From an uncultured Chitinophagaceae bacterium (GTDB taxonomy: Bacteria; Bacteroidota; Bacteroidia; Chitinophagales; Chitinophagaceae), in the NCBI GenBank assembly GCA_964593835.1, contig CAZQIQ010000001.1:123464-187463 (forward strand): DNA of 64,000 bases, written 5' to 3'. The position numbers and the translations under genes were made by a program. This document shows positions 1 through 64,000 of the stretch, piece after piece (the stretch's first letter is position 1; each line of letters begins with the position of its first letter). Below the pieces are notes generated by a model that worked only from the letters and a program-made list of their open reading frames with translations, did no database searches and had not been told where the DNA came from.

Positions 1-150
1 GAAGGGGTTTCTCAACAGATATATGCTTATTTTATAATTAATGAACCCAATTTTAAAATACTAAAATCAATACTTGAAAATCATGCAATTAACATACCAG
101 TATCACAAAACCTCCGAAATGTAAAAAATATTTTTGACAAGCCTAAATAA
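1..150 (+). CDS. 3' end of an unidentified CDS (5' part lies outside the window)
   Basis: Frame 1 is open from base 1 to the TAA at 148-150 (...NLRNVKNIFDKPK*). No recognisable motif. Confidence 0.3.
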   Translation, partial: EGVSQQIYAYFIINEPNFKILKSILENHAINIPVSQNLRNVKNIFDKPK

Positions 151-554
151 AGACTGGTCTAAATTTTAACAACAACCGGTTATCGACCTCTAAAAGCACA
201 ATTTCCTGCCTGCCAATATATTGACGTGTAAAAATAGTAATTATCAATATAACTATATCAGTTATCATAATTATTCCGTACTAAATTTTAATAAAGAAGG
301 TTTCCCTCTATCAAATAAAGGGTTAAACAGACTTTCCGGATCAAAACCCACGTGTTATTTAAATCGGGAAAGGCACTTAAAACCAGGCGACGAAAATGCG
401 TATAACCCTATTTTAATTTTATAATAACGCGCCAATGACTAATTTGGGCCCTGGTAACAGGCGTCCTTCAATAAGAAAACATACTCAGCCAACATGTTTT
501 TCGGCAGGGACAACCCTTCATTTTTCATTTATACCCGATAACTTAAGTATCTCC

Positions 555-1454
555 ATGAGGCGTATATCAGTTGTTTCTATATTAATAGTGTCATTCATGA
601 CGACTATACAGGCACAGAGTAGTTATCAGTCTAAGCTGATAGAATTGGGTGAGGCATATAAAAACTATATGTTTCGCGCTGAGCCGTCAAAAGCAGAGAT
701 AGAGGTCCTATTAAAGGATGTTCCCCCTGAACTGGAAAAAGCGACAGACTTCATGGTGCAAACATTGATTAGCAAAAACACCTTGTTAACCCCAAAGTAC
801 TTAGCCCTGCCCGAAAGTCCCACACTCACACAAGTCTATATTATACGTCACATCAGCTTTAACAGAGAACCGGAAGCTGATCTGCATCGCCTTATTGATA
901 GTCTTTCACAGCAGGTTTCTTCCAGAAACGACCTTATCGATAACTATTACGCCGTTTTGTTTTCGGCTGTGGGAAACAAAAAAGACCATTTTGACCTCTC
1001 TAAGGTAAATTTTGAATTAAATGAATACGGCCTCGAAAACGAGACTGAAAAAGGTATCTTTTTTCTTCAATGCCTTAATAGTTGTGGCAAAGAAATATGG
1101 GGGCTAATGAATTCCTCACGTCCCCCGAACACCCAAAAGGCAAATGCCCTATTGAAGAAGTTCCCCATGTTTAATGGCCGGAAGTACTATCATTATACAA
1201 GTTTTCACTTCCCCGATTTTAACCGTATCATCATTCCCGGACAGGCACCTCAGGGATATAAAAAATATTATATAGGACAGTATTATGAGGTATTGCTGTC
1301 GCATATGGTTTGCCTGCAAATGGAAAAAGGAAAGAATGCAGAAAAAGAAGACCTTCTGGTAAACTCTATTCTTACCGAAAGACTTTTTTACAAATACACC
1401 AAACATGAAGACAAACTGGACCAATACATTTTAGATCTGCAGGCCCCCAAGTAA
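555..1454 (+). CDS. hypothetical secreted protein
   Basis: ORF 435..1454. The internal ATG at 555 opens a typical signal peptide (MRRISVVSILIVSFMTTIQAQ). No family recognised. Confidence 0.6.
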   Translation: MRRISVVSILIVSFMTTIQAQSSYQSKLIELGEAYKNYMFRAEPSKAEIEVLLKDVPPELEKATDFMVQTLISKNTLLTPKYLALPESPTLTQVYIIRHISFNREPEADLHRLIDSLSQQVSSRNDLIDNYYAVLFSAVGNKKDHFDLSKVNFELNEYGLENETEKGIFFLQCLNSCGKEIWGLMNSSRPPNTQKANALLKKFPMFNGRKYYHYTSFHFPDFNRIIIPGQAPQGYKKYYIGQYYEVLLSHMVCLQMEKGKNAEKEDLLVNSILTERLFYKYTKHEDKLDQYILDLQAPK

Positions 1455-1707
1455 ACAGGGATATTCTGTGGGTTATTTCGTAAAAGTAATTTTAAGAAAG
1501 CATTGCAGGTACAGACTTTATTTTATACTTTGGCTGCCTGTTATGAATAATCAATCCATTTCCTATATCTATGCACATAAGCAATCTGTCCGCTCACCCC
1601 TCTTCTCTATAACTATATTTACATTACATTATACTATCCGTACTGCTTTCCAGTTAGGATAAATATATCATCTCAATATTCCAATATCTTAAACAAAATC
1701 ATGTATT

Positions 1708-2232
1708 ATGAAAAAAGTTCTCTTCTTATCCCTTATTACACTAATTTCCTTCGCTTCCTGCAAAAAAGATAAAGATGGCGGTTCCTCAGGAGTAAGCGAA
1801 GGCACAATTACCTTTAAAGTAGATGGCAAAGATATTACCTATAAAACATACGTAAACGCAGTAAAAAATGAGGGGGCGGATAATTACTTAGTAGCTATTG
1901 TTGGAATAAAAAGCCCTACCGATCCGGAGGGAGAAAACATCTTCATTAATTTAAACAGCAATTCAGCAATAACTGCTGGAACCTATCACGAGAAAGCTTT
2001 AAATGAAAATGCAGCAGTAATTTATTATAAGAATGATAAAGACGAACAATACTTAACTATTGAAAGCCCTGCCAATCCAACAATTGTCACCGTTACAAGC
2101 ATATCTGACAATTCTATCCAGGGAACATTTAAAGGGGAATTGTTCTTTATGAGTGGAGCTAGTGTTGATTTCGACAAGACTATCGCTATATCAGAGGGTA
2201 AATTCAATGCCAAAATAATATCAGGCCTCTAA
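1708..2232 (+). CDS. small lipoprotein, paralogous to 44376..44912
   Basis: Lipobox signal (LISFASCKKD). Shares the layout ...TxGTY...(I/V)T(I/V)xS(I/L)xxN..xGTFxG(E/D)xF...I(S/T)EGxF with the PUL-linked lipoprotein at 44376. Confidence 0.7.
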   Translation: MKKVLFLSLITLISFASCKKDKDGGSSGVSEGTITFKVDGKDITYKTYVNAVKNEGADNYLVAIVGIKSPTDPEGENIFINLNSNSAITAGTYHEKALNENAAVIYYKNDKDEQYLTIESPANPTIVTVTSISDNSIQGTFKGELFFMSGASVDFDKTIAISEGKFNAKIISGL

Positions 2233-2259
2233 TTGCCATATACATACGCATAGCAACGT

Positions 2260-2296
2260 AAAGAGAGTGAATCAAATTGATTCACTCTCTTTTTTT
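2260..2296. terminator. intrinsic terminator hairpin after the lipoprotein gene
   Basis: AAAGAGAGTGAATCA-aat-TGATTCACTCTCTTTTTTT, a perfect stem followed by a T-run. Confidence 0.6.
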
Positions 2297-2364
2297 CAGC
2301 TTATAATAATGATATTTAATGTGCAGGTACTTCTATATAACCAAATTTGTCAGAGAAGACTTAC

Positions 2365-2568
2365 CTAATCATCTACACGAAACGAGATTTTACAAATCAA
2401 CCCGTAGGTAGTTATTTTATTATCCTTAACATGAACTTTTATATCTTTTACATAAATAGAATCAATATTTCTAATTGACTTAGATGCTTCTTTTAAAGCG
2501 TTCTGGATAGCATCTTCAATACCGATTTCAGAAGAAGCAATCACTTCAATTACTTTTACAATTGGCAT
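2365..2568 (-). CDS. dodecin-family protein (67 aa)
   Basis: VKVIEVIASSEIGIEDAIQNALKEASKSIRNIDSIYVKDIK...YGLICKISFRVDD aligns by eye along its full length with bacterial dodecins (..ELVGTSEEGLEAAIQAAL..A.KTLR.LDWFEV...Y.V.LEVGFRLE.). Size is typical of the family. Confidence 0.85.
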   Translation of the reverse strand: MPIVKVIEVIASSEIGIEDAIQNALKEASKSIRNIDSIYVKDIKVHVKDNKITTYGLICKISFRVDD

Positions 2569-2583
2569 GACATTATGTTTTTG

Positions 2584-2633
2584 AATAAAAAAATAAATAA
2601 CAAAAGGGTTTTGGCGTATACCAAAACCCTTCG
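2584..2633 (-). terminator. riboswitch expression-platform terminator
   Basis: Minus strand reads CGAAGGGTTTTGG-tatacg-CCAAAACCCTTTTG followed by TTATTTATTTTTTTATT. It sits between the TPP aptamer and the dodecin start codon. Confidence 0.65.
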
Positions 2634-2635
2634 TG

Positions 2636-2740
2636 GCAATTCATCTTTCCTTCGCCAGCATTACCCGGATCAGGTTCGACGGGTTTGCTCTCAGATTTAA
2701 ATTACTGGATCACCAGTATCAAAATCACCCCCTTTAGAAT
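2636..2740 (-). promoter_or_regulatory. TPP (thiamine pyrophosphate, THI-box) riboswitch aptamer
   Basis: Minus strand reads GGGGGUGAUUUUGAUACUGGUGAUCCAGUAAUUUAAAUCUGAGAGCAAACCCGUCGAACCUGAUCCGGGUAAUGCUGGCGAAGGAAAGAUG. It contains the hallmark GGGGUG, CUGAGA, ACCC and GAACCUGAUCyGGrUAAUGCyrGCGnAGGrAA blocks in the correct order and spacing. Confidence 0.9.
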
Positions 2741-2748
2741 CACCACAA

Positions 2749-2756
2749 CCAATATA
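2749..2756 (-). promoter_or_regulatory. candidate Bacteroidota -7 promoter box for the riboswitch-dodecin transcript
   Basis: Minus strand TATATTGG, a near match to TAnnTTTG, lies about 10-15 nt upstream of the aptamer. Confidence 0.3.
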
Positions 2757-2903
2757 CTTAAAATCCTATGCCAACTATGTTTAGAGGCTCAGCTTATCAT
2801 TGAAGTATTATTGTAAATAAAACTGATGAATATTTACCATAATACGGGGTAATAAGGACTCAATACGTTGAAATTATATTATCTTTTCGCAAAGAACAGC
2901 GCT

Positions 2904-3116
2904 ATGGGGACAAATCCAATATTAGAACCACGAAAATTAAGGAGGATTTATAAGCTTCTTCAGATTATTTCTTTGATAATAGTTTTTGCAGGATTGCTCC
3001 TTAAGTTCACCGGATATTCAGATTATGTTCTTATAATCATCACAGGCATAGTCTTACTATTTCTTGTTGCACTGTTGCGATGGTTAACATTTCCTAACAG
3101 GAAAAAAGATATTTAA
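2904..3116 (+). CDS. small two-TM membrane protein (hypothetical)
   Basis: ORF 2868..3116 has a TTG start. The ATG at 2904 gives 70 aa with two hydrophobic segments. Confidence 0.35.
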   Translation: MGTNPILEPRKLRRIYKLLQIISLIIVFAGLLLKFTGYSDYVLIIITGIVLLFLVALLRWLTFPNRKKDI

Positions 3117-3366
3117 TGCTTATCATCAATAAATAAGAGTCATTCAATAAAGATGGCCGTATAGCTTATTGTTTAATATTGTAGAAATGCTGTCATCTCA
3201 CATTTTACAGTCTCCTGAAATGATAACCATAATTTACAAAAAATTTATGCTTATCATTTCAGACTTTCAGCAATTACTAAACAACTTACATCGTTATGTA
3301 GTACTAACATTTCCGCTGAAGCTACATCACGACAAATAAGGTTGTCTTGTTTATAAAAAATAAATT

Positions 3367-3963
3367 ATGAAGAATATTTTTCCTGTATCTATCTTGTTTG
3401 TATTTATATACTTTCAAAATACTATACTAAACGCACAAGCTGTTGATCCTGCAAAAACAGCAAAAGCAGCAGTGTTGAGTGATGCAAATTACATAGCCTC
3501 CACTATTGAATACAATGAAGACATCATCTATCTTTCGCAACAAGGAATTTCCCGTGGTGCCGACAGTCGTGTAAAAGAATTAGGGCAACTGATGATGGAA
3601 GACCATACTACGATGCTTTATTCGATGGAGCAATTACAAACTTCAGGTAAAGGAGCAAACACCCAGACCTTGCAACAAGGGAAACCCCGGTTAGCTATAG
3701 AAGTTAATAAAAAGATATCTACTGTTTCCGGAATGGACTTTGACTCTATCTGGACTGCCGGCCTGTTAGCTATTGTTCAGGAAAAGTATAATGGTCTTGC
3801 TGCAGCAGAAGAAGAAGCCAGGAACCCCCAATTAAAAGCTGCTATCAAAAGCAGTGGACCATTATTACGTAAACACATCACCCAGTTAAAGTCCACTCAA
3901 AAACACCTCACAAGAATAGCCACACAAAAACGAAAAGAAGAAGCCAATAAAGTAAAAAGATAA
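3367..3963 (+). CDS. DUF4142-like secreted protein
   Basis: Signal peptide, then ...RVKELGQLMMEDHTTM... and a second helical repeat typical of the DUF4142 (ferritin-like) family. Confidence 0.75.
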   Translation: MKNIFPVSILFVFIYFQNTILNAQAVDPAKTAKAAVLSDANYIASTIEYNEDIIYLSQQGISRGADSRVKELGQLMMEDHTTMLYSMEQLQTSGKGANTQTLQQGKPRLAIEVNKKISTVSGMDFDSIWTAGLLAIVQEKYNGLAAAEEEARNPQLKAAIKSSGPLLRKHITQLKSTQKHLTRIATQKRKEEANKVKR

Positions 3964-3984
3964 ATTGTTCACTTTCGTCCTTCG

Positions 3985-4341
3985 TTATTTTCCTATTTTT
4001 CCCAGGTGAGTATGTTTAAAATCATCATTATATTTTAAGCCATACCCTAATATCCTGTCAAATGATGAATGAGCGAACAACAATGCGCCAATAGCAATCA
4101 TCATATCATTAGTTTGAAAAAATCCCCATAAAATTAGTATAACGGCAATCCCCTTATGATGCAAACAGTTATATATAAATGCTCCTACTCTCGGGTTAAT
4201 AGCATATCCCAGAATACTTATATCCGGAGTAAAAAATAGCAATGCCCATATCCATGCAGATATTCCAAGATTGTATATGCTAATAAGGTATATACCTCCT
4301 ATCATCATAACGAACTCTTCGAACTGTATTAGCTTTTTCAT
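3985..4341 (-). CDS. DUF4260-like membrane protein
   Basis: WIWALLFFTPDISILGYAINPRVGAFIYNCLHHKG matches the DUF4260 signature region. Start taken at the ATG (MKKLIQFEE). Confidence 0.7.
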   Translation of the reverse strand: MKKLIQFEEFVMMIGGIYLISIYNLGISAWIWALLFFTPDISILGYAINPRVGAFIYNCLHHKGIAVILILWGFFQTNDMMIAIGALLFAHSSFDRILGYGLKYNDDFKHTHLGKIGK

Positions 4342-4537
4342 TTTTCTTATTTTTTGATGGCTATTTAATCTTATTATAACCATATACACAAGAGTCGATT
4401 TCCTTGTTAATACACGTTAAGTAATGTGTACACAGTTAAACTGATTAAACGAACTAAGATCATAGGAAACTTCAATCTTTCGTCATTTCTTACTAACTTG
4501 ATCCCCTCAGTGAAAACAGTGTACTAAAGCAGACATT

Positions 4538-5446
4538 ATGAATGTAAAATCATCCAATTTAATCAATTTTTTAGCCGGAGCAACATTAAGCATATTAGTG
4601 ATTAGTCAATTCAGTTTCTCCGGAAAGGAAATAACTGAAGAGAATGAAAAAGAAAAAACTGTACGCACACCTCCTCAGCTTCCTTCTACAATAGCTTTTT
4701 GTGGTGAAACCGCTCCACTGCACAGATGGGATGTAAAAGAACGACTGGACAGAGAAGTACTTTATAATTTTTATAATACACCTAATGTATTGTTCACACT
4801 TAAGCTGGCTAATCGCTATTTTCCTATTATTTCAGAACGATTGAAAGCTAATGGTATCCCTGACGATTTTAAATACCTGTGTGTAGCAGAAAGCAATCTT
4901 GTAACCGCTGCTTTATCAAGATCAGGAGCAGTGAGCTTTTGGCAGTTCATGGATAAGACAGCGCCGGAATATAATCTGGTAGTGAATAAGGAAATTGATC
5001 AGCGTTATGATATAGAAAAGTCAACTGATGCAGCGTGTAAATATCTCAAACAGGCTTATGCAAAATTTGGAAGCTGGACAGCTGCTGCGGCATCTTATAA
5101 TTGTGGGCAGACAGGTTATGGTAAACAATCGGATCTTCAAAAAACCAATAATTACTACGATCTGTTTCTCCCAGAAGAAACCAACAGGTATATATTCAGA
5201 ATTCTGACTTTCAAATACCTTCTTGAAAATGCTGAAACATTAGGGTTTCAATTGAAAGAAGAAGAAAAGTATCCAGCTATTCCGTATAAAAACATTAAAG
5301 TAACACAAACTATAGGCAATCTAACCGATTTTGCCATAAGCCATAAAACAAATTATAAAGTTTTAAAGCTTATGAATCCCTGGATAAAAAGCCAGTCATT
5401 AACTGTTGTTGGCAACAGTAGCTATATCATTAAAGTTCCTAAATAA
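4538..5446 (+). CDS. lytic transglycosylase (SLT domain) protein
   Basis: CVAESNL...SRSGAVSFWQFM...AAASYNCG motifs of the family 1 lytic transglycosylase fold. N-terminal membrane anchor. Confidence 0.85.
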   Translation: MNVKSSNLINFLAGATLSILVISQFSFSGKEITEENEKEKTVRTPPQLPSTIAFCGETAPLHRWDVKERLDREVLYNFYNTPNVLFTLKLANRYFPIISERLKANGIPDDFKYLCVAESNLVTAALSRSGAVSFWQFMDKTAPEYNLVVNKEIDQRYDIEKSTDAACKYLKQAYAKFGSWTAAAASYNCGQTGYGKQSDLQKTNNYYDLFLPEETNRYIFRILTFKYLLENAETLGFQLKEEEKYPAIPYKNIKVTQTIGNLTDFAISHKTNYKVLKLMNPWIKSQSLTVVGNSSYIIKVPK

Positions 5447-5644
5447 TAATTTATCAGTTCCTCTCTTCAGAGTTATACGTTTTCTCTATTCATTAAAACA
5501 TGTTAACTCGTAGAAAGAACAGAGAAACAGATAGTCTATTTCCGAAACTCAATTAGAATATTAGAAAGTATTATTTAAGATGTATAATAAGGTGGTACGA
5601 CTATTAGTATCATTAAAATGCTACTACCTCAACATGAAGATTGA

Positions 5645-6558
5645 TCAGGTAACAAATTCTCCATTTGTGATAGGGTAAGGTTGGGGAACATCAGAATCAC
5701 CCATCATTTCAAGCAGATTAATTTCAATGCCTCTTGTTATCTGATCAAGAGGAACACAAGAAGGTAAAGCATCAAAAGGATCAAGCAATATTTCTCCTAT
5801 GGCCTGAATGGTAAAAAATATATACCCTAACAATACTCCGAAAATAATAGCCCATATACCAATAGTATTACCAATGGTCATCGTTACACTATATACAAAT
5901 ATCCATATAAATAATTTTGAATAATAATTATAGGAAGTAGGATATACGGTGTTGTTTATTCTTTCAGATTTTCCCATGTCATCACAAAAAGCGGTAATCA
6001 TTTTATTAAACTCAAGCAATTGAAAGCCATCAATATTCTCTTTTTTATACAATTCATCTATTTCTCTCATTTGAATTGACAATATTGCGTTGTGTGCATT
6101 AGTTTGCTGCTCAACAATATTTTTTTCATCTTGTGACAGATATCCGGAAAAGTTTACCGGTTTAATTTTACGGAGACTCAATTTCAAAGCATAAAGAAAA
6201 GCGATATGCCTTCTTATCAATTGTCTTTTTTTTAATAACAGATCATCTCCGGATAAATTTTCTGATGGAGAGATATAATTCAATACCTGCCTGGTCCAGG
6301 TCCGGGAATTATTGACCAGTGACCCCATATTTTGCGAGCCTCCCACCACCTATCATAAGCCTGATTATTATTAAATCCTATAAAAAAAGCGAGAGCCGTA
6401 CCTAATACAGTAGGCACAAATACAGGGAATGTAAAATATTTACTAAGCCACAACTCGTTGATAAAATAGGCAAAGGTAGAAGTGATAAGGGAAAACAAAA
6501 GATTCTTCCAGGTACCCGAAACAATACGGCCCAATCCGATATTATGTGTTATAAGCAT
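5645..6558 (-). pseudogene. bestrophin / YneE-family anion channel gene, frameshifted
   Basis: Two overlapping ORFs (6280..6630 and 5645..6349) together give a full bestrophin. FNNNQAYDRWWEARKIWG reads on in another frame as SLVNNSRTWTRQV. The frame switch falls at the C4 run 6323-6326. Confidence 0.8.
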
Positions 6559-6801
6559 GTTGGTATTTTCTTTAGTATAGAAATAGAGGTTAGTCCTTTC
6601 TGATTTAACAATAATTGAGCCCAATGACAAACGCCTTCCTTTTATATTAGCCCCACTGTCACCTATACCTTCTGAAAACCTGGTAACGATGACTACCTGA
6701 AAAGAAGAGCCTTATCACTAATTTAACGTGATATATACATTTTAGTTGAACAAAAATTTTCATAAGTCCTGCAAACAATTACCTTTAGCAGAGCTTTATT
6801 T

Positions 6802-9552
6802 ATGAAAAAAATCCTATTCTGTATTATCATAGTTTGTTTTTCGTCACCTTATCTATTCTCCCAGGAAGTAAATATTACTGGGCTTCTTAAAGATACAGTA
6901 GATAATAAAACACTTGAGTTCGGCACCATCCTTCTTCTTAACAAAGAGGATTCCACACTGGTAAAATATGTCAGAAGCAAAAAGGACGGAAAATTCCAAT
7001 TGTCCGTGAACAAGCCCGGCACTTACATTCTGCAGATATCCTACCCGAAATATGTTGATTTTTCAGAAGAGTATAATATTGACACCAGCGAAATGGATTT
7101 GGGCATAATACCCTTAATTCAGAAAGCTCATCTCTTATCCGAAGTAGTTGTATATGCTGATCAATCCATACGGTTAAAGGGCGATACCACAGAATATCTG
7201 GCTGATAAATTTCAGGTTAGAGACGGGGCCAATGTTGAAGAGTTATTCAAAAAACTTCCCGGATTTCAAATTGATGCTAAAGGAAATATTACCGCTCACG
7301 GTCAGCGAGTAGATAAAGTAATGGTTGACGGAGAAGAGTTTTTTGGAGATGATCCTACAATAGCTACGCAAAATATTGCAGCAAAAGCAGTAAAAAAAGT
7401 TCAGGTATATGATAATAACTCTGAACAGGACAAGCTAATGGGAAGCAAGACTGCCAATCAGGGAAAAGTAGTCAACATACAACTTAAAGAAGAATACAAA
7501 AAAGGCAGTTTCGGAAAATTAAGTGCAGGAAGTGATTTCGGAAAACATACAGAAGCCAAAGGACTTTACAATAACTTTTCAAACAATAGAAAATTATCAG
7601 TCTTCTCAACAAAAAGCAATATCAACAATGGAGGATTAGATGATAACGAACGGAACAGAATGGGGTTTGAACGGGACGCCGATTATGATATCATTAGCGG
7701 CTTCTACAGTGTAATGGGAGAAAACGATGAGTTTACAGATCATTCAATGTCGGGAATTCCCGACGCCTTAACCATTGGAGGATTATTTGCCAATAAGTGG
7801 ATGGATGGAAAACATAGCGTTAACGGAAATTATAAATTTAACCAGTTAAATACTAACAACAACTCACTTGTTCTGACGCAAAATATACTACCCGACCAAG
7901 TTCTTTTTTCAGAAAATACCGGCAATACACTTTCTCAAAACAGACAGCATTCAGTGAATGCCAGATATAATCTAAAAATAGATTCTCTAACCGATATAAA
8001 AGTTATTGCTATAGGAAAACAAAAAATATCTGAAAACTTAAGCAACAATGATATTAATTACAGAAATAATTTCGAAAGCCTGCTTAATAGCAATAGTCAG
8101 CATAGAAGGTCTGAAAAAACAGATCAGACTTTTGACAACCAGGCGCAACTAACAAAAAAGTTTGCCAGACCCAATCGAATTCTGCAAGCCACTTTCAGAA
8201 TTGGCATAAACCATAGTGATCAGGAAGGTTTTATTTATGCTAAACGAACAATATTTGAAGACAATAATATTGTGAGTGATTCAATATCCGATCAAAAAAA
8301 GGATATTCTTGGTAAATCAAATACTTATAGTAGCAGAATTATATATTCAGAACCCTTAACTAAAAAATTATCTCTTATAGGGAGTTATGGCCTTAATATA
8401 AACAATTCGACTTCCACACATAAAACCTTCAATAGCATTGAAGAAGGAAAATATACAGTGTTCGATAGCTTATTTAGTAGTGACTTTCGTTTAAATGCCA
8501 TTTCAAATAATTCTATGCTGGCCCTCAAATATCAGGGACAAAAATTAAATATTTCTGCCGGGGCAGGAGTATCAGGAATAAATTTTAAACTCACCGACAA
8601 TAATGAGCTCACCACAAATACTTATAGATTCACCAATTTCACTCCATACACTAATATGTTTCTTAAAGGATCAAAACAAAATGTCTTTATCCTTGGTTAT
8701 AGAGGTACAACTGTTCAGCCTAACTTAAACCTTTTGCAGCCACTAAGAAACAACAACGACCCACTTAATATATTTATTGGAAATCCTAATCTACGAATAG
8801 GATTCAGACATGACATTTATTTCGCTTATCAAACAAATAAATTGTCGAAAGGAAGTCATTTTTACTCCTCTGTTAACTACAACTCAACGTCAAATGGCAT
8901 TGTGAACTCTAGCACAGTTGATAAAAACGGTGCCAGAAGATATACACCTGTCAATACAAATGGAGTTTATGCTGCAAATATTTATGTGGGAGCCGGATCG
9001 AAATTAAAAAACAAAAAATTCTATCATCAGATTAACTTTTCAGCCGGGTTTGGAAACAATGTTGAATTCATCAACATGTTAAGAAACAACAACAATTACC
9101 TAAATGCAAATCTGAATTACAGAATCAACTATGATATTGAAAATAAACTTTACTTATCTGCTTCCCCCTCTATTGGATATAATTCGTCCAATTCTTCCTT
9201 TCAAAATAATATCAACAATAATTTTTTCACTTACGGAGGAGGCGTAGATGCTAATTACAATTTTCCAAAAGGATTTTTCTTTAGCACCGGCATCAACTTT
9301 AATCTCCGTCAAAAAATTGAGGCATTCACACAAAATGCCAATATTATAAACTGGGGGGCGTCAGCCGGCAAAACTTTGTTTAAAGATAAATCCGGAAGAG
9401 TTTTTTTACAGGCCAATGACATTCTCAACCAGAATACAGGATATTCAAGGGTAATCAACTCCAGCTTTGTTACTGATAGCTATAATTCAGCCATAAGCAG
9501 ATTTATAATGCTTCGGTTTGAATGGTCCTTTAACTCCTCTATTAATAAATAG
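6802..9552 (+). CDS. outer-membrane beta-barrel / TonB-dependent receptor-like protein with CarboxypepD_reg N-domain
   Basis: Signal peptide, a carboxypeptidase-regulatory-like domain (ITGLLKD...GTYILQISYPKY), a plug-like segment, a long beta-barrel and a terminal aromatic-rich strand. Confidence 0.85.
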   Translation: MKKILFCIIIVCFSSPYLFSQEVNITGLLKDTVDNKTLEFGTILLLNKEDSTLVKYVRSKKDGKFQLSVNKPGTYILQISYPKYVDFSEEYNIDTSEMDLGIIPLIQKAHLLSEVVVYADQSIRLKGDTTEYLADKFQVRDGANVEELFKKLPGFQIDAKGNITAHGQRVDKVMVDGEEFFGDDPTIATQNIAAKAVKKVQVYDNNSEQDKLMGSKTANQGKVVNIQLKEEYKKGSFGKLSAGSDFGKHTEAKGLYNNFSNNRKLSVFSTKSNINNGGLDDNERNRMGFERDADYDIISGFYSVMGENDEFTDHSMSGIPDALTIGGLFANKWMDGKHSVNGNYKFNQLNTNNNSLVLTQNILPDQVLFSENTGNTLSQNRQHSVNARYNLKIDSLTDIKVIAIGKQKISENLSNNDINYRNNFESLLNSNSQHRRSEKTDQTFDNQAQLTKKFARPNRILQATFRIGINHSDQEGFIYAKRTIFEDNNIVSDSISDQKKDILGKSNTYSSRIIYSEPLTKKLSLIGSYGLNINNSTSTHKTFNSIEEGKYTVFDSLFSSDFRLNAISNNSMLALKYQGQKLNISAGAGVSGINFKLTDNNELTTNTYRFTNFTPYTNMFLKGSKQNVFILGYRGTTVQPNLNLLQPLRNNNDPLNIFIGNPNLRIGFRHDIYFAYQTNKLSKGSHFYSSVNYNSTSNGIVNSSTVDKNGARRYTPVNTNGVYAANIYVGAGSKLKNKKFYHQINFSAGFGNNVEFINMLRNNNNYLNANLNYRINYDIENKLYLSASPSIGYNSSNSSFQNNINNNFFTYGGGVDANYNFPKGFFFSTGINFNLRQKIEAFTQNANIINWGASAGKTLFKDKSGRVFLQANDILNQNTGYSRVINSSFVTDSYNSAISRFIMLRFEWSFNSSINK

Positions 9553-9560
9553 CATTCATA

Positions 9561-10292
9561 ATGAAATATATATTTTTATTCATTTGTTTAATAGCTAATC
9601 TTTCATCAATGAAAGCTCAGCAAATTTTTATGAAGTCGGTAAAAATAGAGTTTGAGAAAACAGTTTATTTACATCCGTGGATGAAAGAAACATGGGGAGA
9701 GCAGCACTTCAATATTTTCTCCTCTCAGCTGGCTACCCAGCAAATTCATTACTTTAATTATACTGCCAATCTTCAACATTCACTTTATTCAATTTCGAAA
9801 ACGAAAAAAAATGAAGACAATAGGTTTGACACCTACACAAATACAAACAGTGTATTTACTGATTTTGTAAATAACAGAGTCACTGCACAAAAACAATTCT
9901 TCGACCAAACTTATTTCATTCAAGACAGTTTATTATCCATCAAATGGAAGATAACACCTGATACCAGAATGATCGCCGGATTTGAATGTAAAAAGGCGAT
10001 AGGCATACTGCACGACAGTATAGCTGTTTATGCTTTTTATTCAGACGAAATATTAATATCCGGCGGACCAGAACAAATTTGCGGACTTCCAGGAATGATA
10101 TTAGGCTTAGGAATCCCACGTCTACATACAACCTGGTTTGCCACCAAAGTAGAAGTAGACAACAGTACAATTTCTCCTATGATTCCGAGTAAAAAAACAA
10201 AATCAACCAATTACAAAGAAATGGTTTCAGAAATTACAAACTTCTCTAAACAAACATATATGAAACTCGTTGCGCTGGGAATGCTGATTTAG
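9561..10292 (+). CDS. GLPGLI family protein
   Basis: GLPGMILGL motif, signal peptide, and the typical position directly after the beta-barrel OMP gene. Confidence 0.85.
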   Translation: MKYIFLFICLIANLSSMKAQQIFMKSVKIEFEKTVYLHPWMKETWGEQHFNIFSSQLATQQIHYFNYTANLQHSLYSISKTKKNEDNRFDTYTNTNSVFTDFVNNRVTAQKQFFDQTYFIQDSLLSIKWKITPDTRMIAGFECKKAIGILHDSIAVYAFYSDEILISGGPEQICGLPGMILGLGIPRLHTTWFATKVEVDNSTISPMIPSKKTKSTNYKEMVSEITNFSKQTYMKLVALGMLI

Positions 10293-10793
10293 TAAATCTT
10301 ATCCCGACTATTCCCATTATTTAATATATCAATTCATAAATGCTCATCTATCACACCATTTCTCATTCATATAAATGAATAAAAATATTGACATAAGAAA
10401 TCCTTATTTTTCATATTGTACTTATCCGAATTCAATGTAACGTCGAATACTATCTGATTCTTTTATATATAAAATTTTATCTCACTCACATTATGAATAA
10501 AACAATCAACATAAGGAATGCTTATTAAGCATGTTGTAAACTTATTCATAATGGAACAATAATTTACAAATCTCTGTTTAGTTTATTTCACCTTAATCAA
10601 TGAAATCTGAAGAACCATGCAAAAGATTAGATATGTTCAAGTCTATAACCAAATCAATACTACTATGGATTAAGATCGATTGTAATAAATGAATCGCAAA
10701 ATATCCGTTGACTAATCAAATAACTAATGCTATTCAGAGGGTGAGGTGAGATCAGCCTTCTTTACACTCACAATTATTTTATTTATTACGATC

Positions 10794-13394
10794 TTATCTT
10801 CCCGATGTGAAATATATTTTACACTTCTCCGTATTATCATTTTCGACTATTGCCCACTCAGGATGATAAGACCCTATGGGAGTTTTTATATTGAAAGAAT
10901 CGTCGATTTTAACACAACAAAAATAATTGTCTTCAGAATCTTCATTTTCCGGAATTTTCTTCAATTCTTTATTTAAAGAATTCCTATAGACCCCATCCGA
11001 TTCTTTTGTTTTCTTTTTTGTGGCAACAATTCTATTAATGTACTTTTTTATTTCAACACTTTCAATGAGCTTCATTTCATATTTATCTTTTGAAACATAT
11101 TCATATTGTATGCCGTGGGTTGTTAATTGACACAATTCCCGGTTAACAATATTTATCACCGAATCCATAAACAATTGTGGATTGTTAAAAATTTCACCTA
11201 CTCTATTAGACTTAAGAATTATTTGAATAATAGTATTCCTGGTCAATTCGGTTTTAGATTGAATATATGTTACAAAATCAGGAATCTGATATTGAGTATT
11301 TTCAACAATTGTTTCTTTTGAAAGGGTCTGTTTTCCCGATAATTCAATGACATTCCCGTATTCATCCTTTCTATATACAGCAGTATTCTTTTCACGGAGT
11401 ATAGATGTTTTTTTTATATCCGCCATACGCTTTAAAGCAGTTACACAGTTATTAATAAGTTCATCGGTATTGTAGTGAAACTTGTACTCAGTGTTATGTT
11501 TGACTCTTTCCCATAGTGATGAAAATGAATCATCCTCGGTCTGCTTATTTTTTAATAACACCTCCTCAACTTTTTTTACATTCTTAATCCGGTTGTTAAA
11601 CTTAACTCCACAATCCTGTTCTATTTCGTGTTGTAAGGACTTACAAAAATTATCATACGATTCATTAGCAATAATGGTGAGTCGATTTACTGATCTTTCA
11701 AAATTTCTTTTACCCGTTTGATCTACACATAACCGAAGCCCACGTCCTATTTCCTGTCTTTTCTTTATCTCAGATTTCGTTTCATTGAGTGTACAAATCT
11801 GAAATATATTAGGATTATCCCAACCTTCCCTAAGTGCAGAATGACTAAAAATAAATCGTAAAGGAGTATCAATATTCAAAAGCCGTTCCTTATCCCTCAT
11901 AATTAGTTTATATGTTTCATCATCCGCCTTATTGAACTTTCCCTCTTTAGTATCTCTGAACATACCTTTATCCTGACTAAAATAGCCATCATGAACGTCT
12001 TTTGAATGATAGGAAAAAAGATTCTTATATGAAGATAAGTTTTTCCATTTAGCAAAACTCTCTTCTAACCACAATGCAAACTTTCCCTTATTGGTATTAC
12101 CAGTTGCATCATACGTACGATAATTATTTACCTTATCGATGAAAAAAATGCTCAAAACCTTAATACCTCTATTTAGTAATTCATATTCTTTTTTTAAATG
12201 GTTCTCAACAGTTGCATCGATCATTTCTTTTAAAATATGATCCTTTAATCCTCCTAAATCATTTTCTTTTTCAACAATAGTTCCGTTTGAAAACACAATA
12301 TTTTTTCTTTCGGCGTTCAATTCATTGATCACAAATCCATCTTTATATACTTCACAACCTTTTGACAAACTGAACAAATCATCTCCTGCTTTTGCTAAAA
12401 CCTGTTTCTTTTTAACTCCGGAATTTTCATTAACAAAAATTGTAATTTTAACGGACAGTGATTGTTTAGCCATTTTAAAAGAATCCACACTAATAAACAC
12501 TCCTGAATCATCAGGCCTTGAAACAACAGAATCTACTTCTATTTGTTTAACAAGCCCCAGATCATATGCCCTTACCGGATCCAATTTATACACAAGGTTA
12601 TATGCATTTTTATGTGTTGCTGAATAACGCAGAGTAAATAAAGGGTTCAGATTTGCTATAGCTTTCTTTCGAATATTCGTTTCCATATTTTGTGGCTCAT
12701 CAATAATAACTACAGGATTTGCCCACTGTATATATTCAATAGGCCTGACACCTGTTTCCTGTAACTGATTTATAATATTAGAATCTTTAGCAAAGGAATC
12801 AATATTAATGACCAGAATTTGCAAATCATTGCTTTTAAAAAAATGTTCTAATTGATTTAATCGAACTGAATCATATAATTTGTATTCAGCAGGTTGATGC
12901 TGATAGACCTCCCTAAAATGATCACGGGTAATGTTTAAACTTTTAACCACACCTTCACGGATAGCTACAGAGGGAACAACAATAACAAATTTTTTAAATC
13001 CATAGGTTTTATGAAGCTCATAAATAGAACGAAGATAAACATATGTTTTCCCAGTGCCCGTCTCCATTTCGACAGAAAAATTTGGAAAAGAGGTTTGTAT
13101 ACTTTTATTATTATTTTCTTCATCGATGTACGATAGTTTTTTCAATGCGATGGTGGATTTCTCAAAAATCAATCCGTTATTTTTTTGCACATTAATAAGG
13201 TTTGATAATAAATCATCTTCGCTCACCATCATCACGTTTCCTATACCGCCAACAATATCTCTTAAACCAGAATTATTTAATTCAGCAAAAAAATCAAACA
13301 CAGATTTATTGAAACGGCTGGTTTTAAATAAATCTATTACAGATTGAATTGCCTCCAATTGGTGAGTTTGATTTTTATCGAATTGGAATTTCAT
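10794..13394 (-). CDS. res: Type III restriction enzyme Res subunit (SF2 helicase/translocase), C-terminus possibly truncated
   Basis: METGTGKTYVY (Walker A), VIIDEPQNM (motif II), SALREGWDNPN and QEIGRGLRL (motifs V/VI). Lies directly downstream of a beta-class Mod gene. Confidence 0.9.
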   Translation of the reverse strand: MKFQFDKNQTHQLEAIQSVIDLFKTSRFNKSVFDFFAELNNSGLRDIVGGIGNVMMVSEDDLLSNLINVQKNNGLIFEKSTIALKKLSYIDEENNNKSIQTSFPNFSVEMETGTGKTYVYLRSIYELHKTYGFKKFVIVVPSVAIREGVVKSLNITRDHFREVYQHQPAEYKLYDSVRLNQLEHFFKSNDLQILVINIDSFAKDSNIINQLQETGVRPIEYIQWANPVVIIDEPQNMETNIRKKAIANLNPLFTLRYSATHKNAYNLVYKLDPVRAYDLGLVKQIEVDSVVSRPDDSGVFISVDSFKMAKQSLSVKITIFVNENSGVKKKQVLAKAGDDLFSLSKGCEVYKDGFVINELNAERKNIVFSNGTIVEKENDLGGLKDHILKEMIDATVENHLKKEYELLNRGIKVLSIFFIDKVNNYRTYDATGNTNKGKFALWLEESFAKWKNLSSYKNLFSYHSKDVHDGYFSQDKGMFRDTKEGKFNKADDETYKLIMRDKERLLNIDTPLRFIFSHSALREGWDNPNIFQICTLNETKSEIKKRQEIGRGLRLCVDQTGKRNFERSVNRLTIIANESYDNFCKSLQHEIEQDCGVKFNNRIKNVKKVEEVLLKNKQTEDDSFSSLWERVKHNTEYKFHYNTDELINNCVTALKRMADIKKTSILREKNTAVYRKDEYGNVIELSGKQTLSKETIVENTQYQIPDFVTYIQSKTELTRNTIIQIILKSNRVGEIFNNPQLFMDSVINIVNRELCQLTTHGIQYEYVSKDKYEMKLIESVEIKKYINRIVATKKKTKESDGVYRNSLNKELKKIPENEDSEDNYFCCVKIDDSFNIKTPIGSYHPEWAIVENDNTEKCKIYFTSGR

Positions 13395-13510
13395 CTTAAC
13401 CTATTTCTTTTTATTAAGCAGTATGCAAATATTTTTCATGAATCACCTTTATATATATTAATACCGATTCAGAACTTTACAATATTCTTTCAGAGGAATC
13501 ATCTGACAGA

Positions 13511-15400
13511 TCAAATAGTTTTAAATTCTATATCTAGGTCTTCAAACATAATTTTGACATTCGTTCTAATAGAGTCATTATTGTTAAAAATAGAGTCAAG
13601 ACAAATAACCATTTTAGGATACAGTGATTTTATTTGCTTAAAAATATTTTCAGTAACAGGATTCGTAACAATAATCATAGTATGATTATTTACACTAAAT
13701 ATTTTCTTATCATCGATAAACAACGTTTCAATTACTGTATCTAGCTCCCAACCATTTTTAATTAATAATTCAAAAACAATATTAAAATCTGAAACACCAT
13801 CTTTTTCTGTTTTTATAAAAGTCTCAAGTTGTCGAATAAGTTCATCCTCCTTATTAATATCATTACCATTCCATATTTTAAAATTAGACTCCTGACAAGT
13901 CAGATGCCTGAAACCCAGACTCTGATAATTAAAGCCGGCATTAGTGTAAGATTTGTCACTATTCGGTAATTCGCTTTTTATTTTCTCAATCGCTTTTACA
14001 ATACGGTAACGAGCCACTTGGGATATAGTATTAAACCCCAACGACTTTGCATTTTTTCCTGACTGTGTTGATTCATCCACCTCTTCAGGCATAGTGACAA
14101 ATATGAACTTTCTATTTTTGTTATCTACTATATTTTGTCTTAATACAGCCTCGGCAGTTGTACCCGAACCTCCAAAAAAATCCAGGACAATATCATTTTC
14201 GTTTGTCGTACCTAACTGAATAAATCGTTGAATCAGGTCAACAGGCTTAGGGTTAGTGAATACTTTTTCCCCCATTAGCTGCTCCAGATACGAAGTTCCT
14301 TTTGCTGTAGTATCAACATCCGTCCATATCGATTTTGCCACTCGTCCTCTTTCCTTTGCCTCTGACCAGAATCTTTTTCTCTGCGGACCTGCCTCTCCGG
14401 TTGCACCAAATACAATTCTATTATCTGCCATGAGCTCCTTAAACTTATGATAATCGTTTTTCCAGCTACAACCGGGATTAGGTGTATACCTCTGTCCTGT
14501 TTTAGGATTAATAATTTCGTACAATTGATTAGGCCGCTCTCCCTCAACCTGAAAAGGATCTGCTTTCCATGGTCCTCTTAAGTCATTATCAGGATTATCA
14601 AAACCTTCCTGTGTATCAGGCAATCTAAATTCATATCTGTTTTTTTTATGGTATTCGATGTTTTTAAAATACACCAGATTATGTGTATGTGAAACAGATA
14701 ATAATGCTGTATTAGTGACTGATTTAGTAGAGTTCCAGATAATGTTACCGCAAAAATTCTCTTCGCCGAAAACTTCGTCTAATAATAGTTTTAACGTGTA
14801 TGCTTCATGATCATCAATTGAAACAAACAAAACACCATCATCACGTAATAAATTCCTGGCCAGAAACATTCTTGGAAGCATCATCGAAAGCCAGTTAGAA
14901 TGAAATTGTCCATTTTCCCTTTTGTTAGGCCTGAATAATGCCTCCTTTACCAAATGTCCATCAGCATCTTTATCAGCAGATCGTTTCAGGTATTCCTCTT
15001 TCTTTTCAGCAAACTTGTCTGCATAAATAAAACTATCCGAACCAGTATTATAAGGTGGGTCAATTGTTATCATTTTCACTTTACCATAATATGACTTTTG
15101 CAGTATTTTTAATACTTCTAAGTTCTCACCTTCTATAAACAGGTGCGGAGTTTTATCCCAGTTAACTGATAAATCAATATTTGGAGCAAGCGTTGCTGTA
15201 GTAGGTATTTGCAAATTCTTATAAGCATCTGCTTTGCCAACCCACGAAAGCTGATATCTTTCGGCATCTGAAACTATTGAATCATCAATAATTTGCTGAA
15301 TCGACTGTATATCTATTTTTTGCCCGGCTAAAATATCGGGGATAATTTCTTTAAGCCTATTGATTATATTTTGTTTAACGTCCGCGTATTTTCCTTGCAT
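13511..15400 (-). CDS. mod: Type III Mod DNA methyltransferase (beta-class N6-adenine/N4-cytosine)
   Basis: ITIDPPYNT (motif IV) precedes LDFFGGSGTT (motif I). This order is typical of Type III Mod. ATG start at 15400 (MQGKYADV). Confidence 0.9.
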   Translation of the reverse strand: MQGKYADVKQNIINRLKEIIPDILAGQKIDIQSIQQIIDDSIVSDAERYQLSWVGKADAYKNLQIPTTATLAPNIDLSVNWDKTPHLFIEGENLEVLKILQKSYYGKVKMITIDPPYNTGSDSFIYADKFAEKKEEYLKRSADKDADGHLVKEALFRPNKRENGQFHSNWLSMMLPRMFLARNLLRDDGVLFVSIDDHEAYTLKLLLDEVFGEENFCGNIIWNSTKSVTNTALLSVSHTHNLVYFKNIEYHKKNRYEFRLPDTQEGFDNPDNDLRGPWKADPFQVEGERPNQLYEIINPKTGQRYTPNPGCSWKNDYHKFKELMADNRIVFGATGEAGPQRKRFWSEAKERGRVAKSIWTDVDTTAKGTSYLEQLMGEKVFTNPKPVDLIQRFIQLGTTNENDIVLDFFGGSGTTAEAVLRQNIVDNKNRKFIFVTMPEEVDESTQSGKNAKSLGFNTISQVARYRIVKAIEKIKSELPNSDKSYTNAGFNYQSLGFRHLTCQESNFKIWNGNDINKEDELIRQLETFIKTEKDGVSDFNIVFELLIKNGWELDTVIETLFIDDKKIFSVNNHTMIIVTNPVTENIFKQIKSLYPKMVICLDSIFNNNDSIRTNVKIMFEDLDIEFKTI

Positions 15401-15832
15401 ATTTTGTCTGCTTATAAGCAAGTTTTAGTTTTTAAATCTTGATCAATTCTGTCAATACTCCAATATCCTTAAAATATTCTCTGTTTGTAAAACAGTATTT
15501 CCTGTAAAATTGTTCTACGAGATATTCATCTTTTAAGTTCATCCTATCGTATTATATATTTTTCCATCTGGGAATGTTTTATAACCATCGGCATAGAAAT
15601 ATCAATTGTTACCTAGAAATAAAAGGAATATCAGATCAATATATATCCTGTCAAATCTAGCGATAAAACAGGAAGCATTTAAACAACAAATCAGTAATTG
15701 AAATAATATTCAAACAGATAACAAGTCTAATTTTTAAAATAAAAATATCAAAAAAGTTGTTTTGTTTAAAGTTGTATAACAACCTAAAGCTGCCTCAATT
15801 TTATAAAAATGCAGAATCACCTGAACGAAGAC

Positions 15833-15870
15833 AAAAAAAGAGGCTATAACGAATTCCGCCATAGCCTCTA
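15833..15870 (-). terminator. intrinsic terminator after the yceI-like gene
   Basis: Minus strand reads AGAGGCTAT-ggcggaattcgtt-ATAGCCTCTTTTTTT. Confidence 0.5.
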
Positions 15871-15889
15871 CTCCATTAGATTAAAGAGT

Positions 15890-16540
15890 TTATTTATTTG
15901 CTTTGATATTTAACTGGATCCCTATTTCAGGTCTGATAAGGTCATCACCTAATGAATTTTCACTTTTATAATGCATCTCCCAATCCTTACGATTGATATA
16001 AAACAATTGGCTTGAAGCCGTTACTGATGAATCGTTCAGAGCAATAGCGGCGGGAAATGTAATATTTTTTTCAGTACCCCTTAATGTCAGGTTTCCTGAA
16101 ATTAATACGCTATCCGTATTCTTAGGTTCAACAGTTGTAATCACAAATTTTGCAGCAGGATGTGTGGCTGCATCAAAAAAATCACCACTCAGCAGATGAT
16201 TTCTCAACTTAGCATTATTCTTATCATCAGCAGGAATATCTGTCACGTCAAGGGACTCAAGTGGAAAACTAAATTCACCGCCTGTTACTGTATTATTGTT
16301 TACATATACTTTTCCGGAATTAACTTTTACAGTTCCGGAATGTTGGGCTTTGCCAAGTGCTACCCCTTTATACCCTTCCCATACAATACCTGAAGAAGAA
16401 GGATCAACCGTATACACAATTGCAGCCGCTGAATTCTCAGGCTGTACAGACTCCTTTGCATCAACAGTAGGCTTAGGACCTTCCCCACAGGAAAATATAA
16501 CAGTCATTAATACTCCATAAATAGCTAATTGTTTACTCAT
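15890..16540 (-). CDS. YceI family polyisoprenoid-binding lipoprotein
   Basis: Lipobox (VIFSCGEG). Also ...SGDFFDAATHPAAKFVITTVE...ISGNLTLRGTEKNITFPA, a typical YceI-like domain. Confidence 0.85.
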   Translation of the reverse strand: MSKQLAIYGVLMTVIFSCGEGPKPTVDAKESVQPENSAAAIVYTVDPSSSGIVWEGYKGVALGKAQHSGTVKVNSGKVYVNNNTVTGGEFSFPLESLDVTDIPADDKNNAKLRNHLLSGDFFDAATHPAAKFVITTVEPKNTDSVLISGNLTLRGTEKNITFPAAIALNDSSVTASSQLFYINRKDWEMHYKSENSLGDDLIRPEIGIQLNIKANK

Positions 16541-16660
16541 AACAATGATGATTTTATTGTGTTAAAAATTGACCTGGTTAAAACGATCTGGATAGTACAA
16601 TGAACGCAAACAGGTATATACTTCATTATTCTTTAAAACCAAACTCATAATAATTCATTC

Positions 16661-18772
16661 TTACGAAATATCTCTTACGCATCTAAAACCTATCGTTGAA
16701 CACCTGTCAAGACCGCCATACATAAGCAGGAACTTTGTTGATACGTCGGATGGCATCGGACCGCCCTTAACATACCAATGAGAAGTAGCTGCATCAAAAA
16801 ACGAACCACCCTTCAGCATAATAAACCGATTATGATTATCTGAATATTCACTCTCTGTCATCTCCCAGGTGTTACCACACATATCCATACAACCAAAATC
16901 TGATGCACCAGCCGGATAAGCATCAACCGCAGTCGTATTATCACCACTATTATATTTGTCCTTTTCTAATTCATTACCCCAAGGATATTGTGGCCACGAA
17001 AAACCATGTGCTACATACTGCCATTCTGGTTCTGTAGGAAGTCTTTTACCAGCCCATTTTGCATAAGCGCGCGCATCATCAATATCGACAAATACTACAG
17101 GATGATTTTCTTTGCCAGCAGGAATTTTTCCACCCACCCAATGCTTTAAGAAATTCAAACTGTCTATTGGCTTATATGCTGATGAATGTAGAAAATGCTG
17201 GAATTGTTGATTTGTAACAGGAAATTTATCGATCGCGAAATGAGGAATAACAACTGTTTTATCAATCGGAATCATTTTCCCAAGTTTAACAGCAAGTAAT
17301 GGTCCGGATGTATACGTACCGCATTCACGACTTTCTATATTAGTAACCTGCCTAACCACATTAGGTTTAATTTCTATCATATCCTTATCCGCAACACCTA
17401 TTTTAGTGGGTACATATTGTTTAAGTAAAGATTCGCTGGCAGGTGTTCTCGAATCATTTTTATAGGTTGACCTGATAACACTCATTTGCTGGAGGAATTT
17501 TTTATCTATTTCTTCTTTACTAATCACAAAGCACGCAATTCCTCTTGCAGGTATTTTACTATTGAATATGATTTTATTCCCCGTCTTTTTCACTCTGGCA
17601 ACTGTTCCTGCTGTAACATCATAATATTTAGCATCTTCATTAATTACCGAAAACAACTCCCCCGAAACTTCATGATTATGACGGTTAATCAATGTATACA
17701 ACTTTACGCCATCCCTTTCCCACATATTTGCAAATACGCCTTCTACTGCTGTTTTAATAAATGGTGTTAATTCCTCACTGCAAAAAAGCTTATTGAATTT
17801 TCTTTGAATAGGCAGCATAGTGCGTAATATCGATTTATCGCGGTCATGCCAGGGAAGCCATTGTCCAAAGACACTCTCCCATATCATTACCCCGCTTCCA
17901 TTCATCCATGCCTGGTGCAATTCCATTGAATGATCGTGAGACCAACGAGATATCTGATGCTGAATATGCCGAGGTTCATACCATTTGTTTCTCAATATTC
18001 CGGGAATATATTTATCGCCGAAATCCTGTGCCCAGGATAGATGATGCGAAGGGAGGTGATCTAACTCCAATGCAATTTCACCTTCTACAACAATACCTGG
18101 TTTAATACTGTCCATTTTGCTCCTGAAATCAAAAGAAGCATTTTTAAGTGTATCCAGGAATATTCCATCAGCATCAATGGCTTCCACAATATCTGCCAGG
18201 CCTTCCAGATCTGACTTACCTTCATTTCTTGTGCCTGTATCCCACGGATTGTAATTAATAAACACTTTAATACCACTTTTGTGAAACTCATCAACCACTT
18301 TTCTTAACCCTGGTAGTCCGCCTGGCATATCACGGTAATAGTCAAATTGATTGCGTTCATCAAAACCAATTCGTGGATAGGCATGCCATAATACAATACT
18401 ATCATACCCACCGAACTCTTTCTTTCCTCTATCTATTATCTTACTGACTGTATAAGCATTAGTCACTTTATCAAAAAAATCCTGATCATACATGAATAGA
18501 AAAAAGCATGAATAATTTCTTTGCGTCCATTCGAATGCCGGATCATTATATGCTGTCGCATCGTAATTCAGTTCTTTTCTGGCTTGTGTTCTCCAAGCCA
18601 TCAGTTCGTTCCTAAACTTCTCCCACAATGAAGGATCTAAAGGAGCTTCAATTACATTTCCATATGATTTTATATCGTTGAAAGGTATAAAAGGGGAAAG
18701 TTTGACTAATGGCAGCAAACTTAACATAGAAGTATTTCTGAGAAAATTGCGTCTGGTAAAATGACTATTCAT
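16661..18772 (-). CDS. Tat-signal protein with N-terminal TIM-barrel glycosidase-like region fused to a C-terminal FGE-sulfatase (SUMF1) domain
   Basis: N-terminal TRRNFLRN twin-arginine motif. C-terminus has HPVVFVDIDDARAYAKWAGKRLPTEPEWQYVA...GNTWEMT...GGSF...GFRCVRD, the formylglycine-generating-enzyme fold signature. Confidence 0.8.
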   Translation of the reverse strand: MNSHFTRRNFLRNTSMLSLLPLVKLSPFIPFNDIKSYGNVIEAPLDPSLWEKFRNELMAWRTQARKELNYDATAYNDPAFEWTQRNYSCFFLFMYDQDFFDKVTNAYTVSKIIDRGKKEFGGYDSIVLWHAYPRIGFDERNQFDYYRDMPGGLPGLRKVVDEFHKSGIKVFINYNPWDTGTRNEGKSDLEGLADIVEAIDADGIFLDTLKNASFDFRSKMDSIKPGIVVEGEIALELDHLPSHHLSWAQDFGDKYIPGILRNKWYEPRHIQHQISRWSHDHSMELHQAWMNGSGVMIWESVFGQWLPWHDRDKSILRTMLPIQRKFNKLFCSEELTPFIKTAVEGVFANMWERDGVKLYTLINRHNHEVSGELFSVINEDAKYYDVTAGTVARVKKTGNKIIFNSKIPARGIACFVISKEEIDKKFLQQMSVIRSTYKNDSRTPASESLLKQYVPTKIGVADKDMIEIKPNVVRQVTNIESRECGTYTSGPLLAVKLGKMIPIDKTVVIPHFAIDKFPVTNQQFQHFLHSSAYKPIDSLNFLKHWVGGKIPAGKENHPVVFVDIDDARAYAKWAGKRLPTEPEWQYVAHGFSWPQYPWGNELEKDKYNSGDNTTAVDAYPAGASDFGCMDMCGNTWEMTESEYSDNHNRFIMLKGGSFFDAATSHWYVKGGPMPSDVSTKFLLMYGGLDRCSTIGFRCVRDIS

Positions 18773-19614
18773 ATAAATTGAGGAAGATAACCAAAATCTT
18801 TACAACTTTAAGCCATAGCAATTAAATATTATTCACTTCTATCAACCAGGAATCTGCATTATCCGGCTTAAGACATTCACGCCATATATCCTCAAGCAAT
18901 CACTTCTTAAAAAAGAGGAAGTATCTAAAGCATTTTGAAAGCTTTGAAGATTGCGCAAACGAAACTTTTGCTCGTCAGATACCTGAATAAAAAGAAAGTG
19001 TACCCAACTTTTGATACCCCCTGATATTCTTTTGAAAATGAAAGAAGTCTGTAAAATTTCGTTATGGCCAAATCGGGAAGATTATATCATCAATTATTAT
19101 ACAATAATATCATTCTGGATAAGCTTAAAAAAATAATATCGATAATTTTTCTGTTTAATGATCATTATAAAAACAGTCTTTCAACAGTCATCAACATCAT
19201 TAATAAACGCTATTATCTTGTTGTTCTATTTAGAAAAAAGAATAAGAAGGTAATAAACAAAACACATCAGTTCTGGTCTATCTTCAACCCAAGTGCATGT
19301 TAGAAAATCACGACGTTTTGAAATTCCTTTCTGATACAAGTCTACCCTAAACCCAATTACGTTTTAGAAGTAGATTGAGATACACAACAATTATGTACAC
19401 AAAAAATTATTACATGATAATACTCTAATAAAATGAGGATATATTGGGATTTTGTTATAACATCTTTTACATCAAAAAAAGACACCTAATTGATACCATT
19501 TCTTCTTTAATAATCTTAATCTGTCAATACCTTGTACTCTTATATTAAAATATTCGCTGAACATTAATTCTGCCTACACATTTTTCCAAGATCATTATTC
19601 TATAATATAATTGG

Positions 19615-19622
19615 TACTTTTG
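19615..19622 (+). promoter_or_regulatory. candidate -7 promoter box (TACTTTTG) for phnA-like gene
   Basis: Matches the Bacteroidota TAnnTTTG consensus, about 27 nt upstream of the ATG at 19649. Confidence 0.35.
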
Positions 19623-19648
19623 CGAAGTTTTACAAAAATATAATTGAT

Positions 19649-20206
19649 ATGGCTATTAGCGTAAAGATGAATGAACGTTGTCAGGGTCTCTGCGAATTAT
19701 GTAACAATATGGCAGCAACCCATGAATTTCTGGTTAGTCCTAAGACAGAAGAAACAATTAGCAACCAGGTTGCAATATGCGACACTTGTTTGCAATCCAT
19801 TTCAACAAACGATAAGAGTGATTATTGGAGATGCCTGGAAGGCAGTATCTGGAATACTGAGCCAAGCGTTCAGGCATTAAGCTATAGAATATTAAATACC
19901 TGCAAAGAAGAAGAGTGGGCAAACAGTGTTTTAAGTTCTATTGATCTGGATGAAAATGTTGTTCAATGGGCAATGAGTGCATTTGAGGTAGCAGATTTTC
20001 ATAAAGATGCTTTTGGCAATAAACTTGAAAATGGCGACAATGTTGTATTAACACAAGGATTAAACGTGAAAGGAACAAGTTTTACAGCTGCAAAAGGCAC
20101 GATTGTAAAAAAGATCAGATTGGTTGCAGAAAATACAGAGCATATTGAAGGAAAAATTAATGAGCAAACAATCGTTATACTTACCAAATATGTGAAGAAG
20201 GGTTAA
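19649..20206 (+). CDS. phnA: PhnA-domain zinc-ribbon protein (long form)
   Basis: N-terminal Cys pairs (CELCNN...CDTC). The C-terminus KDAFGNKLENGDNVVLTQGLNVKGTSFTAAKGTIVKKIRLV...HIEGKI...LTKYVKK parallels E. coli PhnA. Confidence 0.8.
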   Translation: MAISVKMNERCQGLCELCNNMAATHEFLVSPKTEETISNQVAICDTCLQSISTNDKSDYWRCLEGSIWNTEPSVQALSYRILNTCKEEEWANSVLSSIDLDENVVQWAMSAFEVADFHKDAFGNKLENGDNVVLTQGLNVKGTSFTAAKGTIVKKIRLVAENTEHIEGKINEQTIVILTKYVKKG

Positions 20207-20544
20207 AGGAAAACATTAATGTATATTTCCTATACTCACTAATAACAATCCTAGCAGAATAGTTTTTAGTAATTAAAAAAATAATTGCCCCGCAATAGGC
20301 CGCACACTATTATGAGCTTTATGTGTTCAAAATAAAATGCTGTTTTATTCATCATAAAACAATTCAGTATTTATTAATAGTAAGAATAAAGCTTAAATAA
20401 AAGGATGGTATCTTGTACATTATATTTATGATACCATATTTATTATTCTATCTAATAGAAAAGTAAAAAGAGACTGTATCAAAAACAAACGAAGCCTTTG
20501 AGAATGGTTTAAACGACTACCTGTTTCCATCAGGTATCCGAATA

Positions 20545-20584
20545 AAAAGAGGGTGTCTCTTACTTTTGAGACACCCTCTTTTAT
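20545..20584. terminator. hairpin terminator of the AGAGGGTGT...ACACCCTCT family
   Basis: AAAAGAGGGTGTCTC-ttacttt-TGAGACACCCTCTTTT, with A/T runs on both sides so it may act bidirectionally. Confidence 0.55.
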
Positions 20585-20629
20585 CTTAAAACATCTGATA
20601 ATTATAATTATTAGCAGATCAAAATGATG

Positions 20630-20869
20630 TTATCTGCTTAAATTAATTTTTTTCACCTCGGCTCCATCTTCTTTTAATAGTCTAAGTAGCATAGTGCCTG
20701 AGGCTTTATTATTAAGGTGTATGTTTTCTCTGTGAAGCCCCTGACCCACTACCTGCTGCTGATAGATAATTCTTCCCTGCATATCAATTATGCTTAAGGT
20801 TGATTTCTTAACTTTTTACAGATTAAAGACAGACTGAAATATACTATTAATTGGATTAGGATATACAGA
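20630..20869 (-). pseudogene. orphan T9SS C-terminal sorting domain remnant
   Basis: Minus strand translates to SVYPNPINSIFQSVFNL*KVKKSTLSIIDMQGRIIYQQQVVGQGLHRENIHLNNKASGTMLLRLLKEDGAEVKKINLSR*. This is the T9SS CTD pattern with an in-frame TAA (20816-20818), stops immediately upstream, and no passenger domain. Confidence 0.6.
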
Positions 20870-21197
20870 AATATTTTATCAGTATTTATTTAAACAGAAT
20901 CAAAATATAATATAGCAGCACTCAAATTTGATATACATATTCTACCCTGACGATAGCTGTCTCTGCCTGTTCTTTGTATACTTAATGCATTTTTACATGC
21001 AGCCGGATTAACTGTAAATATTTGTTCTGCTAGCGCAATATATTACTGAATAATACGTAATGATTCTTGGATACTCTTATATATAAAAGAAAAAAATCTG
21101 CAAGCATAAATGTGCTTTTATCTGTTTCAATTATTTTTATTTAACGACAACCTGAATTAGGTTCCGATTTATAGTAATTATCATTATTTTCACCATA

Positions 21198-22196
21198 ATG
21201 AAAAAAATTCAATTCTTTGCCACCAAGCCTTACGATAAAGTTTTTTTTGAGAAGCATAATGCTAATTATGGTTTTGAGTTAGAATATTTTGAAACACATC
21301 TCGGACCTCATATAGTTCATGCTGTAAAGGAAGACACTTATGCTGTATGTGTTTTTGTAAACGATCATCTGACAGATGAAGTGATCAAAACACTCGCTAA
21401 AAAGGGCGTTAAAATAATTGCACTTCGTTGTGCAGGTTTTAATAATGTAGATCTTGAATCTGCAAAAAAGAATGGCATACGTGTATGTCGTGTACCAGCA
21501 TATTCTCCTCAAGCTGTGGCAGAACATGCTGTTGCGATGTTACTAACACTAAACCGGAAAACACATAAGGCATATAACCGTGTGCGAGAACAAAACTTTT
21601 CTCTAAATGGTTTATTAGGTTTTAATCTATATAAAAAAACGGTTGGCGTAATTGGCACTGGTAAAATAGGAAAAGCGTTCTGCCATATTATGGCTGGTTT
21701 TGGATGTACAGTATTAGCTTATGATCCGTTTCCTGACAAAACAATCAAAAATGTACAATATCTACCTTTTGAAGAAGTACTTCGCAAAGCCGATATCCTG
21801 TCACTTCATTGCCCACTTACCCCTGAAAATCGTTATTTAATCAACAGTGCAAGTATGCAATTACTGAAAAAAGGTGTAACACTTATCAATACCAGTCGCG
21901 GTGGATTAGTAAATACCAGAGATGTAATCGAAGGATTAAAAACAGGACAAATCGGATATCTCGGCATTGATGTGTACGAGCAAGAGGAAAAACTTTTCTT
22001 TAAAGATTTATCAGCCAGCATTATTGAAGATGATATGATACAACGGTTAATGAGTTTTCCTAACGTCCTGGTAACAGGTCATCAGGCATTTTTTACAGAA
22101 GAAGCATTATCGGAAATCAGTGAGCAAACACTTCAAAATATCTATCAATTGAGTAAAGGGAATGAAGAAGTAGATGAATCAGCAATATTGATATAG
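21198..22196 (+). CDS. ldhA: D-lactate dehydrogenase (2-hydroxyacid dehydrogenase family)
   Basis: Collinear, high by-eye identity to E. coli LdhA. Examples: ALRCAGFNNVDL, VPAYSPQAVAEHAV, GVIGTGKIG, LHCPLTPEN, TSRGGL, GHQAFFT. Confidence 0.9.
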   Translation: MKKIQFFATKPYDKVFFEKHNANYGFELEYFETHLGPHIVHAVKEDTYAVCVFVNDHLTDEVIKTLAKKGVKIIALRCAGFNNVDLESAKKNGIRVCRVPAYSPQAVAEHAVAMLLTLNRKTHKAYNRVREQNFSLNGLLGFNLYKKTVGVIGTGKIGKAFCHIMAGFGCTVLAYDPFPDKTIKNVQYLPFEEVLRKADILSLHCPLTPENRYLINSASMQLLKKGVTLINTSRGGLVNTRDVIEGLKTGQIGYLGIDVYEQEEKLFFKDLSASIIEDDMIQRLMSFPNVLVTGHQAFFTEEALSEISEQTLQNIYQLSKGNEEVDESAILI

Positions 22197-22316
22197 AATT
22201 ATCTATACTTTTTTATTCTGCTTTCAGAAATTAACATTCTCTATAATTTAATTTTTATAAAAAAAACTCCTCCTACATCTATATTTGATTCATTAAAGAA
22301 CCTGAATCTCTAAAAA

Positions 22317-22347
22317 CAAAAAGAGGATAACCTACACCCTCTTTTTA
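22317..22347. terminator. degenerate member of the ACACCCTCTTTT hairpin family between convergent ldhA and AI-2E genes
   Basis: AAAAAGAGG-ataacctacac-CCTCTTTTT retains the 3' arm ACACCCTCTTTTT. Confidence 0.4.
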
Positions 22348-22416
22348 TATAATATACAATTTGGCTATTTTAATTTACGTCTCCATATACTGCACCAAAA
22401 CATTTTAACACTTCCT

Positions 22417-23568
22417 CTATTCTTTTGTTGTATCAGGCTCTTCAATATCATTAGCTTTCTTGATTTCATCCTGCACTTTCGCAGAATCTTTTCGGTATTT
22501 TCGTCTGTAAAAAGGACTACGAGTAGGTCGTTCATCACCAAATAATACTCCCCACTGACGAAGATTATTAGATCGGTCAAATATTATTTTAAGGATAGCT
22601 ATTGTTGGCAAAGACAAGAACATACCTGATATTCCTGCCAATACTCCACCTGTTATTACAGCCACAATACTTGCGAGTGCATTGATCCGTATTTTAGAGC
22701 CCACAATCTTAGGCATCAGAATATTATTATCCAGAAACTGAACTACAGCAATAGAGACCAATACAATCAATATTGGTGATAATTCATTAGATGACGTCAA
22801 TGTTAATAATACACCAATGATATTACCCAGTAATGCCCCTACATAAGGTATCAGATTAAGAATGGCGAAAATAATACCGATTAAAATAGCGTGCTTGATA
22901 CCAAACAACATTAATATACCTCCAAGCAGTATGGTAATATATCCTATCTGAATGAGTAATCCACCTATATAACTTTTAATGATGACCTGAGTTTCCTGTA
23001 CAGTTTCCTTAACCCTCTGGTGATCTGGTTCTTTAAACCACATAAATACAAAACGCAACAATAGGTTACGATAAAACAGCAAAAGGAATATATAGATAGG
23101 TACTAATCCGAAAAAAATAAATATTGCTGTAAGAGATGACATAAACCCTCCTAAATAACCACCGGCAAAATTGACAAGCTTCTCACTTTGCTGATTCAAC
23201 AGATCCAACTGTTTCTGAGTCGAAACATTTGTTTTACTGCTAATCCAGTCACTTAAATGTTGTAGATGAATAGCCACATTTTCGCGAAGTGTAGGGAAGT
23301 CTTCGATCAATTTCGAAAATTGTGAAGATATGAACCAGACCAATAATCCCATTCCCGTGAATAGCACTATAAGGACTATAGCAATAGCGAGTATTTCCGG
23401 AACTTTCTTATTAACCAACCACCTGAATATAGGATAGACGAGAATAGTCAGAAAAAATGCTAAAAGTAAGGGGGCTAAAATATCAGCTGCATAGATAATG
23501 AAAAGAAAAACTATGGCGAGACCAAGAATTTCAATTGATCTGCGAACGGTTAAAGGTAATGTTTGCAA
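22417..23568 (-). CDS. AI-2E family transporter (PerM/YhhT-like permease)
   Basis: Multi-TM protein with the conserved ...FLDNNILMPKIVGSKIRINALASIV... block. TTG start as given in the ORF track. Confidence 0.8.
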   Translation of the reverse strand: MQTLPLTVRRSIEILGLAIVFLFIIYAADILAPLLLAFFLTILVYPIFRWLVNKKVPEILAIAIVLIVLFTGMGLLVWFISSQFSKLIEDFPTLRENVAIHLQHLSDWISSKTNVSTQKQLDLLNQQSEKLVNFAGGYLGGFMSSLTAIFIFFGLVPIYIFLLLFYRNLLLRFVFMWFKEPDHQRVKETVQETQVIIKSYIGGLLIQIGYITILLGGILMLFGIKHAILIGIIFAILNLIPYVGALLGNIIGVLLTLTSSNELSPILIVLVSIAVVQFLDNNILMPKIVGSKIRINALASIVAVITGGVLAGISGMFLSLPTIAILKIIFDRSNNLRQWGVLFGDERPTRSPFYRRKYRKDSAKVQDEIKKANDIEEPDTTKE

Positions 23569-23767
23569 GGTTTTTCAGATTTCAAATTCAAAATCTATGC
23601 CATGGGGAAACCATACTGTTTTACATTTCTAACTGACCCAGTTCCGCAAAAATCGATATTGTTTTACATCAATAAATCTTTAAGTCAAACCGATGAGCCT
23701 GCTTATCATTTAAAAGTAAGATAGCCCACTTACTGAATTATTTGCACCATCATCCAGGTCACAGTTA

Positions 23768-24010
23768 TTTCTATATGCTTTTCCTGAAAGTATGCCCTTA
23801 ACAATATACTGTTCGCCAGCTCTCCCTCTGATGTACACCAGAAGTAATATTTGCACTTGAACCTAAAGTGCTGCATTCATTCAGATGCTTATTCCTTAAT
23901 ACTTTTCCTGAAAATGCGCCCTTAATAATATACTGTTCGCCAGCTCTCCCTCTGATGTACACCAGAAGTAATATTTGCACTTGCACCTTAAGCTTTACAC
24001 TTATGAAGAT
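23768..24010. repeat. two-copy tandem direct repeat, period 124 bp
   Basis: Copy A starts at 23768 and copy B at 23892. The 57-bp core AATATACTGTTCGCCAGCTCTCCCTCTGATGTACACCAGAAGTAATATTTGCACTTG is identical in both, and the flanks are diverged. Confidence 0.85.
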
Positions 24011-24502
24011 GCTTATTATCATCGTAGTGATAAATCATTAAGATAATATGCAGTTGATGAATAGTTTAGTTTAAATTTCCATTTCCCATAAAAAACAAAA
24101 ACATTGCGATTGGTAAATCTGTAATTTATTATCAAGACAACCTTAGGATCATTCAATCACTATATCATACTTGAATTTAAACAACTATACTATCTTTTTT
24201 TTCGACATTTTTGCGTGTTTTCGCCGGTATCTATCATTGTGCAATATTCATCATCCTCGCGGATGATTTATTCTTCTCTTTTTTTGAGCAGGATAGAACA
24301 TTTTAATAATGTAAAAGGAAAATCATCTTATGTTATTTCATAAGATTGTCCATTAAGACTGAAAATATATTTTCAAGTAAGCATTACTGTTGATATAGAA
24401 AAAATTAAGCCTCCCTGAATTATCTACTATTTATAAAAAAGGTTTATATATTGTTATATATTGTATGAACATTTTATTACCCATTTAATTAACCCACCAT
24501 CC

Positions 24503-24961
24503 ATGGAGCAAGAATCAGCTTTATCCCCCTATGTACAGACAATATTGTTACTAATATTTCTCCTGCCTTTATTTTTGTTCCTGCTGACTCAGCAAAATCT
24601 TTTAAAAAATATAAGACCTCAGAACCGCACGCTTAATCCGGGAAAAGTATGGCTGCAGCTTATACCCGGATTTGGACTCGTGTATCAGTTTATTGTTATC
24701 CGGCAAATAGCCAATTCAATCTATCGGGAATTTGTCGATCCAATCGAAGAAGACTCAATATTATCAGCATACGAAGACATACCTGACAATCCTACCTACC
24801 GATTAGGCCTTAATTTTACAATTTTATTTTTAATATCATTATTCCCTATACCACTGCTTAAAACCGTAGTTTCAATTGGTGCATTGATCATGTGGATATG
24901 GTACTGGGCAGTATTAGTCCGTTATAATAAGAAGATACGCCAACGTTTAGCTGGTTTATAA
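24503..24961 (+). CDS. hypothetical multi-TM membrane protein
   Basis: ORF 24461..24961, with ATG at 24503 (MEQESALSPY). About four hydrophobic segments. No family recognised. Confidence 0.5.
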   Translation: MEQESALSPYVQTILLLIFLLPLFLFLLTQQNLLKNIRPQNRTLNPGKVWLQLIPGFGLVYQFIVIRQIANSIYREFVDPIEEDSILSAYEDIPDNPTYRLGLNFTILFLISLFPIPLLKTVVSIGALIMWIWYWAVLVRYNKKIRQRLAGL

Positions 24962-25078
24962 GATTAAGTCCAAAATCTACAGGATTATCATTCTGTTCAA
25001 AACGTACAAAAAACTCAACACTTTGCCCATTCGTCAAATACAAACATTTACTGCATATAATAAATCGGAATAGTTACA

Positions 25079-26320
25079 CTAGGCCAACTGAACATTATCT
25101 TTTGCACTGTCTGTCACAACAGGTTTAGTAATACAGGCAAGAATAAATGCAACTGCAAGCAGACCTGCAGAAATCTGATAGGCCAGATCGTATGTACCTG
25201 TTTTATCAACTGTTATCCCTGCTATGATTGGACCTATCGCTCCACTTACCCCCCACGCAGTGTACAATACACCGTAGTTTCCACCGAAGTTTTTAACGCC
25301 GTAATAGTCTGCAGTAATAGAAGGAAAAAGACTTAGCAAACCTCCATATCCTATACCTGCAAGCGCAGTACCGACGGATATTGCGAGCGGAGTATTATAA
25401 GAAGCAAATAAAAACATATTAATCCCCTGCAAAGCAAATATGATCATAAAAGTATACACACGACCAATCTTATCCGATAAAAATCCCATAGCCAGTCGTC
25501 CGCATGCATTAAATATTGCCAAAACAGCCACCAGATAAAACCCTTTCTCCATACCAGCCTGTGACTTTGCAATAGTCGCGATATTGCCAATGATCATTAA
25601 TCCGGCAGAAGACGCAAATGCAAACATGATCCATAAATAATAAAACTGAGGAGTTTTGACCATTTGTTTCCACCCCATATTATCAGCCATCTGATTAGCG
25701 GAAGCTATACTAGAAGAAGACGAAGGCTGCGGTGGTATATATCCTTCAGGAGGATTATTAATAAGTCGTGCTACAGGCAATGCCACGACAAGCATAAAAA
25801 TTCCTAATAGAATAAAAGTAGATGATATTCCAAAATGGGAGAGCAACAGACTGGTTAATGGGGCAATATAGATAGAAGCCACTCCCATACCACTAACTAC
25901 TATACCCGCCACCATTCCTTTTTTAGAAGGATGAAACCATTTTAACGCAGGAGGTGTTACTGAAGAATAGGCAAATCCAATTCCTGTTCCCGCTAATAAT
26001 CCGAATGTAATCATCAACGGAAATACACTATGAATCAGACCCGACAATACCATACCCAGTGAGGTGAGTATTACTCCTGCAGTTATCACTTTTCGGGGAC
26101 CAATTTTATCCTGCAAACGACCTGCAAAAAGAAGCGCGACTGCCCATACTACAATAGCAGTGGTATATGGCAGAGAAGCATCGCTGTTTGTCCAGCCCCA
26201 CTCTTCCACAAGCGCTTTTTTAATAACACTCCACGAATAAAGAATACCTAATAATAGATTAATACATAATCCTGCAATAACAACTTTCCAGCCATTTTGG
26301 GGTTTTGCCTGTACCTGCAT
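25079..26320 (-). CDS. MFS transporter, oxalate/formate antiporter (OFA)-like
   Basis: 12-TM layout, GRLQDKIGPRKV loop motif, and a central hydrophilic loop. Confidence 0.85.
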   Translation of the reverse strand: MQVQAKPQNGWKVVIAGLCINLLLGILYSWSVIKKALVEEWGWTNSDASLPYTTAIVVWAVALLFAGRLQDKIGPRKVITAGVILTSLGMVLSGLIHSVFPLMITFGLLAGTGIGFAYSSVTPPALKWFHPSKKGMVAGIVVSGMGVASIYIAPLTSLLLSHFGISSTFILLGIFMLVVALPVARLINNPPEGYIPPQPSSSSSIASANQMADNMGWKQMVKTPQFYYLWIMFAFASSAGLMIIGNIATIAKSQAGMEKGFYLVAVLAIFNACGRLAMGFLSDKIGRVYTFMIIFALQGINMFLFASYNTPLAISVGTALAGIGYGGLLSLFPSITADYYGVKNFGGNYGVLYTAWGVSGAIGPIIAGITVDKTGTYDLAYQISAGLLAVAFILACITKPVVTDSAKDNVQLA

Positions 26321-26707
26321 ATGAACACTTAGTTTTGGTGATTAGTGACCATATGGCAAAGTCATTATTATTGTTACTATCTGAATAGTAGAATAACAAA
26401 TATATTACATTCCGATTAGTAACAATATTCCTAACGTAAATTGTTTTGTGTTAAATAAACTGCTTTAAATCAGTTTGTAATTATTCGGACCAGGCTTTGG
26501 GATATTGATTTAAAGATGTGACCATTTTAGTCGCTACCCCATAATCTACAGGTTTAATAATAGAGAGATTAAACAATCCTGATCATCAGAACAAAAACGT
26601 ACATTTTCAGATATTAACTATCTCAAATAATTGCACTCAATAGATTGCATGTCCATTGTATTCCCCCTGAAAAGCTTTCTCAAAATATCTAAGGTTCCGA
26701 GTATTCG

Positions 26708-28246
26708 TTATTTTTTATCAATTATCACACGATAATAAGGGTCTTCAATCACATTCACATCTATAACAGCGGAAGCATTTGCCAATAGATTTCTGCAATC
26801 CTCGCTAAGATGACGTAACCGTAATTTTTTTCCGGCTTTCTGATAGCGGTCTGTTAATTTGTTTAAAGCATCAATAGCACTCATATCAACTATTCTGCTT
26901 TCTTTAAAATCAATAATTATTTCGGAAGGATCATTCTGAATGTCAAATTTTTCCAGAAAAGCGCTTACAGATGCAAAGAATAAAGGACCATAAATTTCGT
27001 AATGCTTGGTGCCATTATCATCTATATATTTTTTAGCACGTATTCTTTTGGCGCTTTCCCAGGCAAATACCAGAGCAGAAATAATCACCCCGATTAATAC
27101 GGCCAGCGCAAGGTTGTGTAACCAGATAGTAATAAGCGCTACAAGTATACCAACAAAAATATCCTTTCCCGGCATCTTATTAACAATCCTAAAACTCATC
27201 CATTCGAAAGTGCCAATTGAAACCATTATCATCACTCCCACTAAAGCAGCCATAGGCACACGCTCTATAATAGGCGCACCAAACAATATTATAAGCAGTA
27301 TTGTTATTGAAGCAATAATAGCCGAAAGCCGGGCTCTTGAACCAGCAGACAGGTTTACAAAAGTTTGTGCAATCATAGCGCAGCCACCCATTCCGGTAAA
27401 AAATCCATTTAAGACATTGGCGCTACCCTGAGCTACACACTCTTTATTTCCTCTGCCACGATTGCCGGTTATTTCATCAACAACATTTAATGTCAGCAAA
27501 CTTTCTATTAATCCCACACCAGCCATTACCAAGGAATATGGGAATATCACCTTTAGCATTTCCATATTAAATGGAACGGAAGGAATATGAAATGGGGGAA
27601 ATCCACCGCTGATCGATGCTATATCCTTTACTGTTTTTGTATCTATTCCAAAGCCGCTCACAATCGCAAAAACCACAACAATTGCCACCAGTGAAGCGGG
27701 TATCGTTTTCGTGACCTTGGGAAATAACAACACAATAATCACTGTGAGAATAACAAGCGCAAGCATGGTCCATAATGCCACTCCGCTTAACCATTCTGTG
27801 CCTGCTTCGGTAGTGATGGTAAATTGCTTTATCTGAGCCATGAATATAATAACAGCAAGGCCATTCACAAACCCATACATAACCGGTTGCGGCACGAGAC
27901 GAATAAACTTTCCTAGTCTGCATACTCCAACAATAATCTGTAACACTCCGGCAAGAGCTACTGCAGCAAAAACATATTCTACCCCATGCGATTGCATTAA
28001 TGCAATCAAAACAACAACTGTGGCACCGGCTCCTCCTGAAACCATACCGGGACGACCACCTAATATAGCAGTAACAAGCCCCATAATGAATGCTGCGTAC
28101 AAACCCGTAAGTGGTGAAAGACCTGCCAATATCGCAAAGGAAAGCGATTCAGGAATCATGGTCATGGCTACGGTTAGCCCTGCCAGAAGCTCCGTTTTAT
28201 AATTCACTTTTTGCTTGAAGTCAAATAAGTTAAAATATGACCTCAT
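26708..28246 (-). CDS. SulP family inorganic anion transporter with C-terminal STAS domain
   Basis: LLAGLTVAMTMIPESLSFAILAGL... SulP signature. The C-terminal STAS-like region reads DMSAIDALNKL... Confidence 0.9.
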   Translation of the reverse strand: MRSYFNLFDFKQKVNYKTELLAGLTVAMTMIPESLSFAILAGLSPLTGLYAAFIMGLVTAILGGRPGMVSGGAGATVVVLIALMQSHGVEYVFAAVALAGVLQIIVGVCRLGKFIRLVPQPVMYGFVNGLAVIIFMAQIKQFTITTEAGTEWLSGVALWTMLALVILTVIIVLLFPKVTKTIPASLVAIVVVFAIVSGFGIDTKTVKDIASISGGFPPFHIPSVPFNMEMLKVIFPYSLVMAGVGLIESLLTLNVVDEITGNRGRGNKECVAQGSANVLNGFFTGMGGCAMIAQTFVNLSAGSRARLSAIIASITILLIILFGAPIIERVPMAALVGVMIMVSIGTFEWMSFRIVNKMPGKDIFVGILVALITIWLHNLALAVLIGVIISALVFAWESAKRIRAKKYIDDNGTKHYEIYGPLFFASVSAFLEKFDIQNDPSEIIIDFKESRIVDMSAIDALNKLTDRYQKAGKKLRLRHLSEDCRNLLANASAVIDVNVIEDPYYRVIIDKK

Positions 28247-28731
28247 ATACTATTAAATGTTTTCATCCCGGACGAAGATAACTCAAGGATTAGAAAGGCA
28301 GGAAAATACTGACACTATTCAAGTCTGATTTAACTGATCAATGATGACTCAAGTATAGGAATATCAATCATTACTTAATAGTACGTCTAAAAATCACTTC
28401 TTTTTTAATTTTAAAAGGCGACCCTATTGTAGTATTATTTATATTCTTCAAATTATTTCGCTGCTAAAAAATCACACAACGTTTTATTTAAATAATTTTT
28501 ATATCAAAATAAAGGAGTTTGCTGAATGCTTAATGGTAACACTTAATAATAACTTCTATACAATCCAATAAATTTATTATAGCAGAGAATAGTATAATAG
28601 TTCTTTTAATAGCAGCAATCACTGCTCCGGATAAATTTTAATCTATCTATAATATAATACGCTAAAGCAGTAGTAAACCCCTCATTTAAAACAAAAAAAT
28701 GTTTAAAAATCAGGCAGAGATCAACAGCTCT

Positions 28732-29697
28732 TTATAACCCCACCATACTATTCTTTTCGGGATCCCACACTTTTAACCGCAAACAGGCAATGATATCCCT
28801 GGGATGAAGAGAAGTGGTTTTGGCCTTATTTAATTCAGGAAAATGCTTCATTATTTCCGGCAGACGATAGAAAGGTATTTTAGCATTCAAATGATGAATA
28901 TGATGATACCCTATGTTAGCCGTAAACCAATTCATCAAAGGGTTCATGACCATAAAACTTGACGACTCAAGAGCTGCTTTATCATAAGCCCAGTCCTCAT
29001 TACAATGAAACACCACTCCGGGAAAATTGTGTTGGGCATAAAATAGATATGAGCCAAGAGCAAACGCTAACAAGAAAGGAACAAAAAAAAGCAATAACCA
29101 GGTTACCCATCCCAGATAAATAAATATAAATACTGAAGCCGTAATATGTAGTATCAGGGCTATCAGAGAATCAAAATGTCTTTTGGGGCTACTAAAAAAA
29201 GAAGCCGTACACATCCCGAAAAGAAACATGGTAAAATATCCTAAGCTGATTGTCAGGGGATGTCTTATGGCCAGATATTGAAATTTTTCATTAGCGGTCA
29301 TTGCATTAAACTTTTGCTTAGTGGCAATGGGAAAAGAACCAATACTGGCACTAAACAACTTTGAATTATGCTTATGGTGATGATCATGCGACCTTTTCCA
29401 TATGCTGGCAGGCGCCAGCATATATATACCAAAAGCCGTCATGATGAGTTCTGCTGTCTTTGATTTTGTTAAGATTGTATGATGCTGGTAATCGTGATAG
29501 ATTACAAACATTCTGATCAATAGTAATCCACTTGTAATGCTCAAAAGGATCCTGACTCCAAGCCAGGGTATAAAAATGGTTCCCAGTAAACTGGAAATAA
29601 GTAAACCTAATGTTGACAAAGTGCATACCCAACTCCTTACCCTGTTTTCTTTCGCAAAAGGTCTGGTTGCCAATATCAGATCTTTACCACACAACAT
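28732..29697 (-). CDS. membrane fatty-acid desaturase
   Basis: Three histidine boxes: HDYQHH, HDHHHKH and HHIHHLN. The ATG at 29697 sits 1 nt after the stop of the upstream acyltransferase gene. Confidence 0.85.
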   Translation of the reverse strand: MLCGKDLILATRPFAKENRVRSWVCTLSTLGLLISSLLGTIFIPWLGVRILLSITSGLLLIRMFVIYHDYQHHTILTKSKTAELIMTAFGIYMLAPASIWKRSHDHHHKHNSKLFSASIGSFPIATKQKFNAMTANEKFQYLAIRHPLTISLGYFTMFLFGMCTASFFSSPKRHFDSLIALILHITASVFIFIYLGWVTWLLLFFVPFLLAFALGSYLFYAQHNFPGVVFHCNEDWAYDKAALESSSFMVMNPLMNWFTANIGYHHIHHLNAKIPFYRLPEIMKHFPELNKAKTTSLHPRDIIACLRLKVWDPEKNSMVGL

Positions 29698-29698
29698 A

Positions 29699-30592
29699 TT
29701 ATTCAAATTTATTGTTTGTATTCACTGGTCGCGCATGTTTCCAACGTCTGTGCGTCCAAAGCCATAGGTCAGGTTGTTCAGCGATATCTGCCGCCAATTT
29801 ATTAGTGTGGGCTTTAGTTATATCGCCTTCGCTGATTGACTGATAAGGTGGAGTCATCAGGGTTTCGGCGCTCAGCACATAATAACCTCTTTTTACTTTA
29901 TGTATAGACACGTATACGACAGGATAATTAAGTTTTTGAGCTATTTTTTCCGTTCCCAAAAATACAGGTGTTTCCTGATTCATAAAAGTCATCCAGTAAG
30001 CCGTACCGGGATCAGGTGTCTGGTCAGCAATAAAAGCAGTAGCATTCAGCTCTGTCCTGTTCTGAACCATGCTCCTGAAAGTATCTTTCATGGCAATCAG
30101 CTTTGTACCAAACCTCGTCCTCATTTTGATGACAAGTTTATTAAAGTACGGATGACTGAGAGGATGATAGATAACATACAACTGGTGCTCACAAAGAAGG
30201 CTAAAGGTATTCCCTGCCCACTCCCAATTTCCCCTGTGCCCCAGCACAATAATTACACTTTTATTATCTTCTGCATACTCGCGGAACAGTTCAAGTGCTT
30301 TATCATCCATACTACAATGCTTAAGCATTACAGATGGGCTTATCGTTAACGTTTTAAAGGTTTCCAGAAACAGATCACAGAAATACCTGTAAAAATTTTT
30401 ATGAATAACCCATATTTCCGCTTCCGATTTCTCTGGAAAAGATTTTCTCAGATTTGTATATACAACCTTCTTCCTATAACCTATAATATAGTACAATACC
30501 AGAAAAAAGAAATCTGACAGCCAATACAACACCCTAAACGGCAGAATAGACAGTAGATAAATAAAAGGTAGGGCTATATAATAGCTCAACAT
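29699..30592 (-). CDS. LpxL/HtrB-family lysophospholipid / lipid A acyltransferase
   Basis: N-terminal TM segment and a VLGHRGNWEW catalytic-type motif. Family size is about 300 aa. Confidence 0.8.
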   Translation of the reverse strand: MLSYYIALPFIYLLSILPFRVLYWLSDFFFLVLYYIIGYRKKVVYTNLRKSFPEKSEAEIWVIHKNFYRYFCDLFLETFKTLTISPSVMLKHCSMDDKALELFREYAEDNKSVIIVLGHRGNWEWAGNTFSLLCEHQLYVIYHPLSHPYFNKLVIKMRTRFGTKLIAMKDTFRSMVQNRTELNATAFIADQTPDPGTAYWMTFMNQETPVFLGTEKIAQKLNYPVVYVSIHKVKRGYYVLSAETLMTPPYQSISEGDITKAHTNKLAADIAEQPDLWLWTHRRWKHARPVNTNNKFE

Positions 30593-30914
30593 GCTTAGGG
30601 AATTGGTGTTGCGCTAAAGATAATGTTTATTTTTCTACGAAAATTACGTTTACCTTATTATAAAAACATTTGTTTTTTTACTGATATGTCTGGGAAACCA
30701 GTCTCACTCTCACGTCTATACACATTAAGAATATGCTTATCTGGCATTTTATTCTTAGAAATCTTACTATTATTTTGATACAGACTCTATAATGAACTGA
30801 CGTAAAAAAATCGGTCAGTCTCACCAGACATAGTTTAGCAGCTATGATCAGATAAACGCCGAATATTCCGATACGTTTACGAAAGGGGAATACTTAATAT
30901 TCAATGCTCTAATA

Positions 30915-31898
30915 TTATTTTAGCGAGTATTTCTTCAACATCGCTAATGCTTCATCAATCTGCTTTTCAAGATCCTTCACATCATTCGTAGCATTTGCAA
31001 CATGTTTTTTAGAAATCTCAAGGTATTTTTTAGCCTTAGCCAGTTTAGATTTATCATTATTCCATTCATTAATTAAATCAATAGCAGCATTAAAATGGTT
31101 GGCAACAATGGCATTGGAATTATTTTTATTATACGCGTAGGCATGCCTGGCAAAGGATAATGATTTTTCGGTGGTATTTAATTTGAGATAGCTATTAATC
31201 ATCATTTTATAATCGATACGCTTTACGCCTGAGTCAATTGTAACATGCTTTCCCCTGGCAATGAATGTGTCTAAAGGAATAGGATAATCTAATAATTGCC
31301 ACATAGGATCAGCCGGTATTTTTTTTGATAGAAAGGATAATGATGTAGTCAAAAAATTAGTTGCATCAGGTTGTTTTATAAATTCAAGCCTGTCAGGAGC
31401 ATGTCTTTTAAGGTTACCCGAAAAACCCAATAGGTCGCAATGAAACCAGTTGCCCCCAAGCTTAACAACATTCCAGGCATGATTTGTTGCGTAATAAACA
31501 AGATTATCAGAATCGTATTCCGGTACATATCCTTCAATTATTTCATTGGTAATATTTAACCTTGTACAAAAGGCAGAAAAAATCGATGAGTAATCACCAC
31601 AAAGACCTTTTCGCAAGGTATAAACTGTCTTATAATCATCTACAACCCCTCCTGTCCTGAATTTTTCTATATCAAAATCAATATTGTTATAAATCCAGCC
31701 GGCAATAAGACATAGTTTTTGCGTGTCATTAAACGAGTAAGCAGCAATTTTATTCACTGTTTCATCAAAAGAAAGATGATATCCTAATGAATCCTTTAAT
31801 GCAAAAGCATTATAATCAAAATCAACTCTTATTGCATTTTGTCCGTATACACTAAAAACATTAATCAACACAAACAGGGATACCAGCATTCTTATCAT
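30915..31898 (-). CDS. secreted transglutaminase-like (cysteine protease fold) protein
   Basis: Signal peptide. GLCGDYSSIF...HAWNVVKLGGNWFHCD supplies the Cys-His-Asp core of the transglutaminase-like superfamily. Confidence 0.8.
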   Translation of the reverse strand: MIRMLVSLFVLINVFSVYGQNAIRVDFDYNAFALKDSLGYHLSFDETVNKIAAYSFNDTQKLCLIAGWIYNNIDFDIEKFRTGGVVDDYKTVYTLRKGLCGDYSSIFSAFCTRLNITNEIIEGYVPEYDSDNLVYYATNHAWNVVKLGGNWFHCDLLGFSGNLKRHAPDRLEFIKQPDATNFLTTSLSFLSKKIPADPMWQLLDYPIPLDTFIARGKHVTIDSGVKRIDYKMMINSYLKLNTTEKSLSFARHAYAYNKNNSNAIVANHFNAAIDLINEWNNDKSKLAKAKKYLEISKKHVANATNDVKDLEKQIDEALAMLKKYSLK

Positions 31899-32189
31899 GG
31901 TAGTCTATATTAATCTAATTATTCAAAACTATTGAATCTGTAATATCCTGATAAAACCAACAGGATTTTATGTCACTATTTTATTGCGTTCACTTACCCA
32001 ATAAATGGCCTTTACTTCTTTGCAGATAAAATCATTGTGTTCAAAACCGGCCGCAGGAGACAGACAAACTATTCATATTTTTAACAATCAAATCCATTTT
32101 GTTACGTTTAAGGAAAAAATCAGACGATATAAAAACCAGATTTTATTCGGTTTGTCACCAGAACGATCATTCTTTTAATTTTGCAGGAT

Positions 32190-33743
32190 ATGATATCAAG
32201 CCTTAACAATATAAAGCACCCTTTTTTTGTAGGTATAGCCGGAGCTGGAATGAGCGCAATTGCCCAGTATCTGCAGGGTACAGGATTACAGGTAGCCGGT
32301 AGCGATCGTTTTTTCAATGAAGGTAAAGCTGATGATATCAAACAAAAATTAGAAGCGGAAGGAATTGTATGTTTCCCACAAAATGGAGAAGGCATTAATA
32401 CCAAAACAGACCTGATTGTAGTCTCTACGGCTATAGAAGACACCGTAATTGAAGTAAAGAAAGCAAAGGAAATGGGCATCCCTATTATAAGACGCTCGGA
32501 ATTACTAGCGCTTATTGCCACTACTAAAAAGACTATCGCTATAGGTGGAACCAGCGGGAAGAGTACAACTACCGGAATGCTGTTTGCCGTTATGCGACAT
32601 GCCGGCAAAGAACCTTCGGTGATAAGCGGTGCCGGGCTAGTAGATCTTATCAAAAAAGGGAAAATAGGCAACGCCTTCGTAGGTAAAGGTGAGTGGCTGA
32701 TTATTGAGGCTGATGAAAGTGATGGTTCTATCGTTCAATACCATCCGGAAATAGGCGTATTGCTGAATATAGAAAAAGATCACAAAGAATTAGATGAACT
32801 GATAAAAGTCTTTGAGGTTTTTCGTGATAACAGTAAATTGTTCATAGTAAACCAGTCTAATCTATATTCCAGCCAGTTATCGGTTAATATCAAAAATGAC
32901 TTTTCGGTTGAAGATAATATTATAGGTACAACTCCCCCGGTAGTACAAGACAGGGCAGTTCAGGTCAGCAATAATATTATAACAGGTAGTTCGGAGCAAT
33001 CTCCTTCAGAAACAGATAATAAAAAAACGACGATTGTAAAAGAACGCGACGCAGAAGATCATTCTTCAGCAGAAAAGAGACTGCAAGATCAATACAGAGA
33101 GGAAGGATTTCAGGCAGTCAATTTTAATCAAAGAGGTTTTCAGATTTCTTTCACCATTAACGGGCAGCATTTTACAATAAACATTCTCGGGAAACATAAT
33201 ATGGAAAACGCAGCAGCAGCGGTTGCAGCGGCGTCATTTGCCGGAGTATCGCTGGCTGACGCAGCAACTGCCCTTGAAAACTATGAAGGCATTTATCGTC
33301 GTACGCAGGTACTAGGTGAAAAACACGGCGTTTGGGTTGTTGATGATTTTGCGCATAACCCCGTCAAATGTGCCGCGGCCATAAAAGCTTGTCAGCCTGT
33401 TTCTGATAAAGTTGTGGCATGGCTGCAACCTCACGGCTATACACCCACTAAATTTTTACGAAAGGAATTCGTAACAGAAATAACGAACGCCTTAAGAGAG
33501 AATGATGAGATATGGATGAGCGAAATTTTTTATGCTGGTGGTACTGCAACAAAAGATATTTCTGCTCTTGATCTTATCAACGATATAAAAGCTAAGGGCA
33601 AAAAAGCCTATTTCGTGGAAGATCGTAAACTGTTGTTATCAGCACTTAGAAATCACCTTCCTTCCGGAACAACATTATTACTCATGGGCGCCAGAGACCC
33701 TTCACTTGAGCAGTTCAGCAAAGAGTTATATAAACAGCTTTAA
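32190..33743 (+). CDS. MurC/Mpl-like Mur ligase paralogue with internal hydrophilic insertion
   Basis: FFVGIAGAGMSAIAQYL...GSD, IAIGGTSGKSTTTGML (P-loop), IIEADESDGS, LNIEKDH, GKHNMENAAAAVAAA. Not in a dcw-cluster context. Confidence 0.8.
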   Translation: MISSLNNIKHPFFVGIAGAGMSAIAQYLQGTGLQVAGSDRFFNEGKADDIKQKLEAEGIVCFPQNGEGINTKTDLIVVSTAIEDTVIEVKKAKEMGIPIIRRSELLALIATTKKTIAIGGTSGKSTTTGMLFAVMRHAGKEPSVISGAGLVDLIKKGKIGNAFVGKGEWLIIEADESDGSIVQYHPEIGVLLNIEKDHKELDELIKVFEVFRDNSKLFIVNQSNLYSSQLSVNIKNDFSVEDNIIGTTPPVVQDRAVQVSNNIITGSSEQSPSETDNKKTTIVKERDAEDHSSAEKRLQDQYREEGFQAVNFNQRGFQISFTINGQHFTINILGKHNMENAAAAVAAASFAGVSLADAATALENYEGIYRRTQVLGEKHGVWVVDDFAHNPVKCAAAIKACQPVSDKVVAWLQPHGYTPTKFLRKEFVTEITNALRENDEIWMSEIFYAGGTATKDISALDLINDIKAKGKKAYFVEDRKLLLSALRNHLPSGTTLLLMGARDPSLEQFSKELYKQL

Positions 33744-33939
33744 CAGGATTTCTGTAAATCCATCCGGATTAGTTTCAGAAAAGTATCCTGTAAATTGAAG
33801 CAACAGGCTCTATTCAAGAAATTCACTTTTTAGCAATGAGTTTTATTATCAATAGTATTCTGTAAGCTGAAAATGATTTTTATAAGAAAATAGCAGGTAT
33901 TAAATGTGCATTTTTTATAGATAAAAAACAAGTAGTGAG

Positions 33940-34089
33940 ATGCAGGAATATCATTTCTTTCGGATCCACAGTTCATTGAATGGCTTAACAGCCGCAGAAA
34001 CAGTAAAACCCTACGAATATGACTTGAAGAGCAGCAAATACCTACCGGTGCTACTCAATCATGAGCAAATATTTTTAGGCAAAGAATAA
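33940..34089 (+). pseudogene. possible transposase (rve/integrase-core) C-terminal scar
   Basis: Translates to MQEYHFFRIHSSLNGLTAAETVKPYEY..., resembling the ..YN..RPHSSL...TP.E.. tail of DDE transposases. No upstream reading frame. Confidence 0.35.
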
Positions 34090-34341
34090 CTACCAGCAAT
34101 GCCAAAAAAATATCAGTTAATCAGTTAACCTCATAACCTTAAGTCATCCTGACTTTTCTATTTTATCATTATCCTAAATATGGAGGATGTTAAGGGTCTG
34201 AAAAACTCACTTTAAAAGTGTCAGATACCGGAGATAAAATCAAATTCTTTACTCCTCACTTTACTATTGCCCTGTCTACAGGATAGGAATAACACTACAA
34301 AAATGATAAAACAATCACTATCAGAAACGGAGATCTTTCAG

Positions 34342-36051
34342 CTATACATTCATTGCTTTGTTTAAAGTCATTATTCGAAATAAGTCTTCCCGATTAAAAT
34401 ATCTTAGTTGTTTGATATAATCAACATCGAAATTAGCAGATAGGTTTTCATTTACAACCAAATGGTCAAAAATGAAACGCTCCATTGTGTTTTTTTTATT
34501 TGTACAATTATCCTCTTTCTGCATAAAGGATCTTAGGTTCCTTACAAGATTGGTTTTTTTTAAACCTTGTTTAAAGTAAGCCCACTGAATTTTTCTTGTT
34601 TTCATTATATTAAAATTCCAGTTAGCATTAGGTATACCACTGAGCTCGGGAGATATTCTCAATAAAAATTCTCTATACAAATTGTGATCCCTCTTAACCT
34701 GCTGAGGTGCAGACATTAATTTTTTAAGCAGAGGGATACTATAAAATGGTGTAACCGAAGGAAGAAAACATCGATTCCGGTCCTCACCCTCAAATTGCAG
34801 ATTTGTGAGGATATCTTTCATGGCAAAATGGACATACTTATAACGCCAGTTTTTTTCCGGATAAGACTCCAACTCTTTAAGTATTTCACTCCGTAAAGCA
34901 TCTTTATTCTCTCCAAGTATCATTGCCGCTGTGCCAGGGTTAATCTTTGCATATGTATTCAGTATATAATCAACTGCTGAACTGGCTGAACGAATATACG
35001 AAGGCGGTAGATGGTCCGGCAATATCCGGTCTCCTCCATCTCCGGTAAACATAACAGGCTGTTTCGAAAGGTTTGCAAGATGGCGGAAAAAGTCTAAAAG
35101 AAAAGCCATATCTAATCCATTTAACCCGTATTTCTCATTAAAAAACAGATCATAGTCGGTTATAGGAGGATCAGGCAACGCTACTACTTCCAGAGGTATA
35201 GCTAACGCTGCAGCAATTTCCTTAGCATATTTTATATCATTTAAAGCGCCTCCTTCATTATCTAAAAAACTAATAAGCCGGCATTCTAATCCCGCATTTT
35301 TAAATGCAGCAGATACAGCTCTCGAATCAAGTCCACCAGAAATAGATATGATATTCAAATCGCCTAACCCTGCTCTATTTTTCACAGCTTCATTAAACAG
35401 CTTCTCTATCTCTGGAAGTTCCAGGTGAATATCAAAGTCCTTTATTATCATTTGTTCATAATTAAACTCATGATATTTCTGGCTTTTAATATTACCGCCT
35501 GATATTTCAACGATCATTCCACCAGGCATTCTTTCTACTTCCTTATACAACGTTTTTGATCCTAAGGAAAATCTGAATGTCAGCGTTTCTAAAAACGCCT
35601 GTTTATTTGCTGAAAGTGAGATAAAAGATCTGATATATTTTATATTGCGGGAAAAGATCAAAAAATGCTCCGTTTCGCTTTTATACAAAGAAAATCTCGC
35701 TAATACATCATTAAAAATCACCGTTGTATGCAGGCTTTTGTCATATATTATTCCAATAAATTCTGCATCAACATCGGCAAACTTATGTCTGGTTAATTCT
35801 GTATGGTGATCTGCATTAAATAGTTTCTCTGCAAACTGTTCTATTTTAAGTCTCCAATCTTTCCAATTGAAAAAATATCCTTCAATGACAAAAATTCTAT
35901 TGCCTGTTTCCCAATGAAAAACCGGGTAATATGCGTAAGGAATATTTTTCGAAATAGCAATAAAGTCATCTGAATATATAAGTTCACCGTCAGGACAGCC
36001 AGTACTTTCCGGTTTTCTGTTTTTATATATAATAAGATTAAGCCCCGGCAT
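34342..36051 (-). CDS. asparagine-synthetase-B-like ATP-dependent amidoligase lacking the N-terminal Cys nucleophile
   Basis: PP-loop ISISGGLDSRAVS. The N-terminus is MPGLN... rather than MCG.... Confidence 0.8.
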   Translation of the reverse strand: MPGLNLIIYKNRKPESTGCPDGELIYSDDFIAISKNIPYAYYPVFHWETGNRIFVIEGYFFNWKDWRLKIEQFAEKLFNADHHTELTRHKFADVDAEFIGIIYDKSLHTTVIFNDVLARFSLYKSETEHFLIFSRNIKYIRSFISLSANKQAFLETLTFRFSLGSKTLYKEVERMPGGMIVEISGGNIKSQKYHEFNYEQMIIKDFDIHLELPEIEKLFNEAVKNRAGLGDLNIISISGGLDSRAVSAAFKNAGLECRLISFLDNEGGALNDIKYAKEIAAALAIPLEVVALPDPPITDYDLFFNEKYGLNGLDMAFLLDFFRHLANLSKQPVMFTGDGGDRILPDHLPPSYIRSASSAVDYILNTYAKINPGTAAMILGENKDALRSEILKELESYPEKNWRYKYVHFAMKDILTNLQFEGEDRNRCFLPSVTPFYSIPLLKKLMSAPQQVKRDHNLYREFLLRISPELSGIPNANWNFNIMKTRKIQWAYFKQGLKKTNLVRNLRSFMQKEDNCTNKKNTMERFIFDHLVVNENLSANFDVDYIKQLRYFNREDLFRIMTLNKAMNV

Positions 36052-36421
36052 TCACAAAAATTAAAGGAAAGGTAATATATTTAAAATCTAATGCTGATAA
36101 AGTTAAGCATTGAATTTTACGAATTCTTCTCTGTTAACAGCCAAAACAGAATGATCGACCAAATTCTTAACACGTATTCTTTTATTGTTACTAAACATTT
36201 TTTTCCGACAAACATTGATAATTTTTTGCTTAAAAAAATCCGTTTCCAAAAACAGGAGATGTATACATATGATAAACATCTCTGACATTTTTAATTATGT
36301 CCGTACTATCAGCTAGTACCGCCCAGACAATTATTAACTAATAGATAATTGCTTGAGTAGCATTGATAGCAGTTATCGAAATAAAAAAATCCTTATCTTA
36401 GGATCATCTAACGCTGTTTGC

Positions 36422-36967
36422 ATGTCAACAAACTATTTTCTCTGGGGTGAACTTCGGTCAGGAAAATCATCCGCATTATCAGAACTGTATAAACGGTATT
36501 ACCAGTCTCTTTTTGCTTATGGTTATTACCTGTCACGAAACAAACAATTGACAAAAGATACTCTTCACGAAATATTCCTGACCCTTTGGCAACGAAAAGA
36601 AGAATTACCAGAAGTAAATAATGTGCAAGCATATCTTCAAACGTCATTACGTAGACAACTGTTAAGGCAATTAAAAAATACGAGAATAAAAGAGACAGGA
36701 GAATCAGAAGATTGCATACAAATAGAAAGTTCGTATGAGGATTTGTTGATAACCCTGGAAGAAGATGCAGAAAACAGGCAAAAAATCATTCAAGCATTAG
36801 AACAACTGACACCTTCACAAAAAGAAATTATCCGAATGCGTTATTTTGAAAATAAGTCGTACAAGCAAATAGCCGAGATCACTTCCACTAAAAACCGCAC
36901 TATTTATAACCAGGCATATGACGCACTTTGCACACTAAGAAAATGTCTTAAATTAATATTTCTCTAA
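36422..36967 (+). CDS. ECF-type RNA polymerase sigma-70 family factor
   Basis: Region 2 (ELYKRYYQSLFAYGYYL...DTLHEIFLTLW) and region 4 HTH (QKEIIRMRYFENKSYKQIAEITS.KNRTIYNQAYDAL). Confidence 0.85.
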   Translation: MSTNYFLWGELRSGKSSALSELYKRYYQSLFAYGYYLSRNKQLTKDTLHEIFLTLWQRKEELPEVNNVQAYLQTSLRRQLLRQLKNTRIKETGESEDCIQIESSYEDLLITLEEDAENRQKIIQALEQLTPSQKEIIRMRYFENKSYKQIAEITSTKNRTIYNQAYDALCTLRKCLKLIFL

Positions 36968-37069
36968 AACGTCAATATTAAAAGCACGGCTCTTCCAGAA
37001 TCAATATGAACTATGGTAGATTTCTATAATTTTTGCCCATAAGCTGGCTCTTCAAATCATTATCGCTAT

Positions 37070-37590
37070 AACAGTCCGAAGCTACAACTATAGCTTTTCG
37101 CGGAAGCCTCCCAAAACCATAAACCTCATATCATGAACTTGATAGGCTTAAAATAACATCTAAAGTGTTTTATTTTAAACCCTAAATCACAAAAACAAGT
37201 TTCTCTACAGCTACAGAACTATAAGAACTATTACACCTTAAAACATATATCCTGAACCTCAGGGAATAGGAAAAATTAGATGATTTTCATTTTTAAACGC
37301 CAACTCTTAAAAACCAGTTTCTCCAAAGCTACAGAATTATAAGAGCAATTACGCCTTAAAACATATATCCTGAACCTCAGCGAATAGGAAAAATTAGATG
37401 ATTTTTCCATTTTAAACATCGACTCTTAAAAACCAGTTTCTCTACAGCTACAGAACTATAAGAACAATTACACCTTAAATCATATATCCTGAACCTCAGG
37501 GAATAGGAAAAATTAGATGATTTTCATTTTAAACGCCAACTCTAAAAACCAGTTTTTCCAAAGCTACAGAAGTATAAAAACAGCTAACTG
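37070..37590. repeat. non-coding tandem array, period 116-119 bp, about 4.4 units
   Basis: The marker AGTTTCTC recurs at 37198, 37316 and 37435, and as AGTTTTTC at 37551. Central units are highly similar and the outer units degenerate. Confidence 0.85.
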
Positions 37591-37930
37591 TCTCTCGGGT
37601 TACAAAAACTATACTCGTTTACAATTACACATTTTTACGCTTAGCTTAGATAAATAATTCAAACATATTTTCCCAAAACTCTAGCATGAGGATAGTCTTC
37701 AGGCAAAATCCAGAAGGACTTATATCAGCCATATCACAACTTTAATATGCTATAAGAATGTATAAAGCAGTTTTCGGTTGCCGCTATAGTAAGAAGTCTC
37801 ACTTCTTCCAAAACCCGGAGTTTCTATAACCATATATATAGTACACTTTACAGATATCGAAAATGTTTCAAAGTAATTTTTCTATAAAAAAATATGCGAA
37901 ACGTAGTAAAAGGACTGGTTTCCGTGTACT

Positions 37931-39031
37931 ATGTATAAAACTCAGCGAATGGACTATCAGGATTATGTGCCAGAAGATTTTGTACAAGATGAATCTTACC
38001 TGAATTATTATTTCAGGAAGAATGAAGAAGATGTTGCTTTCTGGCAAGAATGGATCAGCATGCACCCTGAAAAACTAGATTCCATCATCGCGGCAGACCA
38101 ACTTATTTCCCTGCTGGCGCTTCATCTTCCTGAACAGGAATTTCAGGATGAATATGAAAGATTAATGTTGCATGCAAAGGACAATGTACCACCGGTAAAA
38201 AAACCTGCATTTTTTCTCCCTCGTATTAAGCAGCTTACAACAGCGGCTGTAATGCTTATTGCCAGTACCGTAATAGTTATCTTCTTACTAAATGATCAAA
38301 AACAAAGAGATCTTTCCAAACACGACTGGCATCATCAACAAAACACAGGTACTATCCCCCTTTCTCTCACCCTTGAAGATGGTTCTTCAATCATCCTTCA
38401 ACCCAATTCAAAAATTTACTACCCGGCCCAATTTGAAAAAAACAAACGTGAGGTAATGCTTGAAGGTGATGCTTTCTTTAATATTAGCAGAAACCCCGAC
38501 AGACCATTTTATGTTTTTGCTGATGATATTGTTACCCATGTACTAGGAACCAGCTTTACCATTATCAATGATGAGAAGGAAAAGAAAACAGAAGTTTCTG
38601 TAAAAACAGGAAAAGTAGAAGTATTTGAAAAAGAGACCGGTAAGGTAGGTAATGGAGTAATCCTCACCCCTAATCAACGGGTTATTTATCATAAACATCG
38701 TTTCGAATCTACGCTGGTCGACAAACCACTTCCTGTACAGGAAGAATACACAAACAAAGACAAGCCATTAACGTCAACAGATGATCATCAGTTTAATTTT
38801 AATGACGAAAGTCTCAAAAACATTCTACCTCTTTTATCAAAAACGTACGGTGTAGAAATTATCACTGAAACAGAAAGGTTATTAAACTGTCATTTTTCCG
38901 GTGATCTGGGGGAGCTGGATCTCTACCGTCAACTCGATGTTATCTGCTCTGCTTTACACAGCAGTTACGAAATAAAAGGAATTAAAATTCTTATTCGGGG
39001 AAAAGGATGCGGCGATGACCTGATGCCATAA
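37931..39031 (+). CDS. FecR-family anti-sigma factor / transmembrane sensor
   Basis: N-terminal cytoplasmic part, a single TM segment (AAVMLIASTVIVIFLL), a FecR domain (EVMLEGDAFFNI...FYVFADDIVTHVLGTSF) and a C-terminal DUF4974-like part. Confidence 0.85.
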   Translation: MYKTQRMDYQDYVPEDFVQDESYLNYYFRKNEEDVAFWQEWISMHPEKLDSIIAADQLISLLALHLPEQEFQDEYERLMLHAKDNVPPVKKPAFFLPRIKQLTTAAVMLIASTVIVIFLLNDQKQRDLSKHDWHHQQNTGTIPLSLTLEDGSSIILQPNSKIYYPAQFEKNKREVMLEGDAFFNISRNPDRPFYVFADDIVTHVLGTSFTIINDEKEKKTEVSVKTGKVEVFEKETGKVGNGVILTPNQRVIYHKHRFESTLVDKPLPVQEEYTNKDKPLTSTDDHQFNFNDESLKNILPLLSKTYGVEIITETERLLNCHFSGDLGELDLYRQLDVICSALHSSYEIKGIKILIRGKGCGDDLMP

Positions 39032-39174
39032 TAATTAACATTAAAACTACTGCTATGCCAATGAAAAAAATGCCTCCTACTTAATCTTAAACCAAAAAAC
39101 CGACAATGCGGGAACATTGCCGGTTGCGCTTTAGCGCTTTGTAAGCATTACACTTAACAAATCAATTTCAAGTT

Positions 39175-42100
39175 ATGAAAAAAAAGCAATGTAGGCTCTA
39201 CATTCAACTGCTTATGAAAATAACTGTAGTTCAAATTTGCCTTGCGATTATTTGCACCAGTACGCTGTTTGCAAAAAATGCGCATTCGCAGGACATACTC
39301 GAAAAAGCAGTTAATATTTCTATCAAAAATGCCAGTATCAATAAAGTTATTTCACTGGTTCACAAACAAACAGGAGTAAAATTTCTTTATAGTTCAGACC
39401 TCATCCAGACCTCTCGAAAAATGGATCTGGACGCAGTTAATAAAAAGCTTCGTACAGTACTTGATGAAACGTTTGCAAAATATGCCATTACGTACAGGGT
39501 GATGGAAAACAGAATACTTTTATATCCTTCCAATACCGATAGTGTTGAATTTCAACCTACACATTATATTCAACAAAATCCGGCCTTTCCTATACGAGGC
39601 ATTATACGTAATGAAAATAATGAAGCAGTGGCAAATGCCAGCGTAACCTTAAAAGGCACTTCACTCGGAACGACAACAACGGCAGATGGAAGTTTCTCTT
39701 TAAATATTCCTCACAATAATGATATCATTCTGGTAATCACGCACATTGAATATGAAGTGCAGGAGCTAGCTGTTAACGGAAGACAAGATCTCACCATAAC
39801 GTTAGTATTACGTAATAACAATATGAATGAGGTAGTAGTAGTGGGTTACGGAAGACAACGTAAAAGCGATCTAACAGGTTCAGTTTCGGTGATCTCTGCA
39901 AAAGATTTTGAAAAACAACCCATTGTCAGAGTGGAAGATGCTCTAAAAGCAAGAGCTGCCGGAGTGCAGGTTCAAACACCAAGCGGTGCCCCCGGAACAC
40001 CTATGAAAATAAGAATACGCGGCTCAAATTCAATTAATGGAAATAATGAGCCTCTATATGTTATTGATGGTTTTATAGGTGGTGATATAAGAACTTTAAA
40101 CCCGAGTGATATTTCATCAATAGATATTCTGAAAGATGCCTCATCAACCGCAATTTTCGGTTCGCGAGGAGCTAATGGTGTCGTAATTATTACTACAAAA
40201 AAGGGATATGATGGAAAATCATCAATAGGTGTAGATGCTTTTTACAATTTAAATACCATTACCAAAAAATTTGATTTACTGAATGGATGGGAGTACATGG
40301 AAAATGTAAATGAACAAAATATTGAAACAGGATTAGGAGCACAATTTACCCAGGCAGAAATTGATGCAGTCAGAGCCAACGGAGGAACTGACTGGCAGGA
40401 TGAAGTTCTTCGTAACGGAGCCATTCAAAATTACCAGTTATCATATAGCGGCGGTTCAGAAAAAACAAAAGTATATCTATCAGGTAACGTGGCTTCGCAA
40501 AGAGGAATTATCATCAATTCCGATTACACACGATATGGTTTAAGGGCCAATATAAATACGACTGTCAATAAAAAAATAGATTTCACTTTTAATTTTAATG
40601 GAACATTTCAGAAGTCAAAAAACAATTACACTTATAACGGAAGAAATACACCATACGGACAGGCATTGGTCTTTTCACCCAATGTACCTATAATAGATCC
40701 TGTAACTAATGATTATTCTAAAAGCCCCTCATATGGACCAGTAGCCGACAACCCTGTGTTTATGGCTAAAGAATGGAACTTTGACAATAATCATACAGAT
40801 CTATTATCTAATATACAGGTCAATTATAAAATACTTCCAGATCTAACTTTTTCTGTTGGTGGCGGTATTAACGGTTATCAATATAGTAATCCTTTCTTTA
40901 GAAGAAATATTCCTGAAACTCCTCCAAGTACGAGTTCTGCTTCTTATTCCAATGGTATTTCCTGGTCATACCAGAATACTAATCAGCTTACTTATCAGAA
41001 AAACTTTAATAATAAACATCGTCTGATAGCTACTGCCATTTATGAGCAACAGGTAAGCACAAGTAAAACCAATGGAGGTTATGCCACCAACTTCTCTACT
41101 ATTGCACTGAGATATAATAATATGGGGTTAGGATCTACCCAGCTGGTAAATTCCGGATTTTCTGAATGGTCGCTGCAGTCCTATCTTGGTCGGGTTAATT
41201 ATACATTTAACGATAAATATTTATTTACTGCAACATTCAGAGCTGACGGATCTTCTAAATTTCAGGGAGATAATAAATATGGCTATTTCCCTTCCGGGGC
41301 AGTTGCATGGAAATTATCAGAGGAATCTTTTATTCAGAATCTGAATATATTCTCAGAACTAAAAATTCGCGGTAGTTATGGCTTAACGGGTAGCCAGGCT
41401 ATATCTCCTTATCAAACGCTTAATGTGCTCGCTACAGGAAGAAACTATCCATATAATGGCGAATCATTACAGATAGGTATTGGACCAGGCGCTCCGGGAA
41501 ACCCCAACCTTAAATGGGAAACCACTGAACAGACTGACATAGGAATTGACGCAGGTTTTTTTAATGGCCGCCTTAACATTACCGCAGATTATTACAATAA
41601 AAAAACTACAGATCTTTTATTGTACGTAATTATTCCGGCCTATAACGGAGGAGGACAAACTTTAAAGAATGTTGGGTCAATGCGTAATAAAGGGTTCGAG
41701 TTTATGATTAATTCCACACTGGTAGATAAAAAAGATTTTAATATTTCCACCACTATCAATGCCAGTTTTTTCTCTAACAGAGTATTGAATCTTGGTGCAG
41801 ACCAGGAAATATTTACTACCGGTGGATATGCAGAGATGCCCACTACTATTGTCTCTCCGTTTATATTAAAAGTTGGAGAACCGATAGGTCAGTTCCGCGG
41901 ATTAATCTCTGAGGGTGTATGGCAGGAAAAAGATGCAGCTCAGGCTTCTTTATTCGGGAATAAACCAGGCGATGCGCGGTACAGCGATCTGAACGGTGAT
42001 AATAAAATTGACGGAGCTGATGTTGGCAAAATAGGAAGTATGCTTCCTAAATATAGTTGGGGATGGAACACTACTGTTGAGTTTAAAAACTGGGATTTAA

Positions 42101-42549
42101 ATATTTTCCTGAATAGCGTAGGAGGAAATGATATATGGAATGTTACCCGCTGGCAGCCATTAAGTCCGGGTGGTGATGTAAGAAATCCAACATCGAGAGA
42201 AATTGAAAACCGATGGACTTCTACTAATACCAATACCGATATTCCGGCTTTCAGTTCATCAAGTGTACAGCATGCACAACAAAGCAGGTTTATTGAAGAC
42301 GCTACATTTATTCGTTTGAACAATCTCTCATTGGGATATACTATGTCTCAGCGGTTTTTGCAAAAACGCGGTATTCAGCAAATGAGATTTTATGCAGGTG
42401 GACAAAATTTGTTTCTGATAACAAAATACAAAGGACTTGATCCGGAATTATCAACAGCTCCTCCTAATACAGATATTGCTCAAGGCATAGACAATCTTAC
42501 CTATCCTTCTTTCAGGACGTTTACTATAGGAATTAAAATGGTTTTATAA
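39175..42549 (+). CDS. susC: SusC/RagA-family TonB-linked outer membrane protein with N-terminal STN signalling domain
   Basis: STN-like segment (ISIKNASINKVISLVHKQTGVKFLY), CarboxypepD_reg, plug (NEVVVVGYGRQRKSDLTGSV) and a C-terminal FRTFTIGIKMVL. Confidence 0.9.
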   Translation: MKKKQCRLYIQLLMKITVVQICLAIICTSTLFAKNAHSQDILEKAVNISIKNASINKVISLVHKQTGVKFLYSSDLIQTSRKMDLDAVNKKLRTVLDETFAKYAITYRVMENRILLYPSNTDSVEFQPTHYIQQNPAFPIRGIIRNENNEAVANASVTLKGTSLGTTTTADGSFSLNIPHNNDIILVITHIEYEVQELAVNGRQDLTITLVLRNNNMNEVVVVGYGRQRKSDLTGSVSVISAKDFEKQPIVRVEDALKARAAGVQVQTPSGAPGTPMKIRIRGSNSINGNNEPLYVIDGFIGGDIRTLNPSDISSIDILKDASSTAIFGSRGANGVVIITTKKGYDGKSSIGVDAFYNLNTITKKFDLLNGWEYMENVNEQNIETGLGAQFTQAEIDAVRANGGTDWQDEVLRNGAIQNYQLSYSGGSEKTKVYLSGNVASQRGIIINSDYTRYGLRANINTTVNKKIDFTFNFNGTFQKSKNNYTYNGRNTPYGQALVFSPNVPIIDPVTNDYSKSPSYGPVADNPVFMAKEWNFDNNHTDLLSNIQVNYKILPDLTFSVGGGINGYQYSNPFFRRNIPETPPSTSSASYSNGISWSYQNTNQLTYQKNFNNKHRLIATAIYEQQVSTSKTNGGYATNFSTIALRYNNMGLGSTQLVNSGFSEWSLQSYLGRVNYTFNDKYLFTATFRADGSSKFQGDNKYGYFPSGAVAWKLSEESFIQNLNIFSELKIRGSYGLTGSQAISPYQTLNVLATGRNYPYNGESLQIGIGPGAPGNPNLKWETTEQTDIGIDAGFFNGRLNITADYYNKKTTDLLLYVIIPAYNGGGQTLKNVGSMRNKGFEFMINSTLVDKKDFNISTTINASFFSNRVLNLGADQEIFTTGGYAEMPTTIVSPFILKVGEPIGQFRGLISEGVWQEKDAAQASLFGNKPGDARYSDLNGDNKIDGADVGKIGSMLPKYSWGWNTTVEFKNWDLNIFLNSVGGNDIWNVTRWQPLSPGGDVRNPTSREIENRWTSTNTNTDIPAFSSSSVQHAQQSRFIEDATFIRLNNLSLGYTMSQRFLQKRGIQQMRFYAGGQNLFLITKYKGLDPELSTAPPNTDIAQGIDNLTYPSFRTFTIGIKMVL

Positions 42550-42563
42550 TTAAATAACCAGCC

Positions 42564-44030
42564 ATGAACTATTTAAATATATTTTTAATCATAATCGCTA
42601 ACATCATTATATCGGGCTGTCAGAAGTTAGCAGAAAAACCAGATGGCTCACTAGTCAGCGAATCTTTTTTTAAAACAGAGTCGGATCTTGCTGCAGCAGT
42701 AACTGCAACGTTTTATCCGCTCGTAAACAATCCCTTTTCAGGTTTTGGTTCAACACGCGTGTGGGTGCCTTTAATGGGAGCCGACGATCTTACTACTATC
42801 CCTGCCGGCAACAAAGACAACTTTCGCGACTTCGATCGTTTTGTTGGATCTGCATTAAATACCGATATGACCAATATTGCATGGGCAGTACCTTATTCAA
42901 TCGTCCATGCAGCCAACAACGTTTTAATGAATTACGAAAAAGTCCAGGGTCGCGAAGAATATATTAAACAATCAGTAGCACAGGTAAGATACTTAAGAGC
43001 TTTTGCTTATTTCTGGATGGTGAGGATATACGGTGATATTCCTCTCATTACATCTACTGAAGTGGACTATGCTGTTACAAAATCCCCTTCATCGGCTATC
43101 TATGATTTAATTATCAGCGACCTTAATGAAGCCAAAGAAAACCTGCCCCCTTCATGGCCAGGAGAGCCCGGAAGGCCAACCGTATGGGCTGCAAAATCTC
43201 TTCTTGCTCAGGTCTATCTTACTATGGCAGGATGGCCTATAAAAGATGAGTCCAAATATGCACTGGCAGCAGCAGAAGCAAAAGACGTTATCGATCAGTC
43301 GGGACAAGATTTGTTGGATAACTTCGCCGATATATGGAAACTTAACAATCAGAATAATAAAGAAATTATCTGGTCAATACAATTTTGCCGGGCCGATATA
43401 TGCGACTGGCCATACATCAGCACACATTCAGGATATGCCACAAATCCATCTGAAGAAGATGGATGGGAAGATGTTTTAATGGAAGTAGGATTTTATAAAC
43501 GTTTTCCTGAAGGACCCAGAAAAGACGCAACATTTCACGATGTATTTTCAACCGGGATTAATTATACCGAAAGCATAAGCAAGCATCCTTTTATCGCAAA
43601 ATATCGCGATGGTACAGATCCTGATCTTCCTAATTTTATTCATCCGTTTTTCTCCAATCGAAATCTAAACTATCTGAGATTTGCAGAGATACTGCTAAAC
43701 TATGCTGAATCACACTCTATGGCTAATGGAGGTCCCGACCAAAGCGACTATGATGCTGTCAATGCTGTAAGAAATCGTGCAGGATTAGCCGATCTTACTC
43801 CGGCTTTATCTAAAATGGCTTTCCGTGATTCTGTAGTAGCAGAAAGAGGATGGGAACTGGCAGGTGAATTCTCCAGATGGTTTGATTTAGTTCGCACTGA
43901 AAAAGTAGAAGAAATGGCTGCACTTAAAGATCCTGTTGATTTACCTCCTTTGACCACACCTTCCCGTGCGCAATACCTTGCTCCCATTCCGCATAGTGAG
44001 GTATTGTTAAACCCTAATTTGGGAAAATGA
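42564..44030 (+). CDS. susD: RagB/SusD-family nutrient-binding outer membrane lipoprotein
   Basis: Lipobox (IISGCQK), VRYLRAFAYFWMVRIYGDIPL, and C-terminal ERGWELAGEFSRWFDLVR. Confidence 0.9.
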   Translation: MNYLNIFLIIIANIIISGCQKLAEKPDGSLVSESFFKTESDLAAAVTATFYPLVNNPFSGFGSTRVWVPLMGADDLTTIPAGNKDNFRDFDRFVGSALNTDMTNIAWAVPYSIVHAANNVLMNYEKVQGREEYIKQSVAQVRYLRAFAYFWMVRIYGDIPLITSTEVDYAVTKSPSSAIYDLIISDLNEAKENLPPSWPGEPGRPTVWAAKSLLAQVYLTMAGWPIKDESKYALAAAEAKDVIDQSGQDLLDNFADIWKLNNQNNKEIIWSIQFCRADICDWPYISTHSGYATNPSEEDGWEDVLMEVGFYKRFPEGPRKDATFHDVFSTGINYTESISKHPFIAKYRDGTDPDLPNFIHPFFSNRNLNYLRFAEILLNYAESHSMANGGPDQSDYDAVNAVRNRAGLADLTPALSKMAFRDSVVAERGWELAGEFSRWFDLVRTEKVEEMAALKDPVDLPPLTTPSRAQYLAPIPHSEVLLNPNLGK

Positions 44031-44055
44031 TATTGTAAGTTTATACAGACTTACA

Positions 44056-44094
44056 AAGGCGGTATATCAATAATGCGATATACCGCCTTTTTGA
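44056..44094 (+). terminator. intrinsic terminator after susD
   Basis: AAAGGCGGTATATC-aataatgc-GATATACCGCCTTTTTG. Confidence 0.6.
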
Positions 44095-44375
44095 TTATAA
44101 TTATTGTAACAAACTTCAAAGAAAAATTAATAAATCAGCTATATCATCTTTATGCTGAATAAATACGTCAGCTGCACAATCAGACTTTCTCAAAACCTTC
44201 ATCCTTATTTTACAAAATACCCAAAAACATATACTAAATAATATATAGAACATACTATTCATATTAATTAAGAAAATCTGACAATGTTCTCACTTTTTCA
44301 ATAATCAAATATTATGCTGTATACTCTTTGACTTATAAATGTTTAGTCATAATTTAGAAAATCAATCTTATCAAA

Positions 44376-44912
44376 ATGAAAAAAATATTGGCGTTCTGCA
44401 TTATTCTGGCAGTATGCAGTTTCTCTTGCAAGAAGGAGAGTAAAAATGAAGATTTTCATATTACCTGTAAAATCGATGGCGAATCCAAAAGTTTTAACTC
44501 AGTCATGTTATCAGGCAACCTCATTAATAATGACAAAAGGGGATTCGTTATCACGGGTCAATCCAAATTATCAGCAGAGGCAGATGCATTTGGAGTTGTC
44601 ATTGTAGACCCGGAAAACGATAAAATCGTCACAACCGGAACTTACACCGATGGAAGTAGCGATTATCAAGTATTAGCCACCTATCATCAAAATGAAAATA
44701 ATGGTGATTATGAAGCCGGATACGAAATGTATAATAATTCAGTACGATATAGTATTCCCATCAAAAACAATTTTACCATCACTATATCTTCGTTAGACCA
44801 AAATACTGCGAGGGGAACATTCAGCGGTGATTTTTTTCTTGACGGCAATCTTGAAGGCAACAAGAGAACTATTACTGAAGGTAGTTTTTACGTACAATTA
44901 GCTAAAGAATAA
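44376..44912 (+). CDS. small PUL-associated lipoprotein (paralogue of 1708..2232)
   Basis: Lipobox (VCSFSCKKE). Shares the TTGTYTDG...ITISSLDQNTARGTFSGDFF...ITEGSFYVQL pattern with the other paralogue. Confidence 0.7.
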   Translation: MKKILAFCIILAVCSFSCKKESKNEDFHITCKIDGESKSFNSVMLSGNLINNDKRGFVITGQSKLSAEADAFGVVIVDPENDKIVTTGTYTDGSSDYQVLATYHQNENNGDYEAGYEMYNNSVRYSIPIKNNFTITISSLDQNTARGTFSGDFFLDGNLEGNKRTITEGSFYVQLAKE

Positions 44913-45457
44913 TAGAGTTTATTGTCAAAATAATTACTATAATCTATTATAGAAATAACTTATTACTCAGTTGTTTCTATAATAGAAGGATTTTTATCAC
45001 CACACCTGTTGGGTAAACATAAATGTATTCTGTTAATCTTATTTACCTGTAAGGTATCCCTTTTATCTTCTCTACTACTAACAGGTTTATTTACAACATC
45101 AACTCAGTAAGTAAAACTGAGTTTTTATAATTTAATACCAACTTGTGATGTATAGCATATCTAGAATTATATCCTATTAAGCAATAAACCATTCAGCCTA
45201 CATTGTATATATACTATATATTATATTTAATATTCAAGTAAAAAATCATTGGGTAATACAATGATAAATGAAAAGCATATTGGATCATGAATAATATAAA
45301 CGAAAATATATTCCATTACAGCTATCTAAGTAAAATTCAGTCTTTGAGCTTTTGACACATTCTCGTCATTGTATTCATTATCTTTGGATACACATTTTCA
45401 ATCCTAAGCAATTCCTGTTTTTTTAAACATGTAATTATAATAAATTTTTCAGCGCAC

Positions 45458-46900
45458 GTGAAGCAATATCAACTACCAAAGATCAAGTTCATCCTCAGCA
45501 TTTTAACGATGTTAACGACCAGCTTTTCGGCATCTGCCATTCTACGTCTGCCCAATGCGGTATCAGACAATATGGTGCTACAACGCGAAACAAAAGCTAC
45601 CCTTTGGGGATGGTCTGGAGTGAGGGATAAGATCTATATCACCACTTCATGGAATAATATTACTGATTCTACTTTAGCTAACGGTGATGGTAAATGGAAA
45701 ATAGAGATCCCCACTCCTGCTGCAGGTGGGCCATATACTATCACATTTAAGGGCCGTGATTCCGCTATTGTGCTAAATAACATTATGATAGGTGAAGTAT
45801 GGCTTTGTTCAGGGCAATCGAATATGGAATGGCGTGCTTCATATGGATTGCCGGAAATGGAGAATGAAATCCATAACAGCTACAACTATAATATAAGACT
45901 ACTTTCAGTAGCAAGGGCCAGTGCTGAATATCCTCAGGAAGATCATCCGGCACGCTGGTCCGTATGTACACCTTCTACAGCCAATGAATTCAGTGCGGTC
46001 GGATATTACTTTGGCAAAAAGCTACACGAGACTTTAGGTGTTCCCATAGGTCTTATTGATGCAACATGGGGAGGTACCATGGCTGAGCATTGGACACCTG
46101 TCAGTAAGCTGAATACAGATAGTATTCTGCAGAAAGCTGGTAATAATATACCTCCTCATCAATATTATCCTGCAAAAGCCGGCAGCTTATATAATGGAAT
46201 GATTGCACCGTTTATCAACTATACAATTAACGGTGTGATATGGTATCAGGGAGAATCTAACACTCACGCTACTGCTATATATCCACGTTTACACACTGCC
46301 CTCATTGACAGTTGGCGCGAAGCATGGGGCAAAGATTTTTCATTTTATTTTGTTCAGATTGCTCCATTTAATTATGGAACTCCGTACTGCGCTGCTTTAC
46401 TCAGGGAAGCACAAACAGTAGCAGCGAAACATACTAAAACAGGAATGATTGTCATTACAGATTTGGTGGAAGATATTAATGATATTCATCCACGTCAAAA
46501 GAAAGGTGTTGCGGAGCGCCTGGCTAATATGGCTCTAGCAGAAACATATGGAAAAACAGGAATCGCTTATAAAAGCCCTGAATATAAAAGTATAAGAACA
46601 ATCAAAAACACCCTTGTTGTTGAATTTGATAATGCTCAGGATGGCCTTATTTTAAAAGGAAACAATAAAAAAGCAACTGAATTTTATATTGCTGGTGATG
46701 ACCGTCAATTTTTACCGGCAGAGGTTCGCCTTAAAGGCAACACTGTAGTATTAACCAATAAACAGATCAAAAAACCTGTGGCTGCACGTTTTGGATTCAG
46801 CAATGCTGCTATCGGAAATATTTTTAACAAAAGCGGACTTCCTGTTAATCCTTTTAGAACAGATGACTGGCCTGTTGATATGAGTAAAAAGAATAATTAA
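45458..46900 (+). CDS. sialate O-acetylesterase-like SGNH hydrolase
   Basis: GEVWLCSGQSNMEW and GVIWYQGESN blocks. GTG start followed by a signal peptide. Confidence 0.85.
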   Translation: MKQYQLPKIKFILSILTMLTTSFSASAILRLPNAVSDNMVLQRETKATLWGWSGVRDKIYITTSWNNITDSTLANGDGKWKIEIPTPAAGGPYTITFKGRDSAIVLNNIMIGEVWLCSGQSNMEWRASYGLPEMENEIHNSYNYNIRLLSVARASAEYPQEDHPARWSVCTPSTANEFSAVGYYFGKKLHETLGVPIGLIDATWGGTMAEHWTPVSKLNTDSILQKAGNNIPPHQYYPAKAGSLYNGMIAPFINYTINGVIWYQGESNTHATAIYPRLHTALIDSWREAWGKDFSFYFVQIAPFNYGTPYCAALLREAQTVAAKHTKTGMIVITDLVEDINDIHPRQKKGVAERLANMALAETYGKTGIAYKSPEYKSIRTIKNTLVVEFDNAQDGLILKGNNKKATEFYIAGDDRQFLPAEVRLKGNTVVLTNKQIKKPVAARFGFSNAAIGNIFNKSGLPVNPFRTDDWPVDMSKKNN

Positions 46901-47218
46901 TACAATATCGAAACCTCATTATTCCAAACAATCAGTAAGAAATAAACTCATTTGTGTAATGCATAATTTATTGCTTACTGATTGTTAAATTAATATTACA
47001 CCTCCGCATTTAATCATATACTATTTATTAAACGTCTCTGGATAATACAGATATTGTTCGCAGAACAAATCACTCAGTTATATGTCAAATATTAATTCAT
47101 TGCAATCAGCAATCTAAACATCTTTTATAGATTAAGATTTTGGAGCATGGATAATCATTGTTACGATCTTTCTTAATTTTTGCATGGAGAGTGACACATA
47201 TAAACGAGAAAAAACCTA

Positions 47219-47950
47219 TTACTTAATATATTCAATATCATCGAGCCTGACAATATTATTCAGATCGGCAATATCATATAACAACAATCCATCGGTTACA
47301 TAACAAATGAGCAAATCATCATATACAATTACGTCACGGTAGGCAGCATCTGCAATTGTATGTGTAATCTTAGGCAAGGAGGGGTTCTTTACATTCACTA
47401 CGTCCAGACCTGCATCCCGACAAACAAATACAACGGAATCCTTCAATCCTAATCCATAAGGATTATCAAGTTTCAATAAGCTGACCTGTACAGGTTTCTG
47501 AATATCCTGGATATCATAAATATACAATCCTGCAGTGGCAGGTCCGCAAGCAGAACCAGACCGGAGTGTAACATAAGAATACTTATTGTTAGCAACAACC
47601 GGATCACAGCTTCTGGTATGCAATGCCTGTCCCAGTTTTTTAGGTTCACGAGGATCTTCAATGGAATAAATAAACATTCCATCTCTGGAGCCTATAAATA
47701 ATTTATCGTCATATGGAAAGATGGTTTCAACACCAAATCCTACAGGAGTTACCCCTTTTAACCGCAAGCTATCCAGATCGGATATGTCGTAAGTTTTTAT
47801 ATTATTATGATCAGCGATATACAAATAATTACCTACAACCGTGAACCTTGCCAGTGATCCGCCATTACCTGAACTTCGTGAATTTACTGCTGCATCCTTG
47901 TTACATCCCAAGGCAAATAAAATAGCCACAAATAAGTATACTTGTTTCAT
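47219..47950 (-). CDS. LVIVD-repeat-like beta-propeller lipoprotein
   Basis: Lipobox (ALGCNKD). Repeated motifs: LYIADHNNIKTYDISD, MFIYSIEDPREPK, LYIYDIQDIQKP, LDVVNVKNPSLP and LLLYDIADLNN. Confidence 0.65.
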   Translation of the reverse strand: MKQVYLFVAILFALGCNKDAAVNSRSSGNGGSLARFTVVGNYLYIADHNNIKTYDISDLDSLRLKGVTPVGFGVETIFPYDDKLFIGSRDGMFIYSIEDPREPKKLGQALHTRSCDPVVANNKYSYVTLRSGSACGPATAGLYIYDIQDIQKPVQVSLLKLDNPYGLGLKDSVVFVCRDAGLDVVNVKNPSLPKITHTIADAAYRDVIVYDDLLICYVTDGLLLYDIADLNNIVRLDDIEYIK

Positions 47951-47959
47951 AAATAATAT

Positions 47960-48496
47960 TTAATTGAAATAGCACATATTATAAACAGAATCTCTTACCC
48001 ACTCCTTTACTACTCCCATATTTCCCTGAATACATTCATAATAAACACCATGTTCGGGTAAGTTGGTGGGAATATGATCTTCGTACTCATAAGCGTTGAA
48101 AGCATGTTTTACCCTACTGACTAATTTAATATTCTGTAAATCGGCAATATCAATCACTACCAGATCAGCATACACATTTGTTATTAAATTGTTACCGGAA
48201 ATAGAAATTTCAGATGCTCCCTGAACATTAATAAACCCTATCTCTTCTAACGCAGAAGGATCTGTTTTATCAAAAACATGTATTCCACTATTCTGATCAA
48301 GCTGATAAATATATTTATCCTTTACATAAATTTTCCCGGCCTTCAGCATAGCTCTCGGTGGTTCTAAACTTATCGCGATAGTATCGGTGTATATCGGTCG
48401 GTAACCCCAGACCTTTACATATTCGGGCGTGGAAACAGGTTTCCAGCAGGATGTAAATATGCTTACAAAAAGGAGGAAAAATATAGGTAGTTTCAT
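47960..48496 (-). CDS. LVIVD-repeat-like lipoprotein (N-terminal-type module)
   Basis: Lipobox (IFTSCWKP). Motifs GIHVFDKTDPSALEEI and DLVVIDIADLQNIKLV. Lies 9 bp upstream of the next lipoprotein gene. Confidence 0.6.
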   Translation of the reverse strand: MKLPIFFLLFVSIFTSCWKPVSTPEYVKVWGYRPIYTDTIAISLEPPRAMLKAGKIYVKDKYIYQLDQNSGIHVFDKTDPSALEEIGFINVQGASEISISGNNLITNVYADLVVIDIADLQNIKLVSRVKHAFNAYEYEDHIPTNLPEHGVYYECIQGNMGVVKEWVRDSVYNMCYFN

Positions 48497-49338
48497 GGCC
48501 GTACTGACATTACAATCTGCACCAGCGTTGCACCTATTTATCCAAGGGGATCTTTATGTCAATTTTATGACAATAGGTATTCTTGCAACTGTTACTATTA
48601 TATTATCAAAAAACGGATAGCATTTTAAATGCATTATTTACCTATCTACCGGTGTATTGCAAAGCTGCGTATAATAGATAGTTATCGTTTTGTATTTACC
48701 CTATTTATAATCTTCTTATACCAGACATTAATTAAAGTGGATATTTCGTACCTATTTCAACTACCTTTTATTTCAAAAGTGGATTTAAATAATTTTTCCT
48801 ACGCTTCAGCTATCTGGATAAATGTCATATGATTTATCGGACAGTGTCGTTTACATCTGTTTTTTTAAATGCTTCATTATTTTCAGATGCATTTTACATT
48901 GACAAAACCAATTCATTTTTAAACACTCATCCTCAAAAGCTTCCGTTAAAGGATTCCGTAAAACATTGTCCTTTTAACCCCCTCCTTAATACAGGATATT
49001 TAAAATCGGTGTCGATATTTTGCATAGGCCTTATAACACTTAAGTTAAGCTTTAAGTTATTTATCGAACTGAATAGTCTGAAACAGCTATTCTATCTCTT
49101 CTCACTTAACATAACTTATTAATTGGATAGGCGTTGTTTTAAGATTTCCTGTGAGGAAATTCAAAACCACCGATAGTCAGCTAATATAAACGCTCTTTTT
49201 AATCAAAGATACCTTATGAAGAATGGTTTATTTTAAGCGGCTCGTGATCCGTTCAAAATAACGTTGATACATTCTCGCATTATGGATGAAGATTAATTGA
49301 TTTTTATAATGAGTAGTAAACTTCCGTTATAGCGTTAA

Positions 49339-49593
49339 TTAACGTAAATATTTATGTAACGCTTCTCCTATCGCCTTCACAAAATCAACCTTAACCGTTA
49401 GCCTGATATCGATATCCTCAATAATAGCCCGGAAATTCCGCTCTTCATCCGGTTCAAAAACAATTTCTGATTCGTCTATCATAATATGTATCCTATAGCT
49501 ATATCCCCAACGCTCAAATTTTCCATACATAATAGTTTCCTGCCCTTTATATATTACTGGTAATTCGAATGATTCGTCATCAGAAACTGTCAT
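49339..49593 (-). CDS. hypothetical small protein (84 aa)
   Basis: ATG-initiated ORF with a balanced composition. No recognisable family. Confidence 0.4.
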   Translation of the reverse strand: MTVSDDESFELPVIYKGQETIMYGKFERWGYSYRIHIMIDESEIVFEPDEERNFRAIIEDIDIRLTVKVDFVKAIGEALHKYLR

Positions 49594-50004
49594 AATTAAT
49601 TATTGAAGGGCTTATATATTTCTTAAAGAGATAACAATAATACTAAATAATTAATATACACGAAAGCTAACATAACTGCAGTTAGGTATTATAATTAAAT
49701 AGCAAATACTTGTTTACAACCTACTTCATTAACGGTAATACTCTCGTCAAATGCACTAATAATGTATACAAATGAAACAAATTCAGAAACCAAAATGAGA
49801 AACTACTAAATCTCAAACGAAACCAGGCATGCTTCCTGAAAACATTCACCTATACTCATGATACCAAACCACAAAATTCAATAATTGGCGTCTGCCCTAA
49901 CCAATAGCAAAAGAAAATCAACAATCATCTAATTTTATTACAAAAATGAAAGAATACGATACTTAATTAACTGTTCAGTATATTTTATCAGTCAGTGTAT
50001 ATCC

Positions 50005-50289
50005 TTATACTAATAACAAAAAATTCTTTGTACAGAGTATGAGTACCATCCCTACAATGCCTCCAATCACTGAGGCGACAGCATCTTTTACATCATAATG
50101 CCCCAGACCAGACAATTTAGAAAATAGCTCAAAGCCATAGCTGATTGCTATAACTAATAGACCAACAATCAAACTTATAGCAACAGTAGAGTATGGAAGC
50201 AACCAAAAACCTACCACCTGCAGAAAAGCACCCATGGCAATACCTACATAAAAATGTTTCCACTTATCTGGCTGTATATTCTGAAACAA
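50005..50289 (-). CDS. hypothetical small membrane protein (94 aa, 3 TM)
   Basis: Three hydrophobic segments and an N-terminal DKWKHF motif. Confidence 0.45.
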   Translation of the reverse strand: MFQNIQPDKWKHFYVGIAMGAFLQVVGFWLLPYSTVAISLIVGLLVIAISYGFELFSKLSGLGHYDVKDAVASVIGGIVGMVLILCTKNFLLLV

Positions 50290-50543
50290 CGAAATATTAA
50301 TTAGTTGTTAAGTTGATTATTGGCTGTAAAAATAAGCACATTCTGTATGTCCCCATTATCAAAGAGTCATTAACAATATCAGTGTGTATACATTAAGTTA
50401 ATCCCTGCTTTGGAGATATACAAATATTCAATCATTTTCATGATCAGCTATCTCAATAAATACTGCGACTCAATACAGACAACACTTAACAACCCTCTGT
50501 TCAATAATTTCAATATATAAATTATTTCAGTTGGATATTCTCA

Positions 50544-51728
50544 CTAGTGTTCATAAGGCCTATTCAATTTACATTCCGGATTTAATTGTACACCAAAACC
50601 CGGAGCATCAAGTGTGCTTGCTTTTATTTTTCCATTCACCGGCACAGGCTCTCCTAATAATAATGGAGTAAACATAGGAACAACTTCATCAGCTTTTGGT
50701 GCCATCATTAAAAACTCAGCAAAAGGACTATTATGTCGCGTAATCACAAAATGATAACTATACACAGAGGATCCATGAGGAACGACCATCATATTATGCG
50801 CGTCAGCAAGTGCTGATATTTTAATTAATTCAGTTATACCACCGCACCAACCTACATCAGGCTGAATAATATCACAACAACCCATTTCCATCAATAGACG
50901 AAACCCCCAACGGGTCGCTTCATGTTCGCCTGTCGTAACCAACATTCCTTTTGGAACATTTTTTCTAAGCGCTGCATAGCCCCAATAATCGTCAGGTGGT
51001 AAACACTCTTCTATCCATTTTAATCCATATTTATGTGCCCCATGTGCAAGCTTTGTTGCATAATTTACATCCAGGCTCATCCAGCAATCCAACATCAACC
51101 AAAAATCATCTCCTACTCTATTTCTCATTTCTTCAATCTCCGCAAGATTTTTTTTCAAACCATCCTCACCTTCAGCAGGACCATGATGCAGAGGCATTTT
51201 TCCACCGATAAATCCCATTTGCTGGGCAAGATCTGGTCTCGCGCCAGTTGCGTAAAACGATAGTTCATCCCTGACCGGTCCTCCCAGCAAATGATGGACA
51301 GGCTCTTTTCTTATTTTACCAAGAAGATCCCAGAGTGCGAGATCAACTCCTGAAATAGTATTTATGACTACTCCTTTGCGTCCATAAAAAAGTGTAGCGT
51401 TATACATCTGATCCCAAAATTTTTCAATATCAGTAACGCGCTGTCCTTCCAAAAATCTGGATAAATGTTTTTCCACTATGTACGCCCCAACTTCACCGGC
51501 GGTGGTGACACCCAGTCCTATATTTCCATCGGATGCTTCTATTTCAACCACAAGCGTTCCCAATACATTTATCCCAAATGATTGTCTGCTTTGCCTGTAC
51601 TTTTCATACTTGCTCATGGGAGTTGAAATATGATCATCAATCCAGTGTCCTCCCTTTTGATCATGATAGTCAGCGCCCCCACCTCTCACGGTGTAAGCAC
51701 GAACTTGTTTAATAATAGGTGTGTTCAT
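50544..51728 (-). CDS. rhmD: L-rhamnonate dehydratase (enolase superfamily)
   Basis: Near-collinear match by eye to E. coli RhmD/YfaW. Examples: [107 protein letters not shown] and LNRPYEH. Confidence 0.9.
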
Positions 51729-51738
51729 ATTTATAAGT

Positions 51739-53046
51739 TTAATTGTTATTTTTTAGGTTGACCTGCCCCGTTATTCCCAGACGGTTAATGGCAACAATTA
51801 ATATAGCACCGAGAAATGCAAAGCCACTTAGCACATACAGACCTGCCGCTTCGGAATGAAAATAAGTCTCGGCCCAGATCTTTGCATTAGGCGCAACAAA
51901 AGCACCAAGCGCACCAAGAGCATTGATCATTCCTATTCCACCTGCAGCAGCAGAACCTGCCAGATAGCCGGTGGGAAAAGTCCAGAATATTGGTTGTACA
52001 GCTATTAATCCGGCAGCAGCAAAACACAATGATACCAGCGCTATCAATGGCAATCCCGAAGCAGCAGAACCTGCAATACCAACACCACCTAATGCGAGAA
52101 CGATACAGGAAATAATTCTGCGCTCGCCGGTCTTATCTGAGAAACGAGGTACCCACCACGCAGCTGCAAATGCGCATATCCATGGTATGGACGTAACCAC
52201 TCCTACTAACAAACCGATATTCTGCCCCATCAAATCTGCTACCTGTGCAGGAATGTAATACACCACACCATATACGCTTGCCTGTATCAAAAAATAGATC
52301 AGGCACAGATATAGCACTGCAGGATTTGACAATGTTTTAATAACGGTATTTGGACCGTGAGCCTGTTTTTGGGATTCTTCTGCATCAATGGTATTTTGAA
52401 TCAACGTTCTTTCTTCATTGTTCAACCATTTCGCGTTGACGGGTTTATTATCAAGATACCAGAACGCCCATACTCCAACAATACTTGCCATAATACCCTC
52501 TATAAGAAACATCCATTGCCAACCCTTCAAGCCTGCGGCACCATCCATTCCAATAAGTAAACCAGACAGTGGTCCGCCGAAAATAAATGCCAGTGGGGCG
52601 CCAAAATAGAACAACCCAAGTGCACGACCACGTTTGTTTGCCGGAAACCAATAAGAGATATATAAAATCACACCCGGAAAAAAACCTGCTTCTGCAACGC
52701 CTAATAAAAAACGAAGCAAATAGAATATTCTTTCAGAGTGTGCGAACATCATGGCAGCAGAGATGATACCCCATGTAACCATTATCCTGCACATCCATAT
52801 GCGTGCACCTATACGATGCATGATAAGATTAGAAGGAATTTCAAAAAGAGAATATCCCAGAAAAAATATTCCCGCGCCGAATGCAAACATGGCATCAGAA
52901 ATACCGGTATCTATCTGAAAAGATGTTTTGGCAAATCCCAGATTAGCTCGATCAAGAAAAGACAAAACATACATGAGTAGCAGGAATGGAATCAGCCGTT
53001 TCGTAACCTTCGAAATTGTGCGATCCATTAGATCTGTATGGAGCAT
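51739..53046 (-). CDS. MFS transporter, anion:cation symporter (ACS) type, probable acid-sugar importer
   Basis: 12-TM MFS with [11 protein letters not shown] and a GPLSGLL-type block. Operonic with rhmD, separated by a 10-bp gap. Confidence 0.85.
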
Positions 53047-53081
53047 CGTTAAATCTATTTAATACCCGTTACCGGAAATAA

Positions 53082-53834
53082 TTAATATACTGCGCGTCCT
53101 CCGGATATATCAAATACAGCACCGGTAGAAAATGAACAGTCTTCAGAGGCCAGCCAGGTTACCATAGCAGCAGCCTCTTCCACTTCAAGAAAACGGTTCA
53201 TAGGTATTTTAGACAACATATAGTCTATATGCCTCTGCTCCATTTGTGCAAAAATCTCCGTTTTTGCCGCCGCCGGGGTGATACAATTGACAACAATATT
53301 TTTTGTAGCCAACTCTTTACCTAAGGATTTTGTCAAGCCAATTAATCCTGCTTTCGAAGCGCTGTAATGAGAGGCAGTAGGATTGCCTTCTTTTCCTGCA
53401 ATGGAAGCAATATTAATAATACGGCCGTAACCATTTTTAAGCATAGCAGGAACTACAGAACGACAAGTAAGAAAGGGCCCGACAAGATTTACATTTATTA
53501 CCCGTTGCCATACATCAGGATCAAGCTCCCATGTGAGCCCATTACCACCCGTTATACCAGCATTGTTTACAAGAATATCAATCTTTCCGTGTTTTGCGAC
53601 AACCGCTTCAGTGGCCTGTTGCACCGATTGAACATCGGTAAGTTCAACCTGATTTGTACTAACAATACCCTTCGGAGACAGGGATTCATGTGCCTGTTGC
53701 AGTCGTTGTGCATCTACATCCCACAATGATACGGTTGCACCTGAAGCCAGCATTCGCTCTGCTATGGCATAACCGATACCGCGTGCACCTCCGGTAATAA
53801 CTGCCACGCGGCCATTCAAATCAATCTGATTCAT
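53082..53834 (-). CDS. SDR-family oxidoreductase
   Basis: VAVITGGARGIG (TGxxxGxG), NNAG and a YSASKAG catalytic Tyr/Lys. ATG start at 53834. Confidence 0.85.
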   Translation of the reverse strand: MNQIDLNGRVAVITGGARGIGYAIAERMLASGATVSLWDVDAQRLQQAHESLSPKGIVSTNQVELTDVQSVQQATEAVVAKHGKIDILVNNAGITGGNGLTWELDPDVWQRVINVNLVGPFLTCRSVVPAMLKNGYGRIINIASIAGKEGNPTASHYSASKAGLIGLTKSLGKELATKNIVVNCITPAAAKTEIFAQMEQRHIDYMLSKIPMNRFLEVEEAAAMVTWLASEDCSFSTGAVFDISGGRAVY

Positions 53835-54534
53835 TTTGTTATAGCTTATTGTGTTTAAAGTTTTGTTTGTGGTTTCCGTAAACACAACTCATCTTATATG
53901 TACTAAAATACTAAATATAGCAGTCCATAAAGAGAACATCGAATGTAACTTTGATTTCGCACTATTTATAAACTTTTTCCTGCTATCAAACCGCTTGATT
54001 ATATGATAAGATTATTCTATTTGAATTGGAAGATTAAACAACATTTCAAAAGAGGGCATTAAACAGTTTTGATTGCTGAAATTCGCAAACGAAGCTAATT
54101 CGACACCTTAGACAGACTAAGTCAAAACAAATACATCATACCGGCTGTAACACCAATAAATCACAATCTCAACTACTTTTAATAGTCAATATATGTACGC
54201 ATATTCATAATAGTTGCTGATCTATATGCTCCTATTAAATAAACAATAAATCATAAAAAACACTTTCCAATAAAATGGAACCAACAAGCAAAACAGCAAA
54301 CAAAATATTGGCACTTGTGATCTTAGTAAAAAAACATTAAGTTTTGTTTACTGTAATTAACATGTGTAATATCATTTGCTTAACAATGCACGAAATTTTG
54401 CTTATAATTTTACGAAATAGTTATTTCTTTTTATAAGAAGTGTTGATAACGGTTAGGCAAACTTGTTTATAACAATTTATACATATATTCGCTTCGCCAT
54501 CATAAGATGGTTTTAAACTTTAAACTTTTATACT

Positions 54535-57450
54535 GTGAAAAAAAGATCTACTCTCTTTGGGAGCAAGCTCCTATTGTTTTTCCTTTTCTTTTCCTCGTAT
54601 TTTACAACAGTCGCTCAAAATGTCGCAAAGCGTTTAGACAATGCAGGTCTGGACACTATTCCGTTTCTGGAATATACACCTGCAGGACATGATGCACCCG
54701 GCAGTACGAGAAAGTATCCACTAATTATTTTTCTACACGGAGGGGGTGAAAAAAGCGATAACCCATCTACTGCACCCGGCGCTCCTGTCTGGAAATTACA
54801 ACAGTACTATGGTCCCTCACGCCAGGTGGCTCAGGGAAATAAAATGAATTTTACCTGGAATAATCAGACGGATACTTTTATAGTCATATCGCCAATGTGC
54901 AGGAGTACAATTAGAACGGGCATCTATAAAGGTGATCCGGTAGGAATATGGCCTACCACGTATATGACAAGGATACTGAATTATGCCAAAGCAAATTTAA
55001 AAGTAGATACCAATCGGATCTATTTGTCAGGCCATAGTTTGGGAGGCGGAGGCACATGGTTATTTCTTTCGGCCAACGCAGGAAATGCCCGCCAACTGGC
55101 CGGTGCAGCACCAGTAGCAGCCACTCATTACCATCATAATAACTGGGGAGCTCAGCCCAATGGAGCACAGTGGGTAGGAGAAGCCAATCTTCCGGTTTGG
55201 GGCTTTCACGCACAAGACGATTTGGTTACATTTCCAATTGGAACTACAGTTCCGGTTAACGCCATCAATGATCGTATTCCAGCACCTGCAGTAAAGGCGC
55301 TCATGACCATTTGGCCAACAGGAGTTGTTCCTTCTAATCAACACAACAACACACCTCCCCGCGTATTCGATGTTAATATACCAGGAAATGAATATGGATC
55401 AGAGGGAATTGTGAACATATACGAATGGTTTCTCGGACAGAATAAAAGTTTACCGGCAAATATATTGCCCACAGCCAATGCAGGAAGCAACTTCAGTGTG
55501 ACCGGTACAACTGCTACACTTGACGGATCCGCGTCTACAGATTCAGATGGTCTGATTGTCCGCTATGTATGGAAACTTATCTCTGCTCCAACAGGAGTTA
55601 GCCTGTCATCTGTTTCTCTAACAGACAGACTCGGGCCGAATCCTACAGCAACAGCGTCGAACCTTACTACACTTGGCAACTATACCTTCCGCTTATACGC
55701 TGTTGATGATCGTGCAGCTATCGACTCAACCGATGTCGTTGTCACTAAAACAACAGCCCCTCCTGGTAAAGCTTTAACCTTTACTTCTTCAGGAAGAATT
55801 CAAACAAGTAATGTTACCGAGCTGAATGGTACTTCTAAGTTTACACTTGAAGCACGGTTTAGGTACGATTCTACCGTAAGTGGATGGACTACTATCATGA
55901 GAAAAATGGGTGCGCTCAATGACAGAATCATGCTGCATATCGGACCAGGCGATAATGCCATCTATGTTATGGTAGGAAATGGTACAGACGCAAGAGCACG
56001 TACTGCAAATAATGCTATTGTTCCGGGAAACTGGTATCATGTAGCAGCTGTCTATGACGGTACTCAATCCGACACTGCCAACAGAGTTAAAATATACATT
56101 AACGGTGTGCAACAATCAATTACATTCCCTAATGGGGCTATACCAGCTACGACAACTACTAATACAGCGCCATTTATGGCAGGAGGAGAACCTAGTTGTT
56201 GCCAACTGAATGGCATTGATGAAATACGTGTTTGGAATACGGCACTTTCCGGCACCACTATTAATAACTGGAAAGAAAAACTGCTCGGTGAATGTCATCC
56301 GGATACTGCCAACCTGGTTGTATACTGGCCTTTGGATAATAATTCTACTCCAGGATCAGCGCTCCCAGCACTTGGTACAACATATACCGGTAATATCACC
56401 AACGGTACTTATATAAGCAGTGATCAGGCTATTGACTCCAGCAATTGCCCTATTAATACTGGTAAAGCTTTAACCTTTACTTCTTCGGGAAGAATTCAAA
56501 CAAGTAATGTTACTGAGCTGAATGGTATTTCTAAGTTTACACTTGAAGCACGGTTTAGGTACGATTCTACCGTAAGCGGATGGACTACCATCATGAGAAA
56601 AATGGGTGCGCTCAATGACAGAATCATGCTGCATATCGGACCAGGCGATAATGCCATCTATGTTATGGTAGGAAATGGTACAGACGCAAGAGCACGTACT
56701 GCAAATAATGCTATTGTTCCGGGAAACTGGTATCATGTAGCAGCTGTCTATGACGGTACTCAATCCGACACTGCCAACAGAGTTAAAATATACATTAACG
56801 GTGTGCAACAATCAATTACATTCCCTAATGGGGCTATACCAGCTACGACAACTACTAATACAGCGCCATTTATGGCAGGAGGAGAACCTAGTTGTTGCCA
56901 ACTGAATGGCATTGATGAAATACGTGTTTGGAATACGGCACTTTCCGGCACCACTATTAATAACTGGAAAGAAAAACTGCTCGGTGAATGTCATCCGGAT
57001 ACTGCCAACCTGGTTGTATACTGGCCTTTAGATAATAATTCTACTCCAGGATCAGCACTCCCGGCGCTTGGTACAACATATACCGGTAATGTCATCAACG
57101 GTACTTATATAAGCAGTGATCAGGCTACCACTCCAAGTGGCTGTACCTCATCTCCCGCTACGCTGGCAGATTATTCCGAAGAAGTAAGAAGCAACATCGG
57201 AAATGGCACACTGTACCCGAATCCAGCACGAGACATAGTAAAAATTCGAATGAACGCACAGTCATCGTCTTCGGTAACCATTAGCGTGATTGATATGTAC
57301 GGGAAATTTGTTTATAAAAATCAGCAGTCAGTTATAAAGGGAGAAAACAATTTATCCCTTAACATTGCTTCACTGTCTCAGGGAATCTATATCGTTGAGG
57401 TTCGGGATAGTAAAACGATTTTAGGTAAATATAAAGTCATAAAACGATAA
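54535..57450 (+). CDS. T9SS-secreted multidomain protein: alpha/beta-hydrolase esterase + PKD-like + 2x LamG (Laminin_G_3) + T9SS C-terminal sorting domain
   Basis: Signal peptide after a GTG start. LIIFLHGGGE and SGHSLGGGG (nucleophile elbow). A PKD-like LDGSASTDSDG segment. Two LamG modules (NWYHVAAVYDG...IDEIRVWN). C-terminal LYPNPARD...IYIVEV...KYKVIKR. Confidence 0.85.
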   Translation: MKKRSTLFGSKLLLFFLFFSSYFTTVAQNVAKRLDNAGLDTIPFLEYTPAGHDAPGSTRKYPLIIFLHGGGEKSDNPSTAPGAPVWKLQQYYGPSRQVAQGNKMNFTWNNQTDTFIVISPMCRSTIRTGIYKGDPVGIWPTTYMTRILNYAKANLKVDTNRIYLSGHSLGGGGTWLFLSANAGNARQLAGAAPVAATHYHHNNWGAQPNGAQWVGEANLPVWGFHAQDDLVTFPIGTTVPVNAINDRIPAPAVKALMTIWPTGVVPSNQHNNTPPRVFDVNIPGNEYGSEGIVNIYEWFLGQNKSLPANILPTANAGSNFSVTGTTATLDGSASTDSDGLIVRYVWKLISAPTGVSLSSVSLTDRLGPNPTATASNLTTLGNYTFRLYAVDDRAAIDSTDVVVTKTTAPPGKALTFTSSGRIQTSNVTELNGTSKFTLEARFRYDSTVSGWTTIMRKMGALNDRIMLHIGPGDNAIYVMVGNGTDARARTANNAIVPGNWYHVAAVYDGTQSDTANRVKIYINGVQQSITFPNGAIPATTTTNTAPFMAGGEPSCCQLNGIDEIRVWNTALSGTTINNWKEKLLGECHPDTANLVVYWPLDNNSTPGSALPALGTTYTGNITNGTYISSDQAIDSSNCPINTGKALTFTSSGRIQTSNVTELNGISKFTLEARFRYDSTVSGWTTIMRKMGALNDRIMLHIGPGDNAIYVMVGNGTDARARTANNAIVPGNWYHVAAVYDGTQSDTANRVKIYINGVQQSITFPNGAIPATTTTNTAPFMAGGEPSCCQLNGIDEIRVWNTALSGTTINNWKEKLLGECHPDTANLVVYWPLDNNSTPGSALPALGTTYTGNVINGTYISSDQATTPSGCTSSPATLADYSEEVRSNIGNGTLYPNPARDIVKIRMNAQSSSSVTISVIDMYGKFVYKNQQSVIKGENNLSLNIASLSQGIYIVEVRDSKTILGKYKVIKR
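55765..57156 (+). repeat. in-frame tandem duplication, 2 x 696 bp (232 codons each), inside the esterase-LamG gene
   Basis: GGTAAAGCTTTAACCTTTACTTCTTC starts at 55765 and again at 56461. The copies differ at only about a dozen positions by eye until the last 30 bp or so. Confidence 0.9.
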
Positions 57451-57522
57451 GATTAAGTTCTCAACTAAGATCAACGTGTCGATCTTATAGTTAGAGAACC
57501 ACAACCTTTGAGTATTCAAAAT

Positions 57523-57560
57523 AAAGAGGGTGTATCAAATTTTCTGATACACCCTCTTTT
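57523..57560 (+). terminator. hairpin terminator of the AGAGGGTGT...ACACCCTCT family
   Basis: AAAGAGGGTGTATC-aaattttc-TGATACACCCTCTTTTTATT, 73 bp after the stop at 57450. Confidence 0.6.
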
Positions 57561-58445
57561 TATTCAATTTGTCATATTACTCAAATGGAAATTTGTTTAT
57601 TATACACCGAGTAAGGTGTGAAACAAATAATCATTCACATAAATTCTATCCTGTTTAGTCAGTTTACAAGAGCAAGTATAATAAATTATAATTACCTGAA
57701 AAACAACGAATTACAATTATACATGCGCAACAATAACATTTTGTATTCTTTTTCGTTAGTAATCAGACTGCTATAACTTGCACATCTTATCGGGAAGCTT
57801 TATCTTGATAACTATTATCCAGCAAGTTAGCATGCTGATGAAACATGCAATGATTAGACATTTAAACCATATCCCAGGGACTTTTACAGCTCACTGGATC
57901 TATATTTATCAGCAATTCCCTTGGCAATATCTATTATGTACAATATCGAATGGCAAAATTTGTCTTAACAATAATTTCCTCTCGTCTATATTCCCATTAC
58001 CTTCTTCTTTTAATGAAAAACTGAAGAGTTCAAATGGGGGTTTATCTAAAAGCATTATCCCTAAACTGAATGCTGTCGCAAACAAAATAATTCATGAATC
58101 AGATAGCCTCTCTGCATATCTTGTTGCGAAAAAACAGAATAATAGACAAAACATTATGACAGCAAAAACAGGTGATAATTACCTCATTCCAGACAGGAGT
58201 GTCTTGAAAACTTATCATCTCTTCAGCAACAGAGAATGTACGCAATCTTTTGGAGAAACATCGTTTGTAGGGTGATTGCTACTCGAGAAAATATAACCCT
58301 TATTGATGCAGGCATCAGCAGCTTTAAGCTATCTAAATGTCAGCGCTTGTCATTTGAAGAAAGTACATCAGGATCTTTCCCTACAAAAAATATATTGCCC
58401 CTGAAACATTCACATTATAAAATTTTAAATAAATACATTTAAGAA

Positions 58446-59501
58446 ATGAAAAAACACTGTATTTTAATTCTTGTCAGTTATGAATACGAATCATTGCAGT
58501 TGACTTTTAAAGGACTCGAACATACTGTTGATCCAAATGTTCCCATCATCATAGTGCTCAACGGCGCTCGATTTAGTTACAAGGGTTCTAAAGTTGAACA
58601 AGAATGCAGAGCGTGGGCTGCATTAGCTGCAAACCGATATGTGATAAGACCGATGGCTTCTGGAAAAGAACCTATTTATGCTATTCAGGAAGTTGTGGCA
58701 AGTTCTCATCTATTAAAAGATATAGACTATGTGCTTAAAATTGACGATGATGTAATTCCATTAAAAAAGAACTGGGATGTTGATTTAGCCAATTGTTTTT
58801 TCGAATATGAAAAGAAACATGGAAAAATAGGATTTGTAACAGGCTTAATTAATAATAATTGCTGGGGATTCAAAGAGTTACTATCTATCTACAACAAGTG
58901 GGAAGAATACAAACAGTTTATGAATCACCCATCAGTAGCAGGAGTGTTCCAGGAAAGAATTATTAAAATCGGTGAAGTAGATCCGGGAAGAAACGGAACT
59001 ATCCATACTTATCCTGCGCTGGCTTCATGGTTACATGAGTGGACTTCTTTTGATATAAACACCTTTGTTGAAAAGACCAAAAATGAAAAAGTTAAAGAAG
59101 TTGAATTGGATGTTCATTACTCTATAGGTTGTACGTATTCACACAAAAGTTTATGGACCGACCTTAAAGCTACCAGATCTAAAAATTTTGATGAACTGCT
59201 AATTCATGAATACTGTCTGGCAAATAATTTAAAAAAGTTTGCCGTCATGTCTCAACCAATGTTGCACTTATATTATAATAACCAGCGCCTTATCAATGCA
59301 TATTTGCTGCCTCAATTTATTACACATTTAAGTACTTATTTTAAAGACGAAAGTATTAAGGATGTAAAGTTAGCAACAATTCAAGACCAATCATTTGAAT
59401 TAGAAGATCAACTGAAGACACTTAAAGATTTGGATAAAAGATTTGGATTTATAGAAAACAATATCAACAGGGTAAAAAAGATATTTAAACCATTTTCTTA
59501 A
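58446..59501 (+). CDS. hypothetical protein, possibly GT-A-fold glycosyltransferase-like
   Basis: N-terminal HCILILVSYEY... beta-strand and LKIDDDVIP (DxD-like). No confident family assignment. Confidence 0.55.
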   Translation: MKKHCILILVSYEYESLQLTFKGLEHTVDPNVPIIIVLNGARFSYKGSKVEQECRAWAALAANRYVIRPMASGKEPIYAIQEVVASSHLLKDIDYVLKIDDDVIPLKKNWDVDLANCFFEYEKKHGKIGFVTGLINNNCWGFKELLSIYNKWEEYKQFMNHPSVAGVFQERIIKIGEVDPGRNGTIHTYPALASWLHEWTSFDINTFVEKTKNEKVKEVELDVHYSIGCTYSHKSLWTDLKATRSKNFDELLIHEYCLANNLKKFAVMSQPMLHLYYNNQRLINAYLLPQFITHLSTYFKDESIKDVKLATIQDQSFELEDQLKTLKDLDKRFGFIENNINRVKKIFKPFS

Positions 59502-59525
59502 TCTATAATAGATTGTAATATTGAC

Positions 59526-59562
59526 AAGAGGGTGTACCATATTTTGATACACCCTCTTTTTG
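59526..59562 (+). terminator. hairpin terminator of the AGAGGGTGT...ACACCCTCT family
   Basis: AAGAGGGTGTACC-atatttt-GATACACCCTCTTTTTG, 25 bp after the stop at 59501. Confidence 0.6.
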
Positions 59563-59734
59563 TTAAATTCGATATAGAGTGATATCATGTGCTTTTATAG
59601 TAATTATGAATTACACGTTTTTACAGTTATTACGAAGTAAGATCATAAAGCATCAGATGTTATTGAGAGTAATGCTTGAGCCTGAGTAAGACCACCCAAA
59701 TAATAAATATTTTAATTGATTTTCATCTTGAAAT

Positions 59735-59760
59735 AAAAAACCCCGCTGATTAGCGGGGAA
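59735..59760 (-). terminator. intrinsic terminator after the YD-repeat lipoprotein gene
   Basis: Minus strand reads CCCCGC-taatca-GCGGGGTTTTTTATTT. Confidence 0.6.
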
Positions 59761-59780
59761 TAATAAATTACAGGAATTAT

Positions 59781-60578
59781 TTATTTACAATCATATTTGA
59801 ATGATGACACACCATAATACGCTGTAAAGAAGTAATCATTTCCTGGAATAACAGAATATGGTAATTTCTTTGAATTATACTTACGTGCAGGTGTTCCTGG
59901 TTTAAGGGGATTGTTTTTACTATAATTTCTGGTAAGGAAAGTAAATACGGGATGGGAGCGCAAATAGCTTACCTTATCATCGTACCAGGCCTGATCCCAT
60001 CCGTCCACAACAAGATTTCCACGTGAATCATAAGCGTAATTAAGAGTCTCGTAAGTAAACCCTGCACTGCTTATCCATTTTTTGACTTCTTTAATTATAC
60101 GTCCCTGATTGTCATAAGTAAGAGTTGATATAATACGTGGGCTAAATAAAATTCCACCAAACTCTATTCCCTCTCCGGGAGGAGCCCCTGCATTAAACAA
60201 AGTGTCAACAATGATTTGATTTTTGCTATTATAACCATATCTGCTGAAAGTAGCCTCCATGGCATCATCGGGACTATATGCCTTTAGATACTCACGCAAT
60301 CTATTTTTTTCATCGTAGGTGAAATAATGGTTTGGAGTGCCGGTTCCGGTAAACCTGCCAAAGGTTAAACTTGTGGGATGACCATTCGGAGCATAGGTAA
60401 AAACACCTTCCGTTAAAGCACCATCCCATCAATCATTGTCATAGGAAAAGCTAAGGAGTTTGCAGTTGGCAACATATCCTTCGGCTTCAGCATGCCGATC
60501 CCACTTAAATCTTAATAAATCTGTTTTCGTACAGGAAACGGCCTGAAACAGTCCAATAAACATGACTGCTTTAAGCAT
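59781..60578 (-). pseudogene. YD/RHS-repeat lipoprotein gene interrupted by an in-frame TGA
   Basis: ATG at 60578 opens MLKAVMFIGLFQAVSCTKTD (lipobox). The frame continues ...FSYDND*WDGALTEG...YFTYDEKNRLREYL... with a single TGA at 60429-60431. YD motifs include YDNQGRII and YAYDSRGNLV. Confidence 0.7.
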
Positions 60579-61376
60579 TAAATGTTGTCTTTTCAAAACG
60601 GTTTATTTTATTTAGGTTAATGGCGAAACGAAACATTTACTCAACTCTGAAATCCCGTATAAATACGGTTTTTTTCTGAGCTACACTTAACTTGATAAAT
60701 GACTCAAAATTCAACAATCACTCTATTATTTGGATAGGAGATATACATTTTTTTTTCGCGACTCTTATAATCCTTCAAATGCTTTTGACACTCACTTATC
60801 TTCAATAAACATCATTGTAAGCCAACAAATAGATTGTTCTTAATATTAACACTTTAATAGTGTTTAGTGATTACATATGGATTTCGAAATCAAAATGAAA
60901 TTGAATGATTAACAGCCAATCGTATTTAATCATTCAATAAAAAACAACAGAAAATATTAGTAGTTTATTTCTTTATTCAATAAATTTCCATGTCAACATA
61001 AAACCTAATCAATTTTAAATTGCTAGTGTAAGTGACCCGTTTCTCGGACAGTTATTCTTTAACAAATAATAGTGTTTAAAGCTGAAATACAGCCAATCTA
61101 CTGCAATACTATTGAAAGCAGTCTTTTCTTGGCCTTCGTCATTCGTCCCTTCTACTCAATTCAAAATTTTAAAAACCTTTCATTTTTCGTAAAGATATTC
61201 TTACTTTTACACTGCCTCATTTTACCAGGTAACATACCGGTATCTAGTTATTAGGTTTTGCATTTTCTACCGGCTTATTTCAGTTGTTACCAGTTCGCAG
61301 CTTTAGTTTTTGTTTTATTATTTTTTTGACAAGGTTATTAGTCAAGCATTTTAGTTAACACTTTAAAAAATGTGCT

Positions 61377-61625
61377 ATGAAGCTTTCTGATTTTATTTTG
61401 TTAGATGCAGAAGAAAAAAAACAAGCCGTCCTCCATATGGGTGTGTTAATTGCCAAAAGAACCGATTACGATTCTATAGTCTTTCTATTTCAACTTCCAC
61501 ATTACTATGTTGAAACCTATTGCAACACCGACAGTAAAGTCATCGAAGAGTATAGAATCTTTCACGAGGTTGATCAACTTACCCCCTATTTAAATGCCAT
61601 ACCTATCGGGGGATTGATTCGTTGA
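61377..61625 (+). CDS. conserved hypothetical small protein (82 aa)
   Basis: ATG-initiated ORF with a coherent, non-repetitive composition. Function unknown. Confidence 0.5.
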   Translation: MKLSDFILLDAEEKKQAVLHMGVLIAKRTDYDSIVFLFQLPHYYVETYCNTDSKVIEEYRIFHEVDQLTPYLNAIPIGGLIR

Positions 61626-61685
61626 GATCTATTAAGTGCAAATAATATTTTTTCTATAATACAGTTGATTAATAAAAATATAAGC

Positions 61686-61693
61686 TATATTTG
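61686..61693 (+). promoter_or_regulatory. candidate -7 promoter box (TATATTTG) for the RRM gene
   Basis: Matches TAnnTTTG, with GTTG about 18 nt upstream. Implies a 5' UTR of roughly 110 nt. Confidence 0.35.
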
Positions 61694-61810
61694 CTTTGTT
61701 AAACTGAGCCTCGCATTAGTAATAGTTATTAACACTGCACAATACAAAGCATCTTAGTCTTTTACTCCTTGCTTCTCACGTTATTTTTAATCAACTTAAT
61801 TAGTTAAAGT

Positions 61811-62146
61811 ATGAACATTTATGTCTCAAACTTAAGCTTCAATGTACAGGATGAAGACTTAAGAGAATTTTTTGCTCCTTATGGAGAAGTTAGCTCTGCA
61901 AAAATCATCAACGACAAAGCCACTGGCCAGTCTAGAGGATTTGGATTTGTCGAAATGCCCGACGATGCAGGTGCAAAAAAAGCGATCGATGAATTAAACG
62001 GTGGAACTGTTGAAGGCAGAACTATCCGTGTAACGGAAGCCAAGCCTAAAGAAGACAGGCCGGCCCGTTCCAGTAATAACCCCTTCCGTTCAGGAAATGG
62101 CGGTGGTTACAACAATGGCAATAGCTACAATAAAAACAGGTACTAA
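61811..62146 (+). CDS. RRM-domain RNA-binding protein with Gly/Asn-rich tail
   Basis: IYVSNLSF (RNP2) and RGFGFVEM (RNP1). Confidence 0.9.
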   Translation: MNIYVSNLSFNVQDEDLREFFAPYGEVSSAKIINDKATGQSRGFGFVEMPDDAGAKKAIDELNGGTVEGRTIRVTEAKPKEDRPARSSNNPFRSGNGGGYNNGNSYNKNRY

Positions 62147-62167
62147 TAATATTTGTATTTATCCAGA

Positions 62168-62203
62168 GAAGAGGGTGTGTCTGACATTGATACACCCTCT
62201 TTT
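62168..62203 (+). terminator. hairpin terminator of the AGAGGGTGT...ACACCCTCT family
   Basis: GAAGAGGGTGTGTC-tgacat-TGATACACCCTCTTTTAA, 22 bp after the stop at 62146. Confidence 0.6.
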
Positions 62204-62299
62204 AATGTAGAGTATGTGATGGATAAATTCTTTGTTTATTCCATTTTCGTATTTATAAGTACGCTGTTTCTCAGATAGCTATTGTTTCATACTTTTCCA

Positions 62300-62492
62300 C
62301 GTTTTGCCCTTGTACCAAATCCGGACCATTTTAAAGTAGGTTTTTCGGATTCTTTGCCCCTATCCCAAATACTGGACATTTCTAAAGTATATTTTCCTAG
62401 CTCTTTTTATACATTTCAACCACCTGGTTTGGCGTTAAATCATTCAGTGAACTGAGTGACCAGAAGTTATTATATTGTTCTCTCCACACTTC
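62300..62492 (-). mobile_element. decayed IS (DDE/rve transposase) 3' end: transposase tail plus duplicated subterminal segment
   Basis: Minus strand 62492..62397 translates to EVWREQYNNFWSLSSLNDLTPNQVVEMYKKS* (compare W..YN..RPHSSL..LTP.Q). Two copies of a segment of roughly 40 bp follow, at about 62312-62348 and about 62354-62390. Confidence 0.4.
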
Positions 62493-62621
62493 ATTTTTTC
62501 TGTAAAACACTCATTAAAGGTTCAGATTTCCTCATAGCTATCCCTCCCTATTATCTTCGGCAGTTAAATAAGTGATAGCACAATCAAGATCTAAAATCAC
62601 TAAATAGCTAACAGGTTATTG

Positions 62622-63485
62622 TTATTCTATTATTACTGCCAGTTCTGATTCTGCCACTGTACCAAACCAACCATATATTTTTTCTCCACCTTCTGTTGAC
62701 GTATTATTAATATTAGAAGGAATATTGGCCAGTATTTTTGAGAACATTCCTCCGGAATATAATTCATCAGTCAACTGATCCATAAAATCATAAGAACTCT
62801 TACTCAGCGAGCGTATCACCACTTTCACTTCATCTCCTTTTTGATACGGTTTTTCTCCTGAAGAGATGCCTTCACGAAAGGGCTCTATAAATACAAATCC
62901 ATCAGATGCATTTTCATAAAATGATCCGTCTACACTAACCATTTCTGTGGTATACGGATTTAATAACCCATTCTTATATGTCCGTATCCAGTAATAATCA
63001 GTAGCACCTGCAAGATCACGTGCAAAGAATGCCGCATAATAACCTTCCTTATCGCCGTCAGACTCCTTTCGATACTCATAAGTAATAGAGTCGATAGGTG
63101 TAGTTCGGTTAAGCATATCTGTGGCCCGAAAACTATTGCCCTTATACTGAATATTGAGCATATACTGATGGCCTACAATACCTATATTATTAGTCCCGGC
63201 ATCATATTGATACGCACCATTTGTAAAAACAAAATCATAAGTAGTACCGGAAGTTATATCAGTTACACTTACCTGTGCGTCTGTTATTGGTTCAGGTTGT
63301 TGCTGGCTCAAATAGTTGACCGCTCTTAATAATTTGATCTGTTGCATGCCAGGCTTATCAGTGATCCATCCATCAACATAGGTCAGTGGTTCTCCATCCG
63401 GAAGATGTAAATTGATTTTCTTCTCACAAGACGTAAGAAAATATAGGGATGAGAGAATAATTATATTTGACAAATATCTTTTCAT
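62622..63485 (-). CDS. DUF4249-like lipoprotein
   Basis: Lipobox (YFLTSCEKK). About 287 aa and immediately downstream of a TonB-dependent receptor gene, which is the usual DUF4249 context. Confidence 0.6.
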   Translation of the reverse strand: MKRYLSNIIILSSLYFLTSCEKKINLHLPDGEPLTYVDGWITDKPGMQQIKLLRAVNYLSQQQPEPITDAQVSVTDITSGTTYDFVFTNGAYQYDAGTNNIGIVGHQYMLNIQYKGNSFRATDMLNRTTPIDSITYEYRKESDGDKEGYYAAFFARDLAGATDYYWIRTYKNGLLNPYTTEMVSVDGSFYENASDGFVFIEPFREGISSGEKPYQKGDEVKVVIRSLSKSSYDFMDQLTDELYSGGMFSKILANIPSNINNTSTEGGEKIYGWFGTVAESELAVIIE

Positions 63486-63495
63486 GTAATAGAGT

Positions 63496-64000
63496 TTAGA
63501 ATTTGAAATTCCAGGTAATTGAAGGAATAATAGAACCTATAATAGAAAGCCTTACCGCTTCCTTTGTTTGCGGATTATCCCTGTCCTGTCGGAAAAAAAT
63601 AGAATAGGCATTTTGCCTTGCATATAAATTATAAATACCGAACACCCATTCTTGTTTTAATTTTTTCCCCTGGCGTCCTTTCATTGTTGCAGCGATGTCT
63701 AGTCTATGATAGGCAGGTAAGCGAAAATTATTTCGTTTGCCGGTGCTGTTATAAGGAACTGGCATTCCCTGAATATCCAGACGAACATCAGGAAAACTTG
63801 CCGGCACACCTGAACCCAGATTGAAATTAGCAGAGAATTCCCATTTTTTATTGAATTGATGAATGACTGATGCATTTACAACATGGGTGCGATCATATCG
63901 GCTAAGATACCATTCATTATTGCTGATACCCGGTGTTTGTCTTAATGATCTTGACCATGTATAATTAACCCATCCCTGCCATTTACCTGTTTCTTTTCTG
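63496..64000 (-). CDS. TonB-dependent receptor, 3' part (5' part lies outside the window)
   Basis: The frame stays open to the window edge (...KWQGWVNYTWSRS...YDRTHVVNASV...). The C-terminal beta-barrel strands end in SITWNFKF*. Confidence 0.8.
   Translation of the reverse strand, partial: RKETGKWQGWVNYTWSRSLRQTPGISNNEWYLSRYDRTHVVNASVIHQFNKKWEFSANFNLGSGVPASFPDVRLDIQGMPVPYNSTGKRNNFRLPAYHRLDIAATMKGRQGKKLKQEWVFGIYNLYARQNAYSIFFRQDRDNPQTKEAVRLSIIGSIIPSITWNFKF

Follow-up and report, generated by a model that had tools for sequence, protein, structure and literature searches.

TPP riboswitches (Rfam family RF00059) have repeatedly led to thiamine transporters and salvage enzymes, and in their classical OFF design a terminator adjoins the aptamer, so that bound TPP results in termination. 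The leader RNA described here was found in a 64-kb stretch of DNA (the window) and resembles known riboswitches of the family, such as those of Bacillus subtilis tenA and thiC and of the Bacteroides thiamine operons, in its P1–P5 junction, its CUGAGA motif, its P4/P5 sequence, a terminator positioned right after P1 and a predicted OFF direction. The cargo is different. Whereas RF00059 riboswitches normally precede genes of thiamine biosynthesis, salvage or transport, this one precedes a stand-alone dodecin gene. The aptamer also departs from the RF00059 model in that P1 is an unusually long helix of 10 bp that is offset, P3 is longer by 18 nt, P3a is missing and the score falls just below the cutoff. 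Unlike the riboswitches of the B. subtilis tenA/thiC type, there is no clear anti-terminator and an apparent, rare sigma-54-like motif lies upstream.

A parallel is provided by OarX, a gene with no assigned role behind a TPP riboswitch for which the association served as a functional clue (PMC11223231). The riboswitch and thiamin-gene links of OarX extend over diverse bacteria, whereas the linkage reported here is found in one narrow lineage and there are no adjacent thiamin genes. A full-text search of the literature returned no paper that links dodecin (DUF1458, COG3360) to TPP riboswitches or thiamine, in agreement with an earlier note on this DNA, in which dodecin was not known to be listed among the gene families under TPP riboswitches. 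The novelty is the cargo and not the mechanism: in one narrow lineage, a known switch stands before a gene family that is new to it.

Bacterial dodecins that bind flavin or CoA include TTHA1431 from Thermus thermophilus (PDB: 2CZ8, 2V18) and Rv1498A from Mycobacterium tuberculosis (PDB: 3OQT). Flavin binding by Rv1498A is ascribed mainly to Trp39, which is equivalent to the stacking tryptophan of the Thermus protein, and bacterial dodecins reportedly store CoA too (PMC8044443). The M. tuberculosis calcium dodecin Rv0379 (PDB: 3ONR) has the same fold and is not a canonical flavin binder. Thus, the dodecin fold can serve other ligands.

With a probability of roughly 70%, the leader is a working transcription-termination (OFF) TPP riboswitch that one lineage has recruited to the 5' leader of a dodecin gene. 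The gene is monocistronic and of the Ser type, named here for the serine that occupies the position of the flavin-stacking tryptophan. The features presented below show the aptamer, the terminator, the identity of the ORF, its purifying selection, the pairing-preserving changes and the narrow distribution; that the RNA binds TPP, which way it regulates, the anti-terminator, the promoter and an origin by insertion are inferred from them.

The aptamer occupies 2633..2746 on the minus strand, as judged from the RF00059 score, the minimum free energy fold and pairing that is kept across three genomes. It begins with the 5' strand of P1, GUGGUGAUUC (2746..2737), and proceeds through a GGGGGUG block (2732..2726) into an extended P3 hairpin (2726..2694) that contains CUGG-UGAU-CCAG. 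The CUGAGA of J3/2 follows at 2694..2689, and the ACCC at 2684..2681 provides the 3' side of P2 (GGGU/ACCC). P4 and P5 are formed by GAACCUGAUCCGGGUAAUGCUGGCGAAGGAAAG (2677..2645), and the 3' strand of P1, GAAUUGCCAC (2642..2633), pairs with GUGGUGAUUC to complete the 10-bp helix. The earlier note had listed the THI-box hallmarks between 2740 and 2636, and each of them was found where it had been placed. When folding was started at the first base of P1, the minimum free energy structure was the canonical three-way junction (10-bp P1, P2/P3 arm and P4/P5 arm) followed by the terminator, and the same was obtained in 3/3 genomes.

In a search of 601 nt, the RF00059 model matched 2630..2742 with an E-value of 2.6e-9 and 51.9 bits against a gathering cutoff of 54.3 (Rfam, E-value mode). 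When the whole window was searched against all 4227 Rfam families, RF00059 was the sole match (E = 2.8e-7), and in gathering mode no match was returned across the window, the aptamer being about 2.4 bits short of the RF00059 cutoff. The match to RF00059 is thus highly significant, although it falls short of the gathering cutoff. In the alignment, the 5-bp P1 of the model is left unpaired (five 'v' marks), 18 nt are inserted in P3 and the optional P3a is deleted. All ligand-contacting THI-box blocks are intact (CUGAGA, GGGG/ACCC and ACCUGAUC..GG.UAAU.C..GCG.AGG, within 2732..2645). The core is thus not at fault, and the sub-cutoff score is attributable to the displaced 10-bp helix that forms the real P1 and to the insertion in P3. 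Judged by sequence and predicted fold, the RNA at 2746..2633 is a genuine TPP-type aptamer, and it would be expected to bind TPP. It appears that the Rfam gathering cutoff misses real TPP riboswitches with a long, offset P1. Within the 64-kb window, neither a thiamine gene nor a further TPP aptamer was found near the dodecin gene.

The coding sequence downstream of the leader (2365..2568, minus strand, ATG at 2568..2566 and a stop codon ending at 2365) encodes a protein of 67 amino acids. No minus-strand gene lies downstream of it. The unit is monocistronic, since it is closed by a perfect 16-bp hairpin, an inverted repeat at 2260..2292, that it has in common with a convergent gene at 1708..2232. 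The start codon at 2568 and the monocistronic arrangement are both as the earlier note described them, and its assignment of the protein to the dodecin family was borne out by a full-domain match to Pfam Dodecin (PF07311), in which residues 3–66 cover profile positions 1–64 of 64 and score 88.8 bits (cutoff: 22.5). The NCBIfam equivalog for bacterial dodecin (DodecBact, NF043052) scored 65.4, which is under its cutoff of 75. A second copy of dodecin was looked for in the window and none was present.

AlphaFold2 produced a high-scoring model of the monomer (pLDDT = 94.1) with a β-α-β-β arrangement (strand 4–13, helix 17–28, strand 35–48 and strand 51–64). A search of the model with Foldseek identified T. 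thermophilus dodecin (PDB: 2CZ8, TM-score 0.89, RMSD: 1.5 Å), and the top 29 PDB matches were all dodecins. Compared to TTHA1431 and Rv1498A, with which it shares the Pfam family and a fold of about 67 residues, the protein superimposes with TM-scores of 0.85–0.89 and RMSDs of 1.5–1.7 Å at 30–32% identity, and the C-terminal FR motif is conserved. The calcium dodecin Rv0379 is also a structural match (TM-score 0.77–0.80); its sequence relation to the window dodecin is weak (phmmer E = 0.65) and nothing suggests that the window dodecin binds calcium.

The pocket sets the protein apart from the flavin-binding dodecins. The tryptophan that stacks on the isoalloxazine ring in those proteins (Trp38 in Thermus, Trp39 in M. 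tuberculosis, Trp36 in the Halobacterium dodecin, Hs) is replaced by serine, and two further Thermus residues, Arg45 and Gln57, are replaced by lysine and glycine. A by-eye alignment had placed serine opposite the Thermus tryptophan, and phmmer agrees with it, aligning Trp38 with Ser37, Arg45 with Lys44 and Gln57 with Gly56. Ser37 is present in 120/120 close homologues, as are Asn34, Asp36, Lys44, His46, Cys59 and Arg64. Among these invariant residues of the subfamily are His46 and Cys59, for which the flavin binders lack equivalents. In the wider family, represented by the nearest 50%-identity cluster representatives, the position equivalent to the tryptophan is serine in 120/149 and tryptophan in 5/149. 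The protein is a dodecin fold without the flavin-stacking tryptophan, like its whole, very large subfamily. Since the serine is invariant and nearly all of the orthologues examined have no riboswitch, the altered pocket is a trait of a huge Ser-type branch and is far older than the riboswitch. The serine had been put forward as fitting an altered ligand in connection with TPP control; because it is equally invariant in riboswitch-less orthologues, it is not diagnostic.

An intrinsic terminator, supported by a terminator scan and by the folds, follows the aptamer at 2632..2603 on the minus strand. Its 13-bp stem is formed by GAAGGGUUUUGGU and GCCAAAACCCUUU around an AUAC loop, it abuts P1 with zero spacer and it is followed by a U-rich tract at 2602..2584. 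A stem of 13–14 bp with a U-tract between 2633 and 2584 had been reported before, and both are there, with 13 pairs and with U residues reaching to 2584. The scan found one terminator-like site in 2200..3200 where 0.2 were expected. From the terminator stem to the dodecin ATG there are 35 nt of AT-rich sequence. The terminator is kept in the two related genomes that carry the leader (L001 and L161), with two pairing-preserving substitutions.

How the terminator would be prevented from forming is less clear. Modelling with ViennaRNA identified no anti-terminator, whether a helix was enforced, P1 was blocked or the RNA was folded at nascent lengths, and the terminator was favoured throughout, with a probability of about 1 in all ensembles, including those in which the P1 5' strand was blocked. 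The best candidate pairs ACCC(G/A)UCG (P2 3' strand and J2/4) with CGAAGGGU at the terminator base, and in the nascent RNA it lies 6.5–9 kcal/mol above the aptamer fold. A(A/G)GGG, which complements the invariant ACCC of P2, opens the 5' base of the terminator in 6/6 Chitinophagaceae TPP leaders that were compared. This shared sequence is a hint that favours the ACCC:terminator-base pairing as the candidate anti-terminator. A P1 of 10 bp might form without ligand. Thermodynamic folding takes no account of tertiary contacts or of the kinetics of folding during transcription, and switching in proven riboswitches routinely escapes it. The failure to model an anti-terminator is for this reason a caveat and no refutation. 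Repression at abundant TPP, as the earlier note had it, thus keeps the standing of a prediction for which thermodynamic modelling gave no anti-terminator.

The leader and the gene have been retained while the genomes diverged. The dodecin coding sequence of the window differs from those of L161 and L001 at 22–27/204 nucleotides (11–13%), and these changes affect codons synonymously in 19–23 cases and non-synonymously in 2–3 (23 and 3 in the comparison with L001). The few non-synonymous changes indicate strong purifying selection on the coding sequence and, presumably, its expression. At this level of divergence, a 53-nt core of the aptamer is almost invariant. Ten helix positions vary and all are still paired, by a C-G to U-A double change in P1 and by nine wobble-compatible single changes spread over P1, P3 and the terminator. 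Across the three genomes 98.4% of helix cells are paired, compared to 39–57% when the partners are slid by 1–3 columns. A covariation shuffle control gave 249/500, a comparison that has no power with three sequences only. The pairing-preserving changes are supportive, not proof, of a switch that is maintained. Taken with the preservation of the leader in two diverged genomes and the purifying selection on the coding sequence, they argue that it is.

The dodecin itself is both strongly conserved, with more than 100 clusters at 77–100% identity, and widespread. The gene occurs in at least 533 species genomes, mostly from Chitinophagaceae with some from Saprospiraceae and Cytophagales and one from Flavobacterium. 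The search for the leader covered 80 loci from genomes, 80 from metagenomes and another 16 contigs from the closest relatives, and it made use of regular expressions, Rfam and an nhmmer profile built without gaps from the 53-nt core. A strict and then a looser THI-box expression missed the aptamer of one locus (L005), and the nhmmer core profile was used instead. In a MAFFT alignment of four aptamers, the 5' half was misaligned owing to differing P3 lengths, and no covariance model was built from it. In this survey, only the window, L001 (96% protein identity) and L161 (97%) were found to have a TPP aptamer immediately before dodecin on the same strand. The leaders of L001 and L161 scored 50.5 and 52.8 bits with RF00059, both under the 54.3 cutoff, and all three loci have the gene order SLT – DUF4260 – DUF4142 – riboswitch – dodecin – lipoprotein in common.

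About 170 other orthologous loci (73–92% protein identity) were examined and none has a riboswitch leader; it is absent from every examined relative at or below 92% identity. In several relatives (the synteny groups P0006, P0008 and P0004) there is no room for an aptamer since the upstream gap is 46–114 nt. The survey of relatives suggested by the earlier note thus recovered the linkage in L001 and L161 and found it missing from the other loci. On this evidence, the linkage appears confined to one narrow, genus-level Chitinophagaceae lineage. It is therefore not generalisable to dodecins, and the many orthologous loci without the leader imply that TPP regulation is not needed for the general function of the protein. 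The riboswitch appears to be a recent addition to the regulation of the gene and does not prove that the protein handles thiamine. Matches to the nhmmer profile in L048 and L117/L123 were partial or at locus edges, with L048 unconfirmed by Rfam, and were left out of the counts. The neighbourhoods of two distant Ser-type dodecins (P0153 and P0162) lie on contigs too short to inform; L169 has no TPP core.

A promoter-like motif, TGGCATAGGATTTT (TGGCAY-N5-TTT), occurs once in the 64-kb window, at 2760..2773 on the minus strand, and is separated from P1 by 13 nt (2759..2747). Its relaxed form, TGGCA(C/T)-N5-TT(T/G), occurs in the 300 nt before dodecin in 25/166 loci, where 0.02 would be expected per locus. 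In riboswitch-less loci the motif lies 35–90 nt from the ATG, and for the nearest relatives (L082, L083 and L162–167, 89–92% identity) the distance is exactly 50 nt, compared to 201–205 nt in the three riboswitch loci (205 nt in the window, about 203 nt in L001 and L161). These distances suggest that a module of about 150 nt, composed of aptamer and terminator, sits between the gene's own putative promoter and its start codon, and the riboswitch would have reached this position by insertion. The locus may be regarded as a case of a riboswitch apparently recruited before an existing gene, for which the riboswitch-free relatives at 89–92% identity serve as a natural 'before' state.

The spacing of the motif resembles that of sigma-54 promoters (-24/-12); however, it has TTT where sigma-54 promoters have TGC. 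The motif is also located upstream of DUF4142 genes, genes for small hydrophilic proteins and a PhzF-family gene, and these occurrences suggest a promoter that belongs to a stress-type regulon under an alternative sigma factor. A thiamine-specific role for the motif was rejected, as DUF4142 and other unrelated genes are also preceded by it. TPP aptamers that do not lead into dodecin are preceded by it as well (L005 and L006, with degenerate forms in L068 and L021), so that the motif may have arrived together with the module. The leaders of L001 and L006 have both the motif CTGGCACAGAATTTTA and the P2 start GGGGTGGTTT in common. An inversion at L006, by which a module that once drove dodecin became separated when the dodecin segment was flipped, was considered and dropped in the light of a search for flanking inverted repeats, of which there are none.

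In the mechanism proposed for the OFF riboswitch, transcription would probably start about 12 nt downstream of the TGGCAY-N5-TTT element, which would also drive the riboswitch-less dodecin orthologues. With TPP bound, P1 and P2 would be locked, and the abutting 13-bp hairpin and U-tract would terminate transcription. When TPP is scarce, the ACCC(G/A)UCG of the P2 3' strand could instead pair with CGAAGGGU at the terminator base and permit read-through into dodecin. Production of dodecin would then require both low TPP and an active specialised promoter.

Two other explanations concern the leader and not the ligand of the protein. The linkage may have been a fortuitous capture, in which a TPP module landed by duplication or rearrangement before a dodecin that serves as a stress protein or cofactor buffer, and has since been tolerated or mildly useful. 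This account overlaps with that of an OFF riboswitch and is silent on the ligand; it is possible, if on the unlikely side. It draws on the restriction of the linkage to one narrow lineage when the gene is present in more than 533 species, on a protein virtually unchanged relative to its unregulated orthologues, on the motif's appearance before DUF4142, small hydrophilic and PhzF-family genes, which suggests a stress regulon unrelated to thiamine, and on the CTGGCACAGAATTTTA and GGGGTGGTTT sequences that L001 and L006 share, which are compatible with one moved module. A useless attenuator before a selected gene would be expected to decay or disappear; however, the aptamer and terminator are intact while about 1/3 of the dodecin codons have changed synonymously, and other TPP aptamers are apparently closer to dodecin genes than chance would place them. 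The narrow distribution limits the impact of the finding, and the association may prove fortuitous. It is distinctly improbable that the leader is not a working switch at all. It would then be a constitutive terminator (an attenuator or the source of a stable small RNA), and dodecin would be expressed by read-through or from a cryptic start within the 35 nt that precede the ATG; alternatively, the ligand of the aptamer would through drift no longer be TPP. The terminator probability of about 1 in every model, even without P1, the lack of a convincing anti-terminator, the sub-cutoff RF00059 scores in 3/3 genomes and the TPP aptamers of L006 and L021, which have terminators and are apparently orphan or antisense, would all be accommodated. 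Against this, every ligand-contacting THI-box block is intact and the offset of P1 together with the insertion in P3 accounts for the loss of score, thermodynamic folding is known to overlook switching in proven riboswitches, and 35 nt leave little space for a separate promoter.

The remaining explanation extends the OFF riboswitch to the function of the protein. The dodecin may itself be thiamine-related, its Ser-type pocket binding thiamine, TPP, HMP, thiazole or a degradation product, so that it acts as a scavenger or chaperone at low TPP and the riboswitch reveals the role of the whole Chitinophagaceae Ser-type subfamily. Direct control of dodecin by a TPP riboswitch is consistent with this, as is a pocket in which the flavin-stacking tryptophan has become serine and Thermus Gln57 has become glycine, since canonical flavin binding is mainly through that tryptophan (PMC8044443). 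Precedents are provided by the calcium dodecin 3ONR, as a dodecin that does not bind flavin, and by OarX, which was placed in thiamin salvage by the same kind of riboswitch association (PMC11223231). The pocket residues are, however, identical in the riboswitch-less orthologues examined, so that Ser37 gives no information particular to thiamine, and no thiamine biosynthesis or transport gene lies beside any surveyed locus. The explanation is an unlikely one. The earlier note's suggestion that the protein binds thiamine or a precursor is thus unsupported, with the serine invariant in all orthologues and present in 120/149 of the wider representatives. A thiamine buffer, which the same note had offered as a role, or a store fits poorly with OFF logic. 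Since OFF logic means expression at low TPP, a role in scavenging or salvage fits better than a store. It is improbable that Ser-type dodecins in general bind thiamine, TPP, a precursor or a breakdown product and serve as starvation-induced scavengers or chaperones for TPP enzymes such as an adjacent E1, and not as flavin stores. If this were true, regulation by the riboswitch would give the first indication of what Ser-type dodecins do. As a new cargo family, the gene in any case offers a concrete functional lead into the huge Ser-type branch.

Two observations on the neighbourhoods of riboswitch-less orthologues are weak hints, independent of each other, that keep a thiamine link alive. TPP aptamers lie 0.2–2.3 kb from such dodecin genes in four independent arrangements, where fewer than one would be expected in about 0.8 Mb at an uncalibrated guess of one per Mb. 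The aptamer of L005 is divergent to dodecin (64.8 bits), as is that of L068 from Chitinophaga eiseniae (55.2 bits), which drives HAD-hydrolase and PRTase_3 genes. The aptamer of L006 is convergent or antisense to dodecin (64.7 bits) and that of L021/L098 is antisense and degenerate (43 bits). These nearby aptamers thus point away from or antisense to dodecin; moreover, they are singletons, and a dodecin protein identical to that of L005 occurs elsewhere (L170–172) without them. The second observation concerns the commonest neighbour, which is present in 20/166 loci. It encodes a TPP-dependent 2-oxoacid dehydrogenase E1 of the fused type and lies directly upstream on the same strand. This synteny may be one event inherited within a single sub-clade, and the E1 neighbour could equally point to CoA.

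The TPP riboswitches of the window (2630-2742), L001 (2830-2935) and L161 (2330-2435), the latter two being the only other examined loci with the same leader directly before a dodecin gene, scored 50.5-52.8 bits against RF00059, slightly under the Rfam gathering cutoff of 54.3 bits. The low scores arise because P1 is long and offset and P3 is extended, not because the core has diverged. Since all three fall below the cutoff, standard annotation pipelines would miss them. When the 5' strand of P1 was held single-stranded in the window (2584-2650, minus strand), the A-rich 3' strand of P1, GGAAAGAUGAAUUG, paired with the U-rich tract past the terminator and lengthened the terminator helix by approximately 12 bp. 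This extension, present in the fold of the window, is absent from that of L001.

Upstream of the aptamer, at 2760-2773 on the minus strand, is a TGGCA(C/T)-N5-TT(T/G) motif with sigma-54-like spacing but with TTT at the -12 position. The 64-kb window has a single copy of this rare motif. Among the 166 orthologous loci, 25 have it upstream of dodecin, including L003, L004, L082-L084 and L162-L167. It is also found upstream of TPP aptamers in L005 and L006, and the other genes behind it encode DUF4142, a 72-aa acidic protein, PhzF-like proteins and small hydrophilic proteins. The motif probably serves as promoter for an alternative-sigma regulon of Chitinophagaceae, perhaps with a role in stress. 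Divergent from the promoter region of the riboswitch is an 82-aa ORF (2868-3116, plus strand) with two predicted hydrophobic segments. L001 and L161 lack a conserved counterpart of this ORF; the position there holds a 253-aa gene or nothing. The ORF is probably spurious or lineage-specific.

Other TPP aptamers near dodecin genes are arranged differently. The riboswitch of L006 (3660-3758, minus strand, 64.7 bits) is intact with its own terminator (3633-3664), is followed by no ORF on the same strand, and is directed, in antisense orientation, into both a 110-aa ORF and the gene for dodecin. The promoter motif CTGGCACAGAATTTTA is common to this riboswitch and L001. The L006 riboswitch may be an orphan or may control an antisense transcript; an inversion at this locus was unsupported, as flanking inverted repeats were not found. 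A degenerate TPP-like element with a terminator, scoring 43 bits and having CUGAGA replaced by CUGGGA, is kept in two loci (L021, 5294-5387; L098, 4156-4201; both minus strand), in each case antisense to a string of dodecin, NDH-2-like oxidoreductase and DUF326 genes and located at the 3' end of that string. In Chitinophaga eiseniae (L068), a riboswitch of 55.2 bits (2642-2741, minus strand) is divergent from the dodecin gene, approximately 300 nt away, and precedes HAD-family hydrolase, PRTase_3 (ComF-like) and TerD-like genes, with genes at 1611-2336 and 769-1611 on the minus strand. Such genes are not the usual cargo of TPP riboswitches.

At 20 of the 166 loci (L007, L008, L011, L014, L018, L020, L023, L036, L039, L055, L060, L071, L099, L100, L107, L115, L126, L134, L141 and L147), a fused 2-oxoacid dehydrogenase E1 of ~806 aa, a TPP-dependent enzyme composed of E1_dh, Transket_pyr and Transketolase_C domains, is encoded 54-640 nt upstream of dodecin on the same strand. 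Further repeated neighbours are Gly_transporter/UPF0126 (19 loci), PhzF (13), DCC1-like (10) and MoxR (9).

Among the 149 dodecin representatives near the window's protein (P0121-P0269), 120 have Ser at the flavin-stacking position and just five retain the classic D-W-F-E Trp. Many of the Ser-type proteins have a conserved Trp (motif S-W-E-D-A) at position 17 of the window's protein, which itself has Ile. In several representatives, the dodecin domain is embedded in longer proteins of up to 502 aa.
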